Shown here in pieces: positions 1 through 64,000 of a stretch of DNA of 64,000 nt. The notes beneath the pieces are model-generated. The model was not told the DNA's origin. It worked only from the letters and a program-made list of their open reading frames with translations, and made no database searches. Source of the DNA: Cyanophora paradoxa CCMP329 (taxonomy: Eukaryota; Plantae; Glaucophyta). The stretch covers positions 124,001 through 188,000 of the forward strand of contig QPMI01000123.1 of assembly GCA_004431415.1 (NCBI GenBank), given 5' to 3'. Numbering within the stretch: the stretch's first letter is position 1; the number at the start of each line of letters is the position of its first letter. Both the position numbers and the translations under genes were made by a program.

Positions 1-3000
1 ACGTTTTGAACCTCGTTAAGATCTGCAAGGGCACGCCATCTTACGCCGCTGGCAATGCGCTCTTCCCCGGCTGGGCGGTCGGCTCCAACGTTATCGAGGC
101 TCGTGCTGCTTCGACACGCGCTCGCAGTCGCCTCCGCTGACCTCTCTTTTATAGGTGACGCTTGGAGGGGCGTCCTCCAGCGTCGGCTCGATCCTGTGGG
201 CGAAGCCGGTCATGTACGGAGTCCAGAAGGGTCTGACCCCCGGCCCCTTCCCCGCGCCGTTTTACTGCCCGCGCCGACCTTGCGCCCCTGCCGCAGTGAA
301 CCCGACGGTGACGCTGGCGGCGAGCGCGTCGCACCTCGGGCCCCTCACGGGCACCGTCCGCATGCTCCGCTGGGCCTCCATCGCCACCGTCTCCTGGTCC
401 GGCCAGCCCTGGATCGGCCCCGGTACGCCTTCCGCTTGATCCGCTCCGAGTCTCTTTGTCGTGCCTAACGAAGAGCGGGCCGCAGCGACGACGGGGGCCA
501 AGGCGGTGCAGGTGATCACGGACATGAACTGGGACGTGTACCCCCTCTCGGCGAACGTGACGGGGTCGCCCTGCGCCGGCGCGGCGGTGCTCTCGCTCGC
601 CGTGACGGACAACTTCGGCAAGGCCGGCAGCGACGCGTTCGTGTCGGTGGCGATCACGGCGCCGGCGCCCGTCGTCGCCGTCTCGGCGGCCACGTACAGC
701 CTCTCGGCGCCCTACGCCGAGTTCGTCATCTGGGGCACCGCCTCCTCCCCCGACGGCGCGGCCGTCGCGGCGGCCTGGTCGCAGCAGTTCCCGGTGGGGA
801 CCCCCGTCTTCTCCTCCGCGTCCAACTCGGGCAACAACCACACCATCACCATCCCCGCCGGCGTCGCCCCGGGCACCGTCCGCGCCCGCCGCCCATCCTT
901 CCTTTACCGCGCCTGACGGGCGGGGCGCAGTACACGTTCTCGTTGACGGCGACGGTCGCGTGCTCCGTCTCCACCACCGCCACCGTCGCCCTCACCGGCC
1001 CGCCCCCGCCCCGCTCGCCCCGCCCCTGATCCGCCCCGCGCTGACGGGCCCGCGCAGTGACGGCGTCGACGCCGACGATCGCCTTCCCGCCCGGGGTCAC
1101 GATCTCGACCTTCACGCAGCCCGTCGTGCAGTACACCTGGACCGCATCCGTCACTGTGCGCTCGCCCCGCCGCCCCCACCGGCTCGCCTCGTCGGCTCTT
1201 TGCCGAGGGTACTGTCCGCGCAGGACCTGGGCTCGGGCATCGCGACGGCGGTGTGGAGCTGCCTGACCTGCCCGCCCGCCACGGCCCTCGCGACGGGCGC
1301 GCTGGCCGGCGCCTTCCCCAACTACAACGTCAGCGGCACGATCACGTCGGCGCTGGCGCCCGGCTCGTACACGCTGCGCCTCACCGTCACGACGCCGGCG
1401 GCCCAGAGCGCCTCGGCCGACTTGCCGCTCGTCGTCAGCGCGGGGGCGCCGGCCGTGACGGCGCCGGCGCCGCTCTCGGTGACCATCCCCTACGCCGCGG
1501 GGAGCGCGGCGCTCGTCGCCACCGTCGACAACCCGTCGGGCACCCTCGCCTCCGCCAAGTGGGAGCTCCTCTCGGCCCCCGCGGGGAGCTCGGCGGCCCC
1601 CGGCGTCATCGCGAGCACGACGGCGGCGGCCGCGGGGGCGCCGCCCGGGACGACGCGGGTGGAGCTGCGGGCGGCGCTGCCGGTGTACGACGCGCAGGGG
1701 GCGTACACGTTCCGCGCGACGGCGACCAACTCGTACGGCCTCTCCGCCTCGGCCACCGCCACCGTCGCCGTCCTCGCCGAGGCCCCCGCCGTCCTCCTTC
1801 CGGCTCCCGCCGCCTCGGTCGCCCTCCCCGCCGCCTCCTACGCCCTCTCCGCCACCGTCGTGAACCGCGCGGGGACCCTCTCCTCGGCGGCCTGGAAGGT
1901 CGTGGGCGGGGCGGCGCTCGCCACGCAGCTCGCCGGCCCCGTGGCCGACGCGGCCGGGAACCCGACGTACACGGCGACGGCGACGCTGCCGCTGGGCGCG
2001 GCCGGCAACTTCACGCTGCGCCTCTCGTGCTCCAACAGCCACGGCCTCTCCGCCTCGGCCTCGCTCCTCCTCTCCGTCCTCCCCGCCGCGCCCACCGTCT
2101 CGGGCCTGGCGCCCACGGCCGCCCTCGTGCTGCCGTACCCGGCCACGCAGCTCTCGGGGGCGGTGAGCGCCGTGAGCGGGAGCCTCGCCTCGGCGGCGTG
2201 GACGGGCCCCTCGGGCGCCGCCCTCGCCACGAGCGTCGCCGGCGGCGTGGCGACGGCGGCGCTCCCCGCCGACCTCGCCCCGGGCGCGCACGCGTTCACC
2301 CTCACGGCGACGAACAGCTACGGCCTGGCGGCGGGCGCGAGCCTCGTCGTGAGGGTGCTCGCCGGCGAGCCCGTCGTCGCCTGGGCCGCCGGCACGCCGG
2401 CCTCGCTGCCCCTCCGGCGGCCCCTCTCCCCGAGACGGGCGCCGTGCTGCGGGGGCGGCGCTGAGCCCCGCCGGGGCGTGGCGACGGCGGTGCTGGCGCT
2501 CTTCACGGGCGCCAACGACCTCGCCGTCGCCGTCCCCGTCGCCGCCCGCCGCGACCCCGCCCTCGACTCCTCCGGCGCCGAGGGCTACGCCCTCGAGGCG
2601 GCCCTCCCCGACGTGCCCCCCGGCAACTACACCGCCGTGCTCACCGCCACCACGGGCCTGGGCGCGTCGGCCTCGTCGGCGCCGCTGCCGGTGGTCGTGT
2701 CGGACCCCGTGCCGCCGCTCGTGGCGCTGGCCGACCACGCGCTCACCGTGCGCCGCGCCGGCGTCCCCGTCGTCCTCCCCGGCCGCGCCGTCGCCTGCGG
2801 GGCGGCGCGCGTGGAGGCCCTCGGCTGGTACCGCCTCGAGCTCGCCAACGCCAGCGACCTCCGCGCCTCGGCCGTCCTTTCCGCCCAGGCCCTCGCCACC
2901 ACGCCGGCCGCCCCGGAGCCCTACGCCTACGACGGCGCCCAGTGCTCCGCCGTGCGCGCCACGGCGATGCTGCCGAAGGGCCTCCCCGCCGGCACCTACG

Positions 3001-6000
3001 CCTTCGCCCTGCGCGCCTCGAACCAGGAGCGGGTGGAGGCGGAGGCGCGCGTGAGCGTCTCCGTGCTGCCGGCGGTGCAGCCGTCGTGCGTCGTGCACGG
3101 CCCGAGCGGGGCGGCGGACGGCGGCGTCCTCACCGTCGACTCGCCCTACGCCAGCGTCCGCGTGACGGGCCTCTGCCGCACCGCCAACGGGGCCATCGCC
3201 GGCCTCTCGTGGGCGATCCTGGTGCCGGCGGCGGCTGCGAACGGGACGGCGGGGGCGACGCCGCTGGAGACGTACCTGGAGGGGCCGGCGGGGGAGGGCG
3301 TGCTGCTGGAGGGCGTGGCGCACGTGCAGCGCGGCGCCTTCGCGTTCCTCCCGCGTGGCCTCGCCGCCGGCACCCACGCCCTCCGCCTCTCCCTCGTCGA
3401 CGAGGCCGGCCTCGCCGGCAGCGCCACCCTCACCGTCCGCGTCCGCGGTGCGCCAGCCCGCTCCCCAGGGGCCGCGGGGGGGCTTAGGGCGGGTTAGAGT
3501 TGGGCCGAGAGCTAGAGGTTTTTCTAGGCCGCCCGCCGCCGCCGCCGCCGTGGACCAGCAGCAGCAGCCGGGGCGGCGGCAGCGACGACGGGCGGAGGCG
3601 GCCGCGGCGGGCGGCTGCGGGGTCGGGGCCCAGCGCGCGCCCGGGGCCCCGCGCCGCGCCGCGCCGGCCGCGTGCGTGCTGACGGCGGCGCGGCGGCGGA
3701 TGGCGCAGAGCCCGCCGAGTCCGGCCTCGCGGCCGCCCGCCGCGCCCTCCTCGAGGCAGCCCCCGACAGCAGCGCCGAGAGCGGCGGCGGCGGGCAGCGG
3801 GGGGCCGGGGGCCCTCTAGCCGTCCGCCCCCCGGGGCCCGGGGCCGCCCCCTTCTAGCGGCCCCAGCAGCGGGGCGCGGGTCTAGCAAGCCCAGGCGCGC
3901 CCCGGCCTCACCGCCCGCGGCCCGCCAGCGCTGCGGGGGGCGCTCTTCTTCACGGGGTGGACGGTGTCGGCGGTCGGGGCGGGCGTGGTGGCGGCGGCGG
4001 CGCTGGCGGGGCCCCTGCTGCCCCACAAGGCCTGGCTCTCCGTCTCCCCCAAGGCCTCCCTCGCCCTCCTCTCCCACTTCCAGGTCCGCCCGCCCCGCCC
4101 CGCCCCGCCCGCCGGCCCTCGCGGGGCCGATCTGACGCGTGCGCGGCGCGGGCGCAGGTGGTGGCGATGACGGGGGCCCTGGCGTGCTCGCTGCACCCGT
4201 CTTACCGCGATTACTCGGACACCTTCCGCTGGACCCTCCTCCAGTTCCGCCTCCCCTGGGAGCCGGCCCGCGCCGGCGGCTCGGGCTCCATCCCCGCCAA
4301 CCCCTTCTACTCCTCCCCCTCCCTCCGCCCCGCCCGCCGCTCCCGCGCCCTCCTCCAGGACGCCGCCGCCTCGTCGACGCTGGACCTCGGGGCGGAGCCC
4401 GTGGCGGCCCCCGGGGCGGACGACGTGGACCAGACGAGCGCGGCCGCCGTCGGGCTCTGGGGCGGCGAGGACGGCGGCGACGAGTCCGACGCCAGCGCCG
4501 ACTTCCGCTCCGCCCTCTTCTACTCCGTCCGCCCCCGCCCCGCCCCGCCCCCGCGCTCCCTTTCCCGCTCGCGCGCCGACGGGGCGGGGCGTGCAGGCGC
4601 TGTGCGCGGCCGGCGTCGTCGTGCTGCACCTCGCCCTCCGCTTCGGCTACGGGCGCCTCGCGCGCAAGGGCCGCGCCGCCGCCGCCGCCCGCTTCCCCTT
4701 CCCCGCTACGAGATCCTCGCCATGGTCCGCCCGCCCCCCGCCGCCCGCCCCGCCCCGCCAAGGGCGGCTGCCGACGCCGGCCGCCCTCGCAGGACGCGAT
4801 CTACGGCGGCGTGTGCATCGCGGCGGCGCGGCTGATCCCGCGCGCGCGCTCGCCGGCGGAGCTGGCGGCGGCGGTGGCGGCGCTGGTGCTCGTGCCGGTG
4901 GCGTACCTGCTCTTCGTGGTGGCGACGCTGCACCGCGGCCTCGCGCTGCGGCGCCTCCTCGAGTACCGCCCCGCCGTCACCAAGAAGGCCCTCGCCTCCT
5001 CCTCCAGCAGCGACGAGAGCGGCAGCGAGGCCGACGGCCCCGCCCCGCCCCTCGAGCCCCAGAACGCCGCGCTCCTCTCCCCGGCCGGGGAGCGGCCCTC
5101 GACGGCCGGCGGCTCCTCGGCCTCGCCGCGGGCCTTCCCGCCGCTGGAGGTGCCGCGGGGCCCGGACACGGGCTCCCGCCGCGGCTCCGGCGCCTCCGCG
5201 CTCTCGGGCGAGGAGGCCCCCGGCCCCGCCCTCGCCCTCCCCCCGAGCTCCGTCTCCGCCTGGCTCGACCGCTCCCCGCCCCACTTCGCCTACTCCCCGG
5301 AGCCCGTCCGCCCCCTCCGCCTCCCGGGGCCCTCCTCCCTCCCCTCCTCCCCCCGCCCGGGGCCCAGCGGCCCCGGCCCCGCCCTCCCCGCGGCCCGGCC
5401 CGGCGCCGCCCTCGCCGGGGCGGCCGGCCGGCGCCCGGGGCCGGGGGGCGGGGAGCGGGAGCGACTCGGAGGGCCCGACGGGGCGCGGGGCGGCGACGGG
5501 GCGGGGCCCGCGGCGGGCGTCGAATGCGGTGCCGGCGGCGGGGCGGCCGTGGACGGCGGCGGCGTCGGAGGAGTCGGAGGAGGGCGGGCGGCGCGGGCGG
5601 CGGCGCGAGGGCGCCTTCCGCGCGGCCGTCCGCACCGTCTTCGACTTCCTCCAGCTCCGCGTCCCCCGCCGCGAGCCTTCCTCGGCCTACGGCGCCCTCG
5701 CCTCGGCGCGCGTGGGGCCCGAGACGGAGACGGACGGGGAGGCGGAGCGGGCCTCGCCGCGCTCCGAGGCCGGCCTCGAGCTCGCAGCGCGCGACCCGGG
5801 CGAAGCCGGCCTCGCCGCCGGCTGGGAGGGCCTCGCCTTCCCCGCCCAGCACGTCCACCGCGCCCGCCCCGCCGGCCTCCCCTACCTGCCCCTCCCGCGG
5901 GGAGCCCGATGCGGCCGGGGCGGCGCGGCTCGGACGCGAGCGCCGTGAGCTTCGCGCACGTGCCCCTCTCCATCGCCGCCTCCTCCCGCCGCGGCTCCCT

Positions 6001-6986
6001 CCCCGCGGACACCGCCCGCGCCCCGGGCCGGAGGGCTTCGCGCTCGGGCCGGGCCCGGCGACGGGGCGGGGGACGGCGCGGCGGCGGAGCAGCCTCGGGA
6101 GGCGCTGCGGCAGTGGGGCGGGCAGCTCTACTCGCCCCGCACCGCCGCCCGCCTGGCCCTCATTGTCGGCTTCATGGGCGGCGGCAAGCGCCCGCAGGGG
6201 GCGGGGCAGGGGTCGGGGCGGGTGAGCCTGCGGACGGCGCGCTCGCGGGGCGGCTCGACGTCGCGCCGCGGCTCCCTCGCCGCCTCCTTCCGGCGCCGCG
6301 CGAGCCTCGTCGCCGCCCTCCCCGGCGCCGCCAAGCAGATCATCCGCGGCTCCCGGGGCGAGTGGGTGACCCCCGGGGGCAAGGCGGGGCCCGGGGAGGC
6401 CTTCATGCGCCGCTTCGGGCCCCTCTTCGAGGACCAGGCCGAGGCGCGCCTCGCGTACCTCTTCTCCGCCTTCGACCTGCTGAAGAAGCTCGTGCTGGCC
6501 GTCGTGCTCTCCTCGGTGCGGGACCAGTACACGCAGCTCGCCTGCATCATCCTCTTGAACCTCGCCACCCTCGTGTACCTCGCCTGGTCCCTCCCCTTCA
6601 ACCGCATGCGGGACAACTACACGAGCCTCGGGGCCGTCTTCCTGCAGACGGCCTTCTTCGTGATGGTGAACGTGTCGGACCGGGACTCGCCGGAGAGCGC
6701 CGCCGTGGCGACGGCGATGGCCTCGCTGCAGACGGCGGGGGCCGTCTTCCTCATGCTCGGCCACTTCCAGCTCCTCGTCGCCGTCGCCGTCCGCGTCGCC
6801 GGGCCCGCCGCCGCCGCCCTCGTCGCCCGCTTCCGGCCCCTCCGCCGCGTCGCCCCGAGCCCCGCGCCCGAGCCCGAGGCCGAGCCTGCGGCCGCCCCGC
6901 CGCCCCGGGCCCCGTCGCCCCCTCCTCGGGGGACTCCCTGGGGCTCCGGGGACGCCCCCGCCGCCGGGGGCGCAGGCGGGTCCTGA
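1..6986 (+). CDS. Large membrane protein: PKD/Ig-like repeat ectodomain plus fungal-type TRP/Flc-like multi-TM domain (5' partial, multi-exon)
   Basis: Repeated beta-sandwich motifs (SAKWELLS..GAYTFRATATNSYGLSASATATVAV; GAHAFTLTATNSYGL; GTYAFALRASN). Spliced across introns (e.g. 3448-3527, 4084-4158) to LLSHFQ|VVAMTG..YRDYSDTFRW and RRFGPLFED..FDLLKKLVLAVV..SLPF, typical of TRP/Flc-type TM regions. Stop TGA at 6984-6986. Confidence 0.7.
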
Positions 6987-7477
6987 GCTCCTCACGCCCC
7001 GCGCCGCCGCCGAGCGCTGGCGCGGCATCCGAGCCGCAGGGCGCCCCCTGCCCCCGCAGGGCCGCCCCGCCCCCGCCTCGGAGCTCCTCCCCCTCGAGAA
7101 CGCGTAGGGCCCGCCCGCTGCAGTCCGCGAGCGGCGCACACAGGAGATCCGCCGCGCTTAGTTTTCATCTAGTGTCGGGCAGGCTGTAAAGAAGATGGGG
7201 AACTCGAAGCAGCTAGTTAGATCGCTGTGAGTGTTTAACGGTTTTAGGGATCGGTAGACGCTTTAATTTTATCGAGCAACTCAAAATGACGGGAGTCCAA
7301 GCTAGTGAGCTGAAGGAATGCTGAACGTTGTCGTCTGCACGGCTGGCGGTCCCACGTGAGCGCCAGTGACCGAACGGGGGTGCGCGTGCGAGGGCTGCCC
7401 CTCGGACGCGCGCCCTGCTCGAGGGCGACGTCTCCTCGCGGTTGACGAGCACGGGGGCGGGGGCGAGGGCTCGGCGG

Positions 7478-8772
7478 CTAGCCCTGCTTGACGAACATGG
7501 CGCGGTAGACGGGGAGGCCGCGCTCGAGCACGCACGCCTCCCGCTCCGTCGCCAGCCCCAGCGGGTTCGAGGCCAGCCACTCCGCCTCCCCCGCCCCCTC
7601 CCCGTGCAGCGCCCCGTCCAGCCGCAGGCCCGGCGTCCCCGCCAGGATCGCCCGCATCTGCCGCCGCTCTCAGGCGCCGGAGCACCGGGGGCGCGGGGCG
7701 GGGGCACCTGCTGGGCGACCTCGAAGACGTCGGACTGGGCGAAGATGCGCCCGCCCGGCCGCAGGTGCCCCGCCAGGCACGCCGTCAGCGGCTCCTGCAC
7801 CACCCGCCGCTTCTGCTGCCGCCGCTTCCACCTGCCGCCCCGCCCTCAGCGGGCTGCCATGGATGACGAGGGGCCAGAGATTGGACTCGCCAGGGGTCGG
7901 GCATCTGGATGGAGACCTGCCGCAGTGCGGGCAGTTGGGGCGGCGGCGGGCGGGCGGGGGGCGGGGCGGGGGCGGGTGGGGCGGACGAGGTCGAGGGTGC
8001 CCGGGGGGAAGGAGCGGCAGAGGACCTCGCACGAGACGTTGATGTTGCCGTCCAGGTAGTGCCTGCGCGCGGCGGCCGCTCGGGCTACGATCGCGAGGGC
8101 GCCGGCGGCCGCGGCGGCGCGCTGATGCGCACAGGTTCTTGAGGCCGAGCTCGTCGCGCCAACGGTTGGCCTGCCACACGAGCGCGCTGCGGATCTCCAC
8201 GCCGACGAAGTTGCGCTCCGGGTGCCGCTGCGCGTACTCCAGCAAGAAACGGCCCTTGGCGACGCCGACGTCGAGGTGGATCGGGCGGCCCGCGTCCTCG
8301 AAGACGGTGGCCCAGTCGGGCGGCACGAGCGGCTCCTGGAAGCGCGCCTCCAGCGGGTTCACGTGCTGCCTCACGCGCAGCTGCCCGCCCTTCATCTGCG
8401 CGCGGCGCGCCGTGAGATTGATAGCTAGCGAAGCATGGGTCGCGCAATAGCTGTGCGCATGCTCGCCTTCTTTCTAATCCACTCCGGGATATCGTCGCTA
8501 TCTGCCGCTTGTGCTGGCCGGGGGCTGGGGGTTGGGCTGGCAGTGGCGCTGCCCTCGGCGCGCGGCGTCTCGCTGAGCGCCCACGTCGAGGCTACGAACT
8601 GTTGCAGGGTCTCATTCGCCGTTTGCGGGCGCCGGCGCCGCGGCGCGGCCGGCGCGCCCGCAGTCTCGAATCTCGATCCGGTGGCTTGCCTTACGGCTAG
8701 CCTGAGCGGCGCAATAACGCACGCCGCGCCGCGCCGAGCGGGCAGCGCCGCACACCCGCAGAACGAAAGCAT
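7478..8772 (-). CDS. trmB: tRNA (guanine-N7)-methyltransferase, bacterial/cyanobacterial type, probable organelle transit peptide
   Basis: RVRQHVNPL, LDVGVAKGRFLL, NFVGVEIR, QMPDP|WWKRRQQKRRVVQ, IFAQSDV, NPLGLATERE..PVYR. N-terminal extension MLSFCGCAALPARR. Confidence 0.9.
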
Positions 8773-9424
8773 CTCAGCTGGATGGCTCTACCCGCCCCTC
8801 GCTCCGCCCCTGAAGTCGTGGCACTGATACCCCTCCTTGAAGCTGATCCCAATGGCGTTCCATAGCGTTCGTCCGCCGGGCCGGACCGCGCGCGCATGCG
8901 CATGCACACGCATGGCTGCTTTCTCCGCGCATTCAGTTCATCATGAGCTCCGAGTCCTCCGAGCCAAGTTCCTCGTCACCGCAACTTGGCGAGCACGCTC
9001 ATACATGCATATGGCGCGCAGAGACATGGCGGCTGCATGCTATGGCACCATGGCGGATGATGGCGCTCCGTCGAGGTTCGTCAGCGTTTGCGAAGAGCTT
9101 TCGATGCGCTGGCGGCGTCGCCTTTCATCCGCGCTGTAAGTTTTCATGGTCACCTCGGTTCGCAGAAAGGACGCAGATCGGAGCGAGCACCAGTTAAGAC
9201 AGCCACGGCATTAATTGATCGCGGCGCAACTTTGCATCAGCAGCTGCGCCGGCCGGCGCCAGCGCATGCGCATCAGCTTGCTTGCAAGAAAGAGCGTATC
9301 TTACAGCTCGCACCGCATCTCCTCGCATCATCAGCAGCGCCACTACAGCGTCCGGCGCGCGCACGGCGGGAGAACCCTTGTCGGGAGCCTGCAAGGATAG
9401 CGTTTCCCGCGGCGGGCGCGGTGG

Positions 9425-12400
9425 ATGCACAAAATGCAGATGGCGGGCGGACACGGACTTTCCGACGGCTGGAGGGCGGTGCTCCTCGCCTCCGACGGCG
9501 TCATCGCCTTCTCCTACTTCCTGATCCCAGGTGCGCGGCGCTCCGGCTCTCCGGGGCCGCCGGCCGCCGACGGGGGCGGGGGGCAGGGATGCTGGGGCTC
9601 TTCCTGAGGCGGCGGTGGGCTGACTTCGCGCTGGGCCTCCGCCTCGCCCTCGGCCTCTTCGTCGCCTTCATCCTCTGCTGCGGCGCCGTGCGCGCCCGCG
9701 CTCCCCATGGCCACCCCAGCCGGCCCCCGCCGCGCTGCCCGCCGGCGCCCTCCCAGGAGCCGCCGCTCACCGGGCCGCCCCCGCAGACGCACGCCTCGGC
9801 GATCCTGGTGGAGTCCTTCGGCCCCCGCTTCGAGTTCATGGTCCTCACCGCCGTGCGCCCCGCCCCCCGCCGGAGTGCTCCAGCGGGCCCCCGGCCCCTC
9901 GGCGACCCCCGCGGCAGGTGCTGAAGACGGGGACGGCGGTGGTGTCGGCGCTGACGGCGGCGCTGCTCTTCGTCTTCGTCCCCCTGCTCCTCGACGTCCC
10001 CCTCGAGCTCCAGCGGGAGAAGCGCCACCGCGCCCAGCTCGAGGCCCTCTGCCGCTCCCGCCTCGAGGTGCGGCGCGCCCGCGCGGGGGCGGCTGCCGGC
10101 GGCCTCGGGGGCCTCTGAGGCCCGGGGCAGGTGGAGGAGGAGCTGCGGCGGCAGCTCGAGCGGCGGGACGTGCTGCGCCGCATCACCAACGCGGTGCGGG
10201 GCACGCTCGAGGCGGAGGGGGTCTTCGCGACGGCGGCGCGGGAGATCGGGCGGGCCTTCCACGCCGACCTCTGCACCGTCTGGGTCCGCGAGGAGGCCGA
10301 CGAGGAGGGCGCGGGGGCCGAGGCCGGCGAGCCCGAGGGCGCCCCCGCCCCGGGCGGCGTCCGCTGCGCCGCCACCTTCCGCCCCGACGTCGAGGCGGGG
10401 GCGGGACCGGAGGAGAAGGCGGGTGCGGGGGCGCCCTACGCCGTCGTCGACGTCGACGACGCGGAGGCCGAGGGGGGCGAGGAGGCGGGCGCGGGGGGCG
10501 GGCGGGGCTCGGGGGAGTGCGGGGCGGGGCGGGTGTCGGGGCCGGGGCCGGGGAGGCGGCGGCGCCCCTCGCTGGGGGAGGCGGCGTGGATCCAGGAGGC
10601 CCTCCTCGCCGACGCCGTCGTCCAGGCCCGCCCCGCCCCGCCCCGCCCCGCGCCCTCCTCCTCATTCCGCTCCTCCTCCGGCGCAGGTGCCGGACGTGGA
10701 GAAGGAGCCGCGCTCCTCCCTCGGCGACTCCCTCGGCGACTCCCTCGGCGAGGCCCGCCGTCTCGAGCTCGGCGCCTCGGGATCGGACCTGATCTCCGCC
10801 TGCGCGCAGTTCGGGGCGCGGAGCGCGTTCTGCGTGCGGACGTCGTTCGCGGGGCGGGCGAACGGGCTCATCTTCGTGGCGCGGCGGCGGCCGGCGGCGG
10901 CGCTGGAGGAGGCGGACGGGGACCTCCTCACCGCCGCCGCCGAGCAGGTCGGCATCGCCTTCGCCCACGGTGCCCCCGCCCCTCCCCTCCCCTCCTCTCC
11001 TCCGCGCGCCCGCCGAGCGCCCGGGCAGCGCGGATGGTGGGGCGGCTGCGGCGGGCGAACGAGGCGCTGCGGGGGGCGCGGGAGGCCGCCGAGGGGGCCA
11101 ACGCCGCCAAGTCCCAATTCATCGCGTGCATGACGCACGAGCTGAGGACGCCGCTCAACGGTCCGCGCGTCCGCCCGGCTCGCGGGGGCCCCGGGCCGAC
11201 GGGGCGCAGCGGTGATCGGGTTCACGTCGGTGCTGCTCGACGACGCCGGCGAGGGCGCGCCCCGGGGCCTCCTCGGGCCCCCCGAGCCCTGCCCGCTCGG
11301 CGAGGAGCGGCGGGACATGCTCGAGACCATCCGCAGCAGCGGCGAGGCCCTCATGGCGGTGCGCCCGGTGGGAAGGAAAGGAAAGGAAAGGGAAGAGAAG
11401 AGAGGGAAGGGGTTGAGCTGGGGCGGCCGCGGGCAGATCATCAACGACATCCTGGACTTCAGCAAGCTGGAGGCGCAGCGGGTGGAGTTCGAGGCGCGGC
11501 CCTTCCCCGTCCCCTCCGTCGTAGAGGACTCCCTCGAGCTCGTCGTCCGCTCCTCCCCCGCCCCCTCGCCCTCCCCCCGGGCCCTCACGCGGGGCAGGCG
11601 GCGGGGGCGGCGAAGAAGGGCCTCGCCCTCACCTGGGCCCTCGAGCGCGACGTGCCCCAGGCGCGCCTCGTGCCTCTCCCGCCTGTTTCCGCCCCTCACG
11701 CGGGGGCCGGGGCAGGTGGCGGTGGGGGACGCCGCGCGCCTCCGCCAGGTCCTCCTCAACCGTCCGCCCCCGCCCCGGCCCCTCGTCCCCGCCCCCGCCC
11801 CGCCCCCCTCACCCCGGCCGGCACCCCCCGCAGTGCTCTCCAACGGCGTCAAGTTCACGCCGAGAAACGGCTCCATCGCCGTCCGCTGCCGGCTCGCCCC
11901 GGGCGGCCCCGCCGCGGGGCCCCTGGACGCCCTCGAGCCCCTCCCGCGCCTGCCCCGCTCCGCCTCGGGCCCCCTCCACCCGCGCCGCGCCTCCGCCCCG
12001 GCGAGCTCCCGCCCCGCCTCGGGGCGCCGCCTCTCCGCCCCCGCCGACTCGCCGGCGCTGCTGCGGGCGCTGCCGCCCCGCGGCGCTCCCCTCTACCTCC
12101 GCTTCGACGTCGTCGACACGGCGCGCGCCCCGCGCCCCGCTCCCCGCCCCCGCCCCCGCCCCCTCTGAGCTCGGGCGCAGGGGATCGGGATCCCGCCGGA
12201 GCGCGCGGGGCGCCTCTTCCAGCCCTTCAGCCAGATGGACGCCGGCACCACGCGGTGCGCCTCGCCCCTCCTCCTCCACCCTCGCTGCGCGGGGCCGTCG
12301 GCGAGGCGGGGGGCGCGGCAGCGAGTACGGGGGCACGGGCCTCGGGCTTGCGATCTCCAAGAAGATCGTGGAAGGGATGGGGGGGCGCCTCTGGTGCTCC

Positions 12401-13871
12401 CCCAACGCCGGCGGCGGTGCGGCCAGCCGACGCCTCGCCCCTCCCCGCCTCACGGGCCCGCCAGGCACCGTCTTCTCCTTCACGGTGGCCCTCCGCCGCG
12501 CCTCCCCCGCCGACGAGTGCGCTCCCCGCCCCGAAGCAGCGCGCCGGGCCGCCGGCGCCTGAGCCCGCCCCCGCACGCGCAGGGCCCCGGAGGGCGGGCC
12601 GGCGTCCCCGCTGCGGGGCCTGCGCGTCGCCGTCGCCTCGCCGTACCCCGAGGAGCGCTGCTTCTTCGAGGTGCCGCCGCGCCCCTCCCCGCGGGCCCAC
12701 GAGCCGGGCCCGAGCGGCGCCTCGGGCCAGGTGGAGCTCGGGCGCGAGGGCGCGGTCTGCGCGGCGGCGCCCACGCTGCTGCTCGCCCTCGCCGCCGGCG
12801 GCCGCCCCGACCTCCTCCTCCTCGACGCGGTGCCCCTGCCCCCGCCCCAGCGTGCGCCCTGTACCCCCTCGAGCCCCGCGGGGGCGCAGGGCCAGGCGGG
12901 GGACCTGGCGGCGCTCCCGGCGGCCCCGCCGGCCGTCCTCCTCGGCTCCAGCGGGCCCCGCTCCGCCGCCCCGGCCCCGGGCCCCCTGGGCCGGCCCGTG
13001 GCGCCCCGCCCGCTCCGCCGCGCCGCCCTCTTCCGCCTCCTCCGCCGCGCCCTCGCCGCCGCAGGCCCCGGCCCCGGCCCCGGGTTGCGCCGGCCCTCGC
13101 TGCCCCTGCCGGGCACGACGGGAGCCCGCTGCCGGCCGCCCTCGAGCTCTCGGCGACGCCGCCCCGCGCCGCCGCCGCCCTCCCGCCGCTGGACCCCCTG
13201 CGGGGCCGGCCCCCTCCCCCTCCCTCCGCATCCTCGTCGCCGAGGCGCCCCCACGCCCCTCCCCCTCCCCGCGCACCCGGGGAGCTGAGCGGGCGTACCC
13301 CCGCAGGACAACGCGGTGAACATGAAGCTGGTGGTGCGGCTGCTGGGGCGCTGGGCCTGCCCCCGCCCGCCACCGCCGGCAACGGCCTCGAGGCCCTCGC
13401 CGCCTGCCGCGCCCGCCCCTTCGACGCCGTTGTCCGCCCCCGGAGCCCCCGCCCCGCCGCCCCGCCTTCGCTGACGCCCCTCCCCCGCCCGCGCGCAGCT
13501 CATGGACGTCTCGATGCGCGCCCCGGGCCCCGCCCCCGCCCTCGCGCTCCCGCCGGGGGCCCCCGCTGAGCCTCGCCGCGCAGGCCGGTGCTGGACGGGA
13601 TCGCGGCGACGCGGCGGATCCGCCTCGAGGCGCCCCACCAGCCCCGCATCCTCGCCCTCACGCGCGCCCCGCCCCGCCCCGCCCCCGCGCCCTGCCCCGG
13701 CGCCCCGCCTGAACCGGCCGGCGCAGGGCGAACGGGAGCGAGGAGGACCGGCGGGGGTGCCTGGGGGCGGGGATGGACGACTTCCTGCGCAAGCCCATCC
13801 GCCTCGCCGACCTCCGCTCCGCCCTCGCCGCCCTCCCCGCCCCCCCACGCCCCGGCCCCGGCCCCCTCTAG
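9425..13871 (+). CDS. ETR1-like hybrid histidine kinase: ethylene-binding domain, GAF, HisKA, HATPase, pseudo-receiver, receiver
   Basis: TM1 SDGVIAFSYFLIP; TM2 FVAFILCCGA|THAS; TM3 LKTGTAVVSALTAALL..VPLLL; GAF start ITNAVRGTLEAEGVFATAAREIG; H-box KSQFIACMTHELRTPLN; N-box QVLLNLLSNGVKFT; DTGIGI; GGTGLGLAISKKIVEGMGG; receiver ILVAE|DNAVN..LMDVSMPVLDG..ALT|AN..GMDDFLRKP. About 21 introns. Confidence 0.92.
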
Positions 13872-14470
13872 ACCTCACCCCCGCCCCCCGGGCCCCGCAT
13901 GTACCCCAGTGTACACTCCTGCACAGCTGCTCTAGATCTTCAGTCAGTCGCTGAGTTATTCAGGCTACTAGGCTACGTATACCATTGTACGTTTGCTTCC
14001 GTTACTAAGTTGGGCTTAACTAGACTCAGATACATGTACAAAGATTGCTACGTGTAATATACTTACTGAGATACAATATGAGAGCCTCGAATATCAGCCT
14101 GACGTCGACTTATATATATTTGCTGAGCCACAGTCACTAGTGCTGGCCCACTGGGCCGGGCCAGTCATGTACCGTAGTAGTACGTAAACACGATTCTAAT
14201 TCAACGACTCCATCGAGCGCCACAATCTGTCATGCATCAAGCGCCACATTCCAATTCAAAAACTATTATGCATCGAGCGCCACAATCTGTCATGTAGTGC
14301 GGGGCGGAAAAACTACATAAATACGTAAACTATGTACATCTAGAAGCGGAAATACTCAATAAATACGTTAACTATGTTCGCCTAAAGGCAGCCTCGCGGG
14401 GGAGCGCAAGAGCCGGTGCGCCGTGGCAGCGCACGGGCTGGCCTCGTGGGGCCAGAAGCGCGGGGCGGGG

Positions 14471-17061
14471 TCAGCAGAGGGGCAGGTGGAGGGCGTCGTG
14501 GGCGAGGCCGATGACCGCGCCCTCCGCGTGGGGCCCCGCGAAGCCCTCCCCGTCCCCGTCCTGCCCGCACCCCCGCCCCCGCCGGTCAGCCCCCGCAGCA
14601 GGGGCGCGCGCGGGGCGGCGCACGGCGAAGTCTCCGCCGTCGCCGGCCTCGAACGCCGCCCCGCCCTGCGCGGCCGCCTCAGCGGGGCCGGGGCGGGGCG
14701 GGGCGGCGGGCGCGGGGCGCACCGCCTCCTCGGCGCCGGGGGCGCGGTAGGGACGGCCCCCTCCTCCTCCAGGCCCGCCGCCTGCGCCTCCGCGTCCACC
14801 CGCGCCTCCCGGGCGCCGCCTCGGCCGGCGGGGCCTCCTCGGCGGGCGGGGCCTCCTGCGGCTGCTCTTCGGCGGGCGGGGCCTCCTGCTGCGGCTCCTC
14901 GGCCGGCGGGGCCTCTTCAGCCGGGGGCTCCTGGGCGGGCGGGGCCTCCTGCGGCTGCTCTTCGGCGGGCGGGGCCTCCTGCTGCGGCTCCTCGGCCGGC
15001 GGGGCCTCTTCCGCCGGGGGCTCCTGGGCGGGCGGGGCCTCCTGCGGCTGCTCTTCGGCGGGCGGGGCCTCCTGCTGCGGCTCTTCGGCCGGAGGGGCTT
15101 CCTCAGCCGGCGGCTCCTGGGCGGGCGGGGCCTCCTCAGAAGGCGGTGCCTCCTGTGGCTGCTCTTCGGCGGGCGGGGCCTCCTGCTGCGGCTCCTCGGC
15201 CGGCGGCGCCCCCTGCGGCTCCTCCTGTGCGGGCGCCTCCTCCGGCGGCGGCGGCGGCTGCGCGCTGCCGTCGTCCGCCTGGCCGCCCGTCAGGCCGGCA
15301 GCGTGCCGCGAGGGGCGGCGGGGCGGGGGCGGGGCGCACGGCCTGGCCCTGGTCCTGGTCGGGCTCCGGCTGCACCGCCTTCGCGACGGCCGCCGCCTGC
15401 GGGCGCGGGACCGCCGGGTCGGAGGGGGCGCCCCGCCGGGCCCGGCCGCTGCGGGACCGCACCTTCTTGACCCAGCGGCCGCCCTTCTGCGCCCACTTGG
15501 CGCCCTTGTACTTGCCGGCGAGCTTGCCGAGGCCCTTCTTGCCCTGCGGGGCGGGCGCCGGGGGGTCGGCGGGGTCGTGCGGGGCGGGCGGGGCGGGGCG
15601 GGCGGGCCAGCTTCATGGCGCGGGCCTTGGCGCGCGACGCGAGGAACTTCTTCAGGCCCTGCGCTCCCTCAGCGCCCCGCCCCGGCCCCGGCCCCGCCCC
15701 CGCGCCCCCGCACCGCCTTCCCCTTGAGGCCCTGCGCTCCGGGGCCCCGTCAGCGGCGTGCGGGGGCGGGCGGGGCCGCCCTCCGTGCCCCCACCCCCCG
15801 CACCTTGGCCTTGAGCAGCTTCGCCTTGCGCAGGCCCTTGAGCAGGCCCTGCGCCCCCGGCCCCGCCCTGTCAGCCCCGAGGCGCCCCGGCGCGCGCGGC
15901 GGTGGGGGCGGGGGGGGGCGCGGGCCTTCCTGCCGCCCCCGGACCCGTCGTCGTCCTGGTCGCTCAGCTGGTCGTGCAGCTTCTCCGCGTGCTTCCCCGC
16001 CTTCCCGAGGCGTCAGCGGCCGCCCCCGCAGCGGCCCCGGTGAGGGGTAGCACCTTCTTCCCCAGCTTGCCGCCCTTCTTGAGCTTGCCCAGCTTGCCCT
16101 TCTTGCCTAGCTTGCCCTTCTTGCCCAGCTTGCCCTTCTTCCCCTTCTTGCCGCTTTTCTTGCCCTTCTTGCCCTTCTTGCCCTTCCGCATCGCCCGCTT
16201 GCCGTGCTGCGCGCGGGCCACGCGGCGCCTCAGCGACGGGCGCCGGCGCGGGAACGCGGCACGCCCGTCAAGAGGAAGGAGACCTTGCCGAGCTTGGCGC
16301 CCTTCTTGCCCAGCTTCGCAAGCATCTGCGGCCCGCAGCCCGGGGGCCCCGCGTCAGCGCCCCCCGGTGCGCCCGGCCGCTCGGCAGCGGCCCCTCGAGT
16401 TGGCAGCTCGCACGCGCCTTGCCCTTCTTGCCGAGCTGATGAAACGGTTAGCAATGAAAGCGACGGTGCAAGAAGATGCGGGGACGAACCTTGGCGAGCT
16501 TGGCTGCTTTGGCCCCCAGCTTCGCTACCTGCAAATGCGACGCGGAACGCAGAGAGGCGTCGGCCGGGGACCCCGCCGGGCCGCGACTCGGAGGCCGGCC
16601 CCGTCCCCGCTGCAGCGCGGCCCCGCAAAAAAACTGCACCTTGGCGATTTTCGCTGCCTTGGCCCCAATCTTCGCAGCCTGAGAGGTTCCAATCTGTTAG
16701 AGGCGGCCGCGCTGCAGCACGGATCTAATGGGCGGCGTTCGCGCCCCGGACGGGCAGCGCGGATCTAAGCGCCAGCTCGCCACGTGGCGGGCGCAAAAAC
16801 GGCGCTCCACTCTGAAGAGCTGAGGTAGTCTACTAAAGAGGTTTCGTTCGACAGTGACCGCGGACGGCGGCGGCACGGCGGGATCCGGAGATCTAGATCC
16901 GGATGGCACCAGTCGGGCGGGAGTCGGTGCTAGGTCCGGTCAGGGAGCTTGTAGGCGAGCCGCTGCACCCCCTCTGGCGTTTATGTTCTTTATGTTCCGC
17001 ATGCCCATCGCGCACGCACCATGACGGCGCCCTTGATGAGGAATGGGAGAAAGAACGGCAT
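14471..17061 (-). CDS. Orphan protein: tandem Lys/Gly/Ala/Leu-rich cationic modules, then an acidic Glu/Pro/Gln repeat tail
   Basis: ATG at 17061 (MPFFLPFLIKGAVM). Phase-0 exons at 17020-17061, 16640-16678, 16490-16528, 16418-16435, 16284-16325, 16054-16206, 15926-16000, 15804-15848, 15714-15731, 15608-15658, 15463-15543 and 15340-15396, then an EEAPPA-repeat exon from 15278. Ends HLPLC-TGA. Frame is ambiguous near 14720-14820. Confidence 0.75.
14820..15250 (-). repeat. Coding tandem repeat (EEAPPA / EEPQQEAPPA / EEQPQEAPPA units)
   Basis: Repeated + strand words ggcggggcctcctgc(t)gcggct and ctcttcggcgggcgggg; unit lengths are multiples of 3. Confidence 0.9.
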
Positions 17062-17494
17062 CTTGGAGTCCTCTGTTTAGCGAAGCTGCGGCGTTAACAC
17101 CGAGGTCCTCGAGAACCCTCCGAATCTGCGCCGAGGCATGAGCGGCGGGGCGAGAGCGGCGGCCCCGGGCGTGCCGGGGAGGTGTACGACGGCAAGCTCA
17201 CCAGCGCCGAAGCCGCAGTCCGCGGGCCCAGACGCGGCGAACACGTTCGGAAACACGAACTATATCAGGCGTAGCGAACGAGAGCGCTGCGCTGGGCCCG
17301 TCCTCTCGCAGACTCGCTTGACGGGTACCACCTCGTCTCCGGCGCGGGGTACAGGACAAGATAGTAACCGCCCGCGAAAAGAGCGAAAAGAGCGCGGCAG
17401 GGGCGCCGTAGCCTTTTCCACGACCTAAGGCGATCGGGCTGCTCGCGGCTGCTGTGACCGGGCCTTCCCCACTTTGGATCCGATCGGCGGCGCG

Positions 17495-18923
17495 ATGTCG
17501 GACACGCCGGTCGCGGGCTTGAGGGACCCGCTGGAGTGCCTGCCGATCGACCTCTTTCTTCTGGTCGTATCGAGCCTGTCGGCCGAGGACCTCCGGCGCG
17601 CGGCTGCGGTCTGCTCGGCGTGGCGCGAGATCTGCGGTGCGCCGCGCGTGGGCAACCCTCGGGATAGAGATATTCAGTCGTTGGCTTTCACGCGGCGGCC
17701 GTACACGCGCCCGCCGCGCCTCGAGCCCCGAGCCGGCGCGCGCGCCTCGAGCTCACTGGGAGCGGCGCGCGCAGACTCGGAGGCCGTGTGGCGGCCGCTG
17801 TGCATGCTGAGCTGGGCGGGCAAGCTGCCGCTCAAAGCGAACTGCGATGCGCCGCCTTACGCGCCCGACGAGGTGCCTCCGCCCCCCGCGCCGTCGGCCG
17901 CCGCCGCAGCCGCTGCAGATCCAGCCCCAGGGCCCCGCTTCCGGGAGCACCCCGATTGCCGCAGCCCCATGACTCGAGAAGCATAGGCTGGGGCTTGACA
18001 GGAACCAGAGTGCGCGCGGCGCGGGTCGCCGGCCTCTGACCGGGGCGCTGGCAGGCCGGCGGGGCGTGGCGGGGGCGGGGGTGGAAGGAGCGGCACGGGC
18101 GGGTGGAGCGGGAGCTGCGGCGCACGGCAATCACCGCCGAGGACCTCACCGGCACCTCCTGGCGCTTCCGCGTCCGCCCGCCCGCCGGCCCCCCGCCGCG
18201 TCGGGGCCGGCGGGCTGAGGGCGGGGGCGGCGCGGGGGCAGCTGCGGGCGAGCCCCAACGCCTCGCCGGACCGCGTCGTGCGGACCTTCACCGCCGACGG
18301 CAACTGCGCGCCCCGCCCGCCCCGCCCCGCCCCGGCTGCCAGGCGCACCCTGACCGGACCCTACTCGCCCCCCCCCCCCCCCCCCCGTTCCCTGCAGACG
18401 TCTGCCCGTGGTTCATAATGAGTGCGCGCCCACTGGGCGGCCGCCGGGGGGCCGGCGCCGCCTCACTGCGAGGGGGCGCAGAGTGGTCGATCCTGGAGGG
18501 GGCGGGGAGCCCGCGGGGCGAGAGGGACCTCCTGGAGGGCTCCCCGGGCCGGATGCGCCGCGCCGCCCCCGGGCCCCGCGTGCAGGTCGGCGACTTCCCG
18601 CCCTTCCTCGCCCGCCGCTCCGAGGGTACGCGCCCCGGGCCCCCGGGCCCCCGGTCCCCGCGGGGCGCCTCGGAGCGGGGCCGGGGCCGAGGGGCGGGGC
18701 GCGGGGCGCAGACCACGGGTGGGTGCTGACGAACAACTACGTCGAGCTCCGCTCCACCGGCTTCGGCCCCCCCGCCCCGACCCCGCCCACCCCCAGCCCC
18801 CCGCCCCGCCCCGCCCCTAGCCGGCCCCGCGGCCCGCGCGCCCGCGCCGAAGCCAGCAGCCGCAGCCGCGCGCGCCGGCTGCAGCTGCCGGGCCCGAGGC
18901 CTGTATACCATACCAGCGTTTAG
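17495..18923 (+). CDS. F-box protein
   Basis: DPLECLPIDLFLLVVSSLSAEDLRRAAAVCSAWREIC|DSEAVWRPLC (F-box), followed by ITAEDLTGTSWRFR..VQVGDFPP..HGWVLTNNYV. Confidence 0.8.
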
Positions 18924-20123
18924 CGCGGACGTCGACGGCGCGCGCCGTTCGCTGGCGTTCAGCGCTCTTGTACATCAGCTCCGCAGTTACATTTCGTGCC
19001 CGCGCAGTCTCTATTCTTTTCCCAGCAGTGTACTCGTAGATCTGGTTCTAGAGGGGGGTGCCCCGGCCTGGATCGGACTCCGGATCAGGCATGTAATTCG
19101 CTTCGAGGTTCCTGAAAGCCCTCGCAATCGGCCTTTCGCTTTGGACTATTGTAATTACGTATACTATTACTCGAGTCATGGCTTGAGTAGGGACTTTAAT
19201 AGAAATAACAGGTAGGGTGGGGTAGTTTTCGAGTATACTATGATACGTTGCAGTATTCAACGTCTGATCATGACCTAGGACTGCATGCGCAGCTGCGAGC
19301 CGCAGCGCCGCGGCACATGCATGCCGCAGTTTCAAGTTTCACTCTCAGAGCGCTAGCTATAGCTAGTTTTGTGGAATTCGAAGCTAAGTGCAGGATTAAA
19401 TACATCCGTAAAACATTGCCAGGCTGCAGGCCTAGGTCCGCGCACTCGTGCAGCGTGCGCAGGTCTTAGCTATATATCTAGATCTAGATCTAGATCTACA
19501 TACATGTACAGGGGCACACGGCAGCACGCGTCGGCCTAGCCTAGTAGGTCGCGATCGCCGAGCCTCAGAGTCGACGCGCGCGTACGTCCTGTGCACTGCA
19601 GCTGCAGCTGCGGAATGCGCAGCTGCAGGCTAGGCGCCGGCCGGCACCGCGGCGCGCGGCGCCGCGGCGGCGCGCAATTTTAAAGCTGTGGCCCAGCTGC
19701 CCGGCTACGTATACAGGGTAGCCTAGTAGCAGCCTGAGTCAGGGCCTAATATATAGGCTAGGCCTTGGCAGCTGCGCGTGCAGGGTCTTCGAATTCGATC
19801 AAATTCGAATGCAGGGTCTTCGAATTCGATCAAATTCGGGCCGCGCCGGTACCCCGGTTGGGCGTGAAAAAAGTCGCTTGAAATTTCGTGATCCATTCGC
19901 CGCGTCACCGAGCCGACGTCACGCACACGACAACCTCACGACAATTTCGTCGACAAACATCCGATGATCGCGGCAGATCGCCATCGAACTCCGACGCTTT
20001 CAAGCACGGTCAAGGGGGGCGGGCGATCGGCGCAGCAGCAGCTTCATCAAGGCTTGCAGGCTAGCTATAGTAGCAGCAGCGCCTGAGAACTGCGCGCGCG
20101 GCAGCAGCACGATCGGCGATCGC

Positions 20124-20642
20124 TCAGCTCTTTTCAGCAGTTTCCACGTCGTCCACGAGCGCAACGGTGGCAGCACCTTCTTCCAACTTGGCAAGGAGCG
20201 AGCTACCAATTGCAAGCTTTAAACTGCAACAGCGCGGAATCGGGATTCCCTGGGGCCTATACGCGCGCGCGCGCGCCGCACGCGTGACGCGTACTGCGGT
20301 ACGGTGAGAGGCCGCGAGGAGTGGCGGCGAGGAGGGCGGGATGCTCGTCCTGTGCGTGCTCTTCGCCGGCCTGCTGGCCGCCGAGCTCATGGGCGACCGC
20401 GACGAGCGCCCCCGCCCGCGGCCGCCCAAGCCGCGCCCGGCCGGCCATGGCCACCCGCGCCGCCTCTCCGCCTTCGTCTCCTCGTCGCTCGGGAGCCCGA
20501 CCGCCTGCACCGCCAGCGGCCCCGACGCGGAGCTCGGCGCCGGCCGCGCCGGCGCCGCCACGTGCGCGTGCGGCGGGACCGTTATTGCGGCGGCGTGCAC
20601 GTGCTCGAAGAATAATCTGAGCCTGAACCTGGAGCCGTGCAT
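20124..20642 (-). CDS. Hypothetical small protein (strand and structure uncertain)
   Basis: Open frame MHGSRFRLRLFFEHV..LAKLEEGAATVALVDDVETAEKS-stop, divergent from the IPC synthase gene. No recognisable domain, and the opposite strand is also open. Confidence 0.25.
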   Translation of the reverse strand: MHGSRFRLRLFFEHVHAAAITVPPHAHVAAPARPAPSSASGPLAVQAVGLPSDEETKAERRRGWPWPAGRGLGGRGRGRSSRSPMSSAASRPAKSTHRTSIPPSSPPLLAASHRTAVRVTRAARARAYRPQGIPIPRCCSLKLAIGSSLLAKLEEGAATVALVDDVETAEKS

Positions 20643-20798
20643 GGAGCGCGACCCGCCGGCGTCGGGCGCTTCTCGCCGGCCGGGCGCCCATTTCGTACGC
20701 GTGCGCGCGAGCGCCGCTCGCCTTGCCGCCTTCGTTCGCGGTAAGCTCGTTTGGAATTCTTCGGATGAATTCCGAGAGAACCGGAGGATCAAAATGAG

Positions 20799-22463
20799 AT
20801 GGCTGATCGTGGGCGGGGGCGTGCAGGCCTGTGGCGTGACCCGATCGAAGAGTACCGCCGCCTGGAGGCGCCCGTGAGGCCACCCCCGGCACCCGCGCCG
20901 GCGGCCGCGCGCTGGTGGCGAGGCGGCCGGTGGCGCGGCGCCTGGTCTCTCGCCCGCGTCGCGTCCGCCCTCCCCTTCACCCATGCCTGCCCCACCCCCC
21001 GCGCTGAGAGCGCCCCCGGGCGCCGGGCGGCCGGCAGGGCGTACATCCTGAGCGTCTTCCTGACCCCCGTCCTCGGCCTCCCCGAGCTCTTCCGCCTGGT
21101 CCGCCCCCGCCGCCCTCCACTGGATCTGCCGGCCGAGGGGGCGGGGCGGGGCCAGCTGCTGGTGGCGGGGGCGCTGGTGGAGTGCCTGCGGGACCGGCGC
21201 TCGCGCAACGCGCTGCGCTACCTCTCCCCCGTCCTCGTCTATCTCGCGCTCTTCTCGGAGCAGCGCGCCGTGCCCGCCGCCCTGCGCCCGCCCATCGTCG
21301 CCGGCCTCCTCCCCGCCTGGGACCGCGCCCTCCTCGTCCGCCCCGCCCCGCCCCGCCCCGCCCCGGGCCCCTCCTCCCGCCCGACGCGGGCCGGGGGTAG
21401 GGGGCGCGCGCGGATGAGATCTTTGCGCAGAACCCGTCGGCCCCCCTCGACCTCCTCGCCGGTCCGCCCCGGCCGCGGGCCCGGGCCCCTCCCGCGCGGC
21501 CCCGCAGGCGCCCGCCCCGGGCCCCGCCCGCCCTCACCCCCTCGCGCCCCCCCAGGGCTCTGCTACGGGGTGATGCACTACCTCTCCCCCTTCTTCTTCT
21601 TCGTCTTCCTCTGGTCCCGCAGCACCCCGGCCCTCAAGGCCCGCACACCCGCCCCCGGCCCGCGCCATCGCGCCGCCCCTCACGCGGGGGCGGGGCAGGT
21701 GGCGGCGCGGGCGTTCGGGCGGATGAACACGCTGGCGGTGCTCGTGCAGTTCCTCTTCCCCACGTGCCCCCCCTGGTACGACGCCGTCTACGGCCCCGCG
21801 CCCCCGGACTACTCCATGCTCGGGTGCGCCCGCCCCTCTTCCGAGATCCCGCACTCGAGGCTGCAGTGCGCATGCAGCTCTCCCTCGAGTCTGAGGCGGG
21901 GCCGGGGCAGGAACGCGGCGGGGCTGCTGCGGGTGGACCGCCTGCTGGGCGCCTCCTTCTTCGGCCCCGCCTTCGAGCGCAGCCCGCTCGTCTTCGGCTC
22001 CTTCCCCTCCCTCCACGCCTGCTGGCCCCTCTTCTTCGCCCTCTTCGGCGCCCGCCTCGACCGCCTCCTCCTCCTCGTCTTCCTCCCCCACGCCCTCTGG
22101 GTCGCCTGGGCGGTGCTCTACCTGCGGCACCACTTCCTCGTCGACGTCCTCGCCGGCCACGCCCTCGCCCTCGCCACCTCCCTCGCCGCCCGCGACTCCT
22201 ACGCCCGCGCCCTCCGCGCCCCCTGCCCCTGCGAGCTCGAGCTCCGCGCGGGACCGGCGGCGGCGGCGGGCAGCGCGAGCGCGAGCTCGGGGGCTGCGAC
22301 GTCGACGGGCAGCTGCGACGAGCCCGAGCGCGAGCCCGAGGCCGCCGGCGAGGCGGGGGGCGCCCGCGGCTGCGGCTGCGATGGCGAGGGCCTCGGGCTC
22401 GAGGTCGTCGTCGAGGCGGCAGCAGCGCCGGCCCCGCCCCTCACCGCCCCGAAGTGTCGCTAG
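20799..22463 (+). CDS. AUR1: Inositol phosphorylceramide synthase, Aur1-like (PAP2 superfamily)
   Basis: QFLFPTCPPWY, G|NAAGLLRVDRLLG, SPLVFGSFPSLH and LYLRHHFLVDVLAG match the four conserved Aur1 blocks, including the His/His/Asp triad. Confidence 0.85.
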   Translation: MADRGRGRAGLWRDPIEEYRRLEAPVRPPPAPAPAAARWWRGGRWRGAWSLARVASALPFTHACPTPRAESAPGRRAAGRAYILSVFLTPVLGLPELFRLVRPRRPPLDLPAEGAGRGQLLVAGALVECLRDRRSRNALRYLSPVLVYLALFSEQRAVPAALRPPIVAGLLPAWDRALLVRPAPPRPAPGPSSRPTRAGGRGRARMRSLRRTRRPPSTSSPVRPGRGPGPLPRGPAGARPGPRPPSPPRAPPGLCYGVMHYLSPFFFFVFLWSRSTPALKARTPAPGPRHRAAPHAGAGQVAARAFGRMNTLAVLVQFLFPTCPPWYDAVYGPAPPDYSMLGCARPSSEIPHSRLQCACSSPSSLRRGRGRNAAGLLRVDRLLGASFFGPAFERSPLVFGSFPSLHACWPLFFALFGARLDRLLLLVFLPHALWVAWAVLYLRHHFLVDVLAGHALALATSLAARDSYARALRAPCPCELELRAGPAAAAGSASASSGAATSTGSCDEPEREPEAAGEAGGARGCGCDGEGLGLEVVVEAAAAPAPPLTAPKCR

Positions 22464-23060
22464 GCTCCCAGGCTCGATCGCGAGCTCTCGCCCGCAGATT
22501 ATGTGCGCGTCGCAGATCCGGTCCCGCATCCGGATCAACTTGCAAATTCAATTGCAACTTGGCAATGCATCTTCGATTTCTAAACGTATTCATCTAGAAG
22601 TTTGCCAAGCTCAACGGTTGCCAGCTTCAATGTATGCCGAGCTTCATGCTGCAGTGCGAAGTCAGTACAACCCTCATATAGCATAGTCAGGGCCTCAGGG
22701 CCTCGCAGGCTCATGCCATCATGATCACTGAGTCAGGGCCTCAGGCCTGGGAAGCCTTGAAGGTTTAATTTTCGTTCACATGCACATGAGGCTCTAGATC
22801 TGAGACTCTGAGATCTAGATCATCGGATCATCGCTGCAGCTGACCGTCGGACTCTGTGATCAGATATTGCCAAGTTGCCAAGTTGACACGGATTCCATGA
22901 TTCGGGTTATCCGAGAGGGAGCTCGGAGTCCCCAGAGCGGCCGACCTCGAGTGCCCGGCCTTTCGCCCAGCGGCTCCGACGCTTCAACAAGCGCGCGGGC
23001 GATTCGATAGAATTAAAGAGATCCGCGTGTGGGCGGGCGGCGGGCGGGGCGGGGCGAGGG

Positions 23061-26000
23061 TCAGAGGGGGTAGAGGCGGTCGCCGGTGGGGAGCGGGGAG
23101 AAGGGGTTGCAGCGGGCCCACATGATGGCCTCGCCGTACCCCGCCACCGAGCGCCCGTCCTCCAGCACCAGCCTGACCCCCGGTCAGCGGCGGCCGGAAC
23201 GGGGCGGGGGCGGGGCGGCGCACTCGGCGCCGGAGAGCTCGCGGCGGGTGATGGCGGAGGGGCGGAGGCGGCGGCAGTTGTGGCCCGAGGGGATGGCGGA
23301 GCCGAGCGGGACGACCGTCTGGTCGGCCTCGCGCAGCGCCGCCTCCAGCGACGAGAGGCTCATGTCCGCCAGCGCGCCGGCGAGGCCCCCGGCCTCGCCG
23401 CCGGGCCCGCCCCGCGAGGGCCGGCGGCGGCGCGCATGCTGGGCCTCGAGGGCGGCGACGGCCTCGCGGGGGACGGGAAGCGCACGCCCGGCTGCTCGAG
23501 GAGGCTGCGGGCGGCGGCGAAGAGGGCGGAGGCGACGGGGTGGTAGCCGCGGAGGGCGGCGCGGTGGGCCCCCGCGAAGGCGCAGTGGGCGAGGACCTCG
23601 AGGCGGAGGGGGTCGGGCAGCGCCGTCGCGTCCACGCAGGCGAGCACCTCCGTCGCCGCCTCCACCTCCCGCAGCTCCCACCCCTCCTTCTGCATCACCC
23701 CTGCCCGCCCCAAAGGCGTCACCCCGGCGCGAGTCGGGGCGGGGCGGGGCGGGCGGGGCGCACGGGCGAGGAGGCGGGTGGCGGCGGCGGCGCACTTGGC
23801 GTGGTCGCGGGCGAGGGCGTACTCGAGGAGGGCCTCCCGCAGGGCCCCCTCGGCCTCCCGCCGCGGCGCGCTCTCGCGGTAGTGGGCGACGCCGCGCAGG
23901 CCGGCCTTGCCGTAGAAGGCCTCCGCGTCCGGCCGCGGGTAGCGCGCCGCCAGCAGCGCCACCCGCGAGGCGGCGGCCCCGGGCTCCCGCAGCCCCTGCA
24001 GCGCCTCCAGCGCCGCCTCCCAGAGCTCCAGCGCCTCCAGCCGCCGCGCCGCCAGCACCCGCGCCTCGTCCGCCGCCGCCGCGCCGGCGCCCTTGACGAG
24101 GCGCGCGAGGAGCAGCGCGAGGTCGAGCTCGTTCGCCCGCAGCAGCTTCCCGATCGCGCCCTGCGCCGGCGTCGGGCCCGAGCGGGGCGGGGCGGGGCGG
24201 GGGCGGACGTCGGGGTTGGAGGTGGCGAGGTGCGCGGCCGCGGCGAGGTACCTGCGGGCCCTCAGCGGCCGGCGGGGCGGGGCGGGGCGGGCGGGCTGAC
24301 GGGTTGCCGTCGCGGAAGTGGCGCTCGGCGAGGGCCCCGAGAGGGTCCCCAGCGCCCCCGCCGACGCCCCCGCCGACGACGAGGGCGACGCCGGCGAGGG
24401 CGGGCCCGCCCCCACCGCCGGCACCGACGCCTGCCCCGCCGCCCCGTCGGAGGGGGCGGGGAGGAGCGAGGGCGCGGGGGCGGACGGGGCGGTGGGGGCG
24501 CGGGGCGGCGATGGCGGCGGTGAGGTCCGCGAAGCCGCCCTCCGCGTGCACCTGCCGGGCCCCCCCTTCAGGCTCGACCCCTCAGAAAGGGGCGGGGCGG
24601 GCGGACGCGGGCGACGGCGAAGGCGTCGTCGAGCTGCCCGCGCTGCACGAAGTGCTCCACCGCCCCCGCCGCCTGCCCCGACGCGATCAAAAAGGCCGCC
24701 GCCGCCTCGTCCTCCGCCGCCAGCAGGTGCGCCGCGTAGCGCTCGCAGAGGCCCCGCCAGTACTCGACGGAGACGGTGGGGGCGACGGCGAGGGCGCGCT
24801 CCCACTGCCCGAGCTCCGCCATGAGGTCGCAGTAGCGCTGCGTCTGGCCGAGCTTGAGGGCGAGGAAGGCCGCCTGCGCGAGCTGGTCCTCCTTGCGCGC
24901 CGCCCCGACCCCCGCGAAGCGCTGGTTGCGGCACGCCTCCAGCTCGTACATGCGGGACTGGAGGGCCTTGGAGAGGTGCTCGGCGTGGACGACGCGGGAG
25001 GAGGGGGCGGCGGGGCGGCCCGAGGCGAGGCAGCGGGCCATGTCGAAGAGCTCGCGGAGGCCGTCGGGGGGGAGGAAGAAGTCGGCGAGCAGCGCGGCGC
25101 GCTCGAGGTCGTCCCCCGCCGCCTTCACCTGCCGCGCCCGCTCCCGCGAGGCCGCCCCGCACAGCACCGCCGGCGCCCCCGGCCGCATCGCCGCCTCTGC
25201 CGCCTCCCTCAGCCGGGGCGAGGCGGGGCGGGGGAAGGGCGGGGAGGGCAGGGGGGCACCCTGGGAGGCGAGGGCGGGGTCGAGGGAGAGGCGGGCGAGG
25301 GCGAAGGCGGCGAGCGGGGCGACGAAGTCGGCGAGGGACCAGAAGCGCAGGGAGGTGTCGCGCGAGACCGACGCGAGGAGGAAGGGGCGGGCGGGGTGCG
25401 CGTCGATGCCGTACACGTCGGCGTGGTGGTCGTCCACGGCCTGCACGCACGCCTGCGTCCGCACGTCCCACACGCGGATCGTGCAGTCCCACGACCCCGT
25501 GATGCACATCCAGGGCAGCTCCGGGTGCCACACCGCCCCCCGCACGTTCGACGTGTGCCCCGCCAGCACCCGGCACTCCCCCTGGCCCCGCCCCGCTTGT
25601 TCGCCCGGGGCGGGTCGGGCGGGGCGGGAGGGGCCGCACGGTCTGCGTGTTCCACACGCGGGCCGTCTGGTCGTCGGAGGTGGAGAGGAGCGTGTGGGGC
25701 AGCGTCGGGTGCCAGGCGACGTTGAACGCCTTCGCCGTGTGCCCTGCCCGCCCCCGCCCCTCAGCCCAGCGCAGGGGGGGGGCGGGGCGGGGCGGGGCGG
25801 GGCGGGGCGGGCGTGCCCTTGAGCTGGAGGAGGGGCGCCTCGGAGGAGAGGTCGAAGACGCGCACCACGCCGTCCTCGCACGCCGTCGCCAGCTGCGCCC
25901 CGGCGGCCAGCCTCGGCGGCGGGCCCGCGCGGGCGGGCGGGTGGCTGGCGGGCGGGCCTGGGTCGGGGTGTGCGGGTTCCAGGCGACGCCGAAGGCGGGG

Positions 26001-28235
26001 CGCGGGTGCTTGTAGCGGCGGCACGCCTCCCCCGTCGCCACCTTGAACACCACGCTGCGCCCCGCCCCCTCGGCAACGCGCCGGGGCGCGGGGCGGGGGC
26101 GCGGGGGCACCAGGTCCCGTCGGCGGAGGTGGAGGCGGCGAGGGAGCGGTCGGAGGGGTGCCACGCGCAGCGGAACGTGCTCTGCGCGTGCAGCTTCGCG
26201 TGCTTCTTCCAGACGTTGCCCCGCTGCGTGTCGAACACGTAGAGCGCCCCCGTCGACGAGGCCCCCAGCACCTTGTGCTCGTCCTCCGTCCCCGCTGCCC
26301 CGCCCCGGCCCCGCCCTCAGCCCGGGGGCGAGGCCGCGGGGCCGGCCGGGGGGCGGGCGGACCGGGGGCCCAGGAGAGGCAGTAGATGACGCCGTCGGCG
26401 CCGGGGATGCGGTCGAGGAAGCGGTTCTGGGAGACGTCCCAGAGGCGGACGATGCCGTCGTAGGCGGCCGTCGCCAGGATGTTCGCGTCCGCCGGCTTGA
26501 ACGCGCAGTCGAAGACCGTCTCCGTGTGCCCCCCCTCCCGCTGCGCCTCCCACCGCCGCTTCCCCAGGTTGTAGCTCTGCCGCAGCCGGCGCCGCGTCAG
26601 GGCGGTGCGGGGGCGGGGCGGGCGGGGGCGGCGCCGGGGGCGGACGCCGGCGGAGCCGTCCTTGAAGGTGCAGAGGGCGCGGTCGGAGGCGCGGGCGAAG
26701 ACGAGGCTCTGGAAGCCGCTCTTCCCCGCCTTGATCACCCCCATCGGCCCCCTGCGCCCCGCCCCCCCTCAGCGCCCCCGCGCCCCGGGCGGGCGGGGGG
26801 GCGGGGCGGGGGCGCGCTTCTGGGAGGCGCTCCAGGTGCGGATGACGCCGACCTTGTCCGCCGCCGTCACGAAGCCGCCCGGCACCCCGGGGATCCACGC
26901 CACGCTCCGGATCCCTGCCCCGGCGCTCGCCGCCGCCCCGGGCCCGGGCCGGCGGGCGGGCGGGGGCGCGGACCGCCGTTCTGGGGCTCGAACTCGAAGA
27001 GGGTCTGCTCGCCCTGCAGGTCGTACAGCGCCATGCTCCCTGCACCCCGCCGTCACCCCCGCCGTCGCCCCCGGCGGAGCGCCCCCCGGCGGGGCGGGGC
27101 GGGCACCAGACTTGTAGGCGACGACGGCGTAGTAGTCGGAGAGGGGGTCCCACTGGAGGTCCACGACGGGGTCCTCCTGCTCCCGCTTGAAGAGGCCCTT
27201 CTTCAGCTTGTTCGCCTGCCCGTCCCACAGCGCCAGCGTCCCCTCCGCCGTCCCCGCAAGCACCACGTTCGCCTGCCCGCCCCCTCGCCTCCCCGCGGCG
27301 GGGCGGGTGTGCGGGGGGCGGGCGGGGGCGCCTTCTTGGGGGCCCAGCGTATGACGCGGATGTTGACGTTGTTGAAGTCCTTGATGGGCCGGCCGTCCCC
27401 GCGCGACATGTTCCACAGCCGCACGATCCCTGCCGCGCCCCCGTCGCCCCGCGCCCCGCCGGCCAAGCGCGGGGGCGGGGCCGGGGGGCGGGGCACCGGC
27501 GGGGGAGGCGGAGAGGAGGGTGTCGGGGTCGTGGGGCGACCAGTCGAGGAAGACGGGGACGTGGTCGCCCACCACGATGGAGAAGACCTCCCGCTCCTGC
27601 CTGATGTCCCACAGCCGAATCTGCCCGTCCACCGACGCCGTCACGATCTGCCCGCCCCGTCAGCCCCGCCCCGCCCCCCCGCGCCGCCGGACCCGCCTGG
27701 TTCTGGTCGTGGTGGTTCCTGAGAGGGCGGTCAGCGGCCACCGCGCGCTCGGCCGTGGGAGCCGGCTGCGACGCACACAGCGACGGCGGTGATGGTCTTC
27801 TCGAAGGCCGCGATGATCTTCTCGAGGCGGAACTCATCAATTTTGTAGATGCAGATCGCCAGCGTCGAGCAGTACACGAAGCGGTCGCCCTGCCCGCAGG
27901 ATTCAATGAAACGCTGCGAGGCCATAGCCAAGGTCGCCACGCCGGCGACGCCCGCACGAACCGCGACGACGGCGATATCCTTATTCCAGAGCTGGCATCC
28001 TGCAGGCACGAGCGCCTGCGCGCATGGCTCAGCCGTGCGGGCCGAAGCGCGCGAAGTTTAGCTAGGACAAGCGGTCCGCACCACCTGCCTCTGCGTCGTT
28101 TCGGATGCAATGTCAGACACTCTAAGACGCCATTCGAACGCTGCGCGAGCGCACCAACTTGCTCCTGGTCCCGGTCGCAATGGCACGTCCTGAAAGGCCC
28201 ATCGAGAGCGTGAACGCATCGACCGCAGCCGCCAT
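23061..28235 (-). CDS. WDR17: WD40 repeat protein 17
   Basis: N-terminus KL|RQV|ALVPAGCQLWNKD..GDRFVYCSTLAICIYK; GHTETVFDCAFKP; DHHADVYG..HPARPF; C-terminus LEDGRSVAGYGEAIMWARCNPFSPLPTGDRLYPL-stop. Start is 28235 or 28202. Confidence 0.9.
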
Positions 28236-28345
28236 AACCTCCTCTCCCGCCCGCCGCTCGCTTCCGCCCGCCGCCGCGCGCCGCAGGCCTCACTGCTTCA
28301 ACGCTGTATCCCCCTAGCCGGCTTCGAAGCGGCTTCTTCCCTGCC

Positions 28346-28983
28346 ATGGCGCACCCCTCTCTCAACGCCAACGTGCATCCGCGATGCGCGGTGAGTGTGG
28401 GCCAGCCCCGTAGCGTCCCTCGGGCGGCTCCGCGGGCCCTCGTGGGGCGTGCGTGACGCACGCTAGCTAGGAACCGCCCGCCGCGCGGCGTGTCCCCGCA
28501 CGTCCGCACGTACTCAGATAAAGCTGACGCATTCACCTGGCCCGCCTCCGCCACGCGCAGGAAGTCATTGCGGTGCGTGCTGGTCCGCCGACAGCCGGCC
28601 CCGCCGCCCGCTGAGGCCGGCGCAGGCGTACCACAAGTGCCACCAAGAACACCAGGTCGGCCGCGTGTTCGGCGCGTGCACAGACCTCTTCTTCCAGATA
28701 GAGAAGTGCCTGACGGACGAGGTCCGCGGCCGCTTAATCGCGCCGGCGCGGCGCCGGGCCTGACGGCGCGCCCAGTATCTCGACTTGCGGGCGAAGAACC
28801 ATGCGGAGGCCAAGCGCACGCGGAAGCTCTACGAGGAGCGCGTGAAGGCTCGTGCACTCGCCCCCTGCCCGGCACACGTCTCCGGCCCGCGGTTAAACGA
28901 GCTCCCCCCAGGCGGATGCGGAGCTTGCAGCAGCGGCGAAGGCACAAGAAGGATCACAATCAGGCAACGCGGCCGGCTCCTGA
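28346..28983 (+). CDS. CMC2: COX assembly mitochondrial protein (twin CX9C, Cmc1/Cmc2 family)
   Basis: MAHPSLNANVHPRCA|EVIA|AYHKCHQEHQVGRVFGACTDLFFQIEKCLTDE|YLDLRAKN. Both CX9C spacings are exact once the 12-nt exon 28561-28572 is included. Confidence 0.85.
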
Positions 28984-29191
28984 CGCTCGCACGCACACGT
29001 GCTCCCTGCTCCTGCCGCCTCAATTTTCACAGTCACCTTGCGCGTGTATAATCTACACAAAGAATCGCTCTCGCAGAACTGTCGGGCACGTCTACTGGCA
29101 GCCGGATTGTGGCCGCTGCTGTACAGCTAACGCTAGAATACCCCGTAACATATATATATAAGCGCCGGCGTCGGTGGGCGGCGGGGCCCGC

Positions 29192-31491
29192 TCAGTCGCG
29201 GTAGTCGGCGGTGCCCTGGTAGAAGGCCTGCGGGGCGGTCGGGGCGGGCGGGCGGGCCGGGGGCGGGGGCGGGGCCGGGGCGGGGCACCTCGTTGAGCTC
29301 GGCGATGGCCTTGAGGTCGACGGGGCGGCCGCGCGCGTCCTGGCCCCTCGGCGTCGGGCCCCCCCGCGAGCTCCCGCCCCCCGACGGCAGCCTCGCCCCC
29401 TGCACGATGCTCTTCGCCACTGCGCAGCCTCCGCCTCAGCCGCTGGCCGGCCCGCCGCGCCGGCCCGGGCCCGGAGCGCACCGGCGGCGGGGCCGTACTT
29501 CTCTGCCTCGCGCTTGGCCTTGTCGGCTGCGGGGGCGGGGCTCGGGGCGGGGGCGGGGGCGGGCGGCGGGGCGCGCACCGCGGAGCTCCTTGACCATCTG
29601 GCGGTAGTGCGCGTCCATCGGGTGCTCCCTGCCCCCCGCAACCCCGCCCCGTCGCCCCGCCCCCCGCCCACGCGCGGGCGGGGGCGGGGCCCGGGGCGGA
29701 CCACTGGGACTGCCCGTCGCGGGCGAAGAAGACGTTCCCGTCCTCGTCGCAGTGCTCCGTCCACCCCTCTGCCCCCCGCCCCGCCGCGTCGGCCCGGGCA
29801 GCGGCTGGGCGCGCGACGGGGGCCCGGGGGCCGCACCGGGGAGCTCGGCGTCGAGGGCCTCCTCGGCCACCCACAGCAGGTCCGCCTCGTACTGCGCCCC
29901 GCCCCCCCGCCTCGCCGGAGAGAGGCCGGAGGGGGCGGGGCGGGGCGGGGCGGACGATGGGGTTGATGCCGAGGTACTTGGCGAACTCGAGGATCTCCTT
30001 GGCCGTGTGCTCGCTCTTCCCCGCCTTGAGGAGCCCCGCCGTGAACGGCGTCGGCGGCGTCACCGGCGTCACCGCCCCCGAGCTCTGCCCCGGCGCCGCC
30101 AGCGACCCCGCGTGCAGAGGCGGCACCGGCGGCGCGTGCGGCGCCCTCGACGGCGGCGCCGGCGGCCTCGACGACGCGGCCGCCGGCGTGTGGCTCTCCC
30201 CGGGCAGCGGCGATGGCGCCGCGGACGCGTACGCTGGGCGGCGGGGCGGTCGGGGGCGTGGGGCGGCGGGGCGCGGGGCGCGCGGGGCGGGGCGCACCGG
30301 TGGAGGAGGAGCCGGAGGAGCCGGAGCCGGCGGAGGCCTCCTCCTGCCGCTGCTTCGCCCTGCCCCGCCCTCGGCGCGGTGCGGGCTGGCGGGGCGGGGC
30401 GGGGCGGGGCGGGCGCACCGGGCCTGCTTGCGCATGAGGCCCTCGCTGAACATGGCCGAGACGCGGTTGAGCTTCAGCTTCGAGCCTGCGCCCCGCCCGC
30501 CCCGCCTCGGCCCCCGCTGCCGCGCGTGGCGGGGCGGGCGGGGCGGCACGGCGGTCGAGGCCGTGGACGGCGGCGAAGAAGTCCTCCCCGCGCCCTGCGC
30601 CGGCGCCGCCTCGGCGGGGTGCGGGGGCGGGGGCGGGGGGCGGGGGCGGGGGGCGGGGCGGGCCCAGGGCGTCGAGCTCGTCGAAGAGGCGCGCGAAGAC
30701 GGGCTCCTCGAAGAGCAGCTCGAGGAAGAGGCGGCTCTGCCCCCGCCCGCACCCTCGGCCCCCGCCCCGCCCCGCCACGGGGCCGCCCCGCGGGGGCGGG
30801 GGCGGACCTGCCAGAGCTCGTCGGAGACCTCGAGGACGGGGCTGTGCGCCATCGCGCTCGCCGCCGCGTCCTCCTCCTCGTCCACCGCCTCCATGTTGAG
30901 GCGCCCGTCGTCCAGCTCCTGCCGCTGCAGCATCGCCGCCAGCTTCGCGTCTGCCCCCCCGCCCCCCGCCCCGTCTGCACGCCGTCCGTTCGCGCCAGGG
31001 CGGTGCGCCGCACCCTCCTCTTCTTGCTTCTGCCGGCTGTCGGCCTTGCCCTTCTTCCCAAACACACTGCCAATGCCCTGCTCGGCGATCAGCTGTACGC
31101 ATACGCTTCTGCATCCTCACGCCTTAGCGAACCCAGTTCTTGCGGAAGCGCGCTCCCAGCGGCGTGGCACCGCTGTTTGTCGGTGGCGCCGACGCTGCTG
31201 ACGCTGCGCAGAGCGGTCGGCAAGACTGCCGAGGTACGCAGCGCGTAGGCGCGGCGCATGCGATAAGGGAAGCGCGGACCTGGACGCATCGATGAGGAAG
31301 ATGGCGGTGCGCTCGGTGCCATCTGGACCGCCGGCTCAGCGCTGGCAACGCGTGTGGCTGCATGCGGTCACCTGCTTTAAGTTCTCCTGCGCGCTCTTAA
31401 GGTCCCCTCTGCACGCTTCAAGGACCGCGACGAGGACATCATAGTCGACGTCTGGGAAGATGTTCGCCAACCTCCGCGCGTTGGCATCCAT
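29192..31491 (-). CDS. CUE-domain protein with C-terminal CEP164-type WW module
   Basis: N-terminal RLANIFPDVDYDVLVAVLEACRGDLKSAQENL (CUE). C-terminal EILEFAKYLGINPI|YEADLLWVAEEALDAELP|EGWTEHCDEDGNVFF..SQW|EHPMDAHYRQM. The link between the first exon and the rest is inferred. Confidence 0.7.
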
Positions 31492-31989
31492 ATCGAATAA
31501 ACTATCGTCTGGCGCTAGCGCTAACTGCGATCGCCGAGTCGCCAAGTCGGTATGAAACGTCCAGACTTCAAGCGCCGACACGGTGACCTGCCAGCGCACA
31601 CTTGCTGTACCCGGACGAGACTGGATCTGAGTGGATCAAATTGCTCGAACGACGGCGAAACTTCGGAGCACATCGATTGACGAACAAGTACAGAGTAAGC
31701 GGAGAGCACCATTACAAGGAAAAGGAGACCCCCGCAAGAGAGAGGGGGCCCAGATGGGCTTGGAAGCGACCAGGCCCGGGGCCAGGGCTTTGCCGGGGTT
31801 GGCACAGCCTGGCAGCGGGAACGCTGGCGGTCGAAAAGGAGGACCCGGGAGTCTGAAGACACTATGGAGGGAGGGCAGGGTTCGATGGCATGAGAAAAGG
31901 GGAGGCGCGTGGGACAGCAAGTGGAGGGCGAGGCGGAGGGCGAGTGGGGAACCAGGAGTGGGCAGAAAAGGGGGCAGCTATCCTCCCGA

Positions 31990-32930
31990 TCACTGGCCGC
32001 CCATGCCGCCGCGGCCGCCACGACCTGCACAGCCGAGAAAAGGTGCGGATCAGCATGCTGGCTAAAGAAGTGAAGCTTGGGGTGCCCACCGCCTCGGTCG
32101 CCGCCGCGGAACCCGCCCCGACCGCCGCGCTCGCCGCCGCCATAGCCGCCGCGCCCGCCGCGATCACCGCCAGCAGAGCCCCCGCGATCACCGCCGCCTC
32201 CCCGGAGAAGCCCACGCCCGCGGCCGCGCCCACGCAGTTTCTGAGCCAGGAGACGTCGGGAGGTGCGGCGCGCCAGAAAGCATGGACAGCATCGAACCCG
32301 CTGCGCCTGCTGCTTCGTGGCGCGCTCGGCCTTCTGCAGGGACTCCTCGTTGACCATGTCGATGACCTGGGGGCAGCCGGGCGAGCGTCAGATGGCCGAA
32401 TCGCAATCGCACAGCGCGTCTAGTTGCGCACCTCGTCAGGTATCCGAAGGTACTTGATGTTGTTGCCACGGATGTAGACCTCGGGAATGCGCCAAAACTT
32501 GTCGCCGTCCTGAGGGCGCGCGAAGCGAGCGAACGCGCCCAGGGTCGGCATAGCATTCGAATCTGTACTGCGCCGGGACGGAGAGCACCCGCGATGTGCA
32601 GATGACGTCCCGAAGGTTGATGTTCATCCAATTGTCGCAGTTCACGAGGTGCCCGTTGTATGTTTCGCCGTTCTTTAGCTCGACCAGCTGTGCAAGGAGG
32701 CACGTAAGCGTGAGAGTCGAAGACGGAGGCAATGCGGCCGGTCCATAGCTAGCTCACGCGGGCCGGAAGGGCGCGCACCATGGGGTGGTCCACCGCTGTC
32801 CTGAGAAGCGATAACGGCAACTGCGCGTCGAACAGAGCTCAAGAGGCGGCCGACAAAGACAGCGAGGGTCCCAGAGCGCGGAGGCCCGCCGAAACGCAAT
32901 CAAGCGGTGTAGGACAAGCTCACGCACCAT
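31990..32930 (-). CDS. LSM4: U6 snRNA-associated Sm-like protein LSm4
   Basis: M|[14 protein letters not shown]|[33 protein letters not shown]|[26 protein letters not shown]|VIDMV plus an RGG tail. Confidence 0.95.
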
Positions 32931-33047
32931 CCTGACTGCTAATCGAAAGCGCCGCTCGTTCAGAACTTCAGTCGCGCTGGTCGGGCGGGGTACAGTCGCA
33001 AGTCGTTGGTTGGCAGCTCGCGGGCAGGGCGGGCAGGGCGCGGGCAA

Positions 33048-35498
33048 ATGGCGTCTACAATCCAGTTGCCTGCGGATGCCGCATCGGCGCTGGCAGGCTC
33101 GACGTTTATCGTGCGTCCCCTTCACAAACTGCCACAACGGCGGCCGCGTAGAGGCGCCGCGCTGCTTACCAAGATTCGAATCGCGATTCGCCGCCGCTGT
33201 GCTGATGCTGACGGTCGTTACCCTCCGGCGCAGGTCACGCTCGCCGGAAAGATGGTGGGTCCTTCACCCCGCCAGGCCGCCGGCGCCTAGCTCACGGCTT
33301 CGTTCTCCCACCCCGCCGGGCCGCCGGCGTCTAGCTCACGGCATCGTTCTCCAGGTCGTTGACCCAGCAACTGGACAAGTTAAGTTGGACGTTAACCATG
33401 CCGATGGCTTCACGATGGCGCAGCAGGGGAGCATGATGGCGTCGCCGGCCCTTGCTAACGTGTTCCAGCAGCAGTTCCAGAGCCAGAGCCAGCAGCAGCT
33501 TATCCAGCCGCCCCAGCAGAACTACTCCTACGCCCCGCAGCCAGGCTACGCGGCGGCCGTGCAGCAGTACGTCCCGCAGCCGCCCGTCCAGCAGTACACA
33601 CCGCCGGTGCAGCAGTACGCTGCGCCTCCACCCGTACAGCAGTATGTTCCTCCTCCTCCGCCGCCGGTCCAGCAGGAGCCCCCGCCGCAGGCTCCGCCGG
33701 TGCCGGTGCCCGCCCCGCCGGCGCCCGTACCTGCCCCGCCGCCGCCCGCGCCGGCGCCCGTCGCCGTGTCGCCGCCCGGGTCGGGGGAGCCGCTGACGTA
33801 CGTGCCGCGGGACGTCGTGCCGGCGATCGGCTCGGCGGCGCCCGCCGCGCCGGTGGAGGCGCCGGCGGCGGAGGCGGAGAACCCGGAGACATTCGTGCCG
33901 TACGTGCCGCCGGACCCGTACGGCTTCGGCTCGGGCGGCGTTCTCTCGGGCGTCGCGGAGGACGTGCCGCCGCTGCCGCCCCCGCCCGGCTACCAGACCG
34001 CCTTCTCCGAGGCCGCTTCTCCGCCGCCGCCGCCGCCGGCCGAGGCGCGCGTGGCGGTGAACGCGGCGCTGCCGCCGCCGCCGGCCGCCGTGGCGGCCCC
34101 CGCCCTCGCCCAGGGCGGCTTCGTCACCGGCGGCGCCGCCGTCAGCGGCGCCTACGCCCACTTCACCGAGGCCCCCGCCGCGTACAGCTACAGCCAAGCC
34201 CCTCCCGCGGCCCTCCCTCCGCCCCCGCCCCCGAGCCCGCCCCCACCCCGCCCCCCTCGCCGCCCCGCCTGCCGCCCTGCCCCCTCCGCCCCCCGTCGTC
34301 GAGCAGCAGCTGCCGCCGCCGCCGCCGCCGCCGGTGGAGCAGCCGCCCCCGCAGCCGGCGCCCGAGCAGGCGGAGGACGCCGCGGTGGGCGCCGCCCGCA
34401 GCTTCGTGGAGGGCGCAGCCGCCCCGCCCCCGCCGTCGCCGCCGCGCCGCCGCCACCACCGCCGCCGCCGGCGGAGATGCCGTCGGAGGATGAGATCCGC
34501 GCGGCCGCCGTGCACGACGTGCGCGCCGCCCGCCCCCGCCGACCGCCCCGCGCCCTGCGCCGCCGCCGCGCTGACCGGGGCGCGGGGCGGGGCCGGCAGA
34601 GCGGGTCGTGCAGCTACGGGCCGGTGGAGCTGACGAGCAGCTTCGGGGTCATCTCGGACGGGCCCGAGTACTACAAGAACAGCGACCACTGCCACTGGTG
34701 CGTCCGCGCCGGGCGCCGCCCCGCCCCCCGGGCCCGACGCCAGCGGGCGGGGGCGCGCGTGCAGGCTGATCGACCCGCCGGGGGACGCGCCGGTGCGGCT
34801 GACGGTTGTGGCCCCGCACGACATCGAGCCCGGCTACGACTTCCTCAAGGTCCGCCCCGCCCCTCCGCACCGCCCGCCCATCGCCGGGCGCTGAGGGCGC
34901 GGGGCGGCAGATCTTCGACGGGACCACCGAGGACTTCCCCATCGCCTCCGTCTCCGCCACAAGCGCCTCCGAGCCCTTCGTGCGCCGGCCCGCGCCCGCC
35001 GCTCCCGCCTCCCGGCGCTCGCCGAGGGGGCGGGGGCGGGGCAGAGCGTGACGTCGGAGATGGGGGCCATGTTCCTCTCGTTCGAGGCGGACTACATGGG
35101 CACCCGCTCCGGCTTCGTCGCCGCCTTCGAGAGCACCGAGGCCGCCGCACAGGACCCCGCCGCCTCCCGCCTCAACCTCGCCTCCGCCATCCAGACCGCC
35201 CAGGCCCGCCCGCCCCGCCCCGCCCGCCCCGCCCCGCGCCGAGGCCGGGGCGGCAGCAACACGCGGCGGCGGCGGCGCCGGCGGGGCGGCTGGAGGAGGA
35301 GGTGCAGGAGGGGGAGCTCGAGGAGGCCATCCTCGGCTCCCTCGCCTGCGAGGAGGGCGCCGCCCTCGTGCGCCCCCGCCCCCGCGCCCGCCCCCCGGGC
35401 CGCCTCCCGGCCGCCCACGCCGAGACCCCGCGCGCGCGCAGTGCGACGGGCCGGACGACTTCGCGGCGGGGCAGGAGGAGGCCTGGCACGAGTGCTAG
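33048..35498 (+). CDS. Gln/Pro-rich protein with a C-terminal CUB domain
   Basis: QQYxPPP repeats and polyproline, then CSYGPVELTSSFGVISDGPEYYKNSDHCHW|LIDP..DIEPGYDFLK|IFDG..FLSFEADYMGTRSGFVAAF. Possible frameshift or intron near 34230-34430. Confidence 0.75.
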
Positions 35499-38400
35499 GG
35501 CGAGGGCGCGCCGGCGCGTCCTGCGGCAGTGTCTGAGTGCATCGCAATCTCGAGTGCATCGGGTTTGAGTGGGGCGAGGCGCGCGGGGAGGGCAGCGCCC
35601 AGGCCGGCGACGCTCTGCGGCCCGAAGCGGGACCGATGTGGAGTAGCTGGCGGGAGACACGCTGCGAACAGTCGGCGACCTAGCTGATGCGCTCGAAGCC
35701 CTGAGCGGCAGGCGCCAGCGGGGGCGACTGCAAGGGGCCTGGACTGCCTGCGGGGCCGTGGGGGCTCGGAGCCGGCGGCGGGGGCGCGAGGGGCCTCCCC
35801 GGGAGGAGGGGAGGGGGCGTGAGGGCGGCGGCGCGCTCGGGGCCGGCGGGGGCCCGCAGGTAGAGGCTCGCGGCGGCGCGGTGCCGGGAGAGGAGCTGCG
35901 CCCCGCTGCCCTCGCCCCCCACGCTCCCGTCGCTCGGGCCCTCCTCCCCGGGGTCGCCTCGGGCCCCGCCGACGGCGAGGGGCACGCCGCCGCCGCCGGC
36001 GGGGCCGGCCGCGCGGGGGGCGAGGGCGCGGGCGAGGCCCTCGCCGACCCCGACGCGCCGCCGCTGCTTCAGGAGGCCCGGCCCGTCCGCCTCGTCCGCA
36101 GCATCCTCCCCGCGGCCGCCCGCCCGAGCGCCCAGTCCGCCGGCGCGCTGGGCGGCGGCGCTGCGCGGGCGGACCGCAGCGTCAGCGTTGAGCCGGGGCG
36201 GGGGCGGGGCGGGGCGGGGCGGACCGGACGCCGAGGCCGATCTCGACGACGGCGGCGTCGAGGGCGGAGGGGAGGCCGCGCTGGCGCCCGTAGAGCATCA
36301 CGGCGAGGAGGAGGAGCTTGGAGGCGGCGTTGAAGGTCGCGCAGTACGAGGCCCCGGGGGCCAGCTCCCCGTCCGCCAGGCTTAGGCCGACGTTCCCGAA
36401 GGCCGAGGTCGTCTCGAAGACGATGCGCACGAGGCCCTGGCCCCGCGCCGCCCGCGCCGCCTTCGCCCCGTCGCTCAGCTCCGACATCGCGATCAGCTGC
36501 GCCGCCGGCCGGGGCACACGATCAGCGGGGGGTGCGGCGGCCGGGGGGACGGGGGCGCCTGGGCGGCGAGGAAGAGGAGGGCGAGCTCGCTCGTGGCGAG
36601 CCGCCGCGCCCGCTTCGCCGCCACCTCCACCAGCGTCCGCCGCTTCGCCCCGGCCCCCGCACCCGCCTCCGCCGCAGCCGCCCCGCCCCCTGCCCCCTCT
36701 CCCGCCTTCCCAGCGCCCTCATTGTCCTCAGCCGTCAGCCGCATGGTCACGATGTAGGGGTAGCTGCGTCCCCGTGCGCGTCAGGCGGGGCGGGGAGGGG
36801 AGGCAGGGGGAGCCAGCGACCTCCCGACGAGCATGAGGGCGACGAGGAGGAGGACGAGTGCGGGATTCAGCTCGGTCGTGTTCACCACCTCGAAGCCTGC
36901 GCCCGCCCCGTCACGCACCCCCGGCGGGGCTCGCAGCGCGGGAGGGGCGAGGGGCACCGGCGGCGCGAGTGGAGACGGCCTGAGTGACTGCGCCCCCGAC
37001 CACGGAGCAGGTCAGAGCGGAGCGCGGGGAGGGGCGGCGGTGCGCGGCGGGGCGCGCACAGGCGGCGACGAGCTGCACGCCGGCGGACAAGTTGGCGTAG
37101 GGCGCGAAGGCTGCGCGGGGCGTGAGGGCCGCAGGGGCGGGGCAGGGCGGGGCGGGGCGGGCGGGGCGGGGCGAGGCGGACGGGGCCGGTTGAGGGCGAG
37201 CTCGGAGGCGAGCTGGAGGGCGACGAAGGCGAGGTTGAGGGCGGCGAGGGCGCGCGTCTGGAGCGGGGGAAGAGGAACGCCGAGCAGCGCCGCGAGTGCT
37301 CCAGCAGGTACTCCAGCGCCTCCAGCTCCCTGCCCCCGCCCCCCGCCCCCGCGTCGGCCCCCGCGCCGCGGCCCGCCGAGGCCAGGGCGGGGCTCCCGAG
37401 GGCGAACCTCGCGCGGCGGGCCTCGTCGAGCGCGCCGCCGCGGGGCCGCACGCGCGCGTTGGCCCAGCGCTGCCCCGCGATGATGCACCGGAGCGCCACC
37501 GGCTGCGCGGCGGGACATCGGCAGGGCGGGGCGGGGCGGGGCGGGACGGGGCGGCGCACGTAAAAAGTGTTGCCGAGGAGGATAAGGACGGCGATGGCGA
37601 GCAGCGGGGCCGGCTTGCGGCGCAGCGACTCGAGCGAGTCGGGGAAGAGGCTGAGGCCGGCGTTGTTGAAGGCGGAGACGGCAAGAAAGAGCCCCGCCGC
37701 GTACGGGCTCGCCCCGGCCGCCTCGCACAACGCCCGCGCCTCGCCGTCCCAGGCGAGGAGGGCCCCGAGGAGGAGGAAGCCGAGCAGCTGGACGGCGAGG
37801 AAGTACCAGAGGATGGCCCTCAGCAGCTTCCCCAGCGCCCGGTACTCCACCACCTGCCCCCGGCCGCGGCCCACCTCGGCTCGAGCCCGAGCTGGCGCAC
37901 GGCGCTGCGGCGGACCTGCCGGTACGTGTAGGGCCTGCCCTCGCAGTCGGCCGGCGCGATCTCCTGCTTGCTGGCCCCCCGCGGGACACCCGAGAGCTGC
38001 CCCGCCGCGCACGTCACGATCAGCCGGCGCCGCACGCGTGGCGGAAGCAGAAGGCGGGCCCGGGGCACCCTGCGGAACAGGACCCGCCGGATCGCGAGCG
38101 GCGCAGCCGAAAGGAGGACGAGGCTGCCCGTGAGCACTCCGAAAAGCATCACCTGCGCGCCGCGGCGTGGAGAAACTTGAAAGTAAAGAAAAGCCATCTT
38201 CAAGGCTTGGCAAGAGGTTGGGGCCCCGGGGCGTGGAGCACCCCCTGACTGCCGTGACTCAGCTTTGCCGGGTCCTTCGTCACGAGTCCGACGGTCAGCA
38301 TCCACTAGGGGAGCCCCCCCCAGTTCCAATAGCTCGGAATCATGAAGTTTGCTGGCAAAACTGTGACTATTGTAAATCGGAACAACGAAGTTCCCAACTT

Positions 38401-39214
38401 CGTTCGCACTATGCACAGCTCTCGTACGATCATGTAGTACCGACAGCGTCAGTTGTAACGAGAGTAATCCAGAGCTGTCCACAGAGAACACGGCGCGGCC
38501 GGCGCGCGGCACAGGGCGCCCGGGGAGCACTATCAGTGCGCTAGGGCAGCTAATTAGGGGTCATAGCTACGACTGGCAGCGCAGGTGCGGCTCCGGAGCT
38601 CGGTTGCAGTCGCCGAGTCGACCAGCGCCGGCGGCCTCCTGAGCGCTTTCGAACGCTAGCTATGGCTGTGCGTTCGTGTTTGGTGCGTGTGCGGCCCGCG
38701 CCGGGCTTCTCGATAGAGGTGCCGACCGCGCGCCTTGTAGGAAGCGCGCACGCGGGCCACGTCAGTGCCAACGCTTTGTTAGGAAGGCCTATGTGCTATA
38801 AAGACCGCGTTTGCACAGCTAGAGCCCGCGGTTCCGGGTGTGCCGTGGCTCGTTGGGGTACTGCGTGCTGTTAAGTGGTGCTAGTACCCCCAAGCGCGAA
38901 GCGCTGACAAGCGGAGCCGGCTGAAGAAAGGAAAGTGCGCTGAATCGGGCCTTACTGGTCAGATTGGCTCACAATGTGCCCGGATGCGCAGGCTAGCTAG
39001 CTCCGATCTTCTTCAAGAGCTTCCGGGCGAGCTACCAAAGGCGCTCCTGGTCAAGCTTTCGTTTGTAGAGCGCGTCCGGCTCGAGCGCGTGTCGAGGCTG
39101 TCCTAGACTTTCGTGAGACTAGCCTCGCCATCGACCACAGAGCTCACAGGCTGCCAGACGAGGTGGGGGCGGAGGTGTTCGCGACGCGACCTCGTACCTC
39201 GTACTTGTCAGACA

Positions 39215-40420
39215 GCGGCGCGGCTCACGGGACGGAGCGGAGGTGCGGCGGGCGGCGGCGCAGCTCGCCGGGCGAGACGGAGGCGTGGCGGACGGCGGCG
39301 CGGCTTGCCGTACGGGGCGGGGGCTCGGGGGGCGGCGGCGCGGCTCACCGCACGGCGCCGGGGCTTAGGGGGCGGCGGCGCGGCTCACCGCACGGCGCCG
39401 GGGCTCGGCGGGCGGCGGCGCGGCTCACCGCACGGCGCGGAAGCTCGATGGGCGGCGGCGCAGCTCGACGGGCGGGGCGGGGGCTCGGCGGGCGGCGGCG
39501 CAGCTCACCGCACGGGGCGGGGGCGTGGCGGGCGGCGGCGCGGCTCGCTGGGCGGGGCGGAGGCGCGGCGGGCGACGGCGCGGCTCGCCGGGCGGGGCGG
39601 AGACTCGTCGGGCGGCGGCGCAGCTCGACGGGCGGGGCGGGGACGCGGCGGGCGGCGGCGCGGCTCTCCGGGCGGGGCGGGGGCGCGGCGGGCGGCGGCG
39701 CGGCTCGCCGGGCGGGGCGGAGACTCGTCGGCCGGCGGCGCAGCTCGATGGGCGAATCGGAGACTCGTCGGGCGGCGGCGCAGCTCGCCGGGCGGGGCGG
39801 GGGCGCGGCGGACGGCGGCGCGGCACGCCGGGCGGGGCTGCGGCGCGGCGGGCGACGGCGCGGCTCGCCGGGCGGGGCGGGGGCGCGGCGTACGGCGGCG
39901 CGGCTCGCCGGGCGGGGCAGAGACTTGTCGGGCGGCGGCGCAGCTCGCCGGGCGGGGCGGGGCGTGGCGGACGGCGGCGCGGCTCTCCGGGCGGGGCTGC
40001 GGCGCGGCGGGCGACGGCGCGGCTCGCCGGGCGGGGCGGGGGCGCGGCGGACGGCGGCGCAGCTCGACGGGCGGGGCGGGGGCGCGGCGTACGGCGGCGC
40101 GGCACACCGGGCGGGGCGGGGCGCGGCGGACGGCGGCGCGGCTCGCCGGGCGGGGCGGAGGCGCGGCGGGCGACGGCGCGGCTCGCCGGGCGGGGCGGAG
40201 ACTCGTCGGGCGGCGGCGCAGCTCGACGGGCGGGGCGGCGGCGCGGCGGGCGACGGCGCGGCTCGCCGGGCGGCGCAGCGGGCGGCGGCGCGGCTCGCCG
40301 GGCGGGGCGGCGGCGCGGGGGCGGCTTTGCGGACGGCGGCGCGGGTCGCAGGGCGGGGCGGCGGCGCGGCGGGCAACAGCTCCGCGGCGGGGCTCGCCGC
40401 ACGGGGCGGGGGCTCTGCGG
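39215..40420 (+). repeat. G-rich 40-bp minisatellite with 10-bp sub-period, about 30 copies, inside the CACTA element
   Basis: Consensus close to cggctcgccg ggcggggcgg gggcgcggcg ggcggcggcg. The period of 40 is not a multiple of 3. Confidence 0.9.
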
Positions 40421-42017
40421 CTTCAAGGCTAGTTACCACGTCAAAATATGTTGCTTTGACGTACTGCTTCATGGCCTGGCTGCGCGAGAGTGCGCAATGT
40501 GGCACTGCAGATCTAGAACAGAATCAGATGCACCCCTTCCCCCTTCGTGTCCGGATCCTAGAGCCTCGGAGCAAGCTACCGAAGGAGATTCAAGCTTAAA
40601 TAACTAAGTTTATTGAAAGGGAGATGTTTATAGCATATAATTACATGAGATGTGCTGGGTGACATAGTGCCGCACTATCATAGTATCACTTTTGAGTTGA
40701 CAAGCCGAAAGTACGACTCTAACTTTTCAACATAACACTGACTCATGATCAGTGATCATGATCGATATTGAACGTGCCGCATGATCGTGCAAGATGAAAA
40801 TCGGACAGCATAATGAACATCCATTATACTTTCATTTAACTCAGTGAGTCCAGCGAGAATGCGGTCAGGCGGCTTGCTCTAACATCAAGCCCTTCGAGAG
40901 CCCGTGCTGTGGCGTGTGCGCAGGGCCTGGGCTCGATCCTAGACAGCGAAACAATCAATTTTCAAACGTTATACAAGATCCTGTCACTAGGCAGAGCGGC
41001 GCGCGCCCTACACTGTCCACTAGCATGAGATTCTCCAGTGGGGTCCGTGACAGACTCGGATCAAATCGAGCGCCCGAAGGCCACGACGAGGCAGGCGTAT
41101 ATCTATGCACCGTATTAGCACTTCTATGAAGAACAGAGCAGAATGCTGCGATATGGGCGCAAGCGCACTGGCACGCACGGCAGCGCGTCGTGGAATCGAT
41201 ATCTGTGTGCACGTGGTGGGGTCAGTTCAAAGGCGCGTGGCCGAGCGAGCGACGCGCGACAGTAGCGCAAACTCCTGCAGTGCGTGCAATCTGCGTATGT
41301 GGTCAGTGCAGTCTCGCACGCCCGCCCCGGCGGACGCGGCAGGTGTCCGATTGACGTCCGGCGGCGGGCTGCTGTCTGGAAGCACGCCCAGCTGCTACAG
41401 TCGGCCGTCTGCTAGCTGTAGGCCAGGCTAACGGCAGGCTGAGCTCGGCTTGCTGCTGGGCCAGTGCTGGCCCAGGGTAGATCCGGCTGGTCCGGGGTAT
41501 ACGTAGATCCTCGCTAACGGCCAGCAGCTTCAAACAGCGGCCCAACCTGCACCTAACTCGCGCTCGACCAGCGTCTAGGGACCTCTAGCGAGCTGCTGTG
41601 CCTTGCTCTCGCGCAGGGAAGCCGCGGCAGTCGGCTGCAGCCGGGTTTTGAACAGGCCAGGTCCGACGGCCCGTCCCCGGCGGGCTGCCGAGCGCTCATG
41701 TGCTCGTTGCTTCCCAGAGCGTTCCTAGAAGCGGGCGGCTTCCTCGCCGAGCGCCGAGCGGCATTTTCCGCGGTCTCGCAAGGTTCGACCGGCAACCGTC
41801 GCGTAAATCTTGCCTCGGGAGGCGCCGCGGTCGTTTTGTGTGCTCTTTGCGCTGAACATGTTGCGCAGGAGCGGTCGGTGGACGTGCGCTCGTCTGTTCC
41901 CCCCGTTGAGTCCATCCGGCCGCTCGCTTGAGTGAGCGCTCCAGCCCTGCGGTCTCCGCTCGCTTGAGTGAGCGTCGTGGTCTCCGCGCTCGAAGAGTGA
42001 TCTTCGTTGCGCAGGAT

Positions 42018-43327
42018 ATGGGCGACAAGCGCGAGGCGGCGGCCGCGGTTCCGGTGGCGACAGCCGCGCCGGTGTTCAAGGAGCTCGAGGTACTGCCCCC
42101 GCCTATTTCTCAACGAGTCTGACGTGCAGTTTTAGCCCGCGCGGAAGCGCCGCAGGAGGAGGCGGCCCGCAGGCTGCGGTCCGACGGTCCAGACTTTGAC
42201 CCTTGCTGCACCCGACTTCCTCTGTTGCGAAACGGTGCGGTCCTCACCTTAAAGCTTCCCCCTCAATCTGAATCTGACTTTCGCACAGGAACCTGTGGGC
42301 TACTTGAAAGTCGCTCACATCTTGCCCTTCCTCAAGGACGGGCTCAAGGTGCGGCTCTTCGTCGCCAAGATCGACGTCTACGTCGTCGACGAGGGGTTCT
42401 TCTTCGTCGGCATCGGCATTCTAGTGCCCAAGGTACGGGCCAAGATGAACCCCTCCCCTCCCCCCCCCCCCCCCCCCTCGCCCCACGTCGCCCCCGCAGT
42501 ACACCCTCCAAGCTATATCTAGATGCCCTACCCCGCCCCGCCTCCGCTCCGCCCCCTCCGGGCCGCCGGTGGGGGTAAGCCTTCGCCGGCGTCTTCGGAC
42601 AAGGTACCCCCCGGTAGCTGGGGTCCCTTGGTCCGACGGCGCTGGTGAGGGCGTACCCCCCTCGCGGGCCCCGATCGGGCACTAGCTCTAGATGCCCTTT
42701 CTCGCCCGCCCCCTCCGGGCCCCCGATGGGGGTACGCCTTCGCCGGCGTCTTCGGACAAGGTACCCCCCGGTAGCTGGGGTCCCTTGGTCCGAAGGCGCT
42801 GGTGAGGGCGTACCCCCCTCGCGGGCCCCCATCGGGCACTAGCTCTAGATGCCCCTACTCGCCCGCCCCCTCCGGGCCCCCGATGGGGGTACGCCTTCGC
42901 CGGCGTCTTCGGACAAGGTACCCCCCGGTAGCTGGGGTCCCTTGGTCCGAAGGCGCTGGTGAGGGCGTACCCCCCTCGCGCGGGCCACGTCGGGGCGCTA
43001 GCTTCATAGCTAAACGCCGTACCCCTCTTCAGTTGGGCCACATACTGACTCCATTTCAGTTGGGCGAAGCGGAGGAGCCCTCGGACGTCGTCAAGTTGGT
43101 TGTGCTGGCCGAAGGCAAAGCTGACGAGGACGTGCTGGGCAGAAAGGTAGCTCTGTCACTCCCCTTGAGGTTTATTCAGTTCATTCACGTCTAGAGTGCA
43201 GATCCCCGAGGATATCACGGAGTTTCCTGGCAACGAAGAGCTCACTACGTTCAGTGGGCTGGAAGGCCGAGTGATCTTCTGGCCCAAGGCCCTCCTTTCC
43301 CTCCTCCGCAGTGCTAGCGCTAGATAG
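42018..43327 (+). CDS. Small spliced transposon-borne gene (about 160 aa) with an NLS-like stretch; resembles the Tnp1/TnpA-type C-terminal domain
   Basis: MGDKRE..KELE|PARKRRRRRRPAGCGPT|EPVGYLKV..FVGIGILVPK|LGEAEEPSDVVKLVVL..GRK|IPEDITEFPGNEELTTFSGLEGRVIFWPKALL. All introns GT-AG, phase 0. Family assignment rests on the terminal IFWPK motif by eye. Confidence 0.55.
42519..42985 (+). repeat. Three tandem copies of a ~157-bp unit within an intron of the transposon gene
   Basis: ctagatgccc..gccttcgccggcgtcttcggacaaggtaccccccggtagctggggtcccttggtccga..; units start near 42519, 42688 and 42845. Confidence 0.92.
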
Positions 43328-44477
43328 TGCGCGGCCGCGGGCGGCGCTGTGTTGCAATTGCAGTATTCATGCATGGCAACCCCCGGCGCTGCAGGGCCGG
43401 GTGCACGGGGCGGGGGTGCGGGCGCCCGGGTGCGCGAGCCTGCTATTTATAGCTTTTCTGGGAACTCTTCCCTTCGTCGTCGGAACAATTGCTCTTCCTA
43501 TCGGAACAATTGCTATTGCTCTCGGAACTCCTGACTTGGGATCTCCATGGCCTCCAAAACTAATTGTACTTTTTGATCATTAGTTCCCAGAGTTACGAAG
43601 TTTCCAGTATGGAGAATTTGGGAACTTCGTTGTTCCGAAACCGTAAGACTATCTGATTCCGAGCTATTGGAACTGGGGGGGGCCCCCCTAGTGATCGCCG
43701 AAGCATACAGAAAGACGGAGTCGAGGAAGCTCACGGGCGCCTGCGCGCCTCGCCCCGGTGAACCTCAGGGAGCGCTCAGTATATCCAATTTCTCTGAAAT
43801 TTACACTTTCGAGGCCCGAGGGGTGTCGACGCACCAACACGAGGCTGGGCTCGTTCTTCTTGCTCGTAGCGGAGGAGCGCTCGTTAGCGTAGATGACAAT
43901 TGCACCGATGAGGATACAGACAGAGAAATACGCCAAATGCAGCAGCGGATATTGCGACAGGCACTTCAGCGCGATCCTCCACAACGCGCCGGGCACAGCC
44001 ACCCCTGACGATGGTGCATTCGGCGAGGACGAGCTGGAGGATCTTGCGTCCATATGCATGGCCATGTCCGGCGCCGCGGCCGGCGCTAGCTGCAGATGAT
44101 CGCGCTTGTCTGCCTCGTTCAACGACCCGCCCGGTGGCGGCATTGTACATGTGGTCCGCGCCACTAGTACTGTGGTTCTCAGCGGTGCCGGCTACCAGCG
44201 CTAGCTTCCCGACGCTGCGATCCAACGACGAAGTGCTTGCAGTGATCGAACGCGATGAGGTAGGGTCCGCAGCGCCTTCCGCTGTCGCAATGAGGACAAG
44301 TGGCTCGTCGACGCGCGGAAGGACAAGGCCCGCCAGATCGAAAACGGCCTGAAAAGCGAGCTTTCGATCACCGCACGATCAGCGTGGACTCCAGCTTTTA
44401 GGGAAGGACCCCCTGGAAAGCGCAGCGGCTTCGAGATGAGGCTCTACCCCCATTCGCAAACGTCTGAAACGTCGAAG

Positions 44478-45316
44478 ATGCCGCACGCGTTCGCCTTCGT
44501 CGCCGCGCTGCCGCCGCTGCCCGACGCGACGCGTAGAGCCTGTGCCGCTCGGGCGACGGCGTGCCCGCCGACGCCCCAGCGCGTGCGGCGTACAGCCCCG
44601 CCGTCAGCGTACAGCTTCTGCTCGTGGACCCCGGCCGGTGGCATAGTGCGCTTCTCGGGCCGGCCGGTCGGCAGCCGTCAGGTAGCACAGCGCGCCGCGG
44701 GACTCGCCGGCGCGGCGCCCGCGTCGAGGCCTGTCTGCTCCGCGTCCGGCGATGCGGAAACAGCACCGCTGAGCGCCGACATTTCGCTGGTGCGGTGCGT
44801 ATGTGCGCGGCCGCGGCCGTAGCGCGCGGGCGCCGGCGCCTGTACATTTGCTCAGCCGCGGTGCCGCTTGCGCAGCGTTGAGTTGAAGAAGCCCATGGGA
44901 ATGGTCTTAGAGGAAGCCGATGACGGAAATGTGTTCGTTGCATCGGTCGTGGCGGGCGGCGCGGCCGAGCAGGCCGGCGTGCGGGCTGGCGACGGTTCGC
45001 ACGCCCCCGGGCGCGGCTTGACGCATACGGGCGCTTCAGCTTCGATTGATGGGGCGCGGCAGTGATCAGCAAGGTCATGGGCACGTTTATCATCGACTCG
45101 TCGCGCGGCAAGTTCGAGTCGAAGCTGGTGGACGCTAAGGTGCGCGCCCGGCCGCGGCCGCTCTGCTGCGCGCCCGGCGCCTCGCCGCAGCGCTGAGCAA
45201 GCCGGCGATCAGGGCATGAAGCTGAAGACGGTGATGGGTGAGCGCTGGCCGCCGCCCCCCCCTCGCGTGAAAGCTCCACTGCGCATGCTGGCGTGCCCCC
45301 CGAGCCTTTGGCCTGA

Positions 45317-45353
<37 letters not shown>

Positions 45354-45450
45354 AGACGCGATCACGTCGAACGACTACCTGGGCTGCATCACGTGCTCGG
45401 ACCCGGACAGGAAGGTCCCCACCGCCTTCGTCCTCGAGCGCCGCGGGTGA
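44478..45450 (+). CDS. Plastid-targeted PDZ-domain protein
   Basis: Transit peptide MPHAFAFVAALPPL..; PDZ motif SVELKKPMGMVLEE..VFVASVVAGGAAEQAGVRAGD|VISKV; ends FVLERRG-TGA. Confidence 0.8.
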
Positions 45451-45697
45451 TCGCCTGGAGTCGCCCCCGGCCCGCCTGCGCCGTGCAAATGAAAGCGGCG
45501 GTTCACTGGCCCAAACAAGTCTACGCTGGTGCTAGTGCTGCAGCTGCGAGACGGGCACGGAGGGGGACTAGCTGTAGAAGAGCATCTCACGATCAAGCGA
45601 AGAAGAATGCGAATGTGGCAAAGCGAAGCAGCGAGACTGACGGCGAAATCGAAAGGGGTGGACGGGGTCCGGGCGGGATTGCAGCGGAGGCCGGCGG

Positions 45698-48060
45698 CTA
45701 GGCGCCCCTGGGGGGCTTGTTGGCGGCCGCGGGGGCGGGCGAGCTCGCGGGCGGGCTCGCGGCCTCGGGCCCCTTCTCGATGCGGGAGGCGGTGGGGAGG
45801 GTGATCTCGTGCCGCTCCCCGCGCACCATCGCTGCCCGCCGCCGCCTTAGGGCCGCAGCCATCCGAGAGAGGCGACAGGGGCACGGACCGTACATCTTGC
45901 CGGGCTGCGGGGGGGAGGCCGGGGCGGCAGAGGTCAGCAAGGGCGGGTAGGGGGGAGGGGAGAAGAGGTAGGGGGGGGGGGGGGGGGGAAGGAGGGGGTG
46001 CGGGGCCGGGGCCGGGGCGAGCCGCGGGGGCCACGAACCGAGATGTAGTCGTAGATGTCGGGCCCTGGGGGGGGGGCGGGGGGCGTCGGGCGGGGGCGGG
46101 GGCGGGGCGGGGCGCGGGGCGCGGACCGTGGACCTGGACGCCGGTGATGAGGGCCCAGTCGACGTTCTTGTTGGCCACCGTGCTCCGGATGTTCTTCTCC
46201 AGCACCTCCTGGATCACCTCCAGCGTGTACTTCACCTGCGCCCCCGCCCCGCCCCTCGTCCCCCGCGGGGCGCGGGCGGGGCGGGGCGGGCGGACGATCT
46301 CGACGTGGGAGGGGACGGTCCCGTACTTGATCTTGGGCAGCAGCAGCTGCTTCAGCAGGCTCTGCTCCACGTCGTCCGGGCTGCAGGCCGCCCCCGTCAG
46401 CCCCGCGCCCCGCGCCCCGCCGGAGGAGGCAGCCTGGCGCACTCCACCCCAACCTTGACTGGCGGGCGGCCGGTCGGGCGGCGTCAGCCGGCGCCGGCGC
46501 GCCCGGTGGGAGGCAGAGGCGGGGACGCACTGTGGCCGCTCGAGAGCTCCTTGTGGATCCCCTGCAGCGCCCCGCACGCGTGCGAGATCTGCCCTTGCCT
46601 GCGCGCCGCCGGGCTTAGGGGCGGAGATGGAGGGAGCCGGGGGGGACTCACCCGTGCCGCACGCACTGGCCTTTGAGGGGGCGGGCCGTTCCGTGAGAGG
46701 GGCGCGGGGCGGGAGCGGGGGCCACGGCGCCGCGCGCACCGATGACGCCGTCGGCCCCGATGGCGATGTGCGGCTGCAGAGGGGAAGGCGCGGGTCGGGA
46801 GCGCGACGCCGGCGCGAAGCCGGCGGGCGGGCGGACCATAGCGATGTAGAGGTGGCGCTCGATCCCGTCCTGCCCGCCCCGTCATCGCGGGGCGCGGGGC
46901 GCGGGGCGCGGGGCGCACAAACTGAGGCGCGTGGCTCTGCGGACGCGCGGCCGTCAGGAAAGGGAGGATGGGGCCGGGGCGGGGCAGGGGGGACCTGGGC
47001 GGCGATGAGGCCGGTGCGGCCGAGGTGGGGGATCCCCCCCAGGGAGCACATGTCGAAGGCCCCCGAGACGCTCCCCGGCGGCGACCAGTACTCCTGCGCG
47101 CGCGGCCGGCGTCAGGGGTGCGGGCTCACGAAGGGCGGCGATGGGGGACGGGCCTGCAGGTCGGAGTACAGGCTCCTGCAGATTTCGCTGCAGAAGGGTT
47201 CAGCGGAGGCGGGGGAGAGGAAAGGGCCGACGCACTCGCGGCATAGTCCGATGCACTGCGGGGCAGCGGAGGCGACGGAGGAACATGAGAAATGCGTGCG
47301 GCGACACTACTGACGGGCACGGCACCGGGATCGTGTTCCTTCGATTGAAGCTGGACATTGAAAGCAAGTGAGTAAATTAAATACGAGGAAAAATTCGAAA
47401 CTTGGAAATGGATGCTGGAGGCTCACCCGAGCTGGAAGAGGAAGTCGTGCGTGTAGAAGATGAAATGACGCTGTGACTAAAAACACATCAGAGGTCAGTT
47501 TTCGTCAAAGTTTCATCCTACGATTATCTCAAAGAATTCTCGAATTCACCACAGCCTCTGGAAACGAATTCAGGAGAGCCGCGCGGAACTGCAAGACAAA
47601 AGAGTCATGATCAGTGTGCGTGGGAGGGCGAGGCGCCCTTGGCGAGGCGGGAGGCGCTATATAGCTAAGGGCCCGGAGCCTATAAATCGCCCGCTGTGAA
47701 GTTAGACATGTTGCGCGCAGTGTAGCCTTTAGCAGGCCGCGGGTAAGGCGGGTGTACTAGTGTACTGGCGGGCGAGGTAAGTTCATGCGTGGCCGACGGC
47801 GGCCCTTTTGCTTCGATGACGCATCAACTAAACTTAATACCGTAGTACGCACCTTTTCAGGCTCCTTCGAGCTAACTTGCGCGAACTGGCGCTGGGAAAG
47901 CACGTCATGGCTAGCCGCGATCGGCGAGGCGAACGCGGCGAACCTGAGGCATGCCGAAGCCTTTCCGCAGAGATACTGACACGAGCGCGTTCGTTGCGCC
48001 GCTGGCGACGTGCACGCGGCCGAGATGTGGGGTTATGCTCTTCACCGCTGCAAGAAACAT
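45698..48060 (-). CDS. LCIB/LCIC-family (theta-type) carbonic anhydrase
   Basis: G|FNRRNTIP|CIGLCRD|EICR, SLGGIPHLGRTGLIAA, PHIAIGADGVIG, SHACGALQ, PDDVEQSLLKQ, DWALITGVQVH. Cys/His/Cys metal ligands present. The first exons (MFLAAVKSITPHLGR..) are less certain. Confidence 0.85.
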
Positions 48061-48188
48061 ATCGCCGCTCGTGCTGCCTGCGCGTGGGCCAGGCGCACTT
48101 AACGCGGCAGCCGAACTTGCCGCCGTTGACAAGGGGTACGCCGTGTACGCGCCGCGCAGGGGTACGTGTAGGCACATCCCGAAAGAAG

Positions 48189-50787
48189 ATGGGCGCCGAG
48201 GAAGCGATCGGCGAGTGCGTCAACGAGTTCTTCCCATGCTCGCGAACCATCACAGGGAACCTCTTCCTCATGGTCCGCCCGACACTGGCCCTTCGCCGGT
48301 CGCCCTATTCCCATAGCTAGCCCGAACGTCCCCTTGCGTACTTTTTCCGTGCGAACTCGCCCGATGACGTAAACTTCGCAGCTGGCGTACGGCTTCCTGC
48401 TGGCCAGGGGCTCGAAGCTGATCGCAGGTCCGTCCCTCTCGCGCTCGGTTACGTTTTCTCGAGCTATAAGAAAGCCAAAGGAAGCACACACAGGCCCGCC
48501 TGATCGTCGGGCTCGCGGACACACCGCTAACGCCCTTGGGACGCAGACGGGTCCGAGCTCCTCATGCAGATCCTGGACCCCGGCATCATCGGCGGTCTCG
48601 TGCTCCCTCTGCTGGGCGGTGCGTTCGCAATGACGGCTCGCACTCGTGTCGAATCGATCGCCGCGACTATCCAGTCGAGTGGGTTCCAGGGGCATGGCAT
48701 CTTGGCCTTTATGAACTAGGATCGATCCAAAAGAGCCTTTTCCTGCGCCTCGAAACCGACTGCCTTTTGCATCGGAGGCTTGCGCGGGACGCGAGCCCAC
48801 TTGTCGAGCTTGGAAGCAGATTTGCGTACTTGCTCTAGCTGATTCGCTGCCCTTCGCAGCTTTCCCTGATGCGTGCATTATCTTCGTGTCCTGCCTCGGC
48901 GGTGACATCGCGGAGGTGCGTTCCCCAGACCACCTCGGCGCCCCGGCGCTGTGATTCGTGACGCGATCGGCCTCCGAGCAGGTGCAAGAGCAGCTCTCAG
49001 TCGGCGTCGGCACGCTGGCCGGGTCGACCGTGATGCTGCTCACGCTGCCGTGGGCGGCCTCGCTCTACCTCGGCCGCTGCGACCTGGACGGCAACGGCCA
49101 GGCCATCCAGAAGCGCTGCACGAAGACCAGCCTTACGGAGAGCGGCGTCACCACCGGTCCGCTCGGCCCTGCCCGCCGCCCGCCCCCCACCGCCGGCCGC
49201 CGGTCGCCCGCGGCCGGCCGCCGGGCGCGGTTCCTTTCTGACGGCCACCCCCTCCTTCTTTCTTCCTCCAGACGAGGACGTCCCGCTGAACGCAAAGATC
49301 GTGCGCGCGGCGCCTTCTTTCCGAAGACGCCCCCGCCCCGCGGCCGCCGACGCGGGGGGCGGGGCGGCAGATGCTGGCGACGTCGCTGCCGTTCCTGATC
49401 GCTCAGGGCCCCGCCCTCGCCTACTTCTTCGGCGAGCCCAAGGTCCGGCCCCGCCCCGCCCGCCCCGCTGCACCCGGGGCCGCCGGTGACGCCGGGGCCG
49501 GGGCAGTTCCAGAAGGACCGCGAGGCGAACTTCGCGCTCGCCGGCTTCGTCGTCTCGTTCATCCTCCTCGTCGCCTACAGCGTCTGGCAGGTGCCGGCCC
49601 CGCGCCCCCGCGCACGGCCGGCGCGGGACCGGCGCGGCTCACGCGCGGGCGGGCGGGCGGCGGCAGGTCATGAACACGAAGCTCCAGGAGAAGAAGATGG
49701 AGATGGCCAAGAAGGAGGCCGTCATGCGCCGCGTGCGCCGCCTCGCCCGCCCCCGCCCCTGCCCCGCCCCTGCTCCGCCCCGCCCCGCGCCGCCCGCGCC
49801 GCCCCGCGGGGCCAACCGAGGCGCGCGCAGGTGGTGGAGCGGATGGTGTCGGTGATGGAGCGGCGGCAGACCTCGTTCCGGGAGACGCCGGCGCCCGGGG
49901 ACGCGGAGAACCCGTCGGCGCCGCTCGCGCCGGCGCAGCCCATCTCGGGCGAGAAGGTCGCCTCCCTCGGCCTCAAGTGGAAGGCCGGCGTCGCCGCCAA
50001 GAAGGAGGCCGCCGCCGCCGCCGCCGCCGGCGCCCCCGCCACCAGCTACGGCACCGCCCCGAGCCCCGCCGTGCGCCCCGCCGCGCCGCGCCCCGCCGCG
50101 CCCCGACGACGGGGCGGGCAGGCGAAGGAGGAGGAGGAGGGGAGCGATGACGAGACCGCCGGCATGACCAAGCGCGAGGCGCGCCCCGCCCGAACCCCGC
50201 CCCACCCGAACCTCGCCCCACCCCCGGGCCCCCGCTGAGGAGGGCGGGGGCGGCAGATCGCGATCAAGTCGGTGACGACGCTGGCGATCGGGACGGCGGT
50301 CGTCTCGTTCTTCTCGGACCCGATGGTGGACTCGATCAGCCAGTTCGCCACGGAGATGAAGCTCTCCCCCTTCTTCGTCGCCTTCATCGTGGCCCCGACC
50401 GCCTCGAACGCGTCGGAGCTGATCGCCTCCTGCATCTTCGCCGCGAAGAAGACGAAGAAGTCGATCTCGCTGACGTACGGGTCGCTGTACGGGGCGGCGA
50501 CGATGAACAACACGCTCTGCCTGGGCATCTTCCTCTTCATGGTCTGGTTCCGCAAGCTCGCGTGGGACTTCTCCGCCGAGGTCGCCTGCATCCTCTTCGT
50601 CGAGCTCGCCGTCGCCCTCGTCGCGGTCCGCAGCACCACCATCCGCCTCCGCACCGGCTTCCTCGTCGCCGCCTTCTACTTCGGTTCGCGCACCCCGACC
50701 CCCGCTCCGCCCCCTGCGCCCCCCGACGCCCGCGCAACAGTCGCCATCGGCATCGTCGCTGGTCTGAACCGCATCGGCTGGCACTGA
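48189..50787 (+). CDS. NCL: Na+/Ca2+ exchanger-like protein (NCL/EF-CAX family)
   Basis: FFPCSRTITGNLFLM, DGSELLMQILDPGIIGGLVLPLLG|AFPDA, SVGVGTLAGSTVMLLT, FSDPMVD, PTASNASE, LYGAATMNNTLCL, WDFSAEV. Confidence 0.9.
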
Positions 50788-51343
50788 TCTGCCCGACACG
50801 GGTACCGTGGAATTGCTCGCCTGCGCCGCGCCGTGTACAGACCAAGGGGGAAGGGGGGGGTCGCCTCTTTGACTACGCATAGATAGCACACCTTATCGTA
50901 CAGCATGAGCTAGGTTCAAGCTCGATCGCGCTGTCTCCGTTTTTCGAGAACTTGTCTAGTTCGGTTTAGAAATCTCTCTTCGTACAAAATCTTTACGAAT
51001 GCGCCTGCCAGTGAAGCCAGCTGCAGCTACAGCCCGCAGCCATGGAAGGGCACTGCTTGGTCAAGTTACGAACATCCATGCAAAAAAAAGGCACAGTGGA
51101 TGGAAAGGGGCCGGAAAAGGGAAAGGCGTGCAAGGGCGCCGACCGTCGGACGGGAGCGGGGGCTGGATCGGCGGGGGGGGGGGGGGGGGGGAGGGGGGGT
51201 TGCGGGCGGGCGTTATGGCGGGGCGGCAGGTCATAGATGAGCGTCGGGAGGGTCGAGGAAGTGACTTTGGAAGGCGGGAAGGCTCCGGGAGAGGGGAAGG
51301 GGGGCGAGGAAGAGTGTTGGGGCAAGAAGAGGGGAAGGGGCGC

Positions 51344-53900
51344 TCAGGACCAGTCGAGCTCGTCCAGGGGCGAAGAGAGGAGGGGGTACCTGCAGGGCGG
51401 TTGCGGGGCGGGGCGGGGGGCAGGGGGGAGGGGGCCGGGGGGCGCACCTGGCGAGCTGGACGCAGATCTCGTCGATGGGCTTGCGGAGCTCGACGGAGCT
51501 CTCCAGCCCGTGGTTCACGATCACCGAGTAGGCCATCCCGTGCACGTACCTGCCCGCCCCCGTCAGGCCCCCGCCCCGCGCGCCGAGGCCGGGCGGCGCG
51601 GCACCCCGAGAGGGCGGAGACGCCCATGAGGGTGCCTGTCTTGCCGCGGAGGACGGCGGCGGCGGAGGTGCCGCGCATGCGGGAGCGGAGGGTCCCCGAG
51701 CGGCCGGCAAGCGGCAACGACTCGAAGAAGATGCGCCGGTGCGGGCTGTGCAGCGCGATGCCCCGCAGCGTCTGCGTGAGCGCCTCCGCTGCCGCCCGCC
51801 CGTCAATCCCCGGGCGACGCGGCGGGCGGGGCGGGGCGGGCGGGGCGGGGGAGGGGCGCACGCGAGGCGGCGTTCCTGCGGCTGAGGCCGGAGCCGTCGA
51901 CGAGGAGCACGCCGCTCGGGTCCGCCCCGTACCTCCGCACCGCCACCTCCTTCATCGCCATCAGGCCCCTCTGCGCCCGCGCGCCCCGCGCCTCAGCGCC
52001 CGCCGCGGCGGGGCGCGCTCGCGGGGCGCGCGCCTGTATGGAGCGGTCCGGGGCCGGGAGGGCGAGGGGCATGACGAAGGCCGGGTACGTCCGCTGCGTG
52101 TCGCTCCCCAGCGTGTGCAGCAGCGCCTCCTGCCGGGGGCCTCAGCCCGCGCGGGAAGGGGGTGCAGGACGGCGGCGCACGGCCCAGAGGTTGTCGCTCC
52201 ACTGGAGGACGCGGTTGACGAGTGCGGAGAGGGGCCGCGCGATGAAGTCCAGCGTCCAGGGCTTGAAGCTCGGCGAGAGGCCCACTGCTGGCGCCGTGAA
52301 CATCACCTTCCCCACACGGATCTGTCGGCGCCCCGCGGCATCAGGGATCGACTGGGGGCGCCGGCGGGGCAGGGGGGGGGGGGGGGGGGGGGGGGCGGGG
52401 CACCTTGGCGTCCTCGAGGACCTTGTGGAGCATGCGGGCGAAGCGCGCCCGGGCGTCCGGCAGCGCCACTGTCACGTTCCGCTCGTCCGAGTGCGCCTGC
52501 GCCGCCCCTGCTCGGCTGGGGGAGCCGGGGCCACCCGCAGGCTGGGCGCGCACCGGGATGGCCCCGCGGATGACGAGCGAGCCGGCCACGTCGATAAAAG
52601 CCATGACGGGGCGCTCCGGCTCGCCGGCCCCGACCGTCAGCGCCTCGTTCACCACGGGCACCTTCGGCTTGTTCACCGCGTCCAGCCAGCTGAACCGCAC
52701 AAGCTGCCCGGGCTCTGTCGGACGCACTATGAGATTCGCTGCGCTGCCGTTCAGGAGCATGCTGCGCGGCGAGTGACGTAACCAGTGAGCGGGACCACCG
52801 GAGAAGGGCGGAAAAGGAGAGGAAAGAAAGGCGCACCCTCCCGCGTTGGCAGATTGCAATTGAGAGGCCTCCCAAGTGATTGGCGTCTTTATCCTGCTGT
52901 CATCGATGACCAGCGACCGCACTGTCCTCACCCCTTGAGTCCGCAGGCTGTCTGCCAACTCAGAGACGTGCGCGGTGGTTATCATAGGATCTCCACGCGC
53001 TGCGCATGCGCATGAGCGCACGCCTCGAAGCGCAGCACGGCACGGGCGGCTTGCGGGCGCCCACGGACCAGAAACGCGCAGCTCCTCAAGGACGGGCGGG
53101 GAAAGGCCTGTGCCGTGGACGGGCGTCTTATGCCTGTATTCTGCAGCGTGACCCGTCACGGGGAGGCTGGCCGTAGCCTCCGAGCGCTGCTTCTCTCGCA
53201 ACGGCGCACCTGGCCCAAGCTTCTCCAGCGCCGCGGCGGCGGTGAAGATCTTGACGTTGGAAGCGGGTATCAAAGCCAGGCGCATGTTGTGACCGTACAG
53301 CGTCTTGCCGGTCTTCACGTCCGCTGCGTGGATCCCCCACCGCGCCTTTGCGTACTGCGGTCTCCCAACGACGCTGTCGATCGCCCGCTTCATGTGCACA
53401 AGCGGAGAATCCATATCCGCTGCGAGAAACATCGTTTTAGTGCGCTCGCAGCGGGCGGGGCGCAGCCACGCACGGCTATATGTTCGAAAGACAGCGGCAT
53501 CGGCGAAGGAGCTGAACTGGAAGGTGCACGGCACTAGATCCTCCAGCTTCTGCTGCGGGTATGCCGGCGGCGGCGGCATCGCGGGGCGCCGCGCTCAAAC
53601 AGCTCGCTGTCCTGGGTACACCAGAAGAAGCCAGCAGGAGCGCGGCATCACTGGAAGCTCAAACCAAGAAGCAGCAATTGCAAAAGCTTAAAAGCTCAGC
53701 CAGTAGCACAGCGAAGCACAGCGAAGGCGGGGCACCGGGGGCAGCAGCAGCAGGGCACCGGGGGCAGCAGCAGCAGCATGACGGGGCACCAGCGGGGCGG
53801 TCGGAGCAGGCGTGACGAGGATGATCAGGAGGAGCGCGACAGAGAGGAGGTGAGCGGCCGCTAGTGCACATTGCTCTGCAGCATTGCCCCTGGACGGCAT
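51344..53900 (-). CDS. dacB: D-Ala-D-Ala carboxypeptidase/endopeptidase (PBP4, peptidase S13)
   Basis: PASNVK (SxxK), SDNLWA|E (SxN), DGSGLSRRN, SLPLAGRSGTL, GKTGTL (KTG). Interrupted by spliceosomal introns. Start codon uncertain. Confidence 0.92.
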
Positions 53901-53918
53901 TGACCGGTTTTACAGGAG

Positions 53919-54814
53919 ATGCTCAACGCTCTGCGCGAGGACGGCCTCTCCATGCGGGAGATTGAGGTGCTTGGAGGCTATCTGCACTGAATCTGCGACT
54001 CCCGACTAACCCCGCCTTCCGTCCCAGACGCGCGCCGCAGCCCGCCCGGGCCAGAGCCCCGATGCGCTTGAGGAGGAGCTGGACTACCGCATACGTAACG
54101 ACGACTGCGTTCTTGAAGCCGATATCGCCGGTGAGAACCTGCCTGGTGTCCGCGTGTCTCCGGCTGACCTGCGGTGTAGACGCGCGCCAAGCGCAGGAGG
54201 AGGATCTGGACGAGCGGCGTATTAGAGAACAAATAGAGAGGGAGGTGGAGGAGAACTTGAATAGCTCTTCCGCAACTGGCCCAGCTCAGCGCGTCACTGC
54301 TCAGCACGAAGTGGAGGTGCTGTCTGCCCAAGCCGAGGTGTGTGCTGGCGAAAATAGCCGCATCGCATCTTGATTTCACAGGGCCTAATACGAGGCGGTG
54401 TGTGCAGGAGCTGCGGTTGCAAGAGGCGCTCGACGCCGAGCTCGACGACCGCATTCGAGACGAGGTCGACGGTCGGACGCGCGGTGCTAAACGCTTTTGG
54501 AGCCTGAAAGAAAATCTCGCGCGTGACGTTTGTTACTTGACTTATTGCTCTAAAGGCCCAGCGGCAGAGGACGACGATGAGGAGGAGCGCTTCGCGCTCG
54601 AGCTGCAGGTTCGGATGTGCTTGTGGTGCAATGGAAGCGGCCTTCGCTTGAGCCATGAACGCAGGCGAGTATCGCGGAGAACGCTGTGATGGAAAGAATC
54701 GACGAGCGCCGGGCGTCCGAGGCGACTGCGGCGCTCCTCAGTCTCCGTCAGAACGAGTCACGCCCGCCGCCTCCCCCCATGCGAAGCGTCCCCGTGGTGG
54801 CTCCAGCCAAGTAG
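53919..54814 (+). CDS. Hypothetical acidic coiled-coil protein with a UIM-like motif
   Basis: Spliced frame: AQEEDLDERRIREQIEREVEE..ELRLQEALDAELDDRIRDEVD|GPAAEDDDEEERFALELQ|ASIAEN..VVAPAK-stop. 5' end uncertain. Confidence 0.5.
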
Positions 54815-55230
54815 CTCCTGGCATGGACTGTAGCTGCTCCGCTCGGTGGCTCAGCGGCGATACATTGTGTGCAATTCAGAGCGCTTCTTGAGGCGCCGGC
54901 GGGTGCATGCTACGAGCGAAACTAATCAACAAAGACCATAGCTAACGCAGAGAGCCCAGGGCACCTGCGCGCGCAACCAGCTGCATGCGCAGATCGAGCT
55001 GCCAGTGCCACACCCGTCGTCGTGTACCCCGAACCGTCGAGCTTCAGTCCGCCGCGGCCAGTCTAGATCCATCAGGAGCATTAGCTATTGCTCTAGCTAA
55101 GCGTCTGAAGCTCGGAGCTCACGCGATCGCAGACCGTCGTGAAGGTTCGCGACAGCAACTTCCTGCGTGTACCAGCCGCGCGCTCCCGTGGCATTGCGTA
55201 CGCGAGCTAGGTGGGCCGTAGTTGCAAAGA

Positions 55231-55902
55231 ATGGCCGAAGTACAAGGCGTCACGGTCGTCGTTCGGGTGATCAAGTCCTTCGAATACCGAACCTTCAAGA
55301 ACCTCGTCCTGCACAACGTAGACCTGGGCATGCGCGTCGCCGACTTCAGGCAACTTGTCGATCAAAGTGCGCGTCCCAATGCCATGCGCGCGCGCCCGCT
55401 GACTCCGTTGGTTCGCCGCAGAGATTCAGACGGAGGCGGGCTTCGCGCCCTACCGGAACCACAAGAGCGGTGGACATTTGCATGCCGCCTCCGACCCGCG
55501 CGCGCCGACGTATCTCGGCCCGCAGACACGCTGAAGCTGCACATGAAGGCGCACGGAGCGAAGGTGCGGCCGCGCCGCGCGATCGGCGCGCCGTGCCCTG
55601 AGCCCCGCGCGCAGACGAGCAACCCGGTCATCAACGTGGGCCACGAGGAGCTGGTTCTGAAGGAGACCGGAACGTTGGGCGAGCAGGGCGTCGGTACGCG
55701 CGCGCGCGCGCGCGCCCCGCCCACAAGAGCTCCCCTGGCGAGGCTGCCGCCAGAGCACGAGACGGAGCTCTCCTACTTTGCGATGTCTGATTACGAGGCG
55801 TACAAGGCCAATCCACAGGCGCGCGCTTCTTCATCGACCTCCAAACCCGTGCGCTCAGGTCACGCGCCCCCCTCTCACCCGTGCGCTCAGGTCAAGTGGT
55901 GA
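55231..55902 (+). CDS. UPF0538/C2orf76 (Aim29-like) ubiquitin-fold protein
   Basis: VVVRVIKSFEYRTFKNLVLHNVDL, DTLKLHMKAHGAK|TSNPVIN, ETELSYF..YEAYKANPQ|VKW-stop. Confidence 0.88.
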   Translation: MAEVQGVTVVVRVIKSFEYRTFKNLVLHNVDLGMRVADFRQLVDQSARPNAMRARPLTPLVRRRDSDGGGLRALPEPQERWTFACRLRPARADVSRPADTLKLHMKAHGAKVRPRRAIGAPCPEPRAQTSNPVINVGHEELVLKETGTLGEQGVGTRARARAPPTRAPLARLPPEHETELSYFAMSDYEAYKANPQARASSSTSKPVRSGHAPPSHPCAQVKW

Positions 55903-56178
55903 GCCGACGTCGACGTGTCGCGAGCAGCAGCTACAGCCTGGCAGCATGCCATGCCCCGCCCCCGCCGGCCTGCGTCGCCCTCTTCCTTCATGCAGCCCCG
56001 GCCGGGCCTCTTACCCTATCGACATCTCCGGCCCTCCCTGGCTCTCTCGTTCGCCCTGGCCCTCTCATTCGCCCCGCCCCCCGCCTGCCCTGAGGAGCAA
56101 CGAGTGTTTCTAGGCCTGCACGTGAATATATCGATACCGAGATGCAAGGGGAAGGCGTGTTCGGGACCGGGGCGGCGG

Positions 56179-58173
56179 CTAGGGGGCGATGCGCTTGAGG
56201 TAGGCGGCCCAGCCGGCCTCGCGGTACTTGGTGGCCTCCGCCTGCACGTCCTTCGCCTCGTAGATGCCCCGCCCCACGATGAGCACGTCGCAGCCGCGCG
56301 CCCCGATCACGTTGTCCGGCCCGTCGTACTGCTGCCCCAGGCCGTCCCCGCCGCCTCCGACCTTCACGCCCGGCGTCATCACGATCAGGCTCGGGTCGTC
56401 CGGCGTCAGGTTGTGCTGCGTCCGCCTCAGCCGCGGCGGGCGGGCGGCGTGGGCCGGGGGCAGGCGGGCGCGCCTGGGCGATGAAGCCGATGACGAAGTT
56501 GGTGTTCTTCCGCGCGATCTCCACCGCCGCCGCCGTGTACGAGCCTGCCCCGCGCCGCGCCTCGGCCGGCGCCGCGCGGCGGGGCGGGGCCGGGGGCTAT
56601 CGGGTGGGCGCACCGGTGGCGAGGCTGCCCGCCGAGCTCATCTCCGCGAGGATGAGGCAGCCGCGCCCCAGGGGCAGCCCCACCTCCGCCAGGCCCTGCG
56701 CCCAAGCGTCACTCCGGGCGGCCGGGGCGGGGCGGGGCGGGGAGGGGCGGGCGGGCCTGGACGACGCCGGGGCCCGGGACGACGTGGGCGTTGGTGATGT
56801 GGGACCAGGAGGCGATCTTGTGGACGCCGCCACGGTACTGCATCACCACCGTGTTCCCGATGTCCGCGAACTTGCGGTCCTCGAAGATCAGGAAGTCGTG
56901 CTGCGCCCGCCCCGCCTCAGCGAACCCGGCCGGCGGGCGCGGGCAGGCGCAGGGCTCCGGCCTTCTCCGCGAGGGCGGTGAGCTTTGCGGCGAAAGCGTC
57001 GTCCCACTCGGCGATGACGTCGCAGTGCGTCTGAGGGGCAAGCGTCGGCGGGGCGCGCCGGGGGCCTCTGCGGGGAGGGGGCGGAGCAGCACCTTGAGGC
57101 AGCAGAGGTGCGGGCCGAGGGAGTCGGCGATGGAGAGGAGCTCGGCCCCCGTGCTCACGTCCGCCGCCAGGCACAGGTTCGTCTTCTTCCGCTCCATCGT
57201 CTGCCCCGGCGCCCGTCGCGCCCCTGCCGGCAACCGAACCGCCCCGCCCCGCCCCGCGCACCTCGAAGATGCGACGGCCCATGGGGTTCTTGCACAGCTT
57301 GGCACGCTCCGCGTAGGAAAGGGCCTTGGGGGCGGGCGGGGCGGCCGGCGCGGCGGGCTTGGCGGCCGGCAGCTGAGTCTGGTTGTCGGCGATGAACTTG
57401 AGGGTCGCCTCGACGATGCTCGCGTGAAGCTTCCCCTCCGCGTGGAGCACCTGCACCGCGCGCCGCGCTCGCGCCAGTGCCGGGGCGGGGCCGGGGCCGG
57501 GGCCGGGGCGGGGGCGCACGTTGAGGAACTGGGTGATGGTGAAGACGGAGTGGAGGTGGTAGCCCTTGCCGGTGATGTGGTTGCGCCCGCCCTGCTCCCG
57601 GTCCAGCAGCACCACGATGTCCTGCACCTTGAGCCCCTCATGCTCCAGCGGCCCGATCGTCTCGAACACCGAGATCCCGCTCGTCACCTGCCCCGCCCCC
57701 CGATCACGCCCCCATCGAAGCGCACGCTAAGCTATGGCTATCCCCCCGCCGGGCGGGAGCGTCGCGCGCCGCGGGTGCGAGGCGAGGCGATCGCGGCGCG
57801 TCGCACGCGTACGCACCAGATCCTCGACGACCAGGCAGGTCTCGCCCTTCTTGAAAGAGCCCTCGATAGCCTTAGCGGTGCCGTAGTCCTTCACCTCCTT
57901 GCGGCGCACGACCATAGGCTTGCCGTGCTCGACGGACATGCATGTAGCGATCGGGAGGGCGGTGTAGGGGACGCCGCAGATGCAGTCGAAGTGCCGCTCG
58001 CGCACGAGGTTCCACATCGCATCCGCGACCTGCTTGAGCAGCGCCGGGTAGGAGACGGTGACCCGCAGGTCGACATAGACCGGGCTGATGAGGCCGGATT
58101 TGAGCTTGAACGAGCCGAACTTCACCGCCTCGACCTCGAACAGCTTGAGAATGAGGTCGCGGTGCTGCGCCAT
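56179..58173 (-). CDS. UMPS: Bifunctional UMP synthase (OPRT + OMP decarboxylase)
   Basis: [45 protein letters not shown]|[57 protein letters not shown]. Confidence 0.97.
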
Positions 58174-58227
58174 CCCGAACGCGTCGCAGAACGTCGCCGA
58201 TGCCGGTACCCTGAAGCTGGGAAAAAA

Positions 58228-58998
58228 ATGGCCTTCTCCGCGCTCCTTCCCCAGCCACAGCGGGCCCCGGCGAGTGGCAGCTATAGCATGCAGTCTGCAG
58301 CATGTAGCAGCTCCTCGCAGACCATCGGGCACCGAGCAGGCGGCTCGCGAGCGATTGGCGGCGTATGCTTCGCCGCGCGGCCGTCCGCCGCACGCCGCTC
58401 CTTCCACTTCGAGGCCGGCGTCTCGAATGGCGCGCTTCGGGGTCTGCGTGTGGTCGCAGAGGCAGCAGAGCCGGACTTCAACGAGCACAGCCGCTTCAAC
58501 ATCGTCATCATTGATCCGGAGTCCGGGAAGGATTACGAGTTCAAGTGCGATTCCGGCACGACTATCTTGGATGCGGCGGTCCGCCCGCCCGTTCCGTCCC
58601 CGGCGACTCCTGGCGAGGAATTTGATGGCCGCAACGTCCCGCAGATTGACGCGGGCGTCCCGGTGCCGCACGATTGCTTCGAGGGACACTGTGAGACGTG
58701 CGTTGCTCTCATGAAGAGCGGCGCAGTGAGCCAGGTGGGCCCGCCGCGGCGGATCGACCGCCCCGCCGCGTTGCGCGATCTGACGCGGCGGCGGCGGCGG
58801 CGGCTCGCGCAGCACGTGGAGCCGTCGCCCTACCTCGCGGCGTACGCGAAGCCGTCGTCCCCGACGGACCTCGACGATGACGGCGAGTCGCCCGTGGAGG
58901 AGTTCGAGGGCGTCACCGAGGGCCTCATCCTCACCTGCGTCTCCTACCCCGACGAGGACTGCGTCCTCGAGCTGCCCTTCCGCGGCCACTCCGCGTAG
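58228..58998 (+). CDS. Plastid-targeted [2Fe-2S] ferredoxin, divergent
   Basis: Transit peptide MAFSALLPQ..; TILDAA|[31 protein letters not shown]. Confidence 0.88.
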
Positions 58999-59398
58999 CC
59001 GCGGAGGCGAGCCGGTCTCCAGATTCCTATCCCTCTTTCACCATCACCGGTACCAGCTTTCATCGCCCCGAGCAGTGCAGCTCCTATGCAGTGTATATGT
59101 CTTCAGCTCTTCACACAGCAGCTACAGCCGAAGCTAAGCTGCGTGCTGGTACCCGGGGGATGCCGGGCCCGTAGGGGGATAGTAGAGCAGTGCCAAGCTC
59201 CGCAAAGCCCCGAAGAACGAGGCGCGAACCGGGCTACCCCCGTCTGCGAGGCCTATCCTTGGAAGGCGGCCTACGCGATGAAGAAGAATACTAAAGGCTA
59301 TACTAACCTACTGCGGCTGCTGCTGGGGACCCTCCGGGGGCAGCCGCCGGGCCTCGTCGACGCCAGAGCCCACGCGGAGGAGGACGTTCCTGCGTAGG

Positions 59399-59565
59399 CG
59401 CAGGAGTTACGATCGGAAAAAGTACTCCTGGATAGGCAGGAGTTACGATCGGAAAAAGTACTCCTGGAAAGTTACGATCGCAGGAGTTACGATCGGAGTT
59501 ACGATAGGCGTTTGGATAGACAGGTGAAAATTACGATCGCGATTCGCGGACGGAATTACGATCGT
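59399..59565 (+). repeat. Short direct-repeat cluster (gcaggagttacgatcggaaaaagtactcctgga twice, plus several ttacgat words)
   Basis: Two near-adjacent 33-bp copies followed by truncated copies; a related ggaattacgat word recurs near 63981. Confidence 0.8.
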
Positions 59566-59887
59566 CCCAAAGGCCTAATATCAGGGACACTAGAGCGCAT
59601 TCTGGTCCAAAATTAATACAGCAATTGGGTTGGGAATTATGTGTTGTGTGATGGCGCAGCGAGGGGGGCAGCGGGCTAGGCGACAGATAGCAGTAATGGA
59701 GGTTGCATGCTACTGAACACGATACATTAGGCGGCGTCTAGCCCCGTCACCATCGGTTTTCGACCACTGCGGGCGCGGGATTCGCGGCGCGGGATCGGCA
59801 AGACAGCTACACGAGTGCTAGGGAATCGGCGCGCATAGGTCCTTTTTGCTAGCGGATCCCCGCTGCGCGCCCGCGCGCCAAGGTCCC

Positions 59888-60346
59888 CGCCCCACACCCC
59901 GGCTCTCCGTCGCCCCGCCAACCACGTACCCCGGTACGAGGCCCGGCCCGCGCCCCCGGCCCTGGCGATGCCTGGAGGGGCCCTAATATCGCGCCCGTAG
60001 GGCTGCCGAATCGCTTGGGAGGCGGCGCTGAACGCTGCTCCCGCAGGGCCCCGCCCCCGCCCCCCGCCCCCCGCCAACCACGTACCCCGGTACGAGGCCC
60101 GGCCGCGCCCCGGCCCTGGCTCTGCCGGGCGAGGCCCTAGTATCGCGCCCAGACGGCCGCCAAATCGCTTGGGAGACGGCGCTAACGCTGCTTCCGCAGG
60201 GCCCCCGCCCCCGCCTCCCGCCCCCCGCCAACCACGGCCCCCTGGAGGGCTGCCGAATCGCTTGGGAGGCGGCGCTGAACGCGGTTTCCGCAGGGACCCC
60301 GCCCCCGCCCTGGTTTGGGCGCCCCAAAACCGGGGGCTGACGCTGT
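59888..60346 (-). repeat. Left internal array, about 3 copies of a ~160-bp unit, inverted relative to 61848-62690
   Basis: ccgaatcgcttgggaggcggcgctgaacgc near 60006, 60160 and 60252. Confidence 0.88.
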
Positions 60347-61000
60347 GACGGGCGCGCGGAGCGCATGCAGCGGCCTTTCATAGCCATCGTGGCACTGCGT
60401 GGCAGCGGCCTGCAGCGGCCTTTCATAGCCATTAGTCGAGAACTGCGACAGGAAGCGTGGCACTGCGACATGTTTATTGAGGTTTTAATTTGTACCAAGC
60501 TCTCGACCTAGTATGTTGACATACTATGATACTTGCAAGGATGGCTATGTATTGCAAGGATGAGTGCAAGCTTACTTGTCGGATGTCGACATACTTGCAA
60601 GCTTAAGGGGCCCGCGGCCGGGCCTAGGCCTGGCCATGGGGTTCGGCGCGGGCTTTAGATCTTGATCATCATCTGATTATCGATATCTTGTAATATTCAA
60701 TGATTGATTGATCTTGAACTGCCGCAGTGCGTGATAAATAAGCTTTAAAGCTTCAAACTTCAACGCTTCAACGCTGCGCTCAGCGGCCCGGCGGCTGATT
60801 TTTGTATCATGATCATTTACTCATGATCATGATCAGGATCATGATCACTCACTCAGTGAACATGAAACGCCTGCCGTTGATCCCTCAATGCCGCCTATTC
60901 AATGATTGCCGCAACTTGCCGCGAGTTCTGAGTTGCCGCGAGTTGCCGCGATAAATCGCGGATAATTGGATTGCCGCGATTTCTCGCGGAAACCGCAAGT

Positions 61001-61110
61001 TGCCGCGGGATGCCGCGGGATGCCGCGGGATGCCGCGGGATGCCGCGGGATGCCGCGGGATGCCGCGGAATGCCGCGAGTTGCCGCGAGATGCCGCGAAG
61101 AGCCGCGAAT
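61001..61110 (+). repeat. 10-bp satellite (tgccgcggga)n
   Basis: Six perfect copies at 61001-61060, with degenerate copies on both sides. Confidence 0.95.
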
Positions 61111-61847
61111 CATTCGATTGGCGCGAGATGCCGCAAAATACCGCGGCGATTTTAAGCAATTGCAATGCCGGGAAATACCCAAATAGCGCATGCATGATAT
61201 TGTATTAATTATATATCATTGAATAATTTCATCATGATCATGATCATCGGATTATAATCATTGAATCGGACTCTCCGGGATATCCATCATCGGATCAATA
61301 TATTAATCACTTGAATCATTGAATGGTCAGACTCTGAGAACTATAGCTATAGCTAGTGCCGCAGTGCACGTACGCGTGTTCTTGATCATGATGTAAAACT
61401 TGAATTCGAAACAGCTGAAGCCTTGAAGTGAGCTTCATGATCGATATCAGGCTTGAAAATCTGAAAACATGTACAGCTAATCATGAGCTGTCATGATCAT
61501 GATCAGCCGCTGATCATGAGCTGGGCAGCAGTGTACGTACAGCTGTACAGGCGCTGGCCATGGCTGTACAGCCTGGCAGCTCTTTCACTGATCATGATCA
61601 TGATCATGACTCGCGTGAAGATCACGTCACGGCGTGTACCTAGGAATTATTAACTCGCCGACTCGGCGAGTCGACAGCCCCGGGCCCGCGCATGCCAGGC
61701 CCTACTGACATTTAAGACGTGCGGGCCCTGGATCATCGATATTGGTTACTTCGACGGCGAGCTCGACTCGGCGAGATTCAATTTACCGACCGTAGTGCTA
61801 GCGCGACCGTCGGACCACTACAATTTATGTTCTCACACGCACACGTG

Positions 61848-62690
61848 CAGCGTCAGTCCCGGTTTTGGGGCGCCCAAACCAGGGCGGGGGCGGGGTCCCT
61901 GCGGAAACCGCGTTCAGCGCCGCCTCCCAAGCGATTCGGCAGCCCTCCGGGCGCGTTACTAGGGCCCCGCCAGGCAGCGCCAGGGCCGGGGCGGGGCCGG
62001 GCCTCGTACCGGGGTACGTGGTTGGCGGGGCGACGGAGAGCCGGGGTGTGGGCGGGGCCCTGCGGGAGCAGCGTTCAGCGCCGCCTCCCAAGCGATTCGG
62101 CGGCCCACCGGGCGCGGCACTAAGGCCCCGCCGGCAGAGCCAGGGCCGGGGCGCGGGCCGGGCCTCGTACCGGGTACGTGGTTGGCGGGGGCGGGGGCGG
62201 GGGCGGGGGCCCTGCGGGAGCAGCGTTCAGCGCCGCCTCCCAAGCGATTCGGCAGCCCTACGGGCGCGATATTAGGGCCCTCCAGGCATCGCCAGGGCCG
62301 GGGGCGCGGGCCGGGCCTCGTACCGGGGTACGTGGTTGGCGGGGCGACGGAGAGCCGGGGTGTGGGCGGGGGCCCTACGGGAGCAGCGTTCAGCGCCGCC
62401 TCCAAATCGATTTGGCGGCCGTCTGGGCGCGGTACTAGGGCCCCGCCTGGCAGAGCCAGGGCCGGGGGCGCGGGCCGGGCCTCGCACCGGGGTACGTGGT
62501 TGGCGGGGGGGCGGGGAGGCGGGGGCGGGGGCCCTGCGGAAGCAGCGTTCAGCGCCGTCTCCCAAGCGATTCGGCGGCCGTCTGGGCGCGGTTCTAGGAC
62601 CCCGCCAGGCAGAACCAGGGCCGGGGGCGCGGGCCGGGCCTCGTACCGGGGTACGTGGTTGGCGGGGCGGCGGGGGGCGGGATCCCTGCG
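61848..62690 (+). repeat. Right internal array, about 5 copies of the ~160-bp unit
   Basis: gcgttcagcgccgcctcccaagcgattcgg near 61910, 62071, 62223, 62386 and 62545. Confidence 0.9.
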
Positions 62691-64000
62691 CGAGCGGCGT
62701 CCAGCGTGGCTGACGCCACGCTCAAAAAGACCCTCCGATTGAATATCAAAGAGCGGGCAAAGGCGGCTGGCCCGCGCACCGCGGATACGTGGTTGTGGCG
62801 AAGCGCGCGCGCGCAGGGCATGGGGGCGGCATGCTGCAGCTCGTCGGCGATCCTGGCTCTGACTGCGCAAGACGCCAGCAGCCATTGAGTCCCATGCGTC
62901 GACGGCGAGGTGCCCCCAGAGCACGCGCGGTAACGGAGATCGCCCTGCGCAAATGAGCGCGGGCAGGCCGCGGTCGGCGCTCGGCGCAGGGGGCGGCGCG
63001 GGCGTGTGCAGACCTCAGCGCCGGCTTTTCGGCTCGTGATGGAGCGCGCACGGGATCGCATTGACATGCGGCGGCGGCGCGAGGGCGACGAACCGCCAGA
63101 TGCGCCGCGCCGGATCGCCCGCGGTGAGCGAACCGAGCACGATGCAAAGTGAGCCACGGACCTATAGCAGTAGCTGTACATGTGCCGCGATGTGCGGCGT
63201 GTACTGCGGCGGCGAGCGGGGCCAGATGGAGGCGCCAGATACAGCGGCGGCGCCTGGGGAGTGCGACGCGCTCGAGCGTTTCGCACACCGGGCGATGTGT
63301 GGCTGGAGCTGGTGCCTCGTAACGCTGTCCCCCCGGTTTTGGGCAGCCCCAAAACCGGCGCTGGCGCGGCGGCGGCAGCGCGGAGGACCCGAAGCGGTAC
63401 ACAACGCAATCGTTGCGCTGTACCGCGCATGCATAACGCGACCAGAGCGCTAGCAGCGCGGACTGCATGACGGAATCGCTGTCCCCCCCTCCGCAAGCGG
63501 CGCGCGGGACCTTGGCGCGCGGGCGCGCAGCGGGGATCCGCTAGCAAAAAGGACCTATGCGCGCCGATTCCTAGCACTCGTGTAGCTGTCTTGCCGATCC
63601 CGCGCCGCGAATCCCGCGCCCGCAGTGGTCGAAAACCGATGGTGACGGGGCTAGACGCCGCCTAATGTATCGTGTTCAGTAGCATGCAACCTCCATTACT
63701 GCTATCTGTCGCCTAGCCCGCTGCCCCCCTCGCTGCGCCATCACACAACACATAATTCCCAACCCAATTGCTGTATTAATTTTGGACCAGAATGCGCTCC
63801 TAGATCCCTATTTTTTTTTTTAAGATCTACGGTGGGCGTGCCCACTCGTAGTACACAACGAGGATACAAGTCACGGTATCGGGAATCACAGGGATTCGAA
63901 GTACAACGTAGCGGAAACAGCAGGAACCGAACCCGGGAATCCGGGAGGTCGTAGCACGACCTTATACCGCTAGCACCTAAGGAATTACGATTGTGGTCTA

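Follow-up and report, generated by a model that had tools for sequence, protein, structure and literature searches.

A lineage-restricted gene of Cyanophora paradoxa with small phase-0 exons encodes a protein of opposite charge blocks

Here, we provide genomic and transcript evidence that a 64-kb window of Cyanophora paradoxa DNA (the whole stretch analysed) carries a genuine, expressed, nuclear and lineage-restricted gene on its minus strand, with one untranslated and 15 coding exons that encode a protein of 449 amino acids (Table 1). The original prediction, made from the letters alone, had read twelve consecutive phase-0 exons on this strand, and RNA contigs of three studies join all of them exactly so, including both 18-nt exons. 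The 12 peptides all translate from the predicted intervals. AG stands before each exon, GT (nine exons) or GC (three exons, giving GC-AG introns after exons 4, 7 and 10) after it, and the coding lengths of exons 1-12 are all multiples of three. Chains of very short phase-0 exons can thus be read correctly from sequence alone in this GC-rich genome. The end of the gene had been placed wrongly at position 15340; exons 13-15 follow, which makes the gene twice as long as first described.

Contigs from runs of the three studies are spliced across the exon chain, showing that the predicted exons belong to one joined transcript, and the 15 introns are removed precisely in all three. The joints are carried by X1 record 3 (960 nt) and X4 record 14 (946 nt), which represent two studies, and by X8 record 21, which represents the third. 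Between the two sides of joint 16327/16490, the X1, X4 and X8 contigs hold 16 letters that correspond to the 18-nt exon 4. For exons 8-10, the surrounding joints are absent from the joint listing and were deduced from the arithmetic of the contig records: exons 6 and 13 begin at record positions 367 and 848, respectively, which fits only with 75+45+18+51+81+57 nt in exons 7-12, so that all six must be present. A contig of X15, probably a DNA run, has the unspliced form (15904-17500). As assembled contigs, these data show one form of the transcript and drop rare variants; the exon skipping considered in the original prediction does not appear among them.

The coding frame opens with the first AUG, as the spliced 5' untranslated region (186 nt) contains no ATG. 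Coding sequence has a GC3 of 0.945 as compared to an intron GC of 0.786, and lysine is encoded by AAG 63 times and by AAA three times. At the 3' end, contigs X1 record 1 and X4 record 12 stop at 13931 and 13941, with a poly(A) region near 13931. The reading frame of the window is broken between and after positions 14749 and 14807, whereas the mRNA frame is open, and it takes the two bases present in RNA to make the length of exon 13 divisible by three. Comparison of the RNA contigs with the window at these positions suggests that single-base assembly errors break the reading frame of the gene.

Table 1. Exons and associated features of the C. paradoxa gene (positions in the window)
Feature	Position	Strand	Description
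5' untranslated exon	17202..17323	-	Joint 17125/17202 in X1 and X4; contigs start at 17323 and 17309
5' UTR intron	17126-17201	-	GT-AG
Exon 1	17020..17125	-	Start codon 17061-17059; 14 aa MPFFLPFLIKGAVM, Phe-rich hydrophobic N-terminus
Exon 2	16640..16678	-	39 nt, AAKIGAKAAKIAK; joints 16677/17019 and 16526/16638; muH 0.40
Exon 3	16490..16528	-	39 nt; paralogue of exon 2, DNA 82% identical; muH 0.46
Exon 4	16418..16435	-	18-nt micro-exon LGKKGK; followed by GC-AG intron
Exon 5	16284..16325	-	42 nt; 73% like exons 2 and 3; muH 0.54
Exon 6	16054..16206	-	153 nt; 51 aa of (GKK)/(GKL) triplets, net +27; joint 16206/16284
Exon 7	15926..16000	-	75 nt; acidic/Gly spacer within basic block; joint 15999/16053; followed by GC-AG intron
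Exon 8	15804..15848	-	45 nt; basic Leu/Lys module; joint 15847/15925 and record arithmetic
Exon 9	15714..15731	-	18-nt micro-exon GLKGKA; required by record arithmetic (960-nt and 946-nt contigs)
Exon 10	15608..15658	-	51 nt; joint 15542/15607; followed by GC-AG intron
Exon 11	15463..15543	-	81 nt; last basic module, net +10, two Trp; joints 15542/15607 and 15395/15462
Exon 12	15340..15396	-	57 nt; basic-to-acidic transition; joints 15395/15462 and 15277/15339
Exon 13	14723..15278	-	556 nt in window, 558 nt in RNA; acidic Pro/Glu/Ala/Gln repeat
Exon 14	14624..14665	-	42 nt; acidic, Gly/Asp-rich; X1 record 1 positions 630-671; joint 14559/14623
Exon 15	13931..14560	-	Last 29 aa, stop codon 14471-14473; 3' UTR of ~540 nt, AT-richer
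One extra RNA base at two places	behind 14749; behind 14807	.	RNA contigs of two studies

Phase 0 is common to the 14 introns of the coding region. This uniformity arises because AAG lysine codons before codons that start with G create phase-0 proto-splice sites; of the MAG|R sites in the coding sequence of exons 1-12, 48 of 49 are in phase 0. The layout of small exons of a single phase is a by-product of lysine codons and internal duplication and gives no evidence of a designed modularity; it illustrates how a uniform intron phase can result simply from codon composition. Growth by exon duplication, as originally proposed, is supported by likeness within three groups of exons. Exons 2, 3 and 5 are mutually 73-82% alike and include the pair of exons 2 and 3 that had been recognized as 39-nt paralogues, exon 4 is 95% like one unit inside exon 6, and exons 8, 9 and 10 have their acceptor and first codons in common, with exons 9 and 10 sharing 94%. 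Repetition also occurs within exons, i.e., exon 6 is built of a 9/18-nt tandem repeat and exon 13 of a 93-nt repeat (3.3 copies, 95% matches). Introner-like identical introns were rejected, as exons 2, 3 and 5, though duplicated, have dissimilar intron flanks.

The gene shares with the micro-exon genes of schistosomes its tandem symmetric exons with lengths in multiples of three, the possibility of in-frame skipping, and a low-complexity product. Schistosome micro-exon genes have symmetric exons of 6-36 bp and products with signal peptides (PMC3961193). In contrast, only two of the 15 coding exons in C. paradoxa are 36 nt or shorter (nine do not exceed 51 nt), two exons have 153 and 556 nt, the protein has no evident signal peptide, and the assembled contigs show a single form. 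The gene departs from the schistosome type in exon size, with 36 of 1347 coding nucleotides in exons of up to 36 nt, and agrees with it in the layout in one phase and multiples of three.

The original prediction had regarded the gene as an orphan, in agreement with the lack of family matches in exon-wise searches of Pfam, PDB, protein catalogues and the ESM Atlas, which were run exon by exon, so that a remote family or a targeting signal could escape such queries. Exon 13 had only two weak extensin-like matches among 5.8 billion proteins, and exon 6 had four spurious matches among 1.84 billion representatives, of which the two inspected were bacterial collagen-like proteins; neither exon had a match in the ESM Atlas. 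Exon-wise comparison to Pfam and PDB gave only sub-threshold matches to collagen or extensin composition (Extensin_1 on exon 13, 35.5 bits with a cut-off of 105; Collagen PF01391 on exon 6, 19.5 bits with a cut-off of 27.2). Querying databases with exon 13 retrieved no full-length transcript-derived protein. Within the 64-kb window, the Lys-rich stretch is unique and has no paralogue, and Rfam and tRNA scans were empty.

Short in-frame exons with AAKxAK-like motifs are characteristic of the cross-linking (KA) domains of tropoelastin. The C. paradoxa gene resembles these and the G-X-Y exons of collagen in having short in-frame exons of one repeat unit each, AAKxAK-like motifs, and a G-X-Y periodicity in exon 6. 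However, the protein is devoid of hydrophobic elastin domains. A collagen-like triple helix is rejected, given a score below the Pfam cut-off, a maximum of eight uninterrupted triplets, and the absence of Pro from these triplets.

The encoded protein is almost entirely of low complexity and leaves no room for a domain of ~75 amino acids. Residues 1-201 (K65, G40, A27, L26) have a net charge of +66, and residues 202-449, a P/E/A/Q repeat (A60, P56, E53, Q27), have a net charge of -60; shuffled sequences reach about half this degree of charge segregation. Acidic residues appear first at position 117, and the short acidic spacer of exon 7 is the one interruption of the basic block. Acidic spacers had been part of the original prediction and are far larger than was then apparent, as the 248-residue acidic block adds to exon 7. 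In the basic block, Gly (20%) and Leu (13%) are frequent, Pro is confined to P2 and P6, Ser occurs four times and Thr is absent; its mean hydrophobicity is low. The most hydrophobic nine-residue window (Kyte-Doolittle 2.13) comprises residues 1-9. Trypsin would yield only four peptides of 7-35 amino acids, making the protein nearly invisible to tryptic proteomics.

It is tempting to propose that the protein is disordered and segregates its charges, with a cationic block that attaches to a polyanionic surface and an acidic block that neutralizes the cationic one, a mechanism deduced from composition that we regard as plausible, with slightly less than even confidence. The protein consists of three parts, namely the 14-residue Phe-rich tip, the polycationic Lys/Gly/Ala/Leu block up to residue 201, and the polyanionic block of residues 202-449, and would be largely disordered. 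Along with the hydrophobic tip and three modules of 13-14 residues that are weakly amphipathic, the cationic block might bind by charge to an acidic membrane, to nucleic acid or chromatin, or to acidic cytoskeletal tails. The acidic block, stiffened by proline, could neutralize the cationic block in cis and so keep it soluble or inactive; alternatively, it might act as a spacer that projects from the bound surface.

Lys/Ala-rich basic parts are also known from linker histone H1, the kinetoplast KAP proteins and HMGB, the latter with an acidic tail. The C. paradoxa protein is similar to H1 tails and to organellar H1-like DNA condensers such as KAP proteins in that its basic region is very rich in Lys and Ala and has AKAAK-like motifs, and to HMGB-type proteins in that a basic region is combined with an acidic tail, which might regulate binding in cis. 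Yet it has neither a winged-helix nor an HMG domain, and its contents of Gly and Leu are unusually high. Membership in the linker histones H1/H5 is rejected, although a DNA condenser like histone H1 had been an alternative in the original prediction; the protein has no globular winged-helix domain (no Pfam match for exons of at least 20 amino acids), no S/TPKK motifs, and, being almost Pro-free in the basic part, no Pro-rich SPKK-type tail.

An alternative hypothesis that we consider unlikely, although it is compatible with the N-terminal sequence, is import into the muroplast. The Phe-rich N-terminus would then be a putative glaucophyte F-type import signal, and the cationic block would act in or at the plastid, possibly on envelope, wall, nucleoid or thylakoids, and possibly as a host-derived antimicrobial-like effector. 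Targeting to plastids based on phenylalanine has been reviewed (PMC7038456). Nucleus-encoded cyanelle proteins of Cyanophora typically have a Phe near the N-terminus (within positions 1-18 in 145 of 187), with MPSF... and MAF... as characteristic starts (PMC4510345). In the C. paradoxa protein, F3, F4 and F7 lie within the first ten residues in a hydrophobic N-terminal module, and the sequence that follows is Ala-rich and free of acidic residues before position 117, as in F-type transit peptides. However, at least one Phe in the first ten residues is frequent by chance. F-type transit peptides are built of modules, with a Pro hinge at positions 10-20, an Ala/Ser-rich middle, and a V-x-A or Arg cleavage site; in the C. 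paradoxa protein, positions 10-20 are Pro-free, Ser and Thr together occur once in the first 116 residues, and a V-M-A motif occupies positions 13-15. The sequence is Lys-dominated (K43, R2) and its transit-like character extends over ~115 residues, unlike transit peptides, which are Arg-rich, while helical antimicrobial peptides are Lys-rich, as compared in Chlamydomonas (PMC10363480). Neither the N-terminus nor the tryptic peptides were found in the cyanelle proteome supplements of PMC4510345, an absence that is weak evidence, indeed uninformative given the trypsin map with its four peptides of 7-35 amino acids; in addition, the protein may be missing from the old gene model.

It is quite unlikely that the gene is a young, fast-evolving, low-complexity product of repeat expansion that is transcribed and perhaps translated, but is under little selection and has no specific molecular function. 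Its orphan status within reach of the exon-wise searches, its build from tandem repeats, some of them 95% identical, and the absence of paralogues from the window would be expected of such a gene. On the other hand, the precision with which all introns are removed in three studies, a GC3 well above intron GC, and the strong preference for AAG are in conflict with this explanation. Furthermore, a frame of 449 codons is kept over 15 exons and opposite charges are matched (+66/-60), which makes an origin without selection unlikely.

The original prediction had favored a polyprotein precursor of membrane-active defense peptides. In this model, which now appears decidedly improbable, the protein would be secreted or stored and give rise to several such cationic peptides by cleavage, and its acidic segments would act as neutralizing pro-regions. 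Anionic pro-pieces are known from defensin-type precursors, and the large anionic counter-segments of the C. paradoxa protein, with their near-exact balance of charge, are consistent with such a role. Its K/A/L/G segments with Lys every 3-4 residues are within the composition range of helical antimicrobial peptides and recall magainin/PGLa, dermaseptin, defensin-type pro-proteins and Hydra arminin; they also share with helical antimicrobial peptides the use of Lys instead of Arg. The predicted amphipathic helices may apply to exons 2, 3 and 5, three moderately amphipathic modules with a charge of +4 to +5 and a computed helical hydrophobic moment (muH 0.40-0.54) above that of shuffled sequences (p 0.02-0.08). 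Residues 15-60 also have a coherent 110-degree periodicity of 0.424 that only 0.02% of shuffles reach. Amphipathic helices are not indicated for exons 6, 8, 10 and 11, the Gly-rich bulk of the cationic block, where the computed moment (muH 0.05-0.23) does not exceed that of shuffles. The proposed G-K-R and G-K-K cleavage signals are not borne out either. Directly neighboring basic residues occur 13 times between residues 15 and 112, and the repeat unit is itself GKK; G-K-K and K-K motifs are therefore too ubiquitous to delimit peptides. Unlike in known antimicrobial precursors, the acidic block is C-terminal with 248 amino acids and defined processing sites are absent; exon-wise searches found no homology to antimicrobial families. 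No convincing secretory signal peptide is apparent, as the prediction had already noted; the only hydrophobic stretch, nine apolar residues at the N-terminus, is followed by Lys at position 10 and then by a long polycation.

Least probable, and in our opinion very remote, is a combination of both hypotheses, in which a host-encoded, Lys-rich antimicrobial-type protein with the ancestral Phe-type import signal would be sent to the peptidoglycan-walled muroplast, with the acidic block keeping it harmless in transit. If true, such a protein would represent, in a living organism, the transition that has been proposed from antimicrobial to organelle-targeting peptides, and would resemble the antimicrobial-like proteins sent to Paulinella chromatophores and the symbiont-control peptides of legumes and insects. 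More generally, import into the muroplast or cleavage into active peptides would bear on the descent of organelle-targeting from antimicrobial peptides and on host control of a plastid with a bacterial wall.

Should the disordered, charge-segregated protein that we prefer act by charge alone, it would represent a natural and extreme two-block polyampholyte (+66/-60), useful for the study of self-neutralization and condensates. Two properties of the protein count against this picture. The near-exact balance of its blocks is also expected of a masked toxic pro-protein, and the Leu content of 13% and the Phe-rich N-terminus point to more than electrostatics alone.

The gene is real and expressed, and it is an orphan for which exon-wise searches meet no described family. 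Its product is an extreme two-block polyampholyte. All twelve peptides of the original prediction translate from their minus-strand intervals, and the exon chain as drawn is transcribed and spliced in assembled contigs from two RNA sequencing runs of different studies (X1, record 3, 960 nt; X4, record 14, 946 nt). The joints in both contigs take out precisely the predicted introns and read CT..AC on the plus strand, i.e., GT..AG on the minus strand, which is thus the sense strand. As assembled contigs, these records show the presence of one transcript form and say nothing on level or isoforms. The 18-nt exon 4 was seen in three studies as 16 letters between the joint sides 16327 and 16490. The record positions (exon 6 starting at 367, exon 13 at 848) require exons 7 to 12 in full; for exons 8–10, whose joints lie outside the rows shown, presence follows from this arithmetic. 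A probable DNA run (X15), in turn, carries 15904-17500 unspliced within one contig. The window has a G+C content of 65-80% and contains the lysine-rich coding stretch only once within its 64 kb. About one third of the stretch's words are present in C. paradoxa sequencing runs, the share expected of exons; four of these runs were aligned to it.

Each of exons 1–12 has AG in front of it and a length divisible by three; behind it stands GT in nine cases and GC in three. With such an arrangement exons could be skipped in frame; the assembled contigs, which could not reveal skipping, show no such form. The GC-AG introns follow exons 4, 7, and 10 (window 16418-16435, 15926-16000, and 15608-15658) and are confirmed by spliced contigs. 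GC-AG introns usually make up roughly 1% in eukaryotes; their share in this gene (3/15 introns) is far above that figure.

While the twelve exons stand, spliced contigs show that the gene is longer and that the original prediction had captured its basic half only.

Features of the gene beyond the twelve predicted exons (window positions)
Feature	Position	Strand	Basis
Untranslated 5' exon	17202-17323	minus	RNA contigs
Exon 13, 556 nt, joined to exon 12	14723-15278	minus	RNA contigs
Exon 14	14624-14665	minus	Second contig pair, joined to exon 13
Exon 15	from 14560, contigs end near 13931-13941	minus	Second contig pair
Stop codon	14471-14473	minus	Translation

The 15 coding exons (42, 39, 39, 18, 42, 153, 75, 45, 18, 51, 81, 57, 556(+2), 42, and 87 nt) add up to a frame of 449 codons, and every one of the 14 coding introns is in phase 0. 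The lysine frame is the coding frame, because it opens at the first AUG of the mRNA (the 186-nt 5' UTR has no upstream AUG), its GC3 of 0.945 exceeds the intron G+C of 0.786, and lysine is encoded by AAG 63 times and by AAA three times. RNA contigs from two studies contain one base more than the window behind each of positions 14749 and 14807, both in C/G homopolymer runs. With these two bases exon 13 stays open, whereas the assembled window shifts to an Arg-rich frame and then a stop, breaking the frame over the last ~70 codons. We read this region piecewise in three frames and took the two codons spanning the insertions from the RNA. The likely cause is either a mistake in the assembly or a difference between strains, and any gene model built on this assembly would carry a wrong C-terminus.

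A Phe-rich, hydrophobic start (residues 1-14) opens the basic block (residues 1-201; K65, G40, A27, L26), which has a net charge of +66 and its first acidic residue at position 117, within a short acidic/Gly spacer (exon 7). The acidic block (residues 202-449; A60, P56, E53, Q27) has a net charge of -60 and consists mostly of a repeat with a 93-nt period, whose copies match one another to 95%. The whole protein is left with a net charge of +6, and its charge segregation is about double that of shuffled sequences. From this composition, the best-supported mechanism would be charge-driven binding, in which the cationic block might attach electrostatically to a polyanionic surface and the acidic, proline-rich block could act in cis as neutraliser or spacer. 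The repeat in exon 13 (14829-15136) has 3.3 copies; their 95% likeness without indels points to very recent expansion, and strains may differ in copy number. DNA-run contigs are fragmented across it.

Families were searched one exon at a time, which limits sensitivity. Pfam returned only Collagen for exon 6 (19.5 bits, cut-off 27.2) and Extensin_1 for exon 13 (35.5 bits, cut-off 105), PDB only collagen chains (E >= 0.003), and the ESM Atlas no match. Exon 13 met two weak extensin-like matches among 5.8 billion proteins, and exon 6 four matches among 1.84 billion representatives, the two examined being bacterial collagen-like proteins. H1, micro-exon genes, collagen, and antimicrobial precursors were considered, and membership of no described family was found.

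A processed antimicrobial polyprotein, as originally proposed, is a possible alternative to charge-driven binding. Helical antimicrobial peptides favour Lys over Arg, whereas targeting peptides do not (PMC10363480), and the basic residues here are Lys; the acidic segments expected beside cationic modules are also present, as a large anionic counter-block. However, most tests that define such a precursor come out against it or without a clear result. Hydrophobic moments (HeliQuest scale, 100 degrees, compared with shuffles) are compatible with amphipathic modules in exons 2, 3, and 5 (0.40, 0.46, and 0.54; shuffle p 0.08, 0.04, and 0.02). Exons 6, 8, 10, and 11, most of the basic block, give values that do not exceed shuffles (0.21, 0.23, 0.18, and 0.05). 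The coherent periodicity of residues 15-60 at 110 degrees (3.27 residues) is due to a 13-residue repeat with four lysines, and the peak of residues 61-112 at 120 degrees to G-K-K/G-K-L triplets. The basic block is 20% glycine and has a low mean hydrophobicity. Between residues 15 and 112 there are 13 places where basic residues stand side by side, so the supposed G-K-K and dibasic cleavage signals are the repeat itself and mark no cleavage. The N-terminus, nine apolar residues and then a long polycation, would be an atypical signal peptide at best.

Plastid targeting appears improbable. A hydrophobic N-module bearing Phe among the first ten residues characterises glaucophyte transit peptides, which are also Ala-rich and carry prolines at positions 10-20 (PMC4510345; PMC7038456); 145 of 187 nucleus-encoded cyanelle proteins of Cyanophora have F within positions 1-18 (PMC4510345). 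The protein shares F3, F4, and F7, Ala-richness, and 116 acid-free residues, yet lacks a Pro hinge, has one Ser/Thr in these 116 residues, and has Lys in place of Arg. Neither its N-terminus nor its few usable tryptic peptides were found in the PMC4510345 supplements; trypsin would yield no more than four peptides of 7-35 residues, its longest product being 173 residues, and the protein would thus escape ordinary proteomics. An antimicrobial-type protein with an ancestral Phe import signal, aimed at the peptidoglycan-walled plastid, is likewise unlikely.

The proposed growth by exon duplication agrees with the 73-82% likeness among exons 2, 3, and 5. Exon 4 is 95% like one unit of exon 6, and exons 8, 9, and 10 have the end of the preceding intron and the first codons in common; the intron sequences on either side of exons 2, 3, and 5 showed no likeness when compared. 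The uniform intron phase is explained by internal duplication together with the proto-splice sites (MAG|R), 48 of 49 of which lie in phase 0 in the coding sequence of exons 1–12, as AAG (Lys) often precedes a G-starting codon (Gly, Ala, Val). AAG ends eight of the first twelve exons, and 11 of 14 downstream exons start with G.

At its 3' end (contigs to 13931 and 13941), the gene lies ~60-70 nt from the end (13871) of a convergent neighbour (9425-13871), a putative ETR1-type ethylene receptor, and the 3' UTRs nearly abut. Upstream, in intergenic or intronic DNA, a 31-nt unit at 19779-19838 is perfectly duplicated in tandem (1.9 copies, 100% matches) and has TTCGAA palindromes inside. A distinct transcribed contig (17369-17500) begins 46 nt upstream of the gene's 5' end (17323) and probably represents a neighbouring gene with a short promoter region in common.
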